The notes beneath the pieces are model-generated. The model worked only from the letters and a program-made list of their open reading frames with translations, did not search any database and was not told the origin of the DNA. From Clostridia bacterium (GTDB taxonomy: Bacteria; Bacillota; Clostridia; RGIG6154), in assembly GCA_017410375.1 (NCBI GenBank), contig JAFQQW010000051.1, forward strand, positions 102,733 through 166,732: a stretch of DNA of 64,000 nt. Direction: 5' to 3'. The position numbers and the translations under genes are program-made. Below, one piece after another: positions 1 to 64,000 of the stretch. The number at the start of each line of letters is the position of its first letter. Within the stretch, counting starts at the first letter, position 1.

Positions 1-6
1 TGTTCC

Positions 7-36
7 CTATTCGTCGGTTTTCAGTACCTATTCGTC
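7..36. repeat. 30-bp imperfect direct repeat, left copy (ctattcgtcggttttcagtacctattcgtc); partner at 10217-10246
   Basis: 27/30 identity with 10217-10246 in the same orientation; flanking sequence diverges on both sides. Confidence 0.7.
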
Positions 37-50
37 AGTTTAAGCATAAA

Positions 51-80
51 AATAAGGCTACCATAGTAGCCTTATTTTTT
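51..80 (-). terminator. Rho-independent terminator hairpin (ataaggctac-cata-gtagccttat) flanked by A-run and T-run, bidirectional
   Basis: 10-bp perfect stem, 4-nt loop, T6 on plus strand and A5 upstream; lies 3' of the minus-strand RHS operon. Confidence 0.7.
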
Positions 81-94
81 GTGAACAATATGTT

Positions 95-678
95 TGCTGT
101 CAAGTCGCCTGCTGTTTTTTGGGTTAAGCGGTTTGCGCCCTCACAGGTTTGGCGGTGCTGATGCCCTTGCGGTCGGTCATGGATTTTACGGTACCATCTA
201 AGTTGTACACATAGGTTACGCTATCGTCCAAGGCATCGGTAACGGTAATAGGCTGATTGAGGAAGTTATATTTATAGGTGGTGGTAGACTGTTCACCTGT
301 GTTGCCTACTGTTTGGGTGAGCATTCTGCCACCCTTGTCATAGGTATAGTTGACCTCGGTGCTATCGCCCTTGTTGTTTTGGCTTACCTTTTTTAAGTTG
401 TTATTGGCATCATAGGTATAGTGGATATAGGAAACTTCGTTTACTTCTCCAAAGGGGTTTGTAAGATACCCTTCTTTAATCATATTGCCGTTTCCGTCAT
501 ACCAATAGTTATGCCAAACGGTGGTTTCGCCCTCGTCATAAGCTTCAGAAACCAACTCGTTACGGGGATTGTAGGCATAATTCATAATAAAGCCGTTTGG
601 CGCCTGTGTTGCGTACATATTGCCATAAGCATCATAGTAAAAGGAATGAGTCCGGCACAATACCGAACTCATTCTCAA
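95..678 (-). pseudogene. RHS/YD-repeat internal fragment, a diverged duplicate of residues ~1061-1252 of the adjacent RHS gene; no N- or C-terminal parts
   Basis: Nucleotides 95-651 align to 2916-3490 at ~92-95% identity; the 184-aa ORF matches the main protein almost residue for residue; homology ends abruptly at both sides. Confidence 0.8.
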
Positions 679-732
679 GCAAGTTAATGTTTAATTTTTG
701 GTCTAAACTTTTAGGCTATCTTCGTTAGAAAG

Positions 733-1185
733 TCACCATTTTTTTATTATTTCGACTAAACATTTTTCTTCTTTCCCGAAAAACAATTTTCCACTGAACA
801 TGAGCAACGCAATAACGAGATATAAAACTATGAAGATAAACTGCACTAATGCCTTTTCTTGATTTAGAAGAGTTGTTGCTCCTAATAATGACCAATTACC
901 ATACAACAAAACAGATAAAATTACTAGAAAAAATATCATTGGAATAGTTTTGAATTTAAAGTTCCCGTCTAACACAATACTATCGTTTTCTTTCTGTGCT
1001 TTACATTTAAAAACTCTTCGAAACGGATGTTGTAAAGTATTATTCACATAAGTAAGATATACATAGCTATTATTTTTTTTGAAATATAACCCTTTTTGAA
1101 AAAAGAAAGGCTTCATTTCTTGAGCATTTGACTTCAAATATTCTAATAGTTCTGTCTCCGATTTAAAATTAGTTATATATTTCAT
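733..1185 (-). CDS. Putative immunity protein for the RHS C-terminal toxin; small membrane protein with 2 TM helices
   Basis: ATG 4 nt after the RHS stop codon; RBS GGAG upstream; two hydrophobic helices in the C-terminal half; position typical of rhsI/wapI. Confidence 0.55.
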   Translation of the reverse strand: MKYITNFKSETELLEYLKSNAQEMKPFFFQKGLYFKKNNSYVYLTYVNNTLQHPFRRVFKCKAQKENDSIVLDGNFKFKTIPMIFFLVILSVLLYGNWSLLGATTLLNQEKALVQFIFIVLYLVIALLMFSGKLFFGKEEKCLVEIIKKW

Positions 1186-1189
1186 AAAT

Positions 1190-4100
1190 TCACCAACTCC
1201 AAAGAATTTTTCCAAAATTTATATCAGCATGTAATTCAGCAGGCAAAACACTAACTCCTCCCGAAACACTCCCGCCTTTAGATGTATCGAAGTCTCCTCC
1301 TACATATCCCGCTGACCCACCTGCTGATATTGACATTCCTTCTAAATCATATATAGTATCTGCAGAATTGATAACTATTGTCCCGCTAACAGACGCATTG
1401 GGTGTGCCTGCACCAACACCACCAAATACTATTATTCCTTTGTTACCATAGTCATCCCAAACGAACATAATTTGAATATTGAGTTTAATTCCAAATGCCG
1501 CAGATGCCGAAATCCCCGTTCCATATGCTTCTTCTCCAGTAACATCAACATATGTTATTGGATTATTCAGTGCATAAACATATACGTTAGCACTTTGCAG
1601 TACGGAATTTATATCAGGTATGCGTGCAAAGGAACTATCTACATCTTTATGTTTTTCTCCATAAATCATGTTATCAAGATTCCAATGGGTGTCTTTCTGT
1701 GTAAATCTACCGGTATTGGGGGTATAATAGCGTGCACGGAGATAGATGGAGTCGGATTCCGCATCGTAGTATTCACCGCAATATCTAAAGGGATTTGTGT
1801 CGTTGGTGTCTATATTTCGTTCCACACCAAAGCCATCATATTCATAGTGTTTTACACTTTCACCTGCACTATTGGTTAAGTGTACAACATCACCATGTGC
1901 ATTATGGACATAGTACTGTGAATTATTACTGATTAAGTCAAGACCATAATAATAGTTTTGTATACCATCCTTAACCAAATTCATGCCGTCCCAAATTTGG
2001 TTGGTGGTTTTTCCATTTACTGTCTTGCTATTTCTTAAACCATCCGCAGTATAAGTATATGTTGCTTGCTCGGTCCCTTTTCCTCTAAATTCTACTAAAC
2101 GGTTAAAATCGTCATACTCGTAATGTGCAACATTGGGTACTTGTTGCGGTGTCCAGAAGTCGGCAGTCAATTCACTTTCTGTAGGTGTTGTTCCGTCTTT
2201 GGATGTATAAGTTTCGGTTATTTCAGACATCAGGTTGCCATTCTCATCATAGCTATAGGAAGTTAATTCCTCTACCTCACTTGCAGTATACATCTTACTG
2301 CCTGTCAGTTGTTTGTTGTTTTTGTCGAAGGTGTTTATTACTGTAAAACTTTCTTCGCCCGTTACAGATAAAGCTGTACGGTTGCCACGGCTGTCATAGC
2401 TATAAGTCATGTCAATATCGCCGACTGTTTCTGTTTTCAGTCTGTTTACACCGTCATAGGTGTAGGCGGTGGTTACACCGTCCTCGGTTTTGGTTGCCAC
2501 ATTGCCGTCTGTAAAGTAAGTATAGCTGATATTGGAAAGCACATCTGTATCGTTAGAAGCGGTTACATTGGTTGTCCAACCGGCATTGTTATAGGTATAA
2601 TCTGTGGTTACGCCGTTGCCCAGTACAGATTTGGTTAATCTGTTATTTACATCATAGGTATAGCTTGAAATGGCATTATTGCCTTGCTTTACAGTTGTTA
2701 AGCGGTTTGCATTGTCATACACATAAGACAAGCTATAGTTTGGCATAGAGAAGGTCAAACGGTTACCGCGTTTATCATAGGTATAGTTTTTTGTAACGCC
2801 GTCTGTTACCTCTTTGGTGAGCCAACCCAAGCTATTATAGGTATAGGCAGAGCTTGTTTGTTGCGTTCCGTTTTGGGTGATGCTTGCCCCTACTCTATTA
2901 TTCATCATATCATAATTATAGGTTGCTGTCAAGTTGCCAGCCGTTTTTTGGGTTAAGCGGTTTGCGCCCTCATAGGTATAGGCGGTACTGATGCCCTTAC
3001 GGTCTGTCATGGATTTTACGGTGCCGTCTAAGTTATACACATAGGTTACGCTATCGCCCAAAGCATCGGTTACAGTAACAGGCTGATTGAGGAAGTTATA
3101 TGTATAGGTGGTGGTAGACTGTTCGCCTGTATTGCCTACCGTTTGGGTGAGCATTCTGCCGCCCTTGTCATAGGTATAGTTGACCTCGGTGCTATCGCCC
3201 TTGTTGTTTTGGCTTACCTTTGTTACGTTATTATTGGCATCATAGGTATAGTGGATATAGGAAACTTCGTTTGCTTCTCCAAAGGGGTTTGTAAGATAGC
3301 CTTCTTTAATCATATTGCCGTTTCCGTCATACCAATAGTTATGCCAAACGGTGGTTTCGCCCTCGTCATAAGCCTGAGAAACCAATTCGTTACGGGGATT
3401 GTAGGCATAATTCATAATAAAGCCGTCGGGAGCCTGTGTGGCGTACATATTGCCATAGGCATCATAGTAATTGGTGGTTGTGTTACCTAAAGCATCTTTT
3501 ACGGTGCGCGGCTGATTGACACCGTTATAGGTATAGGTTGCAACTGTTCCTTTTTCGTCGGCAACCGAAAGGACATTACCCATCTTGTCATAGGTATAGG
3601 TGGTTGTACCTGTGTCGGGTGTAGTTTGTGAAGTCATAAACCCGAGTTCGTTATACTTTTGCGTTACATCAAAATGTTGATTATTGGTTTTATAGGTTCG
3701 GGTTTTGATTTGGGTGCCGGTATGGGTGCCGTCATCCGAAGCAATGTCAAACAAGGTATAGGTATACTGTTGTTTTGCCTTTAACTCGTCATTATAGAAC
3801 TCTTTCTGCTCTAAGATTTTGCCGCCGTCGTTAAAGGTGTACTCGATTTTGGTATAGTCGCCATCGGTATTTTCAAACACTTTGTTTGTGCTTATTCTGC
3901 CACGGTTGTCATAGGTCACTTCGTCCATTTGTACCCAGGTTTCGCCATCTAATGCATAGCTTGCGGTGTACCGACCCAGTCCGTCATAGATTTGTTTTAC
4001 ACGGTTGCCGTTGGAGTCGGTGGCGATGATGATGTTGTTTTCATAATCATAGCTATAAAGACTTGTGCTGTTTAAGGTTAAATTGGTTTGAGACAGCACA

Positions 4101-6673
4101 TCACCCGAAATATTGTATGTGGTGGTATGGGTATTGCCATTGGCATCGGTTGCGCGAACGGCTCTGCCTAACATATCGTAGGTTTCGGAGGTGGTATGGT
4201 CCGAAACGGCTCTGAAGCCTGTGGTTGCTGTGTTTACAATTAAGCTATAGTCGTTTAAGTTGTTCGCTTCGGTATTTAATTCCGGATAGGTATAGGTATA
4301 GGTTGTGGTGCCTTCATCTTCATCATAAGTAACAGATGCCAATGTGCCATCCGCATTATAGGTATAGCTTTGTGTTCTTGAACGCAGGTCGGTACCGCTT
4401 ACCGTCATGGATGCAGGGGTTTTGCCGTCCGAGCTGAAAGTATAGGTTGTGGTAAGATTTACCGCTCTGTTTGATGTACCGCCATTTACGGTATGGGTTT
4501 TAAGTTGTTCGTAGGGGCCATAGGTATAGGTTTCGGTATAGCCTGCAACACGTTTACTCCATATTTTATCCAATCCTCCGGTGTATGAGGTTATTGTTGT
4601 ATAGGGAAGTCTGTTCTCCGGCACTTCAGCATCAACAGATGTTGCGTTTATTTGATACAAATCTGTTCGGGTAATTAAATTAGGATTCACTGCACCAGAC
4701 TCATATGTATAGTTCGTTTTAGTCAAAATTCCATCTTGTAAAACGCGACTTTCCGTCAAGCGTTGTTTAGAATCATAGATGTCTTTTTGTATACCATTCG
4801 GACTTTGGATTATAGTATAATGTGTATACTCTTCATCGTTTGTTATTTTTCCTTCCTGTGGATTGTTATAAGCATAGGTTGTTTCCATTTGTTTTTCGCC
4901 ATCAAACATGTAATATGTTTTGGAAACCTTCTGTTTTTCTGTTTCATGCTCGGTATAATTGAAATATACATTTGATGTATCATACTCGTATACTTTTTTA
5001 GTGTTATCTGAAAGTTCAACTTCGGTAAGTAACATCTTCCAATCTGCACGAGTAGCATTTTCTGAATATCCAAACTCTACCAAGTCCTGAACAAGCTTAT
5101 GTGTATATGTCGTTTTGTCTTGGCTTGTTTCTGTTCCGCGATACACATTTAAAGTGTAGATATTATCTGTATATAAATTATTACCCGGATCGACCATCGC
5201 ATCGTTTTCAGATATTGTTTCATATGTAACAATTATGTTTTCGTCAAATGCTCCTTGTTCTTCCGTTTGTTGATCGTAAGGAACACTTCCTACCGTGATA
5301 TTTGCCAAAAGATCTCCATTATAATTAAATCGTATAGAACGTCCATAAGTGTCTACAATATTTAACAACTTATCTCCAGAGAAATTGTATGTAATATAGT
5401 TTCCAAATCGATCTTCTATTGCTACCATTCGTTGATCATACAAATTGTAATAACGTTTTGTCCCTTCAGGGTCTGTTACCTTCGCATTATATTCGCAATA
5501 CGGAAGCTCCCGATAATATTCCGAATCAAAATTATCGGTAAATTCAACATCCCAATCATTCAAAACGTTAACCTGTCCGTTATTTGTATAGGTTGTTACT
5601 TTTTGATATGTAACCGTCCCATAATCTGCATCTTGACGATATGAAATGTAAAGTTCATCGTCTTTTTCGGTGCTGAAATGAGCTGTTCCAACATAAAATC
5701 TATCGTTTATCGGCCCATCTAAATATTTGTTTTCCCATTCGGCAAAAGGAAGTTGTATACGCCAACCATTACCTATTGATGTGCCCATTGCAGGATCTGT
5801 AACATTCATTAACTCTACTTTTGTTTCATAAGAAACTTCGGCACAAACTGCACCCAAATTTGTATTTCGCACTAATTTAACTGCGTTCGCATCTGATGAT
5901 TGAATGTCCTCATACATATATAAAATACTGCTTGAATCTAATGATGGATTCGATTCAGGCAATATAGTCATGCCGGAAACATTATTTTGCCCATACTCAG
6001 AATAGTTCATTAAAACAGATATTCTATGATTTTCATCTTCTGCCAACAACATTTCTGTTTCGCTATTAAATACAACATATATTGGTTGCGTAGTATTATT
6101 TTCCAGATAATACGTGTAAATATATTGGTAGTATTTTTCATTTACTACTTCGTTATTTGTTTTATAATTAATAGGATAACGACTTGAGTTGTTTGTGTAA
6201 TCAAAATCAGATCCCATTTCATTTGAAATAGTTTGTAAGGCACTGTTATACACGCGGTTAACAGAAACGTCCAAACCAGCTTTGCCCGGCAAATATAAAT
6301 CCGTTGATGAATAGTGCAATGCACCAGTAGCACTGTTTATATAGCTGTTGCCCGATTTATCAAAAATTGCTCCCTGGTTTCTTCTATCGCCTAAAATACT
6401 ATTCAAATATTGTTGTTCTTCATAAACAACCGGGTCAAAATCTGCAGTTTCGGCACTTGTTGCTTCAACACTATATGTTGCTCCGATTGTCTCGACATCC
6501 ACCCCAGCAACTTGCATCGCAAAAGAAACGTTGTTCTCCATAACCAACAAAGGATGTTCATCACTATATACTGTTTGCACTACACTTTTTTGTGAAACCG
6601 ATTCAATTGCAAATGCTGGTGCAATTTGAAAAACCATTAATGCTGAAAGCACCCACGCTGTAAATTTTTTCAT
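1190..6673 (-). CDS. RHS/YD-repeat polymorphic toxin (WapA-like). It has a Sec signal peptide, an RHS shell, a degenerate DPxGL-type motif (NPITYVDVTGE) and a ~115-aa glycine-rich C-terminal toxin domain
   Basis: Signal peptide MKKFTAWVLSALMVFQIAPAFA; many YD repeats; RHS core end RARYYTPNTGRF...NVYVYALNNPITYVDVTGE; RBS GGAGG 9 nt upstream. Confidence 0.9.
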   Translation of the reverse strand: MKKFTAWVLSALMVFQIAPAFAIESVSQKSVVQTVYSDEHPLLVMENNVSFAMQVAGVDVETIGATYSVEATSAETADFDPVVYEEQQYLNSILGDRRNQGAIFDKSGNSYINSATGALHYSSTDLYLPGKAGLDVSVNRVYNSALQTISNEMGSDFDYTNNSSRYPINYKTNNEVVNEKYYQYIYTYYLENNTTQPIYVVFNSETEMLLAEDENHRISVLMNYSEYGQNNVSGMTILPESNPSLDSSSILYMYEDIQSSDANAVKLVRNTNLGAVCAEVSYETKVELMNVTDPAMGTSIGNGWRIQLPFAEWENKYLDGPINDRFYVGTAHFSTEKDDELYISYRQDADYGTVTYQKVTTYTNNGQVNVLNDWDVEFTDNFDSEYYRELPYCEYNAKVTDPEGTKRYYNLYDQRMVAIEDRFGNYITYNFSGDKLLNIVDTYGRSIRFNYNGDLLANITVGSVPYDQQTEEQGAFDENIIVTYETISENDAMVDPGNNLYTDNIYTLNVYRGTETSQDKTTYTHKLVQDLVEFGYSENATRADWKMLLTEVELSDNTKKVYEYDTSNVYFNYTEHETEKQKVSKTYYMFDGEKQMETTYAYNNPQEGKITNDEEYTHYTIIQSPNGIQKDIYDSKQRLTESRVLQDGILTKTNYTYESGAVNPNLITRTDLYQINATSVDAEVPENRLPYTTITSYTGGLDKIWSKRVAGYTETYTYGPYEQLKTHTVNGGTSNRAVNLTTTYTFSSDGKTPASMTVSGTDLRSRTQSYTYNADGTLASVTYDEDEGTTTYTYTYPELNTEANNLNDYSLIVNTATTGFRAVSDHTTSETYDMLGRAVRATDANGNTHTTTYNISGDVLSQTNLTLNSTSLYSYDYENNIIIATDSNGNRVKQIYDGLGRYTASYALDGETWVQMDEVTYDNRGRISTNKVFENTDGDYTKIEYTFNDGGKILEQKEFYNDELKAKQQYTYTLFDIASDDGTHTGTQIKTRTYKTNNQHFDVTQKYNELGFMTSQTTPDTGTTTYTYDKMGNVLSVADEKGTVATYTYNGVNQPRTVKDALGNTTTNYYDAYGNMYATQAPDGFIMNYAYNPRNELVSQAYDEGETTVWHNYWYDGNGNMIKEGYLTNPFGEANEVSYIHYTYDANNNVTKVSQNNKGDSTEVNYTYDKGGRMLTQTVGNTGEQSTTTYTYNFLNQPVTVTDALGDSVTYVYNLDGTVKSMTDRKGISTAYTYEGANRLTQKTAGNLTATYNYDMMNNRVGASITQNGTQQTSSAYTYNSLGWLTKEVTDGVTKNYTYDKRGNRLTFSMPNYSLSYVYDNANRLTTVKQGNNAISSYTYDVNNRLTKSVLGNGVTTDYTYNNAGWTTNVTASNDTDVLSNISYTYFTDGNVATKTEDGVTTAYTYDGVNRLKTETVGDIDMTYSYDSRGNRTALSVTGEESFTVINTFDKNNKQLTGSKMYTASEVEELTSYSYDENGNLMSEITETYTSKDGTTPTESELTADFWTPQQVPNVAHYEYDDFNRLVEFRGKGTEQATYTYTADGLRNSKTVNGKTTNQIWDGMNLVKDGIQNYYYGLDLISNNSQYYVHNAHGDVVHLTNSAGESVKHYEYDGFGVERNIDTNDTNPFRYCGEYYDAESDSIYLRARYYTPNTGRFTQKDTHWNLDNMIYGEKHKDVDSSFARIPDINSVLQSANVYVYALNNPITYVDVTGEEAYGTGISASAAFGIKLNIQIMFVWDDYGNKGIIVFGGVGAGTPNASVSGTIVINSADTIYDLEGMSISAGGSAGYVGGDFDTSKGGSVSGGVSVLPAELHADINFGKILWSW

Positions 6674-6686
6674 TTATAATCCCTCC

Positions 6687-9600
6687 TCACTCTTGATAAC
6701 ATTTCAAATTAATATGACCTTCTACTTTTGAAGTGAATTCTAGCACATGAACCAGACCACTCCAATAGCTTTCGTCTAAAACTTCCTCTGTTGTGTACTC
6801 AATTTTAAGTATACCTTCGCTGTTCTCAACAACCTCAGTTGCCCCATGATTATTCGGAATTACATGCTGAATAATGTTGTCCACTTCATCATCTGTAAGC
6901 TCTAACATATGCGCATCATATTCAATAACCATAACTGTTTTACCTTCTGCTTTTTCTTTTGCCGTCACCGAAACATATACTTTTTCACCCGGTTTTACAT
7001 ATTTAATTAATCTGCCGTCCTCAACAACTGAAACGTCTTGAAGCACCTGTAAATAATATGGTGTTGCAGTTCGTCCTGCAAATGTTTTAATATAAAAATG
7101 TGTTACGTCGGTATCTGTTTCATCTGTATAATATCCTCCGTTTACAGGCTCTACTTTCTCCCACTCTCCTTGATGCTTTTTATATACATAAAATGTTGCA
7201 TCCTTGTTTTCAGAAGACATTGTGATATTATACTTTGTAGCAAATCGACTTACAGGAAATTTATAATAATCTCTATCGGTTTCGTAGTCAAAGTAAAGTG
7301 TTTTTTCACCCTGATTATATGTATGTTCGGCACTTGAAAAATCTGAAAAATCGATATAGTATTTTCTGGTATACCCATTGTTACCTTCCAGCAAAATATA
7401 CCCTTCACGATTTTGAGTTTCACTATTCAACGGCAAAACTGCTTCTAATGTAGTTGCTGCACTCGCTATACATGTATCATTTCCATTATATACATCATGC
7501 AATTCAATTCTCGCACCACCCTCAACCGGATCTTGCGCTGTCACTTTTACTTTAATACCTTCTTCGGTTCGCACAATCGAAGGGCCAAAGGTAAAATACG
7601 GCAAATTCATGTCTTCGTATTTTGCAAGTGTTGCATCATACCCTTCTTGCGTATCTGGCAGAATAATATCATAATCTGTAATTGTTAAATAATCAAGACG
7701 TGCATATCCATACCCATAAAATGTAAGTGTCGCTTGGCCTTTTTTCAAAGCAACAGATTCCGCTTCATCATAATTATAAAAAGCATATTCATTTGATGTC
7801 AAAAAATTACGCTTCATGCCAAAGCCATATAAATTATAGAGGTTGTCTGTTCCACCTATAATCCTATCATAAGTAATATCAAAATTATCATTACTATTTT
7901 TTCCTGTGATTGGGATTTCATCCCCCTCGCCTTGCTTAACAGTAATGCCAAATACTCTCTCAAACGCCTTTTGACTATCTTGAACATTTGGCGAACTTGC
8001 GGCACGGGCAGAAATTTCGTATTGCCCATCCTTAGGAATTTGCACAGTTGCAGTCATACGCACAACTTGTTTTCTATCGTTTACGCGTTTGTCTTTTGCT
8101 TGCATAATCGGATTTCCATAATTTGAATTATACACGCCAAAACCGCTTGTACTTTCAAACCAAACATCCTCGCCAAAAAACTCGGCATCTGTCGGATGAA
8201 CTGTAAAATTATTTCTCGGTGTAAGTAAAATCGTTGTTTTGGATGATGGAACACTAAAAAGGTCTTCTGCCCGTTTCCCGCTACGATTGAATGCTGTAAA
8301 TATCATTGAGTTGTACGAACTGTCATATAATCCTTCTGCCACAAAATCGGTTACATTACCATCGTAATAACCAAAAACTTCTAAAGTGCCGTTGCTTCCG
8401 ATACCATAAACTGCATATCCGTCTATGTGTGTTCCTTCAACTTCGAAAACAACTTCCTCATTTTCGACTTGATAACCGGATTTAGAATAATAGGGTGACG
8501 GATAATTCAGCACTGCCCCAACAGATGCTTCATACATCGCCTCATTCATATTTTGTGACATGGGTTGAGATGCTAAAATTATAAAATCCATAATCGCACC
8601 GGGATATGCGTAAATGTTTAATGTATTAAATCCCTGCTCCAAATAAATGGGTTCAGCATCAGTATACATATGCGGTTTATGTTCAGCAGTAACATAGCTT
8701 CTTCTTGCTCCAAACAAATATCTCGGTTCATCGTTTATCATAAGAGCATTATAGTCGTCATAATCCGATAATTGATCCGATTCCGTAACCGCCTTATCAC
8801 CCTGCACATACTTTTCGACACCATTTTCATAATAAGAAATCATAAATGTACCGAATTTGGGATCATTACTCTCCTGCTTCTGAGATAACGCTCTGGCACT
8901 TACATAATAATTCCCAGATACAGGAACAAAAATCTCTGTTGTATGCTTTAGAGGTTCTCCGTAGTTATTATTTAAAACAGTATATCCGCCCGATTCTTTT
9001 GAGAACGAATATGCAGAATACATATAGTCAATTCCCGCTGACGGAATATTATCTGTAAACGCGCTCCCGGTCACAAATTCTGTTTCAGCATTCAATACAA
9101 TCGCATAATTATCATTTCCGGGATTATATGTAATTGTCTCTTGTAAAAAATTCCCGAATGCATCCCATGCCGTTATATCAATTGTTACAGGTTCAAGACG
9201 ACATAATGAACTTAAATTCAAGCTATGCTCTTTTGTCGAATAAGAATTTGTTCCATAAGTATCTGTAAATGAAATTTCATAAGCAACCGGCTTGTTAGGA
9301 CCTGCTTCGTATTCTAACCAAGAATTTCCTTCTTGTACAGATATAGCAGGTTCTTCTAAAAAAGCAAATGTAGTATTTTCAAATACACCATAAGTCTGTT
9401 GATATTCTGTTTTTGTCTGCACATTAACAAGCGGTTGCTCAGAAATAACCAAAAAATCTAATCGAGAATAACTATTCGCATACAAATTAACCGTTGCTTG
9501 TCCTTCTTCCAGATAAACAGGTACTGCATCAAAGTAATTGTATGACTGTAAATCAGTAACAAATTCCCGCATAGAACCAAACAAATATCTGTTTTGTCCG

Positions 9601-10121
9601 TTGATGTCACAGCTATCAAAATCATACATATTCTCATCAGACCACGGATTGCTACCTGTTACAAAACTTTCAACTGAATTCTGCGTGAACGAAACCTGCA
9701 TAGTTCTGTTCATGTGGTAGTTGGTCTGCGTTACAGGTGTTGTCGTTGTTTTCATTCTGGCGCCTACATAATACATACCTGACTCAGGAATAACAATATC
9801 ACAATTTGTATAACGTGCGCTCGAGCCTGTCGTTACCAAAAGATAAGAACCAAAATTCCCGTTAAACGCGCCACCCGCATTTGCGTCATATGTGAAATTT
9901 TCATCATTAAAGTCTTTACCTGTTAGCACAATAGCATTTGTTACAGTTTGGATGTCTCCATCTGTTGATACTGTGCTTTTTTCTACCGATTCGACACTAA
10001 TTATCTCTGCATTTTCTTCTTCAAGTATCAAATCGTTGCTTAAATCTGATTCTGCAATGGATAATGTTGGAATGCTTAATAGCAACCCAATGCTTAACCA
10101 CAATGCAATCATTTTTCTCAT
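6687..10121 (-). CDS. Large secreted protein (1144 aa from ATG 10121) with three ~180-aa CBM-like beta-sandwich repeats, co-transcribed upstream of the RHS toxin
   Basis: RBS AAAGGAG 9 nt before MRKMIALWLSIGLLLSIPTLSIA; three internal repeats ending ...SRLDFLVISEQP / ...IMDFIILASQP / ...ARLDYLTITDYD; stop 13 nt before RHS start. Confidence 0.8.
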   Translation of the reverse strand: MRKMIALWLSIGLLLSIPTLSIAESDLSNDLILEEENAEIISVESVEKSTVSTDGDIQTVTNAIVLTGKDFNDENFTYDANAGGAFNGNFGSYLLVTTGSSARYTNCDIVIPESGMYYVGARMKTTTTPVTQTNYHMNRTMQVSFTQNSVESFVTGSNPWSDENMYDFDSCDINGQNRYLFGSMREFVTDLQSYNYFDAVPVYLEEGQATVNLYANSYSRLDFLVISEQPLVNVQTKTEYQQTYGVFENTTFAFLEEPAISVQEGNSWLEYEAGPNKPVAYEISFTDTYGTNSYSTKEHSLNLSSLCRLEPVTIDITAWDAFGNFLQETITYNPGNDNYAIVLNAETEFVTGSAFTDNIPSAGIDYMYSAYSFSKESGGYTVLNNNYGEPLKHTTEIFVPVSGNYYVSARALSQKQESNDPKFGTFMISYYENGVEKYVQGDKAVTESDQLSDYDDYNALMINDEPRYLFGARRSYVTAEHKPHMYTDAEPIYLEQGFNTLNIYAYPGAIMDFIILASQPMSQNMNEAMYEASVGAVLNYPSPYYSKSGYQVENEEVVFEVEGTHIDGYAVYGIGSNGTLEVFGYYDGNVTDFVAEGLYDSSYNSMIFTAFNRSGKRAEDLFSVPSSKTTILLTPRNNFTVHPTDAEFFGEDVWFESTSGFGVYNSNYGNPIMQAKDKRVNDRKQVVRMTATVQIPKDGQYEISARAASSPNVQDSQKAFERVFGITVKQGEGDEIPITGKNSNDNFDITYDRIIGGTDNLYNLYGFGMKRNFLTSNEYAFYNYDEAESVALKKGQATLTFYGYGYARLDYLTITDYDIILPDTQEGYDATLAKYEDMNLPYFTFGPSIVRTEEGIKVKVTAQDPVEGGARIELHDVYNGNDTCIASAATTLEAVLPLNSETQNREGYILLEGNNGYTRKYYIDFSDFSSAEHTYNQGEKTLYFDYETDRDYYKFPVSRFATKYNITMSSENKDATFYVYKKHQGEWEKVEPVNGGYYTDETDTDVTHFYIKTFAGRTATPYYLQVLQDVSVVEDGRLIKYVKPGEKVYVSVTAKEKAEGKTVMVIEYDAHMLELTDDEVDNIIQHVIPNNHGATEVVENSEGILKIEYTTEEVLDESYWSGLVHVLEFTSKVEGHINLKCYQE

Positions 10122-10188
10122 ACCTATCACTCCTTTTAAATTTTTGGATAGTTGCGGGATAGAACTATCCACTATGAGAATACAACAT

Positions 10189-10197
10189 ATTATATCA
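10189..10197 (-). promoter_or_regulatory. Candidate extended -10 element (TGATATAAT) for the 1144aa-RHS-immunity operon
   Basis: Reverse complement of attatatca; ~70 nt upstream of the start codon; no good -35, but the TGn extension is present. Confidence 0.3.
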
Positions 10198-10216
10198 AAA
10201 ATCAACATTTACGACT

Positions 10217-20095: not shown

Positions 20096-21235
20096 TTAAA
20101 ACTCTGTTGACCAATCCTCATTCCAAGGATATGTCATTCTTATAACTTCACCATTTCTCTTTGCAGATTCTTCTGCATAAATTCCCGGCAAAGTCATTGC
20201 AAGTCCTTCTTTAAGAGTAACAGGCATTTTTTCGCCATTAATCAATGCTTTGAAAAAATGTTCTATCATGGCATAGTCTATACCGCCATGACCTGGCAAG
20301 TTCTTTGCATATTCATGATTCTCATATTCAAACGGCAAATATTTTCCGTCCATTTCTTTTGTGACATTTTCAAGTTCTCTGGTAGAATTATAACGAATAA
20401 TTCCCTTTCCGTCAGGGCTTAATATATCCTCTTTTTCCATATAACCTTCAGTGCCAAAAACTCTGTATTTATGATGACCCATTTTTGCAGTGCATCTACC
20501 GTTTCTCATCAGGCGTATAATAACACCAGATTCTGTTTTGAACTGTGCACATTGCATGTCATCGATATCCATGCCATCTTCATACTCGTCAGCGTGCATC
20601 CCTGTACCAAAACAACTTACATATTTAAGCTCTTCTTCCACAATTGTAAGCAATGGTCCTAAAGAATGTGTGCAATATCTGATTGGGCTTAAATGGTTTC
20701 GCCAGTCGGCATTTTTGTATTCAAAAACAGCCTTAGGAAGAGGCCAGTGTATGTATTGACATTCCATACAATACGGCTTTCCAAGTAACCCCTTTTCATA
20801 AAACTCTTTAAGTTTCACGACAAATCTCTGGAAATTTACATTTGAACCTACCATAATATTCGCCTTAGATTCTTTTGCAACCTTCCAGATGTAATCCGCT
20901 TCTTGCAAGCTTGCAACAATTGGAATATCGGATAAAACATTGATGTTCTTTTTCAAAGCTTTGCAACAGAATTCAGTGTGTACCTCTGCTCCCGTTTCTA
21001 CTATAACTGCATCAAGCTCTTCATTTTCAAGCATTTCATCATAACTATTATAAAAGTGAGTATCAGAGAACATATCTGCAAACGGAGCTGCGTGTCCTTG
21101 TTGCTGTTCATACCAAGTATTATCAAACAAGTCGCATGCTGCAACAAATTCAGATATTTCCATAAGTGCAGCCGATTTAGCTAAATTTCTTCCTCTGCCA
21201 CCAAAGCCGACCACGCCAAAACGAACCCTTTTCAT
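20096..21235 (-). CDS. Gfo/Idh/MocA family NAD(P)-dependent oxidoreductase
   Basis: MKRVRFGVVGFGGRGRNLAKS Rossmann N-terminus; RBS AAAGGA; ORF-track start 21313 is likely too far upstream. Confidence 0.8.
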   Translation of the reverse strand: MKRVRFGVVGFGGRGRNLAKSAALMEISEFVAACDLFDNTWYEQQQGHAAPFADMFSDTHFYNSYDEMLENEELDAVIVETGAEVHTEFCCKALKKNINVLSDIPIVASLQEADYIWKVAKESKANIMVGSNVNFQRFVVKLKEFYEKGLLGKPYCMECQYIHWPLPKAVFEYKNADWRNHLSPIRYCTHSLGPLLTIVEEELKYVSCFGTGMHADEYEDGMDIDDMQCAQFKTESGVIIRLMRNGRCTAKMGHHKYRVFGTEGYMEKEDILSPDGKGIIRYNSTRELENVTKEMDGKYLPFEYENHEYAKNLPGHGGIDYAMIEHFFKALINGEKMPVTLKEGLAMTLPGIYAEESAKRNGEVIRMTYPWNEDWSTEF

Positions 21236-21438
21236 ATAATGTATTTCCTTTCTGCAATAAATTTTTAAGTAACAAATGTTTGTTGTAAACAAATTCAAAT
21301 CGCACTTGAACATCTCTTACTTCTCAAATTATAGCAGAACTCCCAATAATTGAACATAGAAAATACCCATATTTTGATGTAAATAACCCACACTAATATT
21401 GCTTTTTTATAAAAATTATGTATAATTAAAATTGGGTG

Positions 21439-22242
21439 ATGAATATGAAAGATATATGCAATTTTATTAATTTCGAAAAATCGGATGACAAAATTAGTTA
21501 TTATCATTTTGTGTATCAAAACGGCACAGGCAGACTCAAACAACCTTTTTACAATCCGTTTTACAGAGTTAATCTTGTAACAAAGGGTACCGGAATTTTA
21601 AAGCAGGCAAATATGGAAATGCAATTGAAAAAGGGCGACTTGTTTTTTACATTTCCTTACATTTCTTATACTTTAAATGAAAGTGAAGACCTTTCATTTT
21701 TATATATTTCATTCGATGGATGTATAGCGGAAAACCTGCTTCGAGATCTGAATATAGACATACATTCAGCGATATATTGCGGATACGAACATTTAATCGC
21801 TTTCTGGATGGAATCAATCAGAAGATTTACAACCTCCAATGCACAAAACTTAACCGATTGCGTTTTTAAATATACACTCAGTTACTTAAGCAAAAATTCT
21901 GAGGAAGAAACAAAAAAAGAAATAAAAATCAAGAATATTATAAATTATATTGAAGCAAATTACGCAACCCCTTCCCTTTCTTTGCAATCGGTTGCAGATA
22001 TGTTTTTTTATAGTGATAAATACTTTTCAGCCGTATTCAAAAAGGAAGTCGGAGTTAATTTTACAGAGTATTTGAACGAAATGCGTATAAATCACGCAAT
22101 AAAAGATATTAAATCAGGAATTACATCTGTTTATGAATTAGCATCAAGCTGCGGATTTGCTGACCAATTCTATTTCTCTAATGTATTCAAAAAATTCACA
22201 GGCGTATCACCGACAGAATATATAAAAAAGAGTCAAAAATAA
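21439..22242 (+). CDS. AraC-family transcriptional regulator (cupin-like N-terminal domain plus C-terminal HTH)
   Basis: C-terminal SVYELASSCGFADQFYFSNVFKKFTGVSPTEY HTH signature; divergent from the oxidoreductase gene. Confidence 0.85.
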   Translation: MNMKDICNFINFEKSDDKISYYHFVYQNGTGRLKQPFYNPFYRVNLVTKGTGILKQANMEMQLKKGDLFFTFPYISYTLNESEDLSFLYISFDGCIAENLLRDLNIDIHSAIYCGYEHLIAFWMESIRRFTTSNAQNLTDCVFKYTLSYLSKNSEEETKKEIKIKNIINYIEANYATPSLSLQSVADMFFYSDKYFSAVFKKEVGVNFTEYLNEMRINHAIKDIKSGITSVYELASSCGFADQFYFSNVFKKFTGVSPTEYIKKSQK

Positions 22243-22261
22243 ATTTCAGGGAGATTTTTAA

Positions 22262-23380
22262 ATGTCAAATGCAAAAAACATACCGGCAGACATTCTTGTA
22301 AATCAAAAGCAAGAAAAATATTCGGAAGGCATAAGAAAATTTCAAGGATGCCCCACTATTGCTGTAACAAAAGGCGGTCGTCTGTTTGCAGGTTGGTACA
22401 GTGGTGGGATTTGTGAGCCTCATATTGAAAACTACAACTTAATTGTATACAGCGACGATAAAGGAAAAACATGGTCAGAGCCTATTGTGATAATACCGAG
22501 TAATGAAGAGAAAATGTTTCAGGCACTTGATATTCAGTTGTGGATTTCTCCTGACGGAAATCTTCATGTGTTCTGGGTACAGAATGATGTTACGAAAGCT
22601 AACGAAAAGTATTGTACAGATGAATATAAAGGAAAACGAGGTTTTACAACAGATGACGGACATCTTTGTGTAGGTGGTTACTATTTTGATGATAAAGTTC
22701 ATGCTTGTTGGAACATGGTATGTGAAAACCCTGACGATAATGAAATCAAATTTTCAAAGCCAAGATGTATAGGAACAGGTTTTTTAAGATGCAAACCTTT
22801 AATTACCCGAAACAAAGAATGGGTATTATTTAACTATGATCAAACTAACGAAAATTATGGTTATTCGGTATCTTTAGATAACGGCAAAACCTTTGAAAGA
22901 AGATATGGTGCGAAAAAAATTGAAACACCTTTTGATGAAACTATGGCGTATCAAAAGGATGACGGCGAAATTAGAATGTTTGCAAGAAGTACTGTAGGCG
23001 AAATCGCAGAAAGCAGCACATATGATTTAATCAACTGGACAAAAGCTAAAAAAACCGGAATAATTAGTCCTAATACAAGATTTTACATTCAAAAATTGAA
23101 ATCAGGGCGAATCTTGCTTGTAAACAATGACCACAGCAAAATAAGAACCAACATGAGTATTTATTTATCCGAAGACGACGGAAAAACATTTAAATACAAA
23201 TATATGCTGGATGATGTGGGTGAAACAAGCTATCCCGATGTCGATGTTTTATACGACGAAATTTTTCTTGTTTATGACAGAGGCAGATGCAAAGAAAAAG
23301 AAATTTTGTTTACTAAATTTACAGAAAACGACATAATAAATAATAATCCTATTTCTGTATCAATCATCAGCAAGCCATAA
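22262..23380 (+). CDS. BNR/Asp-box repeat protein, sialidase-like (GH33 superfamily) glycoside hydrolase without a signal peptide
   Basis: Asp-box motifs SDDKGKTWSEP, SLDNGKTF and SEDDGKTF; RBS CAGGGAG. Confidence 0.7.
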   Translation: MSNAKNIPADILVNQKQEKYSEGIRKFQGCPTIAVTKGGRLFAGWYSGGICEPHIENYNLIVYSDDKGKTWSEPIVIIPSNEEKMFQALDIQLWISPDGNLHVFWVQNDVTKANEKYCTDEYKGKRGFTTDDGHLCVGGYYFDDKVHACWNMVCENPDDNEIKFSKPRCIGTGFLRCKPLITRNKEWVLFNYDQTNENYGYSVSLDNGKTFERRYGAKKIETPFDETMAYQKDDGEIRMFARSTVGEIAESSTYDLINWTKAKKTGIISPNTRFYIQKLKSGRILLVNNDHSKIRTNMSIYLSEDDGKTFKYKYMLDDVGETSYPDVDVLYDEIFLVYDRGRCKEKEILFTKFTENDIINNNPISVSIISKP

Positions 23381-23431
23381 TCAATAATTTCAAATACAAA
23401 AATTCTGCACAAAAGAAGGAGAATGTATATC

Positions 23432-26400
23432 ATGACAAAAAGAGGACTAACCTTATTGTTGGCATTGCTTATGTTTATACCTTTAGTAGGAACACCGGTT
23501 TTTGCTGAAGAAGACGGAATTATAGTTACGCCAACTACTGACAATTGTATTGAATTTTCAGGTTGGACCGGTTCATCAAGTTTGAAGAGATATGACGGAA
23601 AAACCAGTTCACCTATTGGTGGAGGTACAGCAAAATTTGAAGTCCCTTCAACACTCAACGGATGGACAACACTTTATTACTGGATCCCTAAATATGCAAG
23701 CGGGTATACTGAGAACATTAATTGCACAATAGGTCTTGAAATTATCACAGCAAATGGTCAGATTCGTAAATTTGCCAAAAAAATAGTAAGTGGCAATGGC
23801 GGTGAATGGCTTGAAATTGCAACTGCTTATTTTTCATCTGTCGAAACCGAATACATAAACGTAACAGGTAATACTTCGGGTCAAAACAGACTTACAGATG
23901 TTAAGTTTGTAAATGGTGCAAAGGCCGCATATCACATTCTACCTGATCTTTTTTCAGAAACAGGCAGTTGGTCCTGCTCCTCATATCCTAAAAACGGTGC
24001 CTATCAGGACAAAGTTATGGTTTCTACCTATGCAAATGAACACCCTGCAATAATAATTGGCGAAAATCTTATTCCCGGAAATTACTATGTCTATGTTCAT
24101 TCCGTCGACTGTGATTATTCCACCGGCGACAGAGCGTTTTATCTTGAAATAAACGGACAAGCAGTTTATAAGCTTAACGAAACAGCATCAAAATCAAGAT
24201 ATTTCGGTACCCACCTTGTTGGCACTGACATTGAAAACAGTCAACCAAATTCTGCCGAAGCTATCCCATATTTTGATTGGGAACAAATGACAGCACCTTC
24301 AAAAACAATAACTGTAGGCGAAGATGGGAAACTTGAACTTAAAGTTCATGCTCTGTCAGGATTTGCAAGATTTGACACAATTGTTATAACGCAGGACGAA
24401 AATTTTGACAAAACCCTTACGGGTGAAATGGGAATTTATTGTGCAGAACCTTTCCCCGCAATTACCCCATACAGTGACCGTATTCAATTCCCTAAAAAAT
24501 ATATGGGAAACTTAACTTCCGTAGATTTATGTGCAACTCTTTCAAACAGCCATACAACGATATCTTTCAGAAAAGGTATAACTGAAAGTGGCGAAACTGT
24601 TGTTCAAAGAAAAGTTGTAACAGATGATGTCGTTACCATTCCTTATGAAAACGGATTCGGTGTGATGTCACTTTTTGCAACAAAAGCAACAGGCTACAAT
24701 TATAGCGGATACTACGGTCAATTTCAAACCGAATATCCCTCCGAACAATCGGGAATTTTGCGTATAAACGATCAGAATGTATTCCGTTCAGGTATACCAG
24801 AATGGATTATTCCTGAAACTCTTGAACAGATAAACGAAAACACCGTTAAAATGACAGCTGACGGAACATACGCTTCGCTTGTTATGGTGTGGACCCTTGA
24901 AGAAAATGATTTAGAGCCTAAAGTTACGGTTACTGCGACCGCAAAACAAGACGGTGAACTTTCGTTTGGTTTCTTCAACGAGGTTCAGGAAATTGCAAGA
25001 GACAAAGTGGGCTATGTTCTTAACCCTTACAGATGGCAAGAAAGCAGATTACCTGACCCCGGAGTTACAATAACAGAAACTAACTCAACCACCGACCACA
25101 CTCAAATGACCTATAAAATGAATGAAAAAGGTCAGGAAATTTCACTCGGTGTTGCGGTTGACAGATCATCAATAGATTTAACAGTTCCTGTTGAAGGCTC
25201 AGAGTATGAAACAGGTAGATGGCCGCACGATACAGCTGAATACACCTTTACAAAAGAGTGGAACGAAGATAAGCTCCCTGACGGAACATATAAAAGCACT
25301 TACCTTGATTATAAAGAAGAAAATGCAGACTTTGTAATGAACACCACAGGTGAAAACGGCGGAGTTCTTCCTGCAATTTTTGCTCCTAAAATGGCAAGTA
25401 TTGACTCTTCTTTCAAAACGGGAGATACATACACTTTCTCTTACAGACCCTTGTCAATCGTATCAACATTAGGTGAAAACAGAGGATGGTACGATATGTA
25501 CAAACACGTAGCACAGGACTTAAGAGGTGTTTACGACTACCGTGACAATTACTATTCATCTATGACAGATGCCGCGTTCAACATTCTGAATTTCTTAAAG
25601 GACGATGAGGCAAGCGGTTGGGACTCTAATATGATTGGTCACTATAATATCGAAGACTCAAACTGGGTAACAAACTCTAATGGTCTTTCGTATCTTCAGA
25701 ATTACCTTCTTACCGAAGACTATGACCTTTTAATGAGAAGAACTCTCCCGTCAATGGGTTCAATGCTCACAAGAAGCAATTCACATATTCATAGCAGATT
25801 TTCAATAAGAAGTGAGTCAGAAGGACCTATCAACAAAGAACTTGAGTACACTCCTATCGGCATGGGTAACGCTGCATTTGAGGGTGCATATCTTATGAGC
25901 AGAGGCCAGATGCCTGTTTACAGAAATATCGCAAAGAGCAGATTCATGAATACCAATGTTGAATCTGCAGGAATGAATCTTAAAAACACCACCGACTACT
26001 ATTGGTACGAGCGTGCGAACGGCTCTGAAACCTTCCCTCTTGCAATTGCCAATGCAGACGAATATCTAATCAAGCGTTCATTTCTTTCAAGTGATAAAAC
26101 TCCCGACCTTGAAAGTTTCATTAACATAAGCTACACTCCACAGTTTCAGGCACAGCTTGATGCGTATGAAATTACAGGTGATACAAAATATCTTGAAGGT
26201 GCAGTTGAAGGTGCAAGAAGATTTTTGCCTTCACTCAGAATCACCGATATTCCCGAAAGCAAAGATGTTTTATGGATTGAAAACACAGAGCAATTAGTGG
26301 CTGAAGACAAGCAAAGACGCAGCAGTGCCTGGTCTATAGCAGACAGAAGATACCGCAGAGGTGCTCTTATGGAAGCAACCGGAAGCACAATATCCGAAAA

Positions 26401-28423
26401 CGGTTCTGTCTACAACGAATACATCATCAAAGGTTATGATGAAAACTACATGAATGTCCGTGATATGACACAACCATATCCTGCATGGGTAACTTCAAGA
26501 ACCGGTCTTGGTGTTGAGCAATTTTCGACCTGTTTAGAAGGTGCAAACATTACAATGTCAACTTGGGCAGGCGATGTTTTAAGACTTGGTTATCTTTCTG
26601 GCGATGAGCTTATGATGGACCTTGCGCGTTCCTCGTTGGTAGGTAGATTTGCAAATTATCCAGGATATTACATCAGAAACTACACAACCATTTACGGTCT
26701 TGAAAATTATCCTACAGAGGCATTCGACAGCACATACCTTTATTTTCACCACGCACCTGTATTACTCTCAGCAATTCACGACTATCTTTTTTCAAATGCT
26801 TATGTAAAATCCGACGGAAAGGTAAACTTTCCCAATACGAGAATTCAGGGCTATGCATGGTTTAACAACAGAATGTATGGTCATGAGCCCGGCGTAATTT
26901 ATGATGAAAAGGAAATGTGGCCCTGGCTTAAAGAAGGCACAATTGAAGTTTCATCAAAGCAGATTGACTGGATTGCAGGAAGAAACGAAGGCAGAGCGGC
27001 ATTTGTTCTGACCAATGCAGGTGATAACACAGAAAATATAACAGTTGCATTTAACGCAGACCTCGGTATAAAAAACGGAGCAGTTGCAACCATTTACGAC
27101 AAAACCGGCAACGCGGCAACTACTGTCGTAAAAGATAACAAGCTCACTGTTGCAATTCCTGAAAAGGGAATTGTGACAGTTGCAGTATCCGGTTCCGGCA
27201 TCCACATGCCCGAATACGCCAAAATAGTATTCAACGAAACAGCGCAGAACGAATTGGGCACCTCTGCTCTCGGTCTTATGTACGAAGGAAGAGATTATGA
27301 ACAAAGTTACTCCATACAGCCAAACAATAGCTATACATTCACTTATGACATCGATAAAGGCTACGATGTTAAAGCGTATGCACTTGCACTTGCACCCGAC
27401 AACTATATGGGTTACATCTTTGTGGGCGGACGTTCAGCAGAACAATATGAATTCATAAACGAACAAGGCGAAAAGGCAGTCGGTGGCGGCGACGGGAACA
27501 AAGGCATTATAAAAACCACTCTCAAATGGCGTTTTGAGGGAGAAAGTGATATTAAAACAGAAATTGACGAAAACTTTCCCTACGAATTTTTCATTCCGGT
27601 TACTGACAGAAACAAAAAAATCGTATTTAATGTTGAAACCGAATACCAAGACGGTATTAAAACGCTTGACAAAGAATACACCATCGCTCCACAGGAAATT
27701 ACAGTTTATGAACCCCAAAAATATACGTTTGAGCCGATATCTATGTCTATTGTAAGCAATCTCGGTGGTGTAAGTTCGCCACTTACAACCGGAAAAAGCA
27801 AATATTGTATTCAAAATCAAAGCATCAGCTTTTTCCCGTTCAATGCTACTGCACAAAATGCACTTAAAGACTGTTACTTAAGCGGTTACCTGAAAGTAAA
27901 AGACTTAACCAGCACTACCGATGTTATAGAAAAAGGATATGTACTTTTTGACAATGTTCCCATCGTAAACAGTGTAATAAACACCTCTGCGAGCAACAGA
28001 CTTGATTTTTCCGTAAACGACATCATCTACACAGACATACCGGAAAACACCCATGAATACAAAAACGGCACATATATAGGGGCACTTCAGGGAACAGTTG
28101 TGGGTCTATCAGAACACACAGATGCCTATGAATGGGGAAATCTCTACATAACAAACGCAGATTCTAAAAAAGGCTTGCAGTTTACCAGAAACGGAAACAC
28201 CTATACCCTTTCAAATGATGGTGCTTGCTGTCTGTTTGTTGCGGTCGCTACATACAGTGACCAAAACCAAATGCTTGATGCACGGATCGAACAGGTAATC
28301 GTGAGTATTAACAACAGTAAATCATACACCATTTCCAACAACCAGAAACTCTTTGTATGGGAATGCGATGTAAACAAAGGTACTTCACTATGCCCCGTTT
28401 TTTCAAGCAAATCCGCACAATAA
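23432..28423 (+). CDS. Giant secreted protein (1663 aa from ATG 23432) with an N-terminal CBM-like domain and the uncharacterized ~850-aa core shared with the 1798-aa protein
   Basis: RBS AAGGAGA; signal peptide MTKRGLTLLLALLMFIPLVGTPVFA; FARFDTIVITQD motif; long collinear similarity to 14665-20061. Confidence 0.85.
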   Translation: MTKRGLTLLLALLMFIPLVGTPVFAEEDGIIVTPTTDNCIEFSGWTGSSSLKRYDGKTSSPIGGGTAKFEVPSTLNGWTTLYYWIPKYASGYTENINCTIGLEIITANGQIRKFAKKIVSGNGGEWLEIATAYFSSVETEYINVTGNTSGQNRLTDVKFVNGAKAAYHILPDLFSETGSWSCSSYPKNGAYQDKVMVSTYANEHPAIIIGENLIPGNYYVYVHSVDCDYSTGDRAFYLEINGQAVYKLNETASKSRYFGTHLVGTDIENSQPNSAEAIPYFDWEQMTAPSKTITVGEDGKLELKVHALSGFARFDTIVITQDENFDKTLTGEMGIYCAEPFPAITPYSDRIQFPKKYMGNLTSVDLCATLSNSHTTISFRKGITESGETVVQRKVVTDDVVTIPYENGFGVMSLFATKATGYNYSGYYGQFQTEYPSEQSGILRINDQNVFRSGIPEWIIPETLEQINENTVKMTADGTYASLVMVWTLEENDLEPKVTVTATAKQDGELSFGFFNEVQEIARDKVGYVLNPYRWQESRLPDPGVTITETNSTTDHTQMTYKMNEKGQEISLGVAVDRSSIDLTVPVEGSEYETGRWPHDTAEYTFTKEWNEDKLPDGTYKSTYLDYKEENADFVMNTTGENGGVLPAIFAPKMASIDSSFKTGDTYTFSYRPLSIVSTLGENRGWYDMYKHVAQDLRGVYDYRDNYYSSMTDAAFNILNFLKDDEASGWDSNMIGHYNIEDSNWVTNSNGLSYLQNYLLTEDYDLLMRRTLPSMGSMLTRSNSHIHSRFSIRSESEGPINKELEYTPIGMGNAAFEGAYLMSRGQMPVYRNIAKSRFMNTNVESAGMNLKNTTDYYWYERANGSETFPLAIANADEYLIKRSFLSSDKTPDLESFINISYTPQFQAQLDAYEITGDTKYLEGAVEGARRFLPSLRITDIPESKDVLWIENTEQLVAEDKQRRSSAWSIADRRYRRGALMEATGSTISENGSVYNEYIIKGYDENYMNVRDMTQPYPAWVTSRTGLGVEQFSTCLEGANITMSTWAGDVLRLGYLSGDELMMDLARSSLVGRFANYPGYYIRNYTTIYGLENYPTEAFDSTYLYFHHAPVLLSAIHDYLFSNAYVKSDGKVNFPNTRIQGYAWFNNRMYGHEPGVIYDEKEMWPWLKEGTIEVSSKQIDWIAGRNEGRAAFVLTNAGDNTENITVAFNADLGIKNGAVATIYDKTGNAATTVVKDNKLTVAIPEKGIVTVAVSGSGIHMPEYAKIVFNETAQNELGTSALGLMYEGRDYEQSYSIQPNNSYTFTYDIDKGYDVKAYALALAPDNYMGYIFVGGRSAEQYEFINEQGEKAVGGGDGNKGIIKTTLKWRFEGESDIKTEIDENFPYEFFIPVTDRNKKIVFNVETEYQDGIKTLDKEYTIAPQEITVYEPQKYTFEPISMSIVSNLGGVSSPLTTGKSKYCIQNQSISFFPFNATAQNALKDCYLSGYLKVKDLTSTTDVIEKGYVLFDNVPIVNSVINTSASNRLDFSVNDIIYTDIPENTHEYKNGTYIGALQGTVVGLSEHTDAYEWGNLYITNADSKKGLQFTRNGNTYTLSNDGACCLFVAVATYSDQNQMLDARIEQVIVSINNSKSYTISNNQKLFVWECDVNKGTSLCPVFSSKSAQ

Positions 28424-28444
28424 ATAGCTCCTGCCAAACCAAAT

Positions 28445-28476
28445 CGCCACCTGTTAATTTTCGGGTGGCGTTTTTC
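28445..28476 (+). terminator. Rho-independent terminator after the 1666-aa gene (cgccacc-N12-ggtggcg plus TTTTT)
   Basis: 7-bp GC-rich stem followed by T5. Confidence 0.7.
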
Positions 28477-28594
28477 TATGCTCAAAATTCTATCATTTAA
28501 AAGCAATTTTCCAAATGATACATCCTATGGATTCATCAGAAAAAATAACAAACCGATAGCTGATTTAGTATCAACTATCGGTTCTTTTTGTTAC

Positions 28595-28890
28595 TCATGT
28601 ATTCAGTTTATAAACATCCTCAATGGCTTTTTGAGAACGGATGGCATCCTCTGCCGGAATGGGAACGTCGCATTCACCCAAGACCGCTTTGCCGAAGGCT
28701 TCTATTTCTTTGGTGTACATATTTCCGAAAGTAACCTCTAACGGAACGGGTACAACCATGCTTCGGTTCTGGTCGGCATCATAACCGCCTGCATCCGAAA
28801 CGGCAAGAACTTCAACACGTCCCTCTTCCACTTGCAATAATGTGCCCTTGGCAACCACTGAGCCTTTTGCACCGTAAAAAGAAAGACTTC
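28595..28890 (-). pseudogene. C-terminal fragment of a Gfo/Idh/MocA oxidoreductase (truncated remnant)
   Basis: Only ~95 aa (…EIEAFGKAVLGECDVPIPAEDAIRSQKAIEDVYKLNT) resemble the family C-terminus; the upstream part of the ORF is antisense to the AraC fragment. Confidence 0.5.
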
Positions 28891-28895
28891 TCACC

Positions 28896-29387
28896 ATGAA
28901 AAAATATCGCGACGAGCTTCCGCTATATAATTTAGAACAAATTAAAAGCATTTCCAATATTGCGCAGCTTCTTGTCAAGCACATTCTGCTGGAAAACATG
29001 CTTACTCCCGAATATGATGAAAACATAAGCGAAGCTGTCTGTTATATCCACGAAAATCTAAAGACGCCTCTTACAATTCAGGACATTGCCCAAAGTGCCA
29101 ACATTTCCAAAAGTGCACTATACCGCAATTTTCACATTTCTTTTGGTTGTACCGTAATTGAACATGTGACCAAAAAGCACATTGAAAAAGCCATAGAGCT
29201 GATGCGCGAAGAAAAACTGACTATTGAAGAGCTTGCTCTGCGGATAGGCTTTTCAAGTAGTTCCTATTTCAGTAAAATGTTCAAAAAAGTAACAGGGGTT
29301 TCTCCGTTGAAATATTATAGGGTACATTTTACATGGTTGCTCCATAAATTTAGCGATTTTCTTAAAAATTTGACGATTACCCCATAA
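28896..29387 (+). pseudogene. AraC-family HTH domain fragment without N-terminal sensor domain and without RBS; reads through into the repeat element
   Basis: Complete AraC HTH (…IAQSANISKSALYRNF…IGFSSSSYFSKMFKKVTGVSPLKYYR); abuts the oxidoreductase fragment at 28890/28896 with no promoter space. Confidence 0.5.
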
Positions 29388-29604
29388 GTTTCACGATTAC
29401 TCAAAAATTTCACGATTACCCCATAAGTTTGACGATTACCCTATAAATTTCACGATTTGAATATAAAAAAATAACCGCTACCCGGAATTTTACGCTCGGA
29501 TAGCGGTGTTTTTATGTTTGAAATTATAATGAGAAACCTGGAAATGGCTTAAATAAAAGCAAAAATAAAAGGACAACAATTCTATCAAAGTTGTTGTCCT
29601 TATG

Positions 29605-29608
<4 letters not shown>
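29336..29608. repeat. Composite repeat element copy 2: 20-bp tandem array (about 6 units, 29344-29460), bidirectional terminator (29473-29513), A-rich spacer, tRNA-operon terminator hairpin (29553-29599)
   Basis: Homologous to 10261-10585 in the same orientation; ends exactly at the 3' CCA of tRNA-His. Confidence 0.8.
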
Positions 29609-29682
<74 letters not shown>

Positions 29683-29724
29683 ATATATAAAGCCTTTTTT
29701 TAAAAAAAGGCTTTTTTGTAAAAA

Positions 29725-29803
<79 letters not shown>

Positions 29804-29808
29804 ATTTA

Positions 29809-29882
29809 TGGAGCGGGTGATGGGAATCGAACCCACACGACCAGCTTGGAAGGCTGGGGTTCTACCACTGAACTACACCCGC
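29809..29882 (-). tRNA. tRNA-Gly (anticodon TCC), CCA encoded
   Basis: GCGGGTG acceptor stem; anticodon loop CTTCCAA; T-loop TTCGATTC. Confidence 0.85.
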
Positions 29883-29966
29883 ATTCTTGCGACGTGAATT
29901 ATTATACCAAATTCACGTCGTTTTGTCAAGTCTTTTTTTGCATTTTTTGAAAATAAAATATGATTT

Positions 29967-30596
29967 TTAGTCCAGTGCTTCGAGGATATACGGATTTTCT
30001 GCAAGTTCCTCTGCAATGGTCGTAATTTCACCATGTCCGGGGTAAACCGTAAGCTCTCCGGGCAAGGTTGCAATCTTGTCCCGGAGGGTTTTTGTCATAG
30101 CCGACAAACTACCACCCGGCAGATCTACACGTCCGATGCTTCTGCGGAACAGAGTATCCCCTGCAAACAGCGCATCCTCGCAGATAAAGCAACAGCTTCC
30201 CTTGGTGTGACCGGGTGTATGTATAACGGTGAAGGTTAAGTCACCGAAATTAAGCTTTGCACCGTCTTCAAAGTAGGCATCCGCCTCAAATTCGTCGTCT
30301 GTACCGAAATCAAAAATACCCTGTTGCTCTTCTTCTTTGAGCATTTTACGGTCATCGTAATGAATATAAACCGGCAAGGGCTCATATCTTTCCTTCAAGG
30401 CTACAACCGCACCCGTATGGTCAAAATGACCGTGGGTCAGCAAAATTGCTTTCGGTTCCAGATCGTTTTCCGCGATAAAATCTGCAATGGTTTCGCTGTC
30501 ATCGCCGGGATCGACAATCACACACTCTCCCGCTTCGTCATACACAATGTAACAGTTTTCCTCCAGGACGCCTGTTACAATTATACTAAAATCCAT
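29967..30596 (-). CDS. MBL-fold metallo-hydrolase (hydroxyacylglutathione hydrolase-like)
   Basis: HGHFDHTGA and GDTLF motifs. Confidence 0.8.
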   Translation of the reverse strand: MDFSIIVTGVLEENCYIVYDEAGECVIVDPGDDSETIADFIAENDLEPKAILLTHGHFDHTGAVVALKERYEPLPVYIHYDDRKMLKEEEQQGIFDFGTDDEFEADAYFEDGAKLNFGDLTFTVIHTPGHTKGSCCFICEDALFAGDTLFRRSIGRVDLPGGSLSAMTKTLRDKIATLPGELTVYPGHGEITTIAEELAENPYILEALD

Positions 30597-30645
30597 CTCT
30601 TTTCTCCTTAATTTTTTAAAGGGGTTTTATTTATTAATACTTTCC

Positions 30646-31872
30646 TTATTCAAGAATCGGCTGTGTGCCGTTTTTCACCACATCCGCTGTAATCAGACAC
30701 CTTCTGATTTCCGGATGTGACGGCAGGTTAAACATCGTATCCTGCAACACATTTTCCATGATGGCTCTTAAGCCTCTGGCACCGGTTTTGCGCTCAATGG
30801 CAAGATCAGCTACGGCTTCTAATGCCTCCTGCTCAAAAACCAGTTCACAGTTGTCATAAGCAAAAAGCTTTTCATACTGCTTAACCAATGCGTTTTTAGG
30901 CAATGTTAAAATCTGTACAAGTGCCTCACGGTCGAGCTTTGAAAGAGAAGCCATAACCGGAAGTCGTCCTACAAACTCAGGAATCAAGCCAAACTTTAAT
31001 AAATCCTGCGGTTCAACCGCCTTGAAAAAGTCCTGACTGCGGTCTACACTTTTTCCAAGGTCTGCGCCAAAGCCCAAAACCTTGTTACCAAGACGTTTTT
31101 CTACGATTTTTTCTAAGCCGTCAAAGGCGCCGCCGCAAATGAACAGAATGTTTGACGTATCAATCTGAATAAATTCCTGATGCGGATGTTTTCTGCCGCC
31201 CTGAGGCGGAACAGAAGCCACTGTGCCCTCTAAGATTTTCAACAAAGCCTGCTGTACACCTTCACCGCTGACATCACGGGTAATAGACGGATTATCCGAT
31301 TTTCTGGAAATTTTATCAATTTCATCAATATAGATAATGCCCTGCTCAGCCCGCTCAATATCAAAATCAGCCGCCTGAATGAGCTTTAACAGGATGTTTT
31401 CCACATCCTCGCCCACATAGCCTGCCTCGGTAAGGCTTGTTGCGTCAGCAATCGCAAAGGGTACATCCAAAATTTTCGCTAAGGTTGCCGCAAGAAGTGT
31501 TTTACCCGAACCCGTGGGACCGAAAAACAAAATATTACTTTTCTGAAGCTCCACTTCGTCATTTTCGTCCAGGCTATTTAAGCGTTTATAATGATTGTAT
31601 ACCGCAACAGCAAGTGCCTTTTTAGCAGATTGCTGCCCGATGACATACTGATCTAACTGCTCACAAATCTCTGCGGGTGTCGGGATTCGTTCATCCGAAG
31701 TTTCGGGCATGAATTCCTCCACAGCCTCGTCATCATAAATCATGTTGACACAAAGCTGAACACATTCGTCACAAATGTACAGGCCGGGCCCACCGGAAAC
31801 CATCTTCGCAACCTGCTTCTGTGTTTTACCGCAGAAAGAGCAACGAATTAAGTTTCTCTCGTCTGTAGCCAT
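30646..31872 (-). CDS. clpX: ATP-dependent Clp protease ATP-binding subunit ClpX
   Basis: N-terminal zinc-binding CSFCGK...CDEC; Walker A GPTGSGKT; sits after clpP. Confidence 0.95.
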
Positions 31873-31900
31873 GTTTTGCCCTCCTTAAAATACTAATGAA

Positions 31901-32497
31901 TCATCTTCGTTCGAGAACCTTGTCAATCAAACCGTATTCCATCGCTTCTTTTGCGGACATAAAATTGTCACGTTCGGTATCTCTCTGGATAACCTCCAGG
32001 GGCTGACCGGTCACTTCGCTTAAAATACCGTTTAAGTTGTCACGGATTCTGATAATGCGGTCTGCATGGATTTTGATATCGGTTGCCTGACCCTGGGTAC
32101 CGCCTAAGGGCTGATGAATCATGATTTCGCTGTTCGGAAGTGCAAAGCGCTTGCCCTTTGCACCTGCAGAAAGCAAAAACGCACCCATAGATGCCGCCAT
32201 ACCCACACAGATGGTCGATACATCGCACTTGATATAGTTCATGGTATCATAAATCGCCATACCTGCTGTAATGGAACCGCCGGGGCTGTTGATATAAAGG
32301 CTGATGTCTTTTTCTGCATCCACACCTTCCAGGAACAAAAGCTGTGCCACAACAAGGCTTGCGGTAACGTCATTAACTTCTTCACCTAAGAATATAATTC
32401 TGTCGTTTAAAAGTCTGGAATAAATGTCATACGAACGTTCGCCACGGCTGGTCTGTTCTACAACCATGGGTACTAAACTCATTAACGGATCTTTCAT
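31901..32497 (-). CDS. clpP: ATP-dependent Clp protease proteolytic subunit ClpP
   Basis: [18 protein letters not shown]... [11 protein letters not shown] (Ser-His-Asp family signature). Confidence 0.95.
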
Positions 32498-32595
32498 ACC
32501 TAAAATCCCCTCTCTTCGATGTTTTTCGATAAATTTGTTATGATACAGCGAGGAAGGTAAACTTTAAAAATTTACCTTCCGCACTTCTTATTTGA

Positions 32596-32930
32596 TTATT
32601 CAGCGTCTTTCTTAGCTGTGGTTTTCTTTGCAGTAGTAGTCTTTTTTGCTGCAGGTTTCTTTTCTGCTTCGCCTTCTGCTTTTTTGGTTGTGGTGGTCTT
32701 CTTAGCTGTGGTAGACTTGGTCGCAGTGGTTTTCTTTGCAGTTGTCTTCTTTTCTTCGCCTTCAGCAGCTGCCTTCTTGGTTGTGGTGGTCTTCTTTGCT
32801 GCGGGTTTCTTTTCTGCTTCACCTTCTGCTTTTTTGGTTGTAGTGGTCTTCTTAGCTGTGGTGGTCTTTTTTGCAGTTGTTTTCTTTGCAGCAGTCTTTT
32901 TTTCGGTTGCTTCTGCAACTTCGGTTACCT
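32596..32930. repeat. Low-complexity, internally duplicated coding repeats encoding the KT-rich tail of trigger factor
   Basis: A ~40-aa block KKTTTTKKAEGEAEKKPAAKKTTT occurs twice; DNA repeats lie near 32680-32720 and 32820-32860. Confidence 0.7.
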
Positions 32931-34203
32931 TCGCATTTTCAACCAGGAATTCAACAGTCTTGCGGGTTACGCATTCCTGCTTGAACGCATCCATCTGACC
33001 TGCCATGATTTCTTTAATCTTTTCAACTTCCATGCCGTAGCCTTTAGCCATCTTTTCGAGTTCAGCATCAACGTCTGCATCGGTTGCTTCAATTTTTTCA
33101 GCCTTTGCAATTGCATCGAGTGCCAAAGAACCCTTAACGGAAGCTTCAGCCTGGGTCTTATAATGTTCTTTCATGCTGTCTAAGGTCATGCCGGTGTACT
33201 GGGTGTACATTTCAAGGCTCATGCCCTGCTGACGGAGCTGCATATCAAATTCCTGCAGCATGTTGCCTGCACGTTCGTCAACCATTGCGGGCGGAACGTC
33301 CACGGTCATACCTTCAACAACTGCTTCTACCGCTTTGTTTTCAAGGTCAGCCTTTGCCTGTGCGTCTTTTCTTTCCTGTGCCTTTGCTTTGATGTCTGCC
33401 TTAAGTTCTGCCAAAGTATCAAATTCGCTTACATCTTTTGCGAATTCGTCATCCAGAGCAGGAATTTCCTTCTTCTGGAGTTTGTTGAGTTTTACATGGA
33501 ATACGGCAGCCTTACCCTTAAGGTCTTCTGCATGGTATTCTTCGGGGAATGTAACGTCGATATCTTTTTCTTCGCCAAGTTTCATACCCACAACGCCTTC
33601 TTCAAAGCCGGGGATGAAAGAGCCGGAACCGAGTTCTAAATCATGACCTTCTGCCTTGCCACCGTCAAATGCAACGCCATCAACGGTACCGAGGTAGTCA
33701 ATGTTTGCAGTATCGCCCATTTCAGCAGCTCTGTCTTCTACGGTAATCATTCTTGCATTTCTTTCCTGCATTCTGGTCAGTTCTGCATCCACTTCAGCGT
33801 CTGTCACTTCAGAAACAACTTTTTCAAGCTTTAAGCCTTTGTATTCGCCCAAGGTTACATCGGGTGTTACGTCAACCTTAACGGTCAGAACCAGATCTTT
33901 ACCGTCACCAATTTCTTTGATGTCGATTTCAGGACGGGAAACAGGATCAAGTTCCAGTTCCTTAACAGCATCGGGATATGCGGTCTGCAACAGTTCGTTT
34001 ACAGCATCTTCGTAGAAGATTTCGGGGCCGTAAAGCTTTTCGATGAACTTTCTGGGAGCCTTACCCTTACGGAAACCGGGAATCATAATCTGCTTGCGGT
34101 TCTTTATGTAAGACTTCTGCATACCTTCTTCAAATAATTCAGGAGATACGGTGATTTCAAAATCTACGGTATATCCTTCTTTTTTAATCAATTTTGCACT
34201 CAT
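32596..34203 (-). CDS. tig: Trigger factor with an unusual ~100-aa Lys/Thr/Ala-rich C-terminal extension
   Basis: N-terminal ribosome-binding GFRKGKAP motif; tig-clpP-clpX synteny; tail of AKKTTTTKK-type repeats. Confidence 0.9.
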   Translation of the reverse strand: MSAKLIKKEGYTVDFEITVSPELFEEGMQKSYIKNRKQIMIPGFRKGKAPRKFIEKLYGPEIFYEDAVNELLQTAYPDAVKELELDPVSRPEIDIKEIGDGKDLVLTVKVDVTPDVTLGEYKGLKLEKVVSEVTDAEVDAELTRMQERNARMITVEDRAAEMGDTANIDYLGTVDGVAFDGGKAEGHDLELGSGSFIPGFEEGVVGMKLGEEKDIDVTFPEEYHAEDLKGKAAVFHVKLNKLQKKEIPALDDEFAKDVSEFDTLAELKADIKAKAQERKDAQAKADLENKAVEAVVEGMTVDVPPAMVDERAGNMLQEFDMQLRQQGMSLEMYTQYTGMTLDSMKEHYKTQAEASVKGSLALDAIAKAEKIEATDADVDAELEKMAKGYGMEVEKIKEIMAGQMDAFKQECVTRKTVEFLVENAKVTEVAEATEKKTAAKKTTAKKTTTAKKTTTTKKAEGEAEKKPAAKKTTTTKKAAAEGEEKKTTAKKTTATKSTTAKKTTTTKKAEGEAEKKPAAKKTTTAKKTTAKKDAE

Positions 34204-34326
34204 TTGTTTTTCCTCCTAAACATTTCTTAAAAGTAAAATCTATGTGTAAAGAACAATTTCTTCATTAAAACTGTTCCGTTTGTCTTTACAGACAACAAAC
34301 TGCATAATAGTATATCATATTTTTCA

Positions 34327-35013
34327 TCAGAATGCAAGAGCTACAGGGCAAAATTCCACCTGATCGCACGAAACCAACCTGAATCGGATGCCATCACTTT
34401 CCGCATCCACCGGAATTTTGTGCCCTCGGTTGTGGATGTGCCCATACACACAGGTGTGTACGTCATATTTTTTCAAAAGCGCGTGCATTTCTGTAATTGG
34501 CTCACCGTTTTTGTAAAAGGGCGGATAGTGCAGCATGGCAACCATTTTGCTTCCGTTTAGCTTTTTGCCCTCTATCAAAGAGTTTTCCATACGCATAAGC
34601 TCTCTTGCCTTCAACCGCTCTTCGGTTTCCTTTTCAAAACCCTTTGTAGCACACACCGCAACATTTTCAGCTAAAAATGCGCTGTTATACACAAAGCGTA
34701 TGGTTTTGAACGCATGGGCATCTAAAAACTGATTCATTTTGGTAACCGTTTCCCACCAATAATCATGATTGCCCTTTGAGATGTATTTTATACCGGGTAA
34801 TTGCTCGATAAAGCGAAAATCTTTTTCCGCCTGCTCTAAGTATGTGCCCCAGGACACATCACCGGGAATCAAAACCGTGTCGGTGTCGTTTACCGTTTTT
34901 TGCCACATATCTTTTATCCGTTCGGTATAATTTTCCCAGTTTGTGCCAAACACATCCATGGGTTTATCCACCTGTTCGGACAAGTGAAGGTCGGACAATG
35001 CAAAAATCGCCAA
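34327..35013 (-). CDS. Calcineurin-like metallophosphoesterase family protein
   Basis: LSDLHL...GDVSWG...GNHDYW metal-binding motifs. Confidence 0.75.
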   Translation of the reverse strand: MAIFALSDLHLSEQVDKPMDVFGTNWENYTERIKDMWQKTVNDTDTVLIPGDVSWGTYLEQAEKDFRFIEQLPGIKYISKGNHDYWWETVTKMNQFLDAHAFKTIRFVYNSAFLAENVAVCATKGFEKETEERLKARELMRMENSLIEGKKLNGSKMVAMLHYPPFYKNGEPITEMHALLKKYDVHTCVYGHIHNRGHKIPVDAESDGIRFRLVSCDQVEFCPVALAF

Positions 35014-35036
35014 GCGCTTTCTCCTTTTTTACAAAA

Positions 35037-36539
35037 TTACATTCTGAGGAATTCTCTGACCACTTCCTGCAAATCCTCTTTTTCGCAGGTTACGTCAAAC
35101 AGCACGGGAGCTGTCTTTAAGCCTGCAAGAGATTCGGGAACCGTCAGTCCCGTACGTTTGCTCAAATCTTCCAGGACTTCAAACTCATCTCTGCCGAATA
35201 CAGTGCCGTCACTGCCATCCAGCGCGTCCATAACGCTGCTGCTGAACTTAAACGGGCTTGCGGTAGAGGCAATTACTGTCTTTGTAGTATCGCCGGACTC
35301 CTTCTTATAGGCATCATACACAGCCTTTGCAACAGCGGTGTGGGTGTCCATAATGTATCCGTCCTGCTCAAACACACGTTTGATGGTTTCTTTAGTTTGA
35401 GTATCGTCTGCACAGCCTGCTTCAAAACGGTCTTTCAAGAATGCCTTGATGGATTCGGACACTTCATATGTACCTGTTTCGTTCAGCTGTTGCATATACC
35501 CTTTAACCTCCGCATCATTTTCGCCCGAAGCATGATGTAAAAGACGCTCTAAGTTGCTGGAAATCAAAATATCCATAGAGGGCGAAATGGTTAAATGGAA
35601 GTCGCGGTTTTTATTGTAAACACCGGTTTTCAGGAAATCAGTGAGTACGTTGTTTTCGTTGGATGCACAGATAAACTTGTTTACCGGCAAGCCCATGAGA
35701 GATGCATAATATGCCGCAAGAATGTTACCGAAATTACCGGTAGGCACAACAATGTTAATCTTGTCGCCCATGGTGATTTCTCCACCCTTGCACATTTCTG
35801 CATACGCAGACCAGTAATACACAATCTGCGGTACCAGTCTGCCCCAGTTGATGGAGTTTGCAGAGGACAGCATAAAGCTGTGCGCATTTGCCTGTGCAGC
35901 AAAATTGTCATTGGTAAAAATCTTCTTCACACCGGTCTGGGCATCGTCAAAGTTACCGTTTACTGCGGTAATATTTACGTTATTTCCCTTCTGGGTAACC
36001 ATCTGGAGCTTCTGCACCTTAGATACACCTTCTGAGGGGTAAAACACATTGATTCTTGTGCCTGCAACATCCGCAAAACCTTCCAAAGCCGCTTTGCCGG
36101 TATCCCCGGAGGTTGCAACCAAAATGACAACTTCTTTTTTAACACCGGTCTTCTTCAGTGCGGTTACCAGAAGATGCGGCAGAATCTGCAATGCCATATC
36201 TTTAAACGCACAGGTCGGACCGTGCCAAAGCTCTAAAATATACTCCTCGTTGTTTAATTTATAAACGGGTGCAATGGTGTTGGTACCAAACTTTTCTTTG
36301 GTGTATGCCTTTGTTACACAGTCAAGTACTTCTTTTTCGGTATAATCTGTTAAAAATTTACCTAAAATGTGTACGGCGCGCTGTGCATAGCTCATTTCGG
36401 GAAGCGCTTTGATTTCTTCTTCCGAAAGCGTAGGGATGCTGTCGGGTACAAACAAACCGCCGTCCGGGGCAAGACCTTTGATAATCGCCTCGCAGGAAGA
36501 CAGCTGAACCGAACAATCCCTTGTGCTGTGGTAGTACAT
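35037..36539 (-). CDS. thrC: Threonine synthase (long form)
   Basis: N-terminal YHSTRD...GGLFVP; PLP-enzyme family length ~500 aa. Confidence 0.85.
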   Translation of the reverse strand: MYYHSTRDCSVQLSSCEAIIKGLAPDGGLFVPDSIPTLSEEEIKALPEMSYAQRAVHILGKFLTDYTEKEVLDCVTKAYTKEKFGTNTIAPVYKLNNEEYILELWHGPTCAFKDMALQILPHLLVTALKKTGVKKEVVILVATSGDTGKAALEGFADVAGTRINVFYPSEGVSKVQKLQMVTQKGNNVNITAVNGNFDDAQTGVKKIFTNDNFAAQANAHSFMLSSANSINWGRLVPQIVYYWSAYAEMCKGGEITMGDKINIVVPTGNFGNILAAYYASLMGLPVNKFICASNENNVLTDFLKTGVYNKNRDFHLTISPSMDILISSNLERLLHHASGENDAEVKGYMQQLNETGTYEVSESIKAFLKDRFEAGCADDTQTKETIKRVFEQDGYIMDTHTAVAKAVYDAYKKESGDTTKTVIASTASPFKFSSSVMDALDGSDGTVFGRDEFEVLEDLSKRTGLTVPESLAGLKTAPVLFDVTCEKEDLQEVVREFLRM

Positions 36540-36657
36540 ACGCGTTCTCCTTTCGCATATCTGTTTTATCTTATATATTATATACTAAATTCAGAAAAAA
36601 TCAAGTCATTTTCATAAACTTTTTGCGTTTTTTCGTTATTTTTTGCTTTTTTAGCTC

Positions 36658-37401
36658 TTATTTGTCATATTCTACCCTTTCGAGTGTCAACCCTTCGGGC
36701 GGAAGCATGGTTCCGGCATCTTGCCTCTCTCCCGTTTCAAAGGCTTTTAAAATCGTTGCTGCATCGATTTTTCCGAGTCCTGCGTCTAAAAGCGTACCTG
36801 CCAGAATCCGAACCATGTGATACAAAAAGCCGTTTCCGGTAAATTCCATGCGTATCTCCTCTGCCTGCTCGATTATCTCAATAGATTCTATGGTACGGAC
36901 GGTAGATTTTTTACTCTTTTTCAACGAGGAGAATGCTAAGAAATCGTGCGTACCCAAAAGAAGTTCGGCGGCCTTCCGCATTTTGTCCGCATCGGGACGG
37001 ATATCCTCTGCATAATAGACATATTTGCGCTTAAAAACCGAAGGCTTTTGTAAGGCGATGGTGTAGCTGTAGGTTTTACGCACAGCAGACAATCTGCTGT
37101 GAAAGCGCTCGTCTGCCCGCTCACAGCAAAGTACACGCACATCCTGCGGTAAATACCGATTGCAGTAAGCGAGAATTTCTTCGGGTTCGATATTCTTTTT
37201 CGTTTTAAAATTAAAAACCTGCCCTTTTGCATGCACCCCTGCATCAGTTCTGCCCGAGGCGTGAATTTCGGCAGGCTCTTCCAAAAGCTCTGCTAAAATA
37301 TGCTCAAATTTCCCCTGCACGGTGTTATGGGTGGTATGCTGTTTCTGCCAGCCGTTATAACGGGTACCGTCATACTCCACCGTCATTTTGTAATTATTCA
37401 T
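36658..37401 (-). CDS. truA: tRNA pseudouridine(38-40) synthase TruA
   Basis: MTVEYDGTRYNGWQKQ...GRTDAGVHA catalytic Asp motif. Confidence 0.9.
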   Translation of the reverse strand: MNNYKMTVEYDGTRYNGWQKQHTTHNTVQGKFEHILAELLEEPAEIHASGRTDAGVHAKGQVFNFKTKKNIEPEEILAYCNRYLPQDVRVLCCERADERFHSRLSAVRKTYSYTIALQKPSVFKRKYVYYAEDIRPDADKMRKAAELLLGTHDFLAFSSLKKSKKSTVRTIESIEIIEQAEEIRMEFTGNGFLYHMVRILAGTLLDAGLGKIDAATILKAFETGERQDAGTMLPPEGLTLERVEYDK

Positions 37402-37416
37402 ATCATCTCTCCCAAA

Positions 37417-37444
37417 TTAAAAAAAACGCCCTCCAAGGGCGTTT
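37417..37444 (-). terminator. Rho-independent terminator after yabR-like gene (acgccct-cca-agggcgt plus T8 on minus strand)
   Basis: Hairpin followed by an 8-T run on the minus strand. Confidence 0.7.
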
Positions 37445-37461
37445 TCAGCTTTGTTATATTT

Positions 37462-37872
37462 TTATCCTCTTTTGCGATTGGAACCGCGCTTGGATTCGAA
37501 ATTACGCTTAAGTGCCAGCATTTTATCATCGCTGTCCTGCTTAAAGCGACTCATTTTCTCTTCAAAAGACAAATCCTGATCCTGCGCCCTGGTAAACATT
37601 TCCACATCCGCCGGACGGGAAGATGCATTTTTCTTTTCTTCCTCCAAAACCTTTTTTACGGATAAACTGATTTTGCCGTTGGTGATACCGACTACCTTTA
37701 CCTTCACTTCATCCCCGACCTTTACATGGTCGTTAATGTCCTTTACATAGTTTAAGGCTATTTCGGAGATATGAATCAATCCGACCTTTCCGCCCTCTAA
37801 CTGTACAAAGGCACCAAAATTCGTGATTCCGGTAATTTTCCCGGTAACATTACTGCCAACTTCCAACTGCAT
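37462..37872 (-). CDS. yabR: S1 RNA-binding domain protein (YabR-like)
   Basis: GSNVTGKITGITNFGAFVQL S1 fold; synteny yabP-yabQ-divIC-yabR. Confidence 0.8.
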   Translation of the reverse strand: MQLEVGSNVTGKITGITNFGAFVQLEGGKVGLIHISEIALNYVKDINDHVKVGDEVKVKVVGITNGKISLSVKKVLEEEKKNASSRPADVEMFTRAQDQDLSFEEKMSRFKQDSDDKMLALKRNFESKRGSNRKRG

Positions 37873-37898
37873 GCTTGCAATTTCCTCCTTAAAGGTTT

Positions 37899-38216
37899 TT
37901 ATTTAGAAACGTCCACGAAAACGACTTCGTTGGGTTTAACCATACCCATATCCCGTGCGTCCTGTTCCACGCGTTCCATCTCATCCTGGGTTTTCATCTG
38001 GTTTTCGATATGTAAGCGTTCAGATTCCTGTGCCGCAATCTGATTGTTCAGTGCTTCCCCTTCTGCTTTTAAGCCTGCAATGGCAGACTGCTGTCCCCAC
38101 ACCACGCTGAGAACCCATATGATTGCACCGCAAAGTAAAACTGTCATAAAACGGCTTCGCATGAAACCGACTTTTTCCTTTGTCTTTGCCGCCACAACAA
38201 TTCCTCCTTTGCTCAT
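37899..38216 (-). CDS. divIC: Septum formation initiator family protein (DivIC/FtsB-like)
   Basis: Single TM helix plus coiled-coil; conserved synteny. Confidence 0.75.
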   Translation of the reverse strand: MSKGGIVVAAKTKEKVGFMRSRFMTVLLCGAIIWVLSVVWGQQSAIAGLKAEGEALNNQIAAQESERLHIENQMKTQDEMERVEQDARDMGMVKPNEVVFVDVSK

Positions 38217-38728
38217 TTTTGCAGATATTTCCTAAAAAACACCATTCCTTTATTTATTTTAAACCAAAAAAAGCGTATTGTCAACCTATTTTTTCGTATT
38301 TTTCGTATTTTTTTTGCAGTTTTTTTACAAACGGGACGAATCAGATGCCGATTCAGCATCCGAAACGGAAAAAACAGAATCCGGAACACAAAAAAAATGC
38401 CCGAAAGCAACCGTTTCAGCAGCACGGTACCGCACGCAACAATAACGGAGCTGACACTTAAAAAATACACCAGCGCACCAACCGCCATTGCAATCATCTC
38501 AAAAAGACGCATCTGCCCATGATTGGAAAAAAGCAGCATTCCGAACGCAAGAAGCGCTGACAGTATCCAAAAAAGCATATCCAGCATAAAAGTGAGCCAA
38601 ACACCCGGCTGAAAGGTGCGCCTTATAATTTTAAACAAATCGTACAAAAAAGCACAGGTAACACCCGAAAGTGCACTTAAAAAAAGCACCCGCACCTCTG
38701 ACGCAAGCTCTAAATCCATACCGGTCAC
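38213..38728 (-). CDS. yabQ: Spore cortex biosynthesis membrane protein YabQ-like
   Basis: Polytopic membrane protein immediately after yabP; overlaps neighbours by 4 nt. Confidence 0.65.
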   Translation of the reverse strand: MTGMDLELASEVRVLFLSALSGVTCAFLYDLFKIIRRTFQPGVWLTFMLDMLFWILSALLAFGMLLFSNHGQMRLFEMIAMAVGALVYFLSVSSVIVACGTVLLKRLLSGIFFVFRILFFPFRMLNRHLIRPVCKKTAKKIRKIRKNRLTIRFFWFKINKGMVFFRKYLQK

Positions 38729-39000
38729 CGAAACAGTCTGGAAAACAGACCGCCCTTTTCCGCACTCGTTTCTTCGCTGTACAGCAGTCCCGTTATATCG
38801 CCCTCAATGGCAAGCTCCCCGTCATCCACCGAAAGCTTATTCATCCGAAGCTCTGTACCGGTTACTTCTAAAAAGCCGAGCACGGTTTCCAGTACAATTT
38901 TCTCTTCACAGAATTCCTCCACACCCAGCACGCCCGAAACAAAAAGCCTCTCTCGCTCTTCCAGCTGTATATTCTGTTGCATTCCTTTTTTGTCATCCAT
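38725..39000 (-). CDS. yabP: Sporulation protein YabP
   Basis: ~90 aa; ...ERLFVSGVLGVEEF...EVTGTEL pattern typical of YabP. Confidence 0.75.
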   Translation of the reverse strand: MDDKKGMQQNIQLEERERLFVSGVLGVEEFCEEKIVLETVLGFLEVTGTELRMNKLSVDDGELAIEGDITGLLYSEETSAEKGGLFSRLFR

Positions 39001-39043
39001 AGCCGTACCTCCTTTGGTACAGCATATGAGATTTAAGGGTTAA

Positions 39044-39292
39044 TTATTCGTCAAACTGACGGTATAAAAGGGGCGCGTTTTCTTTGGTTACATGCTCCTT
39101 GTCCGCCTCGAGCACCTCCACCTTCAGCTCGCGCTCACCCATACGAATGGAAATAATATCCCCTTGTTTTACATCATAAGAAGCCTTGACAATCTTGCCG
39201 TTTACCGAAATACGCTCCTTGTCGCAAGCTTCATTGGCAACCGTTCTTCTTTTAATCAGACGGGATACCTTTAAAAATTTATCTATACGCAT
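39044..39292 (-). CDS. S4-domain RNA-binding protein (YabO/Hsp15-like)
   Basis: MRIDKFLKVSRLIKRRTVANEA S4 motif. Confidence 0.8.
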   Translation of the reverse strand: MRIDKFLKVSRLIKRRTVANEACDKERISVNGKIVKASYDVKQGDIISIRMGERELKVEVLEADKEHVTKENAPLLYRQFDE

Positions 39293-39334
39293 ATCACATT
39301 CTCCTCAGCGAATCTGTAATCTTTCAATAAAAAG

Positions 39335-39370
39335 GCAAAAGGCTGTGACAAAAAGTCACAGCCGTTTTTG
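39335..39370. terminator. Bidirectional terminator hairpin (ggctgtgac-aaaaa-gtcacagcc) between hup and S4 gene
   Basis: 9-bp perfect stem; T-run on plus and T-rich on minus. Confidence 0.7.
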
Positions 39371-39379
39371 GTGCAAAAA

Positions 39380-39652
39380 TTATTTGATTGCAACTTTCAA
39401 GCCCTGGCCTGCTTTGAAAACAGGAGCCTTAGACGCCGGGATTTCGATCTTAGCCTTAGTTCTGGGGTTGATACCGGTTCTTGCAGCTCTTTCTTTAACT
39501 TCGAAAGTACCGAAACCTACCAACTGAACCTTGTCGCCTTCAGCCAAAGCATCCTTAACGGCATCCATAACAGCGTTGATTGCTTTTTCAGCGTCTTTCT
39601 TGGACAATTCCGCCTTCTTAGCAACTGCATCGATGAGTTCTGTCTTATTCAT
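39380..39652 (-). CDS. hup: DNA-binding protein HU
   Basis: MNKTELIDAVA...GFGTFEVKERAARTGINPRT HU signature. Confidence 0.95.
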   Translation of the reverse strand: MNKTELIDAVAKKAELSKKDAEKAINAVMDAVKDALAEGDKVQLVGFGTFEVKERAARTGINPRTKAKIEIPASKAPVFKAGQGLKVAIK

Positions 39653-39807
39653 TCTACATTACACCTCCTACTTTTTTCAAATTGGGATATAAAAGCTATG
39701 CTTAAACAAGCATTTCTTTCCGTTTGTTTGTTAGGTAAACCCCTAAACCCTTTTGCCAAATGATGTAAAATCAAATGACTACAATACACATTATAACCAA
39801 TTTTTTC

Positions 39808-40479
39808 TCATTTTTCAAGTGTTTTTGCAAAATTTTCTAAAAAATTATTTAAAATCAGCTCGGGAGAGCGGTTTGAAAGCCCGCAAATTCCGCTTACGGC
39901 GTACAAAATCGCCCCGATTTGTGCATCGGTCGCATCTTGTGTTTTCTCGATATTCTGCAGATTTTCTTCAATTTTCTCCAAATATCTCGATATATTCTCT
40001 TCTTCTTTTCCCCATTTTCGCATTTTTTGCGAAAATTTCATGCTTCTTTGCAGAGCGGGCAAATATTTTGAGATATTTTCTAAAATTTCGGTCTCAGAAG
40101 CGAGATTTTTTTCTTTTTTCTTGATTTCGTCCCAACTTTCTGCTTCCGAGCCGGGACTAAAAATTGCAGGATGACGGCGCACCATTTTATGTGCCAGCGC
40201 ATCACACACATCCGAAAAAGTATACTCCCCTGCCTCTTCGCCGATTTCGGCATGCAGAAGAATCTGCATCAGCAAATCACCCATTTCGTCTGCCATTTTT
40301 GCACCGTCGCCCAAATCTAATGCCTCTAACACCTCATAGGCTTCTTCAACGAGACAATTTTTAAGACTGGCATGGGTTTGTACACTGTCCCAGGGGCATC
40401 TTTTGCGGAGCGTCCTGATAATCGCCTGCAATTCTTCAAACGTATATTTTTTATCCTGCATTTTAAATAAACCGTCCAA
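39808..40479 (-). CDS. mazG: MazG-family nucleoside triphosphate pyrophosphohydrolase
   Basis: EEAYEVLEALD and EExGDLLMQILLHAEI MazG motifs. Confidence 0.85.
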   Translation of the reverse strand: MDGLFKMQDKKYTFEELQAIIRTLRKRCPWDSVQTHASLKNCLVEEAYEVLEALDLGDGAKMADEMGDLLMQILLHAEIGEEAGEYTFSDVCDALAHKMVRRHPAIFSPGSEAESWDEIKKKEKNLASETEILENISKYLPALQRSMKFSQKMRKWGKEEENISRYLEKIEENLQNIEKTQDATDAQIGAILYAVSGICGLSNRSPELILNNFLENFAKTLEK

Positions 40480-42067
40480 TCAGCTTTAAGATGTATTTTG
40501 AGCCAGGCATTGCTTCCACGTCCTGCTTTTTCAGTGCACGAAGGGCTACCAGAAGCACAAGATAGGTCACACCGCCTGCGCCAATAGCCACCAGCAGGGA
40601 CAAATTGCTTCCCAGGAACGGAACAAGCACAAGATTTACATAATATGCCACAACGCCCATCAGCGCAACCGCACAAAGGGTTTTAAGGATAAAGCCCCAT
40701 CCGTAGTTGGGATGTAAAAGCTTCTGTACAGAAAGCAGGTTTAACACCATAACGGTCAGATAACAAAGCACAGTACCGTAAGGTGCACCATTGATATTGA
40801 TGCTTGGATTGCCGACCAGAATAAAGTTTACAATGATTTTAACCACGCCACCCAACAGCATATGGATAACAGGTGTCCACACCTTTCCGTTGGACTGTAA
40901 AATGGCATTGGAAACCATAACCACCGAAACAAACGCCACACCGTATGCCAGAACGGTTAACATGTCTGCACCGCCCACATCTTTGATGACTAAGTTCAGA
41001 ATCGGACCTGCCAGCACGGACATACCGATGGCACAGGGCAATGCAAAAAGCAGAGCGATACGGATTGCGGTTTCGGTTGTAGCTTTTGCTTCTGCAAATT
41101 TTTTAGCAGTAAGCGCAGTTGAAATTGCAGGCACGACGCTGACACTTAAGGACGCCACCAATGCAGGAGGCAGATTGAACATGGTCATCGCATCGTTATA
41201 ATACCCCCACATGGTACTGCGTTCTTTTTCAATATATCCCAGACCTTTAAGCAGATTTACAATCATGGTCAGGTCAATAAAGCTTGCAAGGGTGAATACC
41301 GCAGAGCCGATGGTAATGGGAACTGCAAGCTTTAACAGCTTTACAAGAATGGTTTTGGAGGGCGAAACAACGCTTCCCTCGGCACTTTCTTTTTCCTTGA
41401 GTACTTTTTTGGTGGCGCGGAACTGGAAAAACAGATATACTGCGCCCAAAAGTGCACCGCAGGATACACCTAAAATTGCACCGGCAGCCGCCATGGACTG
41501 GGATACGGTGCTTTCGGGATTTGTCTTGTCCAGCAAAACAAATGCAAGGGCAAGACCGATAATCAGCTTACCGCAGGATTCAATCAGCTCAGAGGTTGCG
41601 GTTGGAATCATGTTACTCATACCCTGGAACATACCTCTGTACACACTCATGCATGCCACAAAGAACAGACAGGGTGCAAGCGCCATAATGGGTCTCCAGG
41701 CTTCCGAAATACCAATACTATTTGCAAAAAGCTTTGCACCAAAGAACAAAATCAAACTGCCGACAATGCCGATCACCAGCAGCAGCTTTTGGGCAATTTT
41801 CTGAATTTGCAAAGCTTCTTTAAAATTATTTTTTGCAATGCTTTCCGAAACCATTTTGGAAATGGCAACCGGTAGGCCTGCCGTTGCAATAATAAACAAT
41901 ACATTATAAATGGTATACGATGAGGTATAAATACCGTAGCCTTCACCCGAAAGCACAAAACGGCGGATGGGAATTTTAAACAATGCACCCAGAAGCTTTA
42001 CCAGCAAGTTGGTAACGGCAAGTATCAGTGCACCTTTTAAAAAGGGTTGTTTTTTTAATTCTGACAA
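40463..42067 (-). CDS. MOP-superfamily polysaccharide biosynthesis/flippase protein (SpoVB/YabM-like)
   Basis: ~14 TM helices; N-terminal LLVKLLGALFKIPIRRFVL typical of SpoVB/Wzx-like proteins; adjacent to mazG as yabM is in Bacillus. Confidence 0.8.
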   Translation of the reverse strand: MSELKKQPFLKGALILAVTNLLVKLLGALFKIPIRRFVLSGEGYGIYTSSYTIYNVLFIIATAGLPVAISKMVSESIAKNNFKEALQIQKIAQKLLLVIGIVGSLILFFGAKLFANSIGISEAWRPIMALAPCLFFVACMSVYRGMFQGMSNMIPTATSELIESCGKLIIGLALAFVLLDKTNPESTVSQSMAAAGAILGVSCGALLGAVYLFFQFRATKKVLKEKESAEGSVVSPSKTILVKLLKLAVPITIGSAVFTLASFIDLTMIVNLLKGLGYIEKERSTMWGYYNDAMTMFNLPPALVASLSVSVVPAISTALTAKKFAEAKATTETAIRIALLFALPCAIGMSVLAGPILNLVIKDVGGADMLTVLAYGVAFVSVVMVSNAILQSNGKVWTPVIHMLLGGVVKIIVNFILVGNPSININGAPYGTVLCYLTVMVLNLLSVQKLLHPNYGWGFILKTLCAVALMGVVAYYVNLVLVPFLGSNLSLLVAIGAGGVTYLVLLVALRALKKQDVEAMPGSKYILKLIGRFI

Positions 42068-42237
42068 AACAGTTCCTCCTTTAATTTAATCCTTTGATTT
42101 CAGATTCTAATATAATATTATAGCAAACTTTTACCGAAAATGCAAATATTTCTTTAAAAACATGTACAAACCTCAGAATTGACAAAAACACGTATTTATG
42201 ATATGATTAAAAAAAAGCCGAAAGAGGTTGTAAGAAT

Positions 42238-42417
42238 ATGGAAGAAATTTGTGCTGTTTGTATATACGGAAAGCCTATGATGGACGGCGAATATGTGCTT
42301 TGCCAGAAAAACGGACCCATGCGGGCATCCGCCTCCTGCAAAAAGCAAAAGACTGATTTAACCAAGGTAAATCTGCGTCGCAAAAGAACCATTGCAAAAT
42401 TTTCTGAAAACGAATGA
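42238..42417 (+). CDS. Small Cys-rich protein (59 aa; CxxC-x13-C-x12-C), not present in the ORF track
   Basis: RBS AAAGAGG 10 nt upstream of ATG; terminator immediately downstream; MEEICAVCIYGKP... Confidence 0.55.
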   Translation: MEEICAVCIYGKPMMDGEYVLCQKNGPMRASASCKKQKTDLTKVNLRRKRTIAKFSENE

Positions 42418-42418
42418 A

Positions 42419-42445
42419 AAAACCGCCAAAGGGCGGTTTTTTTAT
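42419..42445. terminator. Bidirectional rho-independent terminator (aaccgcc-aaa-gggcggtt plus T7)
   Basis: Hairpin with T-runs on both strands; serves the small ORF (+) and the dac-like gene (-). Confidence 0.75.
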
Positions 42446-43719
42446 TCGTCATTTGCCTGCATAATTTCACGCTTTTTCCGGCGCAATGCTTCTTTTTTTC
42501 TTTGCTTTTTCTGATGGGTAACAGTCCCCCACACAAAAACCACAAGCACAATCAAAAGCAACCAGGTGTTGATGCCGGAAAACAGATGATATATATAGCT
42601 GAAAGGCGAAAATCCGATTTTCTTTTCAGACACAATCGGACAGCTTGCAATCCTGTTACCGTTATAGTAATAAGAAACCTCACCCAAGGGCTTGTTTTTT
42701 TCAACCGTTGCCTGTAATTTTTCCGGCACATTTACCTTGCTTGTCAGCAATTCTTCATCGTAATCGGAAGGCAGAAGTGCAGCAATATCCTTTTCTGCCA
42801 CTAAAACCGCCTGGGTCGCAATCGCACCTTTTACAGGCACCTGTTTTATAAAAGCACCTTTTTTTACAAGCACCACCGAGCGGAAGCTGTTAAAGCCATG
42901 CTCGAACAGGTTAATCATGTCCTTATATACCTGCGTGGAATCGTCGGGGGTATTGATTACAAAGCCATATATCTGTTTATCGCCCTGCTCTGCCACCGCA
43001 ATCAGCGATGCACCTTTTCCGCTGAAGGAAACGAGTGCGCCGGTTGCCAGGGAATATGTATAGGATGAATAGGTATAATTGCTCAAAAGATGATTACGGG
43101 AGCTGAAGGTGTCCGTTCCGTCTGCAACAGGCAAATCAAACAGCACCGAGCCGATAACTTCCCGATAAAGAGGAAGGCTCATGGCATGCTTTAAAAGCCT
43201 GTACAAATCCGATACGGTTGTACCTGCACTTTTATCCTCCCGTCCGTCGGGAGAAGTAAATTTCGTTTTTGTCATGCCAAGGCTCTCAGCTTTTTTATTC
43301 ATTTCCGCCACAAAGGCTTTTTCAGAACCGCTGTGTGCAACCGCCAGCGTTACGGCAGACGCGTCCGAGTATAAAAGCAGCATGTTCTGCAAATGCTGTG
43401 TTACACTGTATACTCTGCCGGGTTCAGACCCCGAAAGATTTCCGAAAGAATTATAAAACACATTGGTTTCTTCCGTGAAAGGCACAGACTGGGCAGGATT
43501 CAGTTTTTCAATGGCAAGAACCGCGGTCATGATTTTGGCAAAATCATTGACACCAACATCTGTTTTACAGTTTTCTTCCAGCATAACCGCATCGGTAGAA
43601 CCGTCCACCAGCATGTAGGTGGGTGCCGTAATGGCATCAATGTTTTTTTGTGAAGCCTCAACCGGCACGGTTTGCAGCAGACATACCATGAGTAAAACAA
43701 CCGCTATTATTTTACGCAC
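42442..43719 (-). CDS. Serine-type D-Ala-D-Ala carboxypeptidase (PBP5/S11) homologue with degenerate active-site motifs, likely a pseudoenzyme; signal peptide and C-terminal TM anchor
   Basis: N-terminal region aligns to the DacA/DacF fold (MLVDGSTDAVMLEEN...KIMTAVLAIE), but SxxK reads DFAK and the KTG motif reads KGA. Confidence 0.6.
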   Translation of the reverse strand: MRKIIAVVLLMVCLLQTVPVEASQKNIDAITAPTYMLVDGSTDAVMLEENCKTDVGVNDFAKIMTAVLAIEKLNPAQSVPFTEETNVFYNSFGNLSGSEPGRVYSVTQHLQNMLLLYSDASAVTLAVAHSGSEKAFVAEMNKKAESLGMTKTKFTSPDGREDKSAGTTVSDLYRLLKHAMSLPLYREVIGSVLFDLPVADGTDTFSSRNHLLSNYTYSSYTYSLATGALVSFSGKGASLIAVAEQGDKQIYGFVINTPDDSTQVYKDMINLFEHGFNSFRSVVLVKKGAFIKQVPVKGAIATQAVLVAEKDIAALLPSDYDEELLTSKVNVPEKLQATVEKNKPLGEVSYYYNGNRIASCPIVSEKKIGFSPFSYIYHLFSGINTWLLLIVLVVFVWGTVTHQKKQRKKEALRRKKREIMQANDE

Positions 43720-43770
43720 CCAATCCTCTCCTTTCTCTTTTTATCAGTATACCAAAAAAAATACAAAAGT

Positions 43771-43800
43771 GCAACAGAAATTTTTTAATTTTTCTGTTGC
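43771..43800. promoter_or_regulatory. Perfect 10-bp inverted repeat GCAACAGAAA-N10-TTTCTGTTGC overlapping the -35 of the response-regulator promoter; candidate operator
   Basis: Seen directly in sequence; right arm shares TTGC with the -35 TTGCAA. Confidence 0.5.
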
Positions 43801-43825
43801 AATTCCGAAACATTTGTTATATAAT
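43797..43825 (+). promoter_or_regulatory. Sigma-A type promoter TTGCAA-N17-TATAAT upstream of the two-component operon
   Basis: Consensus-like hexamers with a 17-nt spacer, ~40 nt upstream of the RR start. Confidence 0.6.
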
Positions 43826-43866
43826 TGAAATATAAATGAAAATGTTTAATTTGCGGGAGGAAAAGC

Positions 43867-44553
43867 ATGAAAATCTTAATTGTTGATGACGAAAAATTAC
43901 TGGTAAAAGGTTTGAAATTCAACTTTGAACAGGACGGGTATACCGTTCTGACCGCTTTTGACGGTGAAGAAGCGGTACGCCTTGGCAGAGATAAAACCTT
44001 AGATATTATTGTGCTGGACCTGATGCTCCCGAAAATGGACGGCCTGACCGTTTGTCAGAAAATCCGCGAAACCTCCAATGTGCCGATTATCATGCTCACC
44101 GCCAAAAGTGATGACATGGACAAAATCATGGGACTGGAATACGGTGCGGATGACTATATGACAAAGCCTTTTAACATTTTAGAGCTTAAAGCCCGCGTAA
44201 AGGCTGTACTGCGCCGTAAAGGCAAGCCGGCTTCTCAGGAAAGCGCAAAAACTGCAGATGACAACAAGGGTGTTGTGTTGAACAAATTCTCCCGCAGTCT
44301 GAAAGTGGACGGACACGAAATAGAGCTTACCGTAAAAGAATATGCGATTATGGAACTGTTTATCGCAAACCCCGGCAGAGTGTATTCCAGAGACGATTTG
44401 TTAGACATTATATGGGGCTACGATTACCCCGGTGATGTGCGTACGGTGGATGTGCATATGCGCCGTCTGCGTGAAAAGGTAGAACCCAATCCCGCATCAC
44501 CCAAATATATCCTGACCAAATGGGGGGTAGGTTATTATTTTAAAGAAGCGTAA
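43867..44553 (+). CDS. OmpR/PhoB-family response regulator
   Basis: Receiver domain (D9, D10, D52-like, K102) plus winged-helix C-terminus (RVYSRDDLLDIIWG). Confidence 0.9.
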   Translation: MKILIVDDEKLLVKGLKFNFEQDGYTVLTAFDGEEAVRLGRDKTLDIIVLDLMLPKMDGLTVCQKIRETSNVPIIMLTAKSDDMDKIMGLEYGADDYMTKPFNILELKARVKAVLRRKGKPASQESAKTADDNKGVVLNKFSRSLKVDGHEIELTVKEYAIMELFIANPGRVYSRDDLLDIIWGYDYPGDVRTVDVHMRRLREKVEPNPASPKYILTKWGVGYYFKEA

Positions 44554-44674
44554 ACCAAAGGTTCAGAAGAATGTTGCTTCTGCGAAAGAAAACAAAAAAC
44601 AAAATACTGCAAAAAATAAAAAGCCGCGTACCACCCGTACGCGGCTGATTGTAACATATCTGGCAATTGTTGTC

Positions 44675-46039
44675 ATGACCCTTTTGTTTATCTCCACTTA
44701 TATTCTGGCGGCAATCAACGAGCATCTTTATAACCAGAGAAAAATGGAGCTTTTGGCAAATGCGAACGTTGTGGCAAATGTTATCAGCGAGTCGGTAAAG
44801 ACAGATGCAAATGATATCGCCTGGACTGTTTCCCGTCTGAAGGTGGACGACACCACCCGTATCATTGTAACCGACCATCTGGCACGGGTAATTTACGATA
44901 CCGGTGACTACGGCGACATCCGCGGGAAAATCCTGATGAAAGAAGAAATCATGTGTGCCTTAAACGGTCAGGACACGGTAAACGTTGACCAGGACAAGGA
45001 AATCGGTGCTGTGGTTGAGGGTGCGGTTACCGTAATTTCAGATACGGAAACGGTCGGCACTGTTTACATTTCCGAAACTGCACAGGACACCGAGGATTTT
45101 GTGGCAGACATCCGCTGGATTTTAATTGCCATTTCTATTGTGGTTTGCCTGCTGGTCGGTGTTTTGAGCTGGGTGATGGCAGACATCATCATCAGCCCCA
45201 TTGAAAAGCTGACCAAATTCATGTCTGACTTTGACTTAAGTAAAATGGACGAACGTTTTCCCGTGACCGGAAAGGACGAAATTGCGGAACTCGGCAAAGC
45301 CTTTAACAGCATGGCAGACCGTGTGGAGGACATGGAAGAAAAACGCCGTATTTTCGTTTCCAACGCATCTCACGAGCTGAAAACACCGCTTAGCTCCATC
45401 AAATTGCTTTCCGAATCGATTTTATCCATGCAGACCGGTGAGGATACCTATATTACAGAATTTATGACCGACATCAACGGCGAAGTAGACCGTCTGGCAC
45501 GTATTGTAGACCGTCTGCTGACTTTGACAAAATTAGACGCAGGTACTGAGCCGTTAGAGCTGAAAATGGCATCGGTAAACACGCTTTTAGAGCGCATTGT
45601 GCGTGCTTTAAAGCCCCAGGCGGACTTAAAAAACATTGCCATTGCAGTGGTTGAGGACAGTGAAGTGTTTGCGGAAATGGATTTGTCCAAAATGTGGCAG
45701 GTGGTTTATAACCTGACCGATAATGCCATCAAATACACCCCTGCTGGCGGTGTGGTAAAGGTGCTGTTGCACAATCAGGGAGATTTTTGCCGTATCAACG
45801 TAATTGATAATGGTATCGGTATTCCAAAAAAAGACGCCGAACACATTTTTGACCGCTTCTACCGCGTAGACAAAGCCCGTTCCCGGGAAAGCGGCGGTAC
45901 AGGTCTTGGTTTGTCTATTGTAAAGGATATGGTCGAGCTGCATCAGGGTAAAATCATGCTGGATTCGGTAGAGGGCGAAGGCTCTGATTTCAGCATTGTA
46001 TTTCCCAAAAAGCAGCACCGTGAAACTGAGGAGGGATAA
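44675..46039 (+). CDS. Sensor histidine kinase (2 TM, HAMP, HisKA, HATPase_c); true start uncertain, as the frame is open back to 44531 without ATG/GTG/TTG
   Basis: H-box SNASHELKTPLSS; N/G1/G2 boxes (DNAIKYT, DNGIGIP, GGTGLGLSIV). Confidence 0.8.
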   Translation: MTLLFISTYILAAINEHLYNQRKMELLANANVVANVISESVKTDANDIAWTVSRLKVDDTTRIIVTDHLARVIYDTGDYGDIRGKILMKEEIMCALNGQDTVNVDQDKEIGAVVEGAVTVISDTETVGTVYISETAQDTEDFVADIRWILIAISIVVCLLVGVLSWVMADIIISPIEKLTKFMSDFDLSKMDERFPVTGKDEIAELGKAFNSMADRVEDMEEKRRIFVSNASHELKTPLSSIKLLSESILSMQTGEDTYITEFMTDINGEVDRLARIVDRLLTLTKLDAGTEPLELKMASVNTLLERIVRALKPQADLKNIAIAVVEDSEVFAEMDLSKMWQVVYNLTDNAIKYTPAGGVVKVLLHNQGDFCRINVIDNGIGIPKKDAEHIFDRFYRVDKARSRESGGTGLGLSIVKDMVELHQGKIMLDSVEGEGSDFSIVFPKKQHRETEEG

Positions 46040-46040
46040 A

Positions 46041-46961
46041 ATGAATAAAACCTTAAAACGTATAACTGCTATTGTTCAGGTTCTGCTCTGTCTGGTTGGC
46101 ATAACTGCCTGCACACCTAAAGAACCCACACAAAAGGTTAATCTGTATTATCTGGACGAAGCAGGCACAATTTTAGAAGCCGAAACCCGTGAAATTCCCA
46201 AGACTGCGCATCTGACCGACACTGTCGGAATTGTCATGGCAGAGTTGTTAAAAGGGCCTGAGTCGGAATTTCTGCATTCCCCTTTCCCGGAGGGTGTGTC
46301 TGTAAACAGCCTGAACATCAACAATCGTATGGTGACTCTGGATTTTAACAGTAAGTTTGTGTTTAAAAAAGAAAGCGAAGCGCTGTTTGCGCGCACATCG
46401 CTGGTTCGAACCCTTTGTGATCTGAGCGGCATTGACCGGGTAAAGGTTACGGTTGCAGGAAAGCCCTTAACCTCTGTAGACGGCACCAAAATCGGCATCC
46501 TGCAAAAAAGTGATATTATAGATGATTCCGAGCTGGTGGTTGCGGATTACAAAGCTGTTGTGCTGTATTTTGCATCGGCAGACGGGCAGCATCTTGTTCC
46601 CGAATACAGAACGGTTATTGTTAATGCAAAAGAAAGTCTTGAAAATGTTCTGGTTAATGAACTGATTAAAGGCCCCGAAAATGACCATTTAAGCAAAACC
46701 ATTCCGCAAGAAACAAAAGTGCTGAGCATTGAAACCAAGGAAGGCATTTGCTTTGTAAACTTAAGCAAGGAATTCAAAACCGCACATCCGGGCGGATCAA
46801 TGGAAGAAACCATGACCATTTATTCTATTGTAAACACGCTCACGGGACTGCCAAACGTACAGAAGGTACAGTTTTTAATTGAGGGACAGAAAGAAGAAGA
46901 ATACATTCATTTTGTATTCAACGAACCGTTCCTGCCCGACAAAGCTTTAATTAAGCAATAA
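46041..46961 (+). CDS. Lipoprotein with two GerMN domains (spore germination/LpqB-like)
   Basis: RBS GAGGAGGG; lipobox LVGITAC; tandem GerMN-like halves. Confidence 0.75.
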   Translation: MNKTLKRITAIVQVLLCLVGITACTPKEPTQKVNLYYLDEAGTILEAETREIPKTAHLTDTVGIVMAELLKGPESEFLHSPFPEGVSVNSLNINNRMVTLDFNSKFVFKKESEALFARTSLVRTLCDLSGIDRVKVTVAGKPLTSVDGTKIGILQKSDIIDDSELVVADYKAVVLYFASADGQHLVPEYRTVIVNAKESLENVLVNELIKGPENDHLSKTIPQETKVLSIETKEGICFVNLSKEFKTAHPGGSMEETMTIYSIVNTLTGLPNVQKVQFLIEGQKEEEYIHFVFNEPFLPDKALIKQ

Positions 46962-46998
46962 CAAAAACCGCATTGCAAAACGCAATGCGGTTTTTCTT
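46962..46998. terminator. Bidirectional terminator (ccgcattgc-aaaa-gcaatgcgg plus T5)
   Basis: 10-bp stem with T-runs on both sides. Confidence 0.75.
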
Positions 46999-49146
46999 TT
47001 AATATAAATATTGATTCAAATCCGTCAGCACCGATTCATCCTCGATCTCCGAATCGGTCAGCAAAATGATGCCGTCGCTGTAGTAAACATTTTTGCCAAA
47101 GGCTTCGGCTAAAGCACGTACCGGAACATAGGTGCGTGCCATTTTGTTTTCAGGCGGTGCATCCAGCGGTAAAACTTCGCCGTCTATCGCGTACTGCGGA
47201 ATGTCGGTTGCAAACAAAAGGGTTTTGCCTTTAAGCTCAATTTTAATTTCATCTGTACCGCCCAGAATACCGGGGGTGCCCACATAAGAAACGGTTGCGC
47301 CTATAGACTCTGCGATAAAGCGAAGCGGTATTAAGGTGCGGTCTTTATCGTTGATATAAGGAACCGCGCTTTTGTTGTCCGGGTCAATGAATCGCTTGGA
47401 AAGGTTTGCATACGCAACATTTTCCGAAAGCTTTAAAACCAGACCCTGACTTGCAGAATATGCGCCTGCCGGGACAATTCGCGCGCTGTCGGCACGAAGA
47501 TATCCGGCACCGTTTCGCTTTAAGGAAACGGTAACCTTATCCCCTTTTTTCAGGTTGTAAACACCTAAATTTTCCATACCCGGCTCGGTGTTTAGTAAAT
47601 CCAAAGTAAATTCTTTTATCTGTTCGCCGTTTATGTATACAGCGCCCTTGGCTTCTTTATTGCTGTTGTCATAGCTCATGCGGTACAATTCAAGCAGATA
47701 CTTTGCATTTTCGGTTGCCACCAGGTTCCACTTGACTTCCGAATCCTGTGCATTTGCGTATGCCGACTGTGCTGTAAACCCTTTTATGCTGGATTTTAAC
47801 CAGTTGCCACTCATTTCAATATCGGAGCTTCCGCTGTTAATATCGTAAAGTGCCACTTCTCCCGGAATCTTTGTTGTCCGACAAGGGTCAATGGGCACCT
47901 TGCGGTTAAATTCGTCGGTCCCGTCAAAGCACACAAACGAAACATCATCCAAGTATACATCCCCCTTACCCTCAGCAGAAAGACTGATATACGCACGGTT
48001 ATCGGTAATCTCTACCTGCTCCATATTGATGATTGCAAAGTCCTCGCCCGTGGCTGTGCTGAAAGAAAACGCCTCGTCATTGACCTTTGCGGTAAGCTTT
48101 GTGAAATCCTCGCACTGCACATAAAATGAGAGCTGATACGTACCGTTTGCGATATAATTCAGATCCTGTGCTACCGTACCGCTTTTCTCAATTTTCAAAG
48201 CACCTGTACCTGTTCGGATATGTGCATCTTCTGTTTCTACAGAAATGTTATTGCTGTTTTTCGGTTCTAACCAGGATGCCGGCGTATCTAAACGCATTTT
48301 AGAAATGTCTGTGGTGTAGTTGACGCGGTTGTTATCATCAAAAGAGGGGTTTACAATGATATTTTCCCCTTTTAAAGGCATGGTGTAAAAGCGGAAATAA
48401 TCCCAGACCGATTCACCGGGTAGCTTTTTGTCATCAATCTCGCCGCTGAGTTCTGTATTGGCAAGAGCTGTCAGCCACAGATTCGGTCTGCCGTACATTT
48501 CCGCATCCCTGGATTCACCGATTTTTTCACCGTTTAAATACCACACAATGCGGTCAGGCAGGTATTCACAGCCTGCTACAAAATAGTCTTTTGCGGCATC
48601 GGTAAGGTTTCGGAACAGATATCCACCGTCCGCAGTCTGCACCCATTTCCGCGGACCTGCCAGATGTCCGCCCAGCCAGTAATGCAAATTGGGTGCAATA
48701 TTTGTGGTATTGTTGGAGTCTACTTCATAGATATCAATTTCAATAGACGAGTTAAAAGCAGGTGATGTAATGCCGTCTCCGTTTACGCCTGCTGTCCAGA
48801 ATGAGGAATGCAAGCCTCCCGTTCCCCCGAACAGCTTAGAGCGCACCTCATAATAGCCGTAGCCTAAGCCGAAGTTTGTAATCACCCCGCCCCCGCGATA
48901 GTCGCCATGGGATTTTTCAAAGCCGATATGTAAATTGCCGTCCGAAACGGTAACCATGGCAGGGTCGTTATAGCCTCCACGGGTTTTTACCCCTTCATTA
49001 CGGTAGTGCCAGTTTTCAAGATTCAGCTCTTTGCCGTCAAATTCATCCGCAAATGTAAGACTATAGCCTTCTCTTGGCGGTTCTGCAAAAGCTGTAATGC
49101 CAAAACAAAGCACAAACAGCATGCAGAAAAGGAAACATTTTTTCAT
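46999..49146 (-). CDS. Secreted GH16 beta-glucanase/laminarinase with beta-sandwich (CBM-like) modules and a C-terminal copper-amine-oxidase-N-terminal-like cell-wall binding domain
   Basis: Signal peptide; GH16 catalytic EIDIYE (ExDxxE); C-terminal DRTLIPLRFIAESIGA and RTYVPVRALAEAFG motifs. Confidence 0.8.
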   Translation of the reverse strand: MKKCFLFCMLFVLCFGITAFAEPPREGYSLTFADEFDGKELNLENWHYRNEGVKTRGGYNDPAMVTVSDGNLHIGFEKSHGDYRGGGVITNFGLGYGYYEVRSKLFGGTGGLHSSFWTAGVNGDGITSPAFNSSIEIDIYEVDSNNTTNIAPNLHYWLGGHLAGPRKWVQTADGGYLFRNLTDAAKDYFVAGCEYLPDRIVWYLNGEKIGESRDAEMYGRPNLWLTALANTELSGEIDDKKLPGESVWDYFRFYTMPLKGENIIVNPSFDDNNRVNYTTDISKMRLDTPASWLEPKNSNNISVETEDAHIRTGTGALKIEKSGTVAQDLNYIANGTYQLSFYVQCEDFTKLTAKVNDEAFSFSTATGEDFAIINMEQVEITDNRAYISLSAEGKGDVYLDDVSFVCFDGTDEFNRKVPIDPCRTTKIPGEVALYDINSGSSDIEMSGNWLKSSIKGFTAQSAYANAQDSEVKWNLVATENAKYLLELYRMSYDNSNKEAKGAVYINGEQIKEFTLDLLNTEPGMENLGVYNLKKGDKVTVSLKRNGAGYLRADSARIVPAGAYSASQGLVLKLSENVAYANLSKRFIDPDNKSAVPYINDKDRTLIPLRFIAESIGATVSYVGTPGILGGTDEIKIELKGKTLLFATDIPQYAIDGEVLPLDAPPENKMARTYVPVRALAEAFGKNVYYSDGIILLTDSEIEDESVLTDLNQYLY

Positions 49147-49208
49147 AGGTACACCCCACTTCTTTTGTTTGGCATCAGTATACCAAAATGCATGTTAAAA
49201 GTCAAGGG

Positions 49209-50099
49209 CTACATTTCTGCCTCCAAACGGGAAAAGAGTTTAGTACGGTCACCGTTTCCGTCCCGGTTATACCGCTTTAAATCCTTAAGTGTGCTTTCTT
49301 TGTTGATATAATTCATCCCCTCTTCACAGCCAAGGGTTACCTTATAGCCCATGCTTTCGACCACCTTTCGGCTTTCATTATTTACAGAGCCGAAGGGATA
49401 CGCAAAAGCATCTGCTGGTCTTTTAAGTTTTTGCTTCATGGTTTCCTGCATTTTTATCAAATCGTCATGCAGGATGTTCTGATAATACGCAACATCCTCG
49501 CCTTTATTACGTAAAATGCCATGCCGTGCATTCCAGTCGTGCATGCCGTAAGAATGGCTCTGGATATCCACCAGTCCCGAATCCTGCATTTCCTTAAGCT
49601 GTGTCCAGGTGGCATGGGAATAATTGTTGTTCAGCACCTCCCCCTCTTTGGAATAGGCATCTGCAAAGCACCCCACCACAGACAGCACCGCTTTCATGTT
49701 ATATTTTTTCAAAAGCGGAAACAGATAGGTGTAGTTATTATAATAGCCGTCATCAAAGGTAAGCATGATGGGCTTTTGGGGAAGCGGTACATCCTGTTCC
49801 TTGTAGGCAATCAAATCCTGCACCGTAACCGTTTGATACCCTCTGTCTTTCAGATATTCCAAATCCTTTTCCAGCTCACTTGGCAATATGACGTATTTTC
49901 CCACCCGATTCGGGTTATCCAGCACCGAATGATACATTAAAACGGGCAGACGTATATCTGTTTTGGCAGGCAGTTTTGCCGTTTCCTCGGTTTGCATGCT
50001 CAGGGCTACAAGCCCCAATGACAGCAAGCACAAACAGCCGATAAAAAACACATATTTTTTCGTTTTGGGCATTAAATACCCTGCGATTCTCTTTTTCAT
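49209..50099 (-). CDS. Polysaccharide deacetylase (NodB homology domain), PdaA-like
   Basis: LTFDDGY...HSYGMHD motifs; N-terminal TM anchor. Confidence 0.8.
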   Translation of the reverse strand: MKKRIAGYLMPKTKKYVFFIGCLCLLSLGLVALSMQTEETAKLPAKTDIRLPVLMYHSVLDNPNRVGKYVILPSELEKDLEYLKDRGYQTVTVQDLIAYKEQDVPLPQKPIMLTFDDGYYNNYTYLFPLLKKYNMKAVLSVVGCFADAYSKEGEVLNNNYSHATWTQLKEMQDSGLVDIQSHSYGMHDWNARHGILRNKGEDVAYYQNILHDDLIKMQETMKQKLKRPADAFAYPFGSVNNESRKVVESMGYKVTLGCEEGMNYINKESTLKDLKRYNRDGNGDRTKLFSRLEAEM

Positions 50100-50111
50100 G
50101 ATTTTCTCCTT

Positions 50112-51785
50112 TTAATCCTGCTGCGTGCGGATATAGTCCATGGTATTAAAATCGGTTTCACCCGTTTCGGGCAGACCTGCAAGACGTTGTACCGCCTTTA
50201 CGGCACGGACTGTACTTTGGTCGTATGCCGACTGGGGAAATACATCGGGAACAGATTCTTCCGAATAGGACAGCTGACGGATACCGTCATGCAGATGGTA
50301 AATGGGATTGCCGGTGGTTTGCCCTGTGCGTTGCAGTTCTTCATCCCGCATGCCCTCTTTTAACACATAGCCCGGATACTGCAAAGCTTTTGGTGAAACG
50401 GAAGATTGAAAATCCAGATCCTGCTCGACGATCAGACGATAGGTGTTTTCATCCACCACGCCTGTGACGGGTAAATCGTTTGCCCGTTGAAATGTCATAA
50501 CCGCCATGCGGGTTTTCTGTCCGAAATTTCCGGTGACCACCAAGGTCGGAATGAGCGGATATCTGCTTTTTAAGCGGTTTAACTGCTCCTGAAGTTCCTC
50601 TACTGAGCCACCCGTATCCCCCAGCTTTAAAGGAAGCCGTACCGATTCTAAAAAGGTGGTTTCGATTTCTTTGCGCTCATCCTGCAGGATGCCTGCATAC
50701 ACTCTGTAAAGGGTATCCCAGGTATTTGCATCCACCGCTCCGGTTTGCGGTAAATCAAACTGCTTCTGGAACTGCAGAACACTGTTTTCGGTACTCGGAC
50801 CAAAAACACCGTCCACAGCAACCGGTGGCACAGTCGGATAAAAAGCGGCAGCCCAGCTTAGCCAGTATTGCAAAATCCGCACCGAATCGCCTGTATCTCC
50901 CTGTCCGAATCCGCCGGAGGAAGCACCGTTTGCAAACACTTCTGCAGTCATATCTGCAGGATATTTGGGATAGGTGTTCAGCAAAATGCCCTCGGAGGTC
51001 AGCTCGGTTAAATCCTTGATGCCCACATACAAAAACTCTAATTTGTACCAGGTCTGCTTGCCCACCACCCCGTCGGCGGTCAGCCCGAAAATGCTCTGGA
51101 ATTTACGCACCGCCTCTTCGGTTTCTTCATCAAACACGCCGTCTACGGGATAGACTTTGGGAATGGCGGGGTAATTGTCCGAAATGCGGTTTAACAACAC
51201 CTGAATCTGATATACCGCTTCGTTGCTGTCTCCTAAACGCAAGGGTGTGCCGGGATAGGCTTCGGTCAGCATCCCCACCGGTGCATCGTACACAATTTCA
51301 ATATCATCACCGTAATAATACTTTAAAATGTCCAAAACACCGTAATTCTGATTTGCCAGATCCACCGTTCCCCATTGGGATAACCCTTCGCAGGTTACGG
51401 TGGTGCCGTTGCAGAATCGGGTAGAAAGTGGCTCTAAGCGCCCTACCACACGCACATAATTGTTAAACACCTCATCCACAAGGTTGGAAATGTTTTCAAA
51501 AATATTTCTGCCCTCCACATAGCTCTGGTCAATGGAGGTGGAATTGGTGATGTCAAAATTATAGCCCTGCGACCGGTAAAACCGAAGATAAATGCGGTTT
51601 AAGGCAAAGGAGATGATGGCATAAATGTTAGCAAGCAGCGATGCTTCCGGCCAGGTGGGATAAATTTCACTGGAGGCTACATTTTTGATGTAGTCCGGAA
51701 AGGTGACCGTCACATTCTGTGCAGAAGCCTCCGGTCTGCCTAAGTGCACAACAATGGTTTCGGGAACTGTAATTTTATCAGGCAT
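50112..51785 (-). CDS. SpoIID/LytB-domain protein fused to four PG_binding_1 peptidoglycan-binding domains; no signal peptide detected
   Basis: YIKNVASSEIYPTWPEASLLANIYAIISFA and GLSQWGT...ILKYYYG match SpoIID/LytB signatures; four LQxxL...DGVFGxxT...FQ repeats. Confidence 0.65.
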   Translation of the reverse strand: MPDKITVPETIVVHLGRPEASAQNVTVTFPDYIKNVASSEIYPTWPEASLLANIYAIISFALNRIYLRFYRSQGYNFDITNSTSIDQSYVEGRNIFENISNLVDEVFNNYVRVVGRLEPLSTRFCNGTTVTCEGLSQWGTVDLANQNYGVLDILKYYYGDDIEIVYDAPVGMLTEAYPGTPLRLGDSNEAVYQIQVLLNRISDNYPAIPKVYPVDGVFDEETEEAVRKFQSIFGLTADGVVGKQTWYKLEFLYVGIKDLTELTSEGILLNTYPKYPADMTAEVFANGASSGGFGQGDTGDSVRILQYWLSWAAAFYPTVPPVAVDGVFGPSTENSVLQFQKQFDLPQTGAVDANTWDTLYRVYAGILQDERKEIETTFLESVRLPLKLGDTGGSVEELQEQLNRLKSRYPLIPTLVVTGNFGQKTRMAVMTFQRANDLPVTGVVDENTYRLIVEQDLDFQSSVSPKALQYPGYVLKEGMRDEELQRTGQTTGNPIYHLHDGIRQLSYSEESVPDVFPQSAYDQSTVRAVKAVQRLAGLPETGETDFNTMDYIRTQQD

Positions 51786-51803
51786 AGCTTACAAAACTCC
51801 TTT

Positions 51804-52157
51804 CTATAAATTTTGTTGCGTAAAGTCGTAGGTAATGGTACCGCCGCCGCCGTTTTCGGGAACGGGAAGCATCTGTACCTTCTGCAGAGTGGTTTCACCG
51901 GAAAACACCTGCACGTTTTTCAGCTCAATGGTAAAATATCCTTCTTTTTCAAGAGTCATATCAAGCAAAGTAAAGGGATTTACCGCGCCGGGTGATTCAC
52001 TTAAAATTTTATCGGGTGCATCCACGTCGATACTTTGGGTAAAACCATTTTCATCGGTAACAAGGCGCCTGCCGTCCGAAAGGGTGATGACGGTATCCGC
52101 AACGCCAAAGCTTTCCCGACTGACATAGGTTTGTACAATCAGATAACCTTTTTCCAT
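51804..52157 (-). CDS. Small protein with carboxypeptidase-regulatory-like (CarbopepD_reg) beta-sandwich domain, co-transcribed with the SpoIID-domain protein
   Basis: GYLIVQTYV...TLSDGRRLVTDENGF pattern; stop 18 nt before the next start. Confidence 0.45.
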   Translation of the reverse strand: MEKGYLIVQTYVSRESFGVADTVITLSDGRRLVTDENGFTQSIDVDAPDKILSESPGAVNPFTLLDMTLEKEGYFTIELKNVQVFSGETTLQKVQMLPVPENGGGGTITYDFTQQNL

Positions 52158-52294
52158 AAATTAACCTCCAATACAGAAAAAATCATTGACATACGCTGTT
52201 TTTTCTTATAAAATATAAGTAACTACTTTAACACTATGCGTTGCCTCATCTGATTAGAACAGACGGTTATCGCAAAAAAGAAAGGATGATATAC

Positions 52295-52717
52295 ATGTTA
52301 AAAGGGATTCCGAAGATTTTACCTCCCGACTTACTTAAAATTTTAATGGAAATGGGTCACGGCGACGAGATTGTTATCTCGGACGGCAACTTCCCTGCCG
52401 CTTCCATGGCAAAACGTCTGGTACGTTTGGACGGTCATGATGCTATGCCTGTTTTAGAGGCTATTTTAAAGCTGATGCCTTTAGATACCTATGCACAGCC
52501 TGCATACATCATGGCAAAAACCCCCGGTGACACGGTAGAAACGCCCATCTGGGATGCATATCAGGCAGAAATTTCCAAACATTCGGATGCAAAACTCGAG
52601 CAGATTGAGCGCTTTGCATTTTATGATCGGGCAAAAGAGGCTTATGCGGTGGTTTACACCGGTGAATCTGCCCTTTATGCCAACATCATTCTTAAAAAAG
52701 GAGTTATTGCCGAATGA
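52295..52717 (+). CDS. fucU: RbsD/FucU family sugar mutarotase (L-fucose mutarotase-like)
   Basis: MLKGIPKILPPDLLKILMEMGHGDEIVISDGNFPAA nearly canonical FucU N-terminus; RBS AAAGGATGA. Confidence 0.85.
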   Translation: MLKGIPKILPPDLLKILMEMGHGDEIVISDGNFPAASMAKRLVRLDGHDAMPVLEAILKLMPLDTYAQPAYIMAKTPGDTVETPIWDAYQAEISKHSDAKLEQIERFAFYDRAKEAYAVVYTGESALYANIILKKGVIAE

Positions 52718-55700
52718 TTTGCTTGCATACTGCAAAACGAGGTGGCGGCAAAACGGCTTTTTGTCTGAATCAATTGAAAGCGGCTTTGGATGCACATCAA
52801 AAGGCCGCTTTTGTTGTTCCTGAACAGCTGTCTTTGTACATGGAGGGAAAAGTCATTTCCGCAATCGGTGCTGTGGGCGGTCATGTGGAGGTGTTCAGCT
52901 TTAACAGACTGTTCCGCAAACTCTATCGGCTCTCTCACCGGGCAAAGCGCGTATATTTAGACAAAACCGGTAAAAACATGCTGATTAACCGCATTTTAGA
53001 GACGGGCGGCGATGATTTTACTGTTTTCCGCACCAACACAAATTTAAGTGAAGGGTTGGTCTCCGCCCTGTCAGAATTTAAACGTCATTTTGCATCGGGT
53101 GCGCAATTAAGAAAAGCGGCAGAGCAATTCGACACACCTGTATCCCGCAAAAAGTTTTCGGAGCTTGCCGACATTTTAGAGCGGTTTGATGCTTCCCTTT
53201 CGGATGCAAGTGCAGACAGCAATGATGACTTAACTTTGCTTCCCGAGCTTATTTTAAACAGTAATTATACAGATGGTTTTACATTTTATGTGGACGGGTT
53301 TGACGGCTTTACACCGCAGGAGCTTGCGGTGCTTTTGGCGTTGGGTAAAAAGTGTGATGTACACATCATGCTTTCCTTGGAAGAAAACCGCAAATACATT
53401 TTCCGTCCCACCATTGAAACTGCAGACAAAATCCGTCGGGCGTGCAGGACAGAAAACATTGCGCTTACGCAGGATGCGTTGCCTGATTTTAAGGAAAAGC
53501 TACCTGAAGATTTACTGTATTTAAAACAAAACTACGGGGTTTTCGGAAACGGTGCTTTTTCGGGAAGCCCTGAGAATATAAAATTGTTTTCGGCTGAAAA
53601 TCCGTATGCTGAGGCCGATGTGGTGGCACGTCGGATTTTAACTTATGTCAAGCAGGGCTATCGGATGAAGGATATTTTTGTGCTTGTGCCTGATTTGGAA
53701 AGCATGCGTCCCATTATGGAAAAAAGTTTTAGTCAGCACCACATTCCGATGTTTGCGGACAGCAACAAGACCATTTTAGGGCACAGTCTGACACGCCTGC
53801 TGTTAAGCCTTTGCGATATTTTCATTCATTCCTTTTCCATTCAGTCGGTATTCTCGTTTTTAAAAAACGACCTGGTACCGATTCCTGAAAACGAAGTGGA
53901 TGCTTTGGAATATTATGTTTTAGAAACCGGCTTAACCGGAAACGCATGGCAAACTGAATGGACAACCGCACCCGATAAAAGCTATAACCTTTCAGCACTC
54001 AACCGTACAAGAGAAGCGTTTTTAGGCATGGTTATGCCGTTTCGCGAAAAAACGAAGGGCAAAACCACCTGCACGGTTTTTGCAAAGGCACTTTTGGATT
54101 TTTTAAGGGCACTAAAAGTTGATGAAACCATAAACAGAAGCTTAAGCGAGCTTCCGAAAGACCTGATGCAACAGGAAATCGGTGTGTTTAATCAGACCCT
54201 TGCGGTCATCCGACAGTTAGAGCTTACCTTAGGCGATACGGCATTTGGCATCGAAAAGCTCCGTGCCAACTTAAAGGCGGGCTTTAACGGTTGCAGCATC
54301 GGCATTATTCCGCCCACCATTGACCATGTGACCGTAACCACCGCCGAGCGCAACAACTATAACGAAGCTAAAATTCTATTTATTATGGGTGCAACCGAAG
54401 GGGCATTTCCGCAAAATGTTTCAGGCAGTGGTATGATTACCGACAGCGAGCGCGAAACGTTAGAGCAGATGGGCATTATTCTTTCTGCCAGCAACCGTAA
54501 AAAGGCACTTTGCTCGCCCTTTGCGGTGTATATGGCACTCACCGCCCCGTCCGATAAGCTGATTTTGTCCCATTCCGTTTCGGATGTTTCGGGCGAAAGC
54601 AAGCCGGAGGCTTCGGTACTGCATGACCTTAAAAAAATGTTCCCCGATTTAAAGACCGAATCGGAATTTTTGCCCGAAAGCCAAAAGCTGATTACCACGC
54701 CCGAAGCAACACTTGCCCATCTTCTGCTGTGTCAGAAGGAGGATGCGGTGTTGCAGTCGGCATACGGCTGGTATCTGCAGGATGATAAATGGAAAGGCAA
54801 AATCAACCGCTATTTTGCGGCAAAAAAATATGCCACCACCTGGCGCCTTTCGGAGCAATGTGCGCTCTCGCTGTGGGGCAAAACCTTAACAGTTTCTATC
54901 TCAAAACTGGAAAAATTCGCATCCTGTCCCCTTTCGTTCTTTTTAACCTACGGTTTAAAGCTGAAAGAAAGAAAAGTGCATGCGTTTACCCCACCCGAGG
55001 CAGGCACACTTATGCATGCGGTTATGGAAGAGTTTGTAAAGGATGCCATTTTAAACAAAACAGATTTTAAGACACTTACCTTTGAGGACACCAAAAAGAA
55101 AACCCTTGAAATCTGTGAAAGTGTGATGCAACAGCAATTGTCCCTTTTCCCGAGTGTACAGAACCGGTACGCCTTTTTGCTGTCCCGTATTTCCCAGAGT
55201 ACGGTAAATGCCATGTGGTCGGTGGTGCATCATATCAAGTCGGGGGTGTTTACACCCTATGCCACAGAGTTTGCCTTTGAGGGCGAAACCTCACCCGTTA
55301 TAGAAACAGACAACGGCAACACCCTGATTTTAACCGGAAAAATTGACCGTATTGACAAATCGCAAAACGGCTATCGCATTATTGACTACAAATCGGGCGA
55401 AAAGGATTTGGATTTATCCGCAGTTGTATCGGGCAGAAGCTTACAGCTTCCCGTGTACAGCTACGCACTAAAAAACAAGCTCGGCGACCCGAAGGGAATG
55501 TTTTACTTAACGGTGGATGCACCGCTGATTGAACGCGATGCCTCGTTTTCGGCAGACGAGCCGGATGAAAAGCTTTTAAAGGAATTCCGCTTAGAGGGCT
55601 ATCTTGTGGGTGATGAAACAGATGTACTTGCCATGGACGAACGCATTGCAGGGGCATCTACAGTCATTCCTGCGCGCCAGAACAAGGACGGAAGTATCAA

Positions 55701-55971
55701 GAGTCCGCGCATTTTAAGCCCCGAGGAATACGATATCATCGAGCAGGCGGCAATCCGGAATGTAAAAACCTTTGGCGACCGCATTATGAAAGGCGATTAT
55801 CCCGTGCTTCCCTACGCGGAAGAGCGTTTTTCCGCCTGCACCTATTGTCTGTTCCGTTCGGTTTGTCGGTTTGACCCCTATTACTGTCAACCCCGTACCG
55901 AAGAAAAGAGAGACGATGCAACTATTTTAGGAAGGGAGGAACAAGCTGATGGCGAAAGTAAACTGGACTGA
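52714..55971 (+). CDS. addB: ATP-dependent helicase/deoxyribonuclease subunit B (AddB/RexB) with C-terminal Fe-S nuclease
   Basis: C-terminal CTYCLFRSVCRF cysteine cluster; GGGKT Walker-like N-terminus; followed by addA. Confidence 0.9.
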   Translation: MICLHTAKRGGGKTAFCLNQLKAALDAHQKAAFVVPEQLSLYMEGKVISAIGAVGGHVEVFSFNRLFRKLYRLSHRAKRVYLDKTGKNMLINRILETGGDDFTVFRTNTNLSEGLVSALSEFKRHFASGAQLRKAAEQFDTPVSRKKFSELADILERFDASLSDASADSNDDLTLLPELILNSNYTDGFTFYVDGFDGFTPQELAVLLALGKKCDVHIMLSLEENRKYIFRPTIETADKIRRACRTENIALTQDALPDFKEKLPEDLLYLKQNYGVFGNGAFSGSPENIKLFSAENPYAEADVVARRILTYVKQGYRMKDIFVLVPDLESMRPIMEKSFSQHHIPMFADSNKTILGHSLTRLLLSLCDIFIHSFSIQSVFSFLKNDLVPIPENEVDALEYYVLETGLTGNAWQTEWTTAPDKSYNLSALNRTREAFLGMVMPFREKTKGKTTCTVFAKALLDFLRALKVDETINRSLSELPKDLMQQEIGVFNQTLAVIRQLELTLGDTAFGIEKLRANLKAGFNGCSIGIIPPTIDHVTVTTAERNNYNEAKILFIMGATEGAFPQNVSGSGMITDSERETLEQMGIILSASNRKKALCSPFAVYMALTAPSDKLILSHSVSDVSGESKPEASVLHDLKKMFPDLKTESEFLPESQKLITTPEATLAHLLLCQKEDAVLQSAYGWYLQDDKWKGKINRYFAAKKYATTWRLSEQCALSLWGKTLTVSISKLEKFASCPLSFFLTYGLKLKERKVHAFTPPEAGTLMHAVMEEFVKDAILNKTDFKTLTFEDTKKKTLEICESVMQQQLSLFPSVQNRYAFLLSRISQSTVNAMWSVVHHIKSGVFTPYATEFAFEGETSPVIETDNGNTLILTGKIDRIDKSQNGYRIIDYKSGEKDLDLSAVVSGRSLQLPVYSYALKNKLGDPKGMFYLTVDAPLIERDASFSADEPDEKLLKEFRLEGYLVGDETDVLAMDERIAGASTVIPARQNKDGSIKSPRILSPEEYDIIEQAAIRNVKTFGDRIMKGDYPVLPYAEERFSACTYCLFRSVCRFDPYYCQPRTEEKRDDATILGREEQADGESKLD

Positions 55972-58900
55972 GGATCAGCTTTGTGCAATCCGTCATAAAG
56001 AGGGCAACATGCTGGTTGCAGCAGCGGCAGGCTCGGGCAAAACGGCAGTTCTGGTTGAGCGCGTAATTCGTCTTTTAGACGAAACAGACATTGACAAAAT
56101 GCTTGTTGTAACCTTTACCAATGCGGCAGCGGCAAACATGAAGCAGGGCATTCACAAGGCGCTGACCCAAAAGTTAGAGGAAACCGATGATGCGTCTGCC
56201 AAAGAGCATTATGCCCGTCAGCTTTCTCTGCTTCCCGGGGCAAACATTACCACCATGCACGCCTTTTGCTCCAAATTTGTGCGGGAGCATTTTGATGCGT
56301 TAAAGCTTCCGCCTTCCATTGCGTTAGGAGACGTAACCGCCCTTAAGCTGATGCTGAGTGAATCCGCTGATGAAGCGATTGCGCAAAACTTTGAAGAAAA
56401 TGACCCGGATTTTCTGGCATTTGCCAAAGAGACGGTTACCAAAACCAACGACGGCATTTTGTCTGAGATGGTTTTAAAGCTGTATGACTTTTTAATGGCA
56501 CAGCCCGACCCGAAGGGCTTTTTGCGGGACACTTTAGAAACCTACGAAACAAAAAATGCAGAAAAACTGTTAAAAAATCCTGCTCTGGCGGCAAAAATGC
56601 GTATTCTTTGCGACAAGCTGGTGCGTGTAGCAAAGCAAAACATAAGCATTATGCAGGAAGAATATGCCGAATTTATTTATGCGCATGTGTATTTTGAGCA
56701 GGATCTGGATTTTGCCCAAAAAATATATGCCTGCGAAGGAAATCTTGCCACTATAGAGAATTTACTGGACACCGAAAAGCTTCCCTCGGCAAGGCTTGCC
56801 AAAAAGGATGTACCCACCGAAATCTCGGACATTTTTAAAGAGATGCACGGTGTGTTCAAGGCGACTTTGAAAAAGATTGCAGACACGGCGCACGACTATA
56901 ACTTACAATCCCTTACGGAATTTTTAGCGCTACAGACACCGCAAATCCGTGCTCTTTGTAATCTGACAGAAAAAACCATTGCTATTTACACAAAGAAAAA
57001 ACGCGACCTGGATTTGCTGGATTTTGACGATTTAGAGCATCTGACCATTGAATTGCTTTATGAAGACGGCAACCTTTCACCGCTTGCCTATTCTGCGGCA
57101 AAAGGTTTTTCCTATCTGATTGTGGACGAGTATCAGGACACAAACTTAGTACAGGAGACCATTTTAAACGCCCTGTCCTGCGACAGAGACAAGCTGTTTA
57201 TGGTAGGTGACATCAAGCAAAGCATTTACGGCTTCCGTAACACCGCCCCCGATTTGTTTATGCATAAAAGTGAGCGGTACAGTGCAAGCGACGGCGGTTT
57301 GGCTGTGCATTTAAATGCCAATTTCCGCAGTCGCAAATGCGTGCTTCGGTTTGCAAACTTTTTGTTTGCCCAGCTGATGAGCTTAAACTGCGGCGGCAGT
57401 ATGTACGGCGATCAGGAATCCTTAAAGCACAAAGGAAGCTTTCCGGAAACGGATGAAGCTACCGAGTTTTACATTTTAAAAGACCCGCTGTTTTCCAAAA
57501 ATCTTATAGACGGCGAAGCGCTGTTTTGTGCGCAAAAAATCCATGAAATGGTAAAGAGCGGTTTCCTTGTTTCGGAAAAGGACGGCAGTATGCGCCCCGT
57601 CGAATACAGGGATTTTGCCATTTTATCCCGCAGTATGCGCGGTGTGGCACAAACCTTTTACGACACCTTAACCGCCTGCGGTATCCCCGTGTATTGCGAC
57701 GCTTTGGGCGAAAGCTTTTTAGAGAGCATGGAAATTCAAAGCCTTTTGGCTTTCCTTCGTGCCTTTGATAATCCTCTGCAGGACATTTTCCTGCTGTCGG
57801 CGTTTTTAAGCCCGGTATTCGGCACGCCCGACTACGATCTGGTGGTACGCATCCGCCAAACAGCACCGAAAAAAAGCCTTTACCATTGTATGCAACACTA
57901 CCCTGCCACCGAGCCGGGTGCTGAACGGGTACAGGAATTTTTAGCATTTTTACACAAATACAGAAAGCTTGCGCTACGGTTATCGGTTGCGGATTTACTT
58001 TCCGCCTTTTTAACCGAGACCAATTACCGTGCATACATTCTGTCTCTGCACGGCGGTGCGGAGCGTCTTTCCAATGTACGCTACTTAGAAACGCTTGCCT
58101 CGGGCAATTTCCCGGGGGCAGAGACAGGTGGTCTGTATGCGTTTATCAGCTATCTGGAAAAGCATGACACATATAAAAGCGACTTCTCAGGTCCGAAAAT
58201 TCTGCCTGAAAACGCAAATATGGTTCAGCTGACCACCATTCACAAGAGTAAGGGTTTAGAGTACCCCATTGTATTTTTGGTGGCTACGGGAAAAGAATTT
58301 GTACGAAGCAGCGCAGAGCGGATTCATGCCCACAGCCATATCGGCTTTGGTATGCATTATCGGAATGCGCAAAAAAATATGCAGATGCACTCGCCCGTGG
58401 TGAAGCTGATTACCGAAGCAAAGGAAATGGAAGAAAAATCCGAAGAGCTTCGGGTGCTTTATGTTGCCTTAACCCGTGCAAAAGAGAAAACCATTGTGCT
58501 GGGCAGTATAAAAGACGGCAACAGCCGTCCCAAGAAATATGCAAGCTACGCTGAAAGCATACCCGAATCGCAGGTCGCTTTAGATGAGGATGTGATTTTC
58601 TCGGGCAGAAGCTTTTTAGAGTGGATGCTGTATGCTACCGAACGGTATCAGACCTCCGAAAAATACCCCTTAGAGCGTATTTTTGTAAACAAAATTGAAA
58701 TGACTGTTGCAGAGTCTGTTGCGACTTCCGACTTAGAGCCGTTACCGCCTACAGACGAAATCAACAAAGCCTTTTCCTACACATATCCGTATATGGCACA
58801 TGCAAACGTATACTCTAAAGTCAGCGTAACCGAATTGAAACGGATGCTGGAGCAGACCGAAAGTGATACGTATTATCCGTACAAAGGGGATGCACAAAAG

Positions 58901-59419
58901 GTATCCTTTGAAACAGATGATACCGCCAAAAACCGCGGTACACTCACCCACTTTGTTTTAGAAAGACTGGACTTTTCTAATCCCGATGTAGAAAAAACCG
59001 TAGAAACGTTATTGCAAAACGGTGAAATTACGGAAGAGGAAGCCTTTCTTGTGGATAAAGAGGTGTTACGACGTTTTATAAGCACACCGCTCTGTAAGCA
59101 AATCCAACAGGCAGATTTTGTGGAAAAGGAGCTGTCCTTTACCATTTTTGTGGACAGCGCGATGCTAAATCCCGAGGCAAGCGGATGCCCCGTACAGCTT
59201 CAGGGTACCATGGACCTGATTTTTGAGGCAGAGAATGTGCTTTACATTGTGGATTTCAAGACGGACAAAATTACCGATTCGAACCGTCAGCAAAAGATTG
59301 ACTCCTACCGGAAGCAGATTAATTTCTACAAGATGGGGGCAGTAAAGCTATATCCCAAACGGCAGGTAAAAGGAATCTTAGTCTTCTTAAATGAGGAAAA
59401 CGGCATTTATGAAGTATAA
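55949..59419 (+). CDS. addA: ATP-dependent helicase/nuclease subunit A (AddA, UvrD-like)
   Basis: AAAGSGKT Walker A; DEYQDTN; C-terminal PD-(D/E)xK nuclease (MDLIFE...VDFKTD). Confidence 0.9.
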   Translation: MAKVNWTEDQLCAIRHKEGNMLVAAAAGSGKTAVLVERVIRLLDETDIDKMLVVTFTNAAAANMKQGIHKALTQKLEETDDASAKEHYARQLSLLPGANITTMHAFCSKFVREHFDALKLPPSIALGDVTALKLMLSESADEAIAQNFEENDPDFLAFAKETVTKTNDGILSEMVLKLYDFLMAQPDPKGFLRDTLETYETKNAEKLLKNPALAAKMRILCDKLVRVAKQNISIMQEEYAEFIYAHVYFEQDLDFAQKIYACEGNLATIENLLDTEKLPSARLAKKDVPTEISDIFKEMHGVFKATLKKIADTAHDYNLQSLTEFLALQTPQIRALCNLTEKTIAIYTKKKRDLDLLDFDDLEHLTIELLYEDGNLSPLAYSAAKGFSYLIVDEYQDTNLVQETILNALSCDRDKLFMVGDIKQSIYGFRNTAPDLFMHKSERYSASDGGLAVHLNANFRSRKCVLRFANFLFAQLMSLNCGGSMYGDQESLKHKGSFPETDEATEFYILKDPLFSKNLIDGEALFCAQKIHEMVKSGFLVSEKDGSMRPVEYRDFAILSRSMRGVAQTFYDTLTACGIPVYCDALGESFLESMEIQSLLAFLRAFDNPLQDIFLLSAFLSPVFGTPDYDLVVRIRQTAPKKSLYHCMQHYPATEPGAERVQEFLAFLHKYRKLALRLSVADLLSAFLTETNYRAYILSLHGGAERLSNVRYLETLASGNFPGAETGGLYAFISYLEKHDTYKSDFSGPKILPENANMVQLTTIHKSKGLEYPIVFLVATGKEFVRSSAERIHAHSHIGFGMHYRNAQKNMQMHSPVVKLITEAKEMEEKSEELRVLYVALTRAKEKTIVLGSIKDGNSRPKKYASYAESIPESQVALDEDVIFSGRSFLEWMLYATERYQTSEKYPLERIFVNKIEMTVAESVATSDLEPLPPTDEINKAFSYTYPYMAHANVYSKVSVTELKRMLEQTESDTYYPYKGDAQKVSFETDDTAKNRGTLTHFVLERLDFSNPDVEKTVETLLQNGEITEEEAFLVDKEVLRRFISTPLCKQIQQADFVEKELSFTIFVDSAMLNPEASGCPVQLQGTMDLIFEAENVLYIVDFKTDKITDSNRQQKIDSYRKQINFYKMGAVKLYPKRQVKGILVFLNEENGIYEV

Positions 59420-59452
59420 AAAAAGCGTTGTGCATCTGCACAACGCTTTTCC
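59419..59452. terminator. Bidirectional terminator (agcgttgtgca-tc-tgcacaacgct plus T4)
   Basis: 11-bp stem directly after the addA stop. Confidence 0.7.
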
Positions 59453-59460
59453 TTTAACCA

Positions 59461-60747
59461 TTATTTCGCATACAGTTCATATATTCTTAACGCAAATGCA
59501 ACCGCCTGCTCTTTGGTTGCCGTTTCCTGCGGTGCGAAACGATTTTCACCGACACCCTGTGTAATTGCCAGCTTATTCATATAATAAACAGACTCTTTTG
59601 CATAACCCGAAATTTCTGCGTCGTCTGCAAAGCTTTGGGTGCCCGTAATATCCAAGGGATACAAGCTGTCGTTTTCAATCGTATAATTCTCATCACCTGC
59701 AGATTTAATTACTCGACAAAGCATAGTTGCCAGCTGTTCGCGTGTAATCTCGGCGAAAGGATCAAATTCCGTTCCGGACACGCCGGAAACAATAGAAGCG
59801 TTAAAGGCTTTCGTAATATAATCATAATACCGGAAATTTCTCACATCTTCAAACGGATTACCGCCTCTAACCTGATATTCTCTGTTCGTGATTTTTTCCA
59901 GCAAAGTAATTGCGATGCCTGCAAATTCTTCTCTTGTAATATTCCAGGACAAATCATCATAAAGCATTTCCTGTGGCATTAAGCCGATTTCTTTTGCTTT
60001 TTTTACGTTCTCTTTTGCCCAATCCGATGTATTATTTACATTTTCAACTTTTTCGCTATACTTTTGAAGCAACGTTTCCATAGCTTCACTTTTTGTGTAT
60101 GTTTGCTTTGTCGCATCATCAGAATATCCAATACTGCATATCGGCAAATCAACAAACCAATAGACATCGTAAAAACTTTCATCAAAAGTTTTGGCATCAG
60201 AACAGATAAACACGCCGTTATCATATTTGATTACTGTATAAACCTGCTGTCCTTCTGCAACTGGGTTAGAAATAACAAGGCAATCCTCCGCACCGCCGTG
60301 TTGCGCGGGAGCAAAGCACCCTAAATAATCATACAATACTGCATCCGGAAGGTGCGGAAAATGAATAACTGAATTCATCCATGGTGTTCCGACTTTCACT
60401 TTTCCATCCACGATAGAAAAAGCATCCTCTATCCAATAGGTATACCCTACGTATGCAACTTTATCAGGATTCATACTACCAAACGGAATTGGATTGGCCT
60501 CTATATCATAGTATGTAACGGATTGACTATACGAAAACAACTCCGGCACATCGTCTCGGTTTAAATCCGCCATAATCAATCCACTTGTAGTTTGTAATGG
60601 ATTTTCATAGTTTGTGTCCGCATTTTTTGCAAAGTCCATGTAAATTTGTTCGTAATCAATTGTATTATCCGCAAATGCCGTAAATGTGCACATATTTAAT
60701 ATACATGCAATAATAATTATTACCGCACAGATTCTTATATTTTTCAT
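59461..60747 (-). CDS. Secreted cell-surface protein with C-terminal SLH-like repeats
   Basis: Signal peptide; three C-terminal ~55-aa repeats with an F-x-D/WA...ITR-EF/EQ SLH-like pattern. Confidence 0.6.
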   Translation of the reverse strand: MKNIRICAVIIIIACILNMCTFTAFADNTIDYEQIYMDFAKNADTNYENPLQTTSGLIMADLNRDDVPELFSYSQSVTYYDIEANPIPFGSMNPDKVAYVGYTYWIEDAFSIVDGKVKVGTPWMNSVIHFPHLPDAVLYDYLGCFAPAQHGGAEDCLVISNPVAEGQQVYTVIKYDNGVFICSDAKTFDESFYDVYWFVDLPICSIGYSDDATKQTYTKSEAMETLLQKYSEKVENVNNTSDWAKENVKKAKEIGLMPQEMLYDDLSWNITREEFAGIAITLLEKITNREYQVRGGNPFEDVRNFRYYDYITKAFNASIVSGVSGTEFDPFAEITREQLATMLCRVIKSAGDENYTIENDSLYPLDITGTQSFADDAEISGYAKESVYYMNKLAITQGVGENRFAPQETATKEQAVAFALRIYELYAK

Positions 60748-60765
60748 TTTCCTTACCTCTTCTAA

Positions 60766-64000: not shown

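Follow-up and report, generated by a model that had tools for sequence, protein, structure and literature searches.

The window, the whole stretch of 64,000 nucleotides analysed here, carries near its start an RHS/YD-repeat polymorphic toxin gene on the minus strand (1190..6673). It is a single open reading frame of 1827 residues that matches protein P0017 (MBQ2967952.1) exactly; the source of this entry is a Clostridia bacterium MAG from gut or rumen. The repeats of an RHS/YD-repeat shell are present many times over, with PF05593 RHS_repeat found in 12 stretches by the Pfam scan (E = 4.7e-34) and TIGR01643 in 9 stretches by the NCBIfam scan. The RHS repeat-associated core occupies residues 1612–1713 (1535..1840, minus strand; TIGR03696, E = 1e-13) and ends in ...NNPITYVDVTG. 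At the other end, the sequence reads as a Sec-type signal peptide, MKKFTAWVLSALMVFQIAPAFA, followed by IE (6608..6673, minus strand). A signal-peptide start is likewise present in all five complete full-length members of the family to which the C-terminal tip belongs, and none of these five carries PAAR, VgrG or LXG.

The core finishes within the motif VDVTGE (residues 1709–1714; 1532..1549, minus strand), which departs from the canonical DPxG[LWF] autocleavage motif defined in bioRxiv 10.1101/2024.02.26.582050. The D and the G are kept, and the P and the L/W/F are absent; relatives have DPSGEW, DPTGEW or DPSGLW at the same site. We infer that the RHS protein is probably cleaved between VDVTG and E. 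As the repeats and TIGR03696 end at the G of VDVTG, the stretch singled out in the earlier note (1193–1540, minus strand), which makes up the last 116 of the 1827 residues, is the post-core C-terminal tip, residues 1714–1827 (1193..1534, minus strand). The earlier note had read these last residues of the ORF at 1190–6673 exactly, and its assignment of an RHS C-terminal domain stands, as a polymorphic toxin tip directly after the RHS core. Positions in the tip are numbered below with T1712 as 1.

The ATG of a candidate immunity gene lies 5 nt after the RHS stop (733..1185, minus strand). Its product, MBQ2967951.1, has 150 residues and consists of an N-terminal soluble part of ~80 residues and two TM helices, with Kyte–Doolittle peaks of 2.1 and 2.85. 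Hydropathy places the first helix at residues 81–102 (880..945, minus strand), preceded by KFKFKT, and the second at residues 112–132 (790..852, minus strand), followed by KLFFGKEEK; by the positive-inside rule the topology is probably N-in. The protein belongs to no Pfam or NCBIfam family and shares 31 % identity with the product of the gene after an orphan toxin (P0002) in an Oscillospiraceae MAG. A degraded orphan RHS core fragment, MBQ2967950.1, lies 3' of the immunity gene (93..678, minus strand); it has no toxin tip, is ~93 % identical in DNA to positions ~2960–3470 of the window and carries a 1-nt deletion.

The tip is a member of a large family dedicated to RHS C-termini that has neither a Pfam nor an NCBIfam model. 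An exhaustive profile search gave 1713 representatives of clusters at 50 % identity at E ≤ 1e-3, 568 of them at ≤ 1e-10. The domain directly follows the DxxG motif of the RHS core in 120 of the 154 proteins retrieved, and in nearly all of the best 150 members the motif immediately before it is the RHS motif NNPxxxxDPxG. Ten long members contained RHS-type Pfam domains only, the tip itself being without a match. Variable tips are followed by a small gene, and orphan cassettes of tip and immunity gene, as well as arrays of these, occur in other genomes (L002, L010, L011), as is characteristic of polymorphic toxins. For the tip of the window, Pfam and NCBIfam returned no family at E ≤ 1, and a PDB sequence search with the family profile gave noise only (E ≥ 0.4). 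A literature search, combining Vap, Rhs and polymorphic toxin or using the signature motif of the family, found no earlier description. Nor did keywords lead to one in the text, as distinct from the PT1–PT9 sequences, of a polymorphic-toxin discovery preprint (10.1101/2021.10.19.465003). RHS toxins are a known kind; the tip family itself is unnamed.

The next gene after the toxin is informative as to the likely target. It encodes a protein of 100–330 residues with predicted TM helices in all 22 loci that have a complete toxin ORF, of which 19 are distinct; 21 came from an automated scan and L010 was read by hand. TM segments were called by a crude hydropathy window, not by a dedicated predictor, and the background in the window is at least one TM-like segment in 44 % of ORFs and at least two in 10 %. 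Two or three helices are most usual, and at least five unrelated architectures occur. The membrane-protein gene follows the toxin gene at about 370 nt in L010 and at − 26 to + 213 nt in the other 21 loci. An immunity function for the downstream membrane protein is what we consider probable. It is very improbable, in our view, that the tip is not a toxin and serves instead as a structural plug, an adhesin or some non-antagonistic cargo beside an unrelated membrane protein. The non-canonical cleavage motif would agree with such a role; the location of the tip behind the core, the exchange of tips within arrays and the occurrence of orphan cassettes of tip plus small gene are, however, hallmarks of polymorphic toxin–immunity systems, and the membrane-protein gene remains tightly linked although its family changes between loci.

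The composition of the tip is as the earlier note described it, rich in Gly, Ser, Ala, Val and Ile (G 18.6, S 11.5, I 10.6, A 9.7 and V 8.0 %). From this and from spaced GxxxG motifs, a likeness to glycine-zipper peptides and to class II bacteriocins or microcins had been drawn. The corresponding explanation would be an alpha-helical peptide that enters the membrane as helices and makes pores, in the manner of Tse5-CT or TelE. Such toxins and the tip are alike in being small, Gly/Ala/Ser-rich and probably aimed at membranes; small-xxx-small spacing is enriched in the tip (p = 0.015), and the membrane-protein immunity gene has a parallel in Tse5/Tsi5. The GxxxG motifs themselves are at the level of chance, with 4 observed where composition-preserving shuffles give 3.6 ± 1.6 (p = 0.5), and GxxxGxxxG occurs once against 0.6 expected. 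The enrichment of small-x-small-x-small is stronger than that of small-xxx-small (p = 0.003), a period-2 signature that indicates beta strands. A search for TM or amphipathic helices was negative: the highest 19-residue Kyte–Doolittle mean, 1.35, is below the TM-helix threshold of 1.6, and the hydrophobic moment is greater for beta (1.02) than for alpha (0.57) periodicity. Ten acidic residues are spread throughout the domain (pI 4.1). The hydrophobic GxxxG helices of glycine-zipper toxins and the leader peptides of bacteriocins are both absent, the tip being a 114-residue domain of an 1827-residue protein rather than a leader-bearing peptide. Glycine-zipper, bacteriocin, Ntox and Tox families of Pfam were without a match at E ≤ 1 in the tip of the window and 15 relatives, these 16 members giving only scattered, single-member, porin-like composition matches, and NCBIfam likewise contributed no bacteriocin family. 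With only four helical residues in a model of pLDDT 94 (see below), the helical-peptide explanation is largely refuted computationally and we regard it as extremely improbable.

The fold predicted by AF2 is all-beta, with eight strands and a single 4-residue helix (H63–66). A 16-sequence alignment gave a pLDDT of 78.5; with 101 sequences this rose to 94.1 (pTM 0.82), with the secondary-structure elements, including the helix, as in the first model. Family-averaged hydropathy alternates with a period of 2 such that the inner face is hydrophobic and the outer face G/S/T, an alternation that points to a soluble barrel. The top five Foldseek matches to the model include VapB, VapG and VapD, with probabilities of 0.91–1.00 and TM-scores of only 0.43–0.55. 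In VapB the sole helix lies between strands 4 and 5, and the Vap strand order is 41238567 (PMC4089522). The predicted fold of the tip has the same double-Greek-key arrangement, strand order and helix position. We conclude that the closest fold of the tip is, by confident prediction, that of the VapA-type membrane-permeabilising proteins. An OmpA/OmpX-like monomeric barrel embedded in the membrane was also considered and was rejected on two grounds: outward strand positions are G/S/T/N/D, not hydrophobic, and the predicted topology is Vap-like, not next-neighbour.

The likeness to the R. equi proteins VapA/B/D/G (PF05526; PDB 4cv7, 7b1z, 4csb, 5aeo) thus comprises the eight-stranded antiparallel barrel and its one short helix, placed between strands 4 and 5, both as predicted for the tip, together with a size of ~110 residues, secretion, an acidic pI and 15–20 % glycine. 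Medians for the tip family are pI 4.3 and 17 % Gly, and the Vap cores have pI 4.4–4.9 and 15–20 % Gly. Vap proteins have been described as having 'Gly kinks' and a 'bald' surface, the glycine 'bald' surface of VapD binding detergent (PMC4118825), and the glycines of the tip look like these barrel glycines rather than helix-packing zippers. There are also clear differences. Vaps stand alone as secreted or surface proteins, have a disordered N-terminal region, act on host phagosomes and lack an immunity gene, whereas the tip is the C-terminal cargo of a Clostridia RHS shell with an immunity partner. The tip-family motifs DDxGN, ADTIYDLEG, GGSxG and PxExH are absent in Vaps. Conversely, the tip family has not conserved the Gly-run that precedes a Trp at the Vap C-terminus; the window protein does end in WSW, but this position varies across the family and the conserved Trp of Vap homologues was dropped as a shared feature. 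A further barrel, the periplasmic COG5400 protein of Brucella abortus (PDB 5uc0), is longer (159 residues), has no sequence match to the tip and is not part of a toxin.

By sequence, no homology to the Vaps could be detected. PF05526 R_equi_Vir did not match the tip at E ≤ 1 (controls: VapA 6e-76, VapD 7e-61), and when the 150-member family was compared by hhalign with 6 Vaps and afterwards with 30, using local, global and low-mact modes, the probability stayed below 1 % throughout (0.2–0.5 % with the 30). Any transfer of function from the Vaps therefore proceeds from the predicted fold alone. As to the genomic setting of Vap homologues elsewhere, the one in Xenorhabdus has no adjoining immunity-like gene, and a 265-residue metagenomic homologue lies upstream of large unannotated genes.

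VapA binds liposomes, renders them permeable and makes proton gradients collapse; VapB, which matches the tip best in structure, is only weakly membrane-active (PMC10100859), a point against a VapA-like action of the tip. The activity of VapA fits the membrane-protein immunity genes found beside the tip genes. Because a membrane-protein gene comes next in each of the 22 loci with a complete toxin ORF and the closest fold is of the VapA type (PMC10100859), the tip most likely acts at the membrane. The earlier membrane-active reading thus survives as regards the site, but not as regards the glycine-zipper helices, since the domain is predicted to be all-beta.

Two sets of conserved residues stand out. 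The most conserved block of the family is ADTIYDLE(G), at tip positions 60–67 (1340..1363, minus strand), which contains the only short helix, between strands 4 and 5. The second is a polar segment comprising G74-G-S76-A-G78, D83, P100, E102 and H104 (1229..1315, minus strand), recognised by its conservation and lying in the non-hydrophobic phase of strands 5, 6 and 8. Among 150 family members, D29, N33, D65, S76, D/E83, E/D102 and H104 are 87–100 % conserved (S76 87 %, with a further 7 % Thr; D/E83 96 %; E/D102 97 %; H104 94 %), and the full S/H/acid/acid set is present in 121 of the 150. The statement that no catalytic residues are apparent, made earlier, holds for the single sequence but has to be qualified for the family in the light of these positions. 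From the Vap strand order 41238567 (PMC4089522), S76, D83, E102 and H104 would be expected to cluster in space.

This cluster raises the question of an enzyme. The barrel could carry an exterior Ser-His-acid site, formed by S76 in G-G-S-A-G, H104 and E102 and/or D83, whose substrate would be a lipid of the membrane or a lipid-linked precursor of the cell envelope, with the membrane immunity protein shielding the substrate or binding the enzyme at the membrane. Active sites on the outer wall of a barrel are found in the outer-membrane enzymes PagL and PagP. In favour of a comparable site in the tip, all four residues face outward near one end of the barrel, on strands 5, 6 and 8, which would be adjacent in the Vap order (PMC4089522), and the local GGSAG is compatible with GxSxG. 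Against it, conservation of G78 in this 'GxSxG' amounts to only 56 %, and the motif forms part of a beta-hairpin rather than of a nucleophile elbow; Gly replaces the residue at position 76 in ~5 % of members, with H104 retained. The match to PagL is a generic one between eight-stranded barrels, PagL having the different, next-neighbour topology, and no hydrolase family of Pfam or NCBIfam matches the tip by sequence. The T6SS Tle-type lipases, moreover, have immunity proteins that are soluble or lipoprotein binders and are not known to be multi-TM proteins. We hold a hydrolase to be unlikely on balance.

The strictly conserved polar residues also count against permeabilisation: a non-specific membrane disruptor would not need them, and they could form an active or a specific binding site. 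The tip might then be a specific binder, an avidin- or lactococcin 972-like barrel that docks on and blocks a defined membrane component (lipid II, a transporter or a membrane enzyme) by way of the polar cluster and without general permeabilisation, its immunity protein masking the target or sequestering the toxin. Binding was proposed by the authors of the Vap structures, who pointed to a resemblance to avidin and to a cavity at the barrel's top (PMC4089522, PMC8329714). The conserved polar residues suggest specific recognition, and a membrane protein encoded downstream in every locus examined would also suit such a mechanism. Neither sequence nor fold comparison matched the tip to lactococcin 972 or to other known target-binding bacteriocins, however, and at least five unrelated immunity architectures fit protection of the bilayer or capture of the toxin better than the masking of one receptor; we rate this explanation as decidedly unlikely.

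The reading we favour, with moderate confidence, is that the tip represents a new toxin-domain family acting at the cytoplasmic membrane of the target, probably by VapA-like permeabilisation, and that the two-TM protein protects the producer. The RHS shell of a Sec-exported, WapA-like polymorphic toxin would enclose the tip and release it at the junction between VDVTG and E. The tip would then, most likely, attack Gram-positive neighbours at their cytoplasmic membrane, most probably by binding to and permeabilising it so that the proton gradient and membrane potential collapse, as VapA does with liposomes and phagosomes. The two-TM protein whose gene starts 5 nt after the RHS stop (733–1185) would shield the producer. 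Two features that count against this reading are the non-canonical cleavage motif and the very small part of the immunity proteins that lies outside the cell.

The closest parallels among known toxins are partial. Characterised WapA tips of B. subtilis are cytoplasmic tRNases with soluble immunity proteins; the tip of the window differs in its predicted Vap-like barrel and in the membrane-embedded candidate immunity protein. The signal peptide, YD/RHS repeats, polymorphic tip and downstream immunity gene are nevertheless shared with the WapA-type toxins of Bacillus subtilis and Streptococcus suis (PMC12704120, PMC8321402), as is an orphan fragment downstream. Tse5 (RhsP1) of Pseudomonas aeruginosa is an Rhs pore-former neutralised by the two-TM protein Tsi5 (PMC9637101, PMC10684867), and here the likeness lies in an Rhs shell, a small, non-enzymatic-looking C-terminal toxin and a two-TM immunity protein. 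Tse5 depolarises target membranes, an action that is probable for the tip. For Tse5-CT the prediction is helical, including TM and amphipathic helices, whereas for the tip it is all-beta with no TM-grade hydrophobic stretch; and Tse5 is a PAAR-like T6SS protein of a Gram-negative, whereas the window protein has a Sec signal peptide and comes from a Clostridia genome.

A very large tip family (1713 representatives) is present with no Pfam or NCBIfam model and with a signature motif not found in the literature searched, and it brings the rare Vap fold, as predicted, into polymorphic toxins. The mode of action of the Vaps has been described as elusive since the structures of 2014. If the link holds, it would give a testable function to thousands of toxin genes of gut, rumen and environmental origin, and a simple toxin–immunity assay for membrane damage by a soluble, acidic, glycine-rich barrel, with a bearing on R. 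equi pathogenesis. Should the Ser/His/acid cluster prove catalytic, the family would provide a new enzyme scaffold for envelope-targeting toxins. More tentatively, and as a possibility that we think doubtful, the Vap barrel may be an ancient and widespread antibacterial module that attacks membranes and is delivered between bacteria by thousands of Sec-exported RHS toxins with matching membrane-embedded immunity proteins, the R. equi Vaps being its free-standing relatives, whether descendants or convergent. If the Vap barrel is an interbacterial weapon, it would constitute a new class of membrane-permeabilising effector, a small beta-barrel rather than a helical one, and would offer a genetically tractable toxin–immunity system for research into the Vap mechanism.

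The RHS gene occupies 1190–6673 on the minus strand as a single ORF encoding a protein of 1827 residues, identical to MBQ2967952.1 from a 'Clostridia bacterium' MAG. [quoted passage not shown] The polymorphic toxin of RHS proteins sits in the C-terminal tip that follows the core. Since the core domain ends at the G of VDVTG, residues 1714–1827 (1193–1534, minus strand) are this tip, and the tip sequence quoted in the earlier note corresponds exactly to the last residues of the ORF. RHS proteins self-cleave after a DPxG[LWF] motif (bioRxiv 10.1101/2024.02.26.582050); the window protein carries the variant VDVTGE and its relatives DPSGEW or DPTGEW. The delivery scaffold is that of an ordinary RHS/WapA-type polymorphic toxin. 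The annotation of both genes downstream of it is hypothetical protein.

Downstream of the candidate immunity gene lies an orphan RHS core fragment that has no toxin tip (93–678, minus strand), ~93% identical in DNA to ~2960–3470 of the main RHS gene and frameshifted close to its end by a 1-nt deletion; it looks like a recombination scar from a displaced RHS copy. A terminator-like hairpin follows at about 44–80. On the other side, with a gap of 14 nt before the RHS gene, is an ORF of 1173 residues (6687–10208, minus strand). It has no Pfam match; a segment at an internal Met, MRKMIALWLSIGLLLSIPTLSIA, resembles a signal peptide, and a unit of roughly 280 residues is repeated about three times within the protein, which may accompany the toxin as a co-expressed surface protein or accessory factor. 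Further away, a 1798-residue protein (14665–20061, minus strand) contains Cu_amine_oxidN1, malectin-like and Golvesin_C domains and a weak GH127 match, and 22262–23380 (plus strand) encodes a BNR-repeat (sialidase-like) protein that matches the T6SS immunity family Tli3 below threshold. These two are probably genes for carbohydrate utilisation with no relation to the toxin. Pfam gives nothing at E ≤ 1e-3 for the large ORFs at 23423–28423 (plus strand, 1666 residues) and 11387–13693 (minus strand, 768 residues).

The tip had been likened to glycine-zipper and bacteriocin-like pore formers on the strength of its composition and GxxxG motifs. The composition is borne out (G 18.6, S 11.5, I 10.6, A 9.7 and V 8.0%), whereas the motif is no more frequent than expected, with 4 GxxxG in the tip against 3.6 ± 1.6 in shuffled sequences (p = 0.5). 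Small-xxx-small spacing is enriched (p = 0.015), and small-x-small-x-small more strongly so (p = 0.003); an i, i + 2, i + 4 spacing is the signature of a β-strand. The hydrophobic moment is 1.02 for β against 0.57 for α, and the peak 19-residue Kyte–Doolittle mean is 1.35, against a threshold of 1.6 for a transmembrane (TM) helix. The tip is glycine-rich, yet it is no glycine zipper.

There is no match to the tip in Pfam or NCBIfam even at E ≤ 1. A single-sequence, word-indexed search found one relative and a two-sequence profile 15, each a short fragment or an RHS C-terminus and one from an Oscillospiraceae MAG. Exhaustive HMMER searching of 1.84 billion cluster representatives with a 16-sequence profile gave a family of 1713 proteins at E ≤ 1e-3 (568 at ≤ 1e-10), which neither Pfam (2025) nor NCBIfam (2026) describes. 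An RHS-core DxxG motif, usually in the form YxYxxNNPxxxxDPxG, directly precedes the domain in 120 of 154 retrieved proteins, and the Pfam domains of 13 long members are of RHS type only, none falling in the tip. All five complete full-length members start with a signal peptide, and PAAR, VgrG and LXG are absent from all five. Named genomes with the family are from Oscillospiraceae, Candidatus Limiplasma, Ruminococcaceae and Faecalibacterium prausnitzii; another 16 metagenomic loci were recovered. Numbered from T1712, the conserved positions are D29 (100%), N33 (97%), the block A60-D-T-I-Y-D65-L66-E-G68, G74 (97%), S76 (87%), G81, D/E83 (96%), G89, G95, P100, E/D102 (97%) and H104 (94%). Some members (L010 3788–4540, L011 3578–4489, L012 3089–4540, P0008 and P0012) have an additional C-terminal tail ending in a common Gly-run motif (…GGGxGxGRSF, …GGGGRSF, …GGSSGSF, …RGGGRSNRAMIF), absent from the window protein; the tail may act as a signal for sorting or processing. 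In the Ca. Limiplasma and Ruminococcaceae loci L010 (5478–6749) and L011 (4988–6629), more RHS-core-end fragments with other tips and small genes lie downstream of the tip and its immunity gene, as typical orphan toxin–immunity cassette arrays.

AlphaFold2 predicts an all-β structure for the tip, with pLDDT 78.5 from a 16-sequence alignment and, with unchanged elements, pLDDT 94.1 and pTM 0.82 from 101 sequences. The model has eight strands and, between strands 4 and 5, a single short helix (residues 63–66). Its closest matches are the virulence-associated proteins (Vaps) of Rhodococcus equi, VapB (4cv7; score 11.7, 99/111 residues, 2.5 Å) and VapG (5aeo; 11.3, 97/110, 2.3 Å), followed by Brucella COG5400 (5uc0; 8.7, 92/159, 2.9 Å); PagL, OmpA-like and designed barrels and avidins come next (≤ 6.0, about 70–79 residues). 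The order is the same with the first model, and Foldseek, which works differently, likewise ranks VapB, VapG and VapD among its top five (probabilities 0.91–1.00, TM-scores 0.43–0.55). Bulk chemistry is also alike, the family having a median pI of 4.3 and 17% Gly and the Vap cores pI 4.4–4.9 and 15–20% Gly. Averaged over the family, hydropathy follows a period of 2, so that the inner face is hydrophobic and the outer face rich in G, S and T, the pattern to be expected of a soluble barrel whose core is packed. In sequence, no homology to the Vaps is detectable. PF05526 does not match the tip, though VapA and VapD score E = 6e-76 and 7e-61; hhalign of 150 family members against 30 Vaps, with Klugiella, Hymenobacter, Xenorhabdus and Methylocella homologues among them, gave probabilities < 1%, and a sequence search of the PDB gave no match. 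The domain therefore has a Vap-like predicted fold and lies outside the Vap family as currently defined. We found no paper that connects Vap with Rhs or prints the signature motif of the family. The tip family of this RHS toxin is new, and its predicted fold is, as far as we could find, previously unreported in polymorphic toxins. A free-standing PF05526 homologue in Xenorhabdus cabanillasii (L029 4001–4447) has no adjacent immunity-like gene; it adjoins flagellar or T3SS-type export genes (FliO/P, Bac_export) and a gene for a TraT/Gly-zipper-like lipoprotein.

The main alternative is an enzymatic reading. S76 (within G-G-S-A-G), D/E83, E/D102 and H104 are highly conserved, the full set being present in 121 of 150 members. 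By predicted strand phase all four point outwards, from strands 5, 6 and 8, which are adjacent in the Vap strand order, and they sit near the same barrel end. On the wall of the barrel the four could make up a Ser-His-acid site comparable to that of PagL, with a membrane lipid or lipid-linked precursor as substrate.

The gene following the toxin bears on the target. The candidate immunity gene (733–1185, minus strand) starts with an ATG 5 nt past the RHS stop codon and encodes 150 residues, a soluble N-terminal part of ~80 followed by two strong TM helices (81–102 and 112–132). Lys-rich segments flank both helices, which suggests an N-in/C-in topology. The protein is 31% identical to the product of the gene after the orphan tip P0002 (Oscillospiraceae MAG), and its design recurs in three other loci. 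Our survey took in every retrieved locus whose toxin ORF is complete, which amounts to a small part of the family, and called TM segments with a crude hydropathy window. The next ORF encodes a protein of 100–330 residues with predicted TM segments, starting −26 to +213 nt from the toxin stop, in all 21 loci scanned automatically, and L010, read by hand, has a membrane-protein partner at a gap of about 370 nt, giving 22/22 (19 distinct once near-identical downstream genes are removed). Most partners have two or three segments; measured in the same way, the background among non-overlapping ORFs of the window is 44% with one or more and 10% with two or more. In design the partners are of at least five unrelated kinds: two TM helices behind a soluble N-terminal part, three or four within about 105 residues, two TM helices joined by a basic loop, a TM hairpin then a soluble C-terminal part, and a single TM helix then a soluble part. 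The linkage to a membrane protein is constant while the partner family varies, as expected for a toxin acting at the membrane. The Rhs pore-former Tse5 with its two-TM immunity protein Tsi5 provides a precedent (PMC9637101). Of the earlier interpretation, the membrane as target is supported and the resemblance to glycine zippers or bacteriocins is not.

Judged by the predicted fold alone, the best functional analogy for the tip is VapA, which attaches to liposomes, makes them leak carboxyfluorescein within minutes and dissipates proton gradients (PMC10100859). For VapD, whose glycine 'bald' surface binds octyl-glucoside, docking of that surface onto ordered lipid has been proposed (PMC4118825). 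The closest structural match, VapB, has only weak membrane activity. While the architecture, family, predicted fold and gene linkage of the toxin are established here, we infer every step of its most likely mechanism. The RHS protein would be exported by Sec, like the WapA-type toxins of Firmicutes (PMC12704120, PMC8321402), and the tip would be released at VDVTG|E, fold into a Vap-like barrel and attack the cytoplasmic membrane of neighbouring cells.

Follow-up and report, generated by a model that had tools for sequence, protein, structure and literature searches.

Among described protein modules, those closest to the repeats studied here are CBM6 and CBM35, represented by the CBM6 of a Saccharophagus β-agarase (2cdo/2cdp), the CBM35 of Amycolatopsis CsxA (2vzp), and a CBM35 of C. 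thermocellum (2w1w/2w47), all of which are β-jelly-rolls. The cleft A ligand site of CBM6 is formed by an aromatic pair plus an Asn, and CBM6-like folds also serve in non-glycan or mixed receptor binding. On the toxin side, the Tc toxins combine an RHS-type TcB-TcC cocoon with a separate binding protein, TcA, that carries receptor-binding domains; target finding by the Sec-secreted RHS toxins of Gram-positive gut/rumen bacteria is poorly understood. A further group, the Golvesin/Xly "CBD-like" modules (PF25275; CDD CBM6-CBM35-CBM36_like_2), includes those of xanthan lyase (6f2p) and of the Bacteroides lectins Cbeg4 and Cbeg5, and proteins built on this domain have been described that act as lectins without a catalytic part (PMC9166713), which is the role that we propose below for protein A. 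Few members of the group have been characterized, and it hence carries no ligand prediction.

Within the window, by which we mean the whole 64,000-nucleotide stretch of DNA analyzed here, gene A (6687..10121, minus strand) is an open reading frame for a secreted protein of 1144 aa. Its ATG start at 10121 is preceded 8 nt upstream by an AAAGGAG Shine-Dalgarno sequence and is also supported by the signal peptide, and the product of a gene on ENA scaffold_36 is identical to A at 1144 of 1144 positions. Behind the signal peptide, the protein consists of three successive units, each comprising an A-type module, a linker, and a β-sandwich spacer, followed by an all-β C-terminal region. Module 1 (residues 49–232; 9426..9977, minus strand) was delimited by its HMM domain, an AF2 model, and Foldseek; module 2 (residues 339–522; 8556..9107, minus strand) by its HMM domain and its identity to module 1 (30% over 187 aa, E 3.5e-26); and module 3 (residues 629–820; 7662..8237, minus strand) by its identity to module 1 (28%, E 5e-17) and by the B-type HMM introduced below. 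Protein A matches no Pfam family at E ≤ 0.1 and no NCBIfam family at E ≤ 0.01. The C-terminal region (residues 821–1144; 6690..7661, minus strand) is predicted by AF2 and Foldseek to form three β-sandwich domains; its model has a pLDDT of 63 and retrieves only generic FnIII/Ig tandems. A profile search with the last 115 aa gave cohesin 5g5d as the best PDB match, at an E value of only 0.028, and Pfam Cohesin is not found in A at E ≤ 0.1, so that a cohesin-like nature of the last domain is at best a marginal possibility. No anchor or docking domain is recognizable in A.

The AF2 model of A module 1 (pLDDT 87.2, pTM 0.84) returned 45 Foldseek matches in the PDB at E ≤ 1e-3, mostly to CBM6, CBM35, and CBM36, with target-normalized TM scores of 0.58–0.74. 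These include the CBM6 entries 2cdo/2cdp (E 1e-6), the CBM35 entries 2w1w/2w47/2vzp (E values for CBM6 and CBM35 ranging from 1e-6 to 1e-4), and the CBM36 entry 7ay3, as well as Cry toxin domain III (4moa, 4d8m). As modeled, the A-type fold is a CBM6/CBM35/CBM36-like β-jelly-roll that can be superposed on the solved modules. The first-pass annotation had described the module as CBM-like and suggested that one copy be modeled and compared by Foldseek; the result of that comparison, together with the B-type sequence profile described below, supports a CBM6/CBM35/CBM36 β-jelly-roll over an Ig-like spacer. At the level of sequence, the isolated A modules retrieve only noise from Pfam at E ≤ 10 (TNF, BclA_C, PA14), and the A-type profile finds among PDB sequences only a strand of the CsxA CBM35, at a nonsignificant E of 3.8. 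The modules of the window have in common with CBM6/CBM35 a "vP.aG.Y.v..R" strand and a terminal "xxD.i.i" strand, whereas the A modules differ from those families in being approximately 45 aa longer through a conserved insertion, in sharing only 9–16% identity with them, and in falling under the Pfam thresholds.

Downstream of A lies the gene for an RHS/YD-repeat toxin of 1827 aa (1190..6673, minus strand; RHS_repeat E 4.7e-34, DUF6531, Rhs_assc_core), followed by that for a hydrophobic 150-aa protein (733..1185, minus strand) that is also called as a 150-aa gene in public contigs and is an immunity-like candidate. The RHS protein has a Sec signal peptide. We propose that A would be a Sec-secreted, noncatalytic, lectin-like protein whose most likely mechanism is multivalent binding, with the loop end of each jelly-roll contacting a polysaccharide or cell-surface glycan and the Ig/Fn3-like domains after each module acting as spacers. 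Gene A and that of the giant, secreted RHS toxin would share one transcript; a paralogue of A is paired with a giant S8-Kelch protease. Given these two pairings, the A family is probably a glycan-targeting or tethering partner of giant secreted effectors; both the sugar binding and the interaction with RHS are what we infer. It is gene order, and gene order alone, that would make A an "RHS accessory" protein, and these statistics are thin, coming from only five locus types.

The same gene order bears on the doubtful, if conceivable, alternative in which A works on its own as a secreted lectin or adhesin, without the RHS toxin, and adjoins it because both belong to one agr-regulated secretome island. 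Across the five locus types, an A-family gene always stands immediately upstream of a giant secreted protein on the same strand, and in the window the A stop codon is separated by 13 nt from the RHS start and is overlapped by the GGAGGG Shine-Dalgarno sequence of the RHS gene, an arrangement that argues against independence. The identity of the partner is nevertheless variable, being RHS in three locus types (that of the window and of L006/L007, L003, and L005) and an S8-Kelch protease in two (L001 and L004), which favors a free-standing A. An extra open reading frame of 339 or 344 aa between A and the RHS gene in L003 and L005, and the agr genes lying ahead of the A homologues of L001, L003, and L007, point the same way. 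So does the lack in A of any known RHS adaptor, chaperone, or delivery domain (DUF1795/EagR, PAAR, VgrG, or Tc-A) in Pfam and NCBIfam searches. We also looked for a docking segment common to the RHS and S8-Kelch proteins and found none; a single-protein query for related loci in GTDB representative genomes gave no relative, and a literature search for an RHS protein plus a CBM partner in Firmicutes yielded nothing pertinent. A Tc-toxin-like ABC arrangement was rejected because A lacks the features of TcA: it has no TcA-like helical shell, channel, or Tc Pfam domain, and the RHS protein here comprises a Sec signal peptide and DUF6531 rather than the TcB architecture. By analogy, A may nonetheless resemble the Tc toxins and Cry domain III in the principle that a CBM-like or lectin-like domain steers a toxin to a surface structure.

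Two other large proteins of the window carry related modules. Gene B (14665..20061, minus strand) encodes a secreted protein of 1798 aa. Besides its three B-type modules, this protein has a Cu_amine_oxidN1 domain (Pfam E 4e-37) and a large uncharacterized core (approximately residues 680–1560). Gene C (23423..28423, plus strand) encodes a 1666-aa paralogue of B (26% identical over 1408 aa, E 1e-109) that has one B-type module and matches no Pfam family. In B, the modules occupy residues 35–181 (19519..19959, minus strand; HMM domains), 223–368 (18958..19395, minus strand; 47% identical to the first, E 4.5e-50), and 521–670 (18052..18501, minus strand; 31% identical to the first, E 4e-18, and 20.3 bits with Golvesin_C). 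The module of C (residues 169–330; 23927..24412, plus strand) is 27% identical to B module 2 (E 1e-11) and scores 170 bits with the B-type HMM, of which the C sequence was itself a part. Whole-protein searches place B above the Pfam cut-offs for Malectin (PF11721; 37.0 bits, cut-off 23) and Golvesin_C (PF25275; 36.5 bits, cut-off 31.6), and the isolated B modules reach 15–20 bits on these two models; neither A nor C matches either of them. Searched against the PDB, the B-type sequence profile retrieves CBM35 and CBM6 chains at E values of 3e-5 to 1e-3 (2vzp 3.4e-5, 2cdo 2.8e-4, 2w47 6.5e-4) along with the Paenibacillus xanthan lyase 6f2p (5.3e-4), and many of these entries also appear in the A-type Foldseek list. 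The profile thus places the B-type modules in the same superfamily. Searches for the canonical families CBM_6 (PF03422) and CBM_35 (PF16990) gave no match, both with the whole proteins A, B, and C (E ≤ 0.1) and with each of the seven modules in isolation (E ≤ 10). In B, GH127 scores 20.1 bits, under its cut-off, and profile searches with the core yield weak matches to six-hairpin glycosidases, which weakly suggest that B and C are polysaccharide-degrading.

The A modules may bind carbohydrate; residues conserved in them include, in module 1 numbering, F38, Y131, F133, Y146, Y148, and R172. In the hhalign alignment of the two subfamilies, the aromatic positions are kept, with "GW.WE" in B corresponding to "Y.Y.DA" in A, and such retention runs counter to the unlikely reading that these are homologous CBM-fold domains without sugar binding, which in A would serve as structural spacers or as binders of protein, be it a proteinaceous receptor or RHS cargo. 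That reading is helped by the cleft Asn, which is not evidently conserved: an Arg or a small residue (Ala) seems to stand at or near its position when the modules are aligned with CBM6 by hhalign, an alignment in which the register of the last loop is ambiguous. The lack of any match to a canonical CBM6/35 family HMM and the presence of Cry toxin domain III, a CBM6-like receptor binder, among the fold matches are consistent with it as well. The A-type insertion (DFDS...YLFGA), on the other hand, is so strongly conserved as to suggest a functional surface, and protein P0015, whose core shares 34% identity with B across 978 aa, carries a full-length A-type module at residues 1536–1713 (iE 4.4e-13). 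The module is thereby joined to a putative glycosidase core of the B/C type, the usual setting of a CBM.

The resemblance between A and the other two proteins had originally been recognized from a short tail motif and a strand upstream of it. The tails are SRLDFLVIS, AIMDFIILA, and ARLDYLTIT at residues 219, 509, and 807 of A; ARFDLVVITDD, GRFDLIVITND, and ARLAGIYITSD at residues 166, 353, and 655 of B; and ARFDTIVITQD at residue 315 of C. The corresponding upstream strands are PESGMYYVGAR, PVSGNYYVSAR, and PKDGQYEISAR in A, PKDGEYTVFVH, PKDGTYKIFVH, and AKEGDYKIWVR in B, and IPGNYYVYVH in C. Translated in six frames, the window yields 167 frames that reach 80 aa or more (34,078 residues). A regular expression for the tail matched six times in this set and one for the strand five times, in every case within A, B, or C, and the strand-plus-tail pattern had four matches versus none in 200 residue shuffles. 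All seven motif pairs claimed by the first-pass annotation are thus present where it had placed them and absent from the other frames of the window; the tail of repeat 2 of A deviates from the RLD form. The module length of approximately 150 aa that it gave does not fit A, where the conserved insertion brings the module to 175–190 aa.

Direct BLASTP comparison of A with B and C yields no significant match (E 0.5–7, with a best A versus B value of 0.48) and was too weak to decide on homology, so profiles were compared instead. Aligned by hhalign, 17 A-type and 19 B-type modules match with a probability of 98.6% (E 5.8e-16) over 135 columns with approximately 15% identity; the score of 100.8 compares with 12.3 for the reversed profile and at most 18.5 among 20 column shuffles (controls spanning 7–19). 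Scanned against the six-frame translation, the A-type HMM found only A and B, the latter at 4.6e-9 and in register with B module 1 (residues 43–104, iE 5.2e-7). Conversely, the B-type HMM found B, C, and A (6.8e-6), with the next frame at 0.33, and it aligns to residues 681–816 of A, within module 3, the copy nearest to the B-type modules. Two further proteins bridge the subfamilies by BLASTP: the B-type module of P0012 matches A module 3 at E 4.8e-6, and P0021 matches A at E 5e-7 over 302 aa. Among 1.84 billion representatives, strong A-type relatives occur in only seven clusters; the A-type profile reaches a B orthologue (P0030, E 6.3e-6) and the Pfam-verified CBM_6 proteins P0020 (E 2.7e-7) and P0028 (E 3.8e-6), and 20 of the 50 A-type profile matches lying outside the A family are also recognized by the B-type HMM. 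The idea of a convergent or generic resemblance, which could draw on the insignificant BLASTP values, the 15% identity of the profile alignment, and the many β-sandwich strands that look like PxxGxYxVxxR ... DxIxIT, is essentially refuted by the full-domain hhalign match with its clean reversed and shuffled controls, by reciprocal HMM matches that stay confined to A, B, and C within the window, by the bridging proteins, and by the many PDB families that structure and sequence searches find in common. As judged from these profiles, the A-type and B/C modules are homologous, descend from a common ancestor, and would share one fold, but they are distant. To speak of the "same module" in A and in B and C, as had been done, is therefore right as regards homology and too strong otherwise, given the low identity, the 35–45 aa insertion that sets the A-type (approximately 180 aa) apart from the B-type (approximately 146 aa), and the lack of any Pfam match for the A-type.

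Our preferred reading, to which we assign a probability of roughly 0.6, is that the A-type modules form a rare and hitherto unannotated subfamily within the CBM6/CBM35/CBM36 (Golvesin/Xly "CBD-like") superfamily, with the B-type as its sister subfamily, and that A is a glycan-binding effector partner. Since ordinary CBM6 domains score with the A-type profile at about the level of B, the link between A and B is at the level of the superfamily and uninformative on a shared ligand or on RHS recognition. Some overlap in ligand between A and B or C is conceivable, although at approximately 15% identity no shared ligand can be inferred. The suggestion that the module hints at the surface structure recognized by the RHS system accordingly goes beyond what a superfamily-level link allows: the motif is genuinely shared, it is a mark of the CBM6/35 superfamily, which is very widespread, and on its own it cannot identify the receptor of the RHS system. 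Should the A-type prove to bind a defined glycan, a new CBM family would be established, and with it a rare way to approach how the Sec-secreted RHS toxins made by Gram-positive gut/rumen bacteria find their targets. A more far-reaching proposal, which we regard as a long shot, is that the A family represents an unrecognized class of glycan-targeting partners for the giant effectors that Gram-positive Clostridia secrete by the Sec route, with RHS as one branch and S8-Kelch as the other, often beside an agr quorum-sensing cassette. The basis of such a class would be a new CBM family, the A-type with its own insertion, which also occurs attached to a new family of six-hairpin-like glycosidases, and the A protein would determine which target cells or substrates the effector acts on; A would then play a role like that of TcA or of the receptor-binding regions of CdiA in Gram-negative systems.

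Regarding other possible carriers of the module in the window, a 768-aa protein encoded between A and B, suspected by eye, was detected by neither the A-type nor the B-type HMM. Elsewhere in the window, a GH16 protein bears Golvesin_C, as B does.

Protein A (1144 aa; positions 10121–6687, minus strand) is a large secreted protein, with AAAGGAG preceding its start at 10121 and a typical signal peptide at its N terminus. The 1827-aa RHS protein (6673–1190, minus strand) begins 13 nt past the end of gene A, with a ribosome-binding site that overlaps the A stop codon. Two more large secreted proteins, B (1798 aa; 20061–14665, minus strand) and C (1666 aa; 23423–28423, plus strand), are paralogues with 26% identity over 1408 aa, and signal-peptide-like N termini can be read in B, C, and the RHS protein as well.

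The first-pass annotation had placed one CBM-like module in A, B, and C on the strength of seven tail motifs and an upstream PxxGxYxVxx(R/H) strand, and we recovered every one of these where it had been placed. The motif common to A and B/C is real and not a product of chance: when the window is translated in all six frames, both patterns are confined to these three proteins, and the combined strand and tail pattern occurs four times, compared with none in 200 shuffles. The repeats of A are mutually related (27–30% identity, E 2e-11 to 3.5e-26), as are the four B/C modules (B1/B2, 47%, E 4.5e-50; B2/C1, 27%, E 1e-11). Pairwise BLASTP between A modules and B/C modules gave nothing significant (best E 0.008–0.5), and the weak matches between the two groups are collinear.

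Profile comparisons show that the resemblance of the A modules to those of B and C exceeds chance. Only five close homologues of A, with three to four modules each, were found in 5.8 billion proteins. An HMM from an alignment of 17 A-type modules matches B in register at E 8e-11 and finds nothing beyond A and B (4.6e-9) when all six frames of the window are scanned. In the same kind of scan, the converse HMM, made from the four B/C modules, matches A at 6.8e-6, with the next frame at 0.33. Aligned by hhalign to 19 B-type modules, the A-type profile reaches a probability of 98.6% (E 5.8e-16) along 135 columns that cover both domains end to end, and the score of 101 for the real pair compares with 7–19 for reversed and 20 column-shuffled controls. 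A search of 1.84 billion cluster representatives with the A-type profile retrieves the B orthologue P0030 at E 6.3e-6; of the 50 matches that do not belong to the A family, 20 score as B-type-like with the B HMM. Two relatives serve as bridging sequences: P0012, a B-like N terminus, aligns with module 3 of A in plain BLASTP (E 4.8e-6), and P0021 aligns with A across module and spacer (302 aa, E 5e-7).

The fold class is CBM-like, as had been proposed. The 17-sequence alignment yields a confident, all-β AlphaFold model of A module 1 (pLDDT 87.2, pTM 0.84). Its Foldseek matches in the PDB include the CBM6 agarase 2cdo/2cdp (E 1e-6), CBM35 (2w1w, 2w47, 2vzp, and 2w46), CBM36 (7ay3), and CBM-bearing enzymes, with target-normalised TM scores of 0.58–0.74; Cry toxin domain III is a further match. 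Many of the same entries are matched by the B-type sequence profile (2vzp, 3.4e-5; 2cdo, 2.8e-4; 2w47, 6.5e-4), as is the Paenibacillus xanthan lyase 6f2p. Whole-protein B also scores above both the Malectin and the Golvesin_C cut-off of Pfam, and Pfam-verified CBM_6 domains occur among the proteins reached by the A profile. Taken together, these matches place both module kinds in the jelly-roll superfamily of CBM6/35/36 and the Golvesin/Xly "CBD-like" domains. Neither kind is an Ig-like spacer. A further superfamily module is carried by a recognisable glycoside hydrolase, a 715-aa protein (46999–49146, minus strand) comprising GH16, Golvesin_C (33.1 bits, aa 438–558), and Cu_amine_oxidN1.

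Treating the modules of A and B/C as a single one, with a common specificity implied, is wrong. A-type modules are longer (≈180 versus ≈146 aa) by a conserved insertion (consensus FV.G..P......DFDS......N.YLFGA), confidently modeled as three additional short strands, and identity in the profile alignment is 15%. The A profile finds generic CBM6 proteins with roughly the same success as members of B's own family, so the A-to-B link is a superfamily relationship. The subfamilies are too divergent for specificity to carry over, which leaves the idea that the B/C modules reveal the RHS receptor unsupported. No Pfam or NCBIfam model matches the A-type module, and only six representatives at E≤1e-30 and one fragment at 1e-40 were found among 1.84 billion. 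The A-type module represents a rare new subfamily, marked by its insertion, in a CBM superfamily that is itself very common; the protein family that carries it is uncharacterised and is paired with giant secreted effectors.

The one direct link between the module types is a fusion: in P0015 (2285 aa), a full-length A-type module near the C terminus (iE 4.4e-13) accompanies B-type modules and a core that shares 34% identity with B over 978 aa; P0029 is a similar fragment. The B and C cores (15382–18024, minus strand, and 24740–27500, plus strand) belong to a rare family that lacks Pfam, NCBIfam, or named homologues. Their profile gives weak matches, in one region, exclusively to (α/α)6 six-hairpin enzymes (6ex6, E 5.7e-4; GH127, ≈0.1; then GH76, GH88, and PL35), and Pfam GH127 scores 20.1 bits on B, below the cut-off of 24.9. 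The "glycan-enzyme-like" label is therefore plausible but not established, and the core may represent an undescribed glycosidase or lyase family. Adjoining genes (a BNR_2 sialidase-like protein, AraC regulators, and a GFO/IDH/MocA oxidoreductase) fit a sugar-utilisation locus.

The putative role of A as an RHS accessory fits the gene order in the window and in loci L003 and L005, where a conserved 339 or 344-aa ORF without known domains (L003 8286–9305; L005 4760–5794), absent from the window, separates the A homologue from an RHS/DUF6531 protein. In L004, however, the A homologue precedes an S8-Kelch protease. In ENA, scaffold_36 of a Clostridia MAG matches the window identically (A, 1144/1144); on this scaffold, A, RHS, a 150-aa membrane protein, an orphan RHS fragment, and further genes are followed by an agr quorum-sensing cassette (LytTR regulator, kinase, AgrB, and a 49-aa peptide), the four-module A paralogue P0004 (1454 aa; L001 10001–14365; L006 17743–20453), a 2243-aa S8-Kelch-PPC protease, and an SLH protein; P0004 lies beyond the window start, ≈9 kb past the RHS gene. 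As the partner varies, what stays constant is not RHS as such but the position of an A-family gene directly before the gene for a giant secreted protein.

On the best supported reading, A would be lectin-like and multivalent, using its three CBM-fold modules to bind polysaccharide or a surface glycan. Given the gene order and tight coupling, we infer that A probably acts with the downstream giant effector, in targeting or tethering. A has no known adaptor domain, and comparison of the RHS protein with the S8-Kelch protease yielded no common segment. The C-terminal region of A models poorly, with only generic FnIII/Ig matches and a marginal cohesin hint: its last ≈115 aa (6690–7055, minus strand) have a cohesin-like pattern with cohesin 5g5d as best PDB profile match (E 0.028, marginal), and no dockerin was seen in either partner.

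The RHS C-terminal tip past the Rhs core motif is glycine-rich (1190–1700, minus strand); the hydrophobic, immunity-like 150-aa protein and the 178-aa orphan fragment, 92% identical to RHS aa 1062–1231, follow (124–1215, minus strand). The 1.2 kb upstream of A (10209–11386), with no ORF >80 aa and no Rfam match, may hold a promoter or regulatory region. Three tRNA genes (29608–29882, minus strand) mark the exact point at which GC content changes from 0.35–0.41 (1–29500, with A, RHS, B, and C) to 0.42–0.48 (housekeeping genes: ClpX, trigger factor, and AddAB); the 29 kb of low GC content are a possible island.
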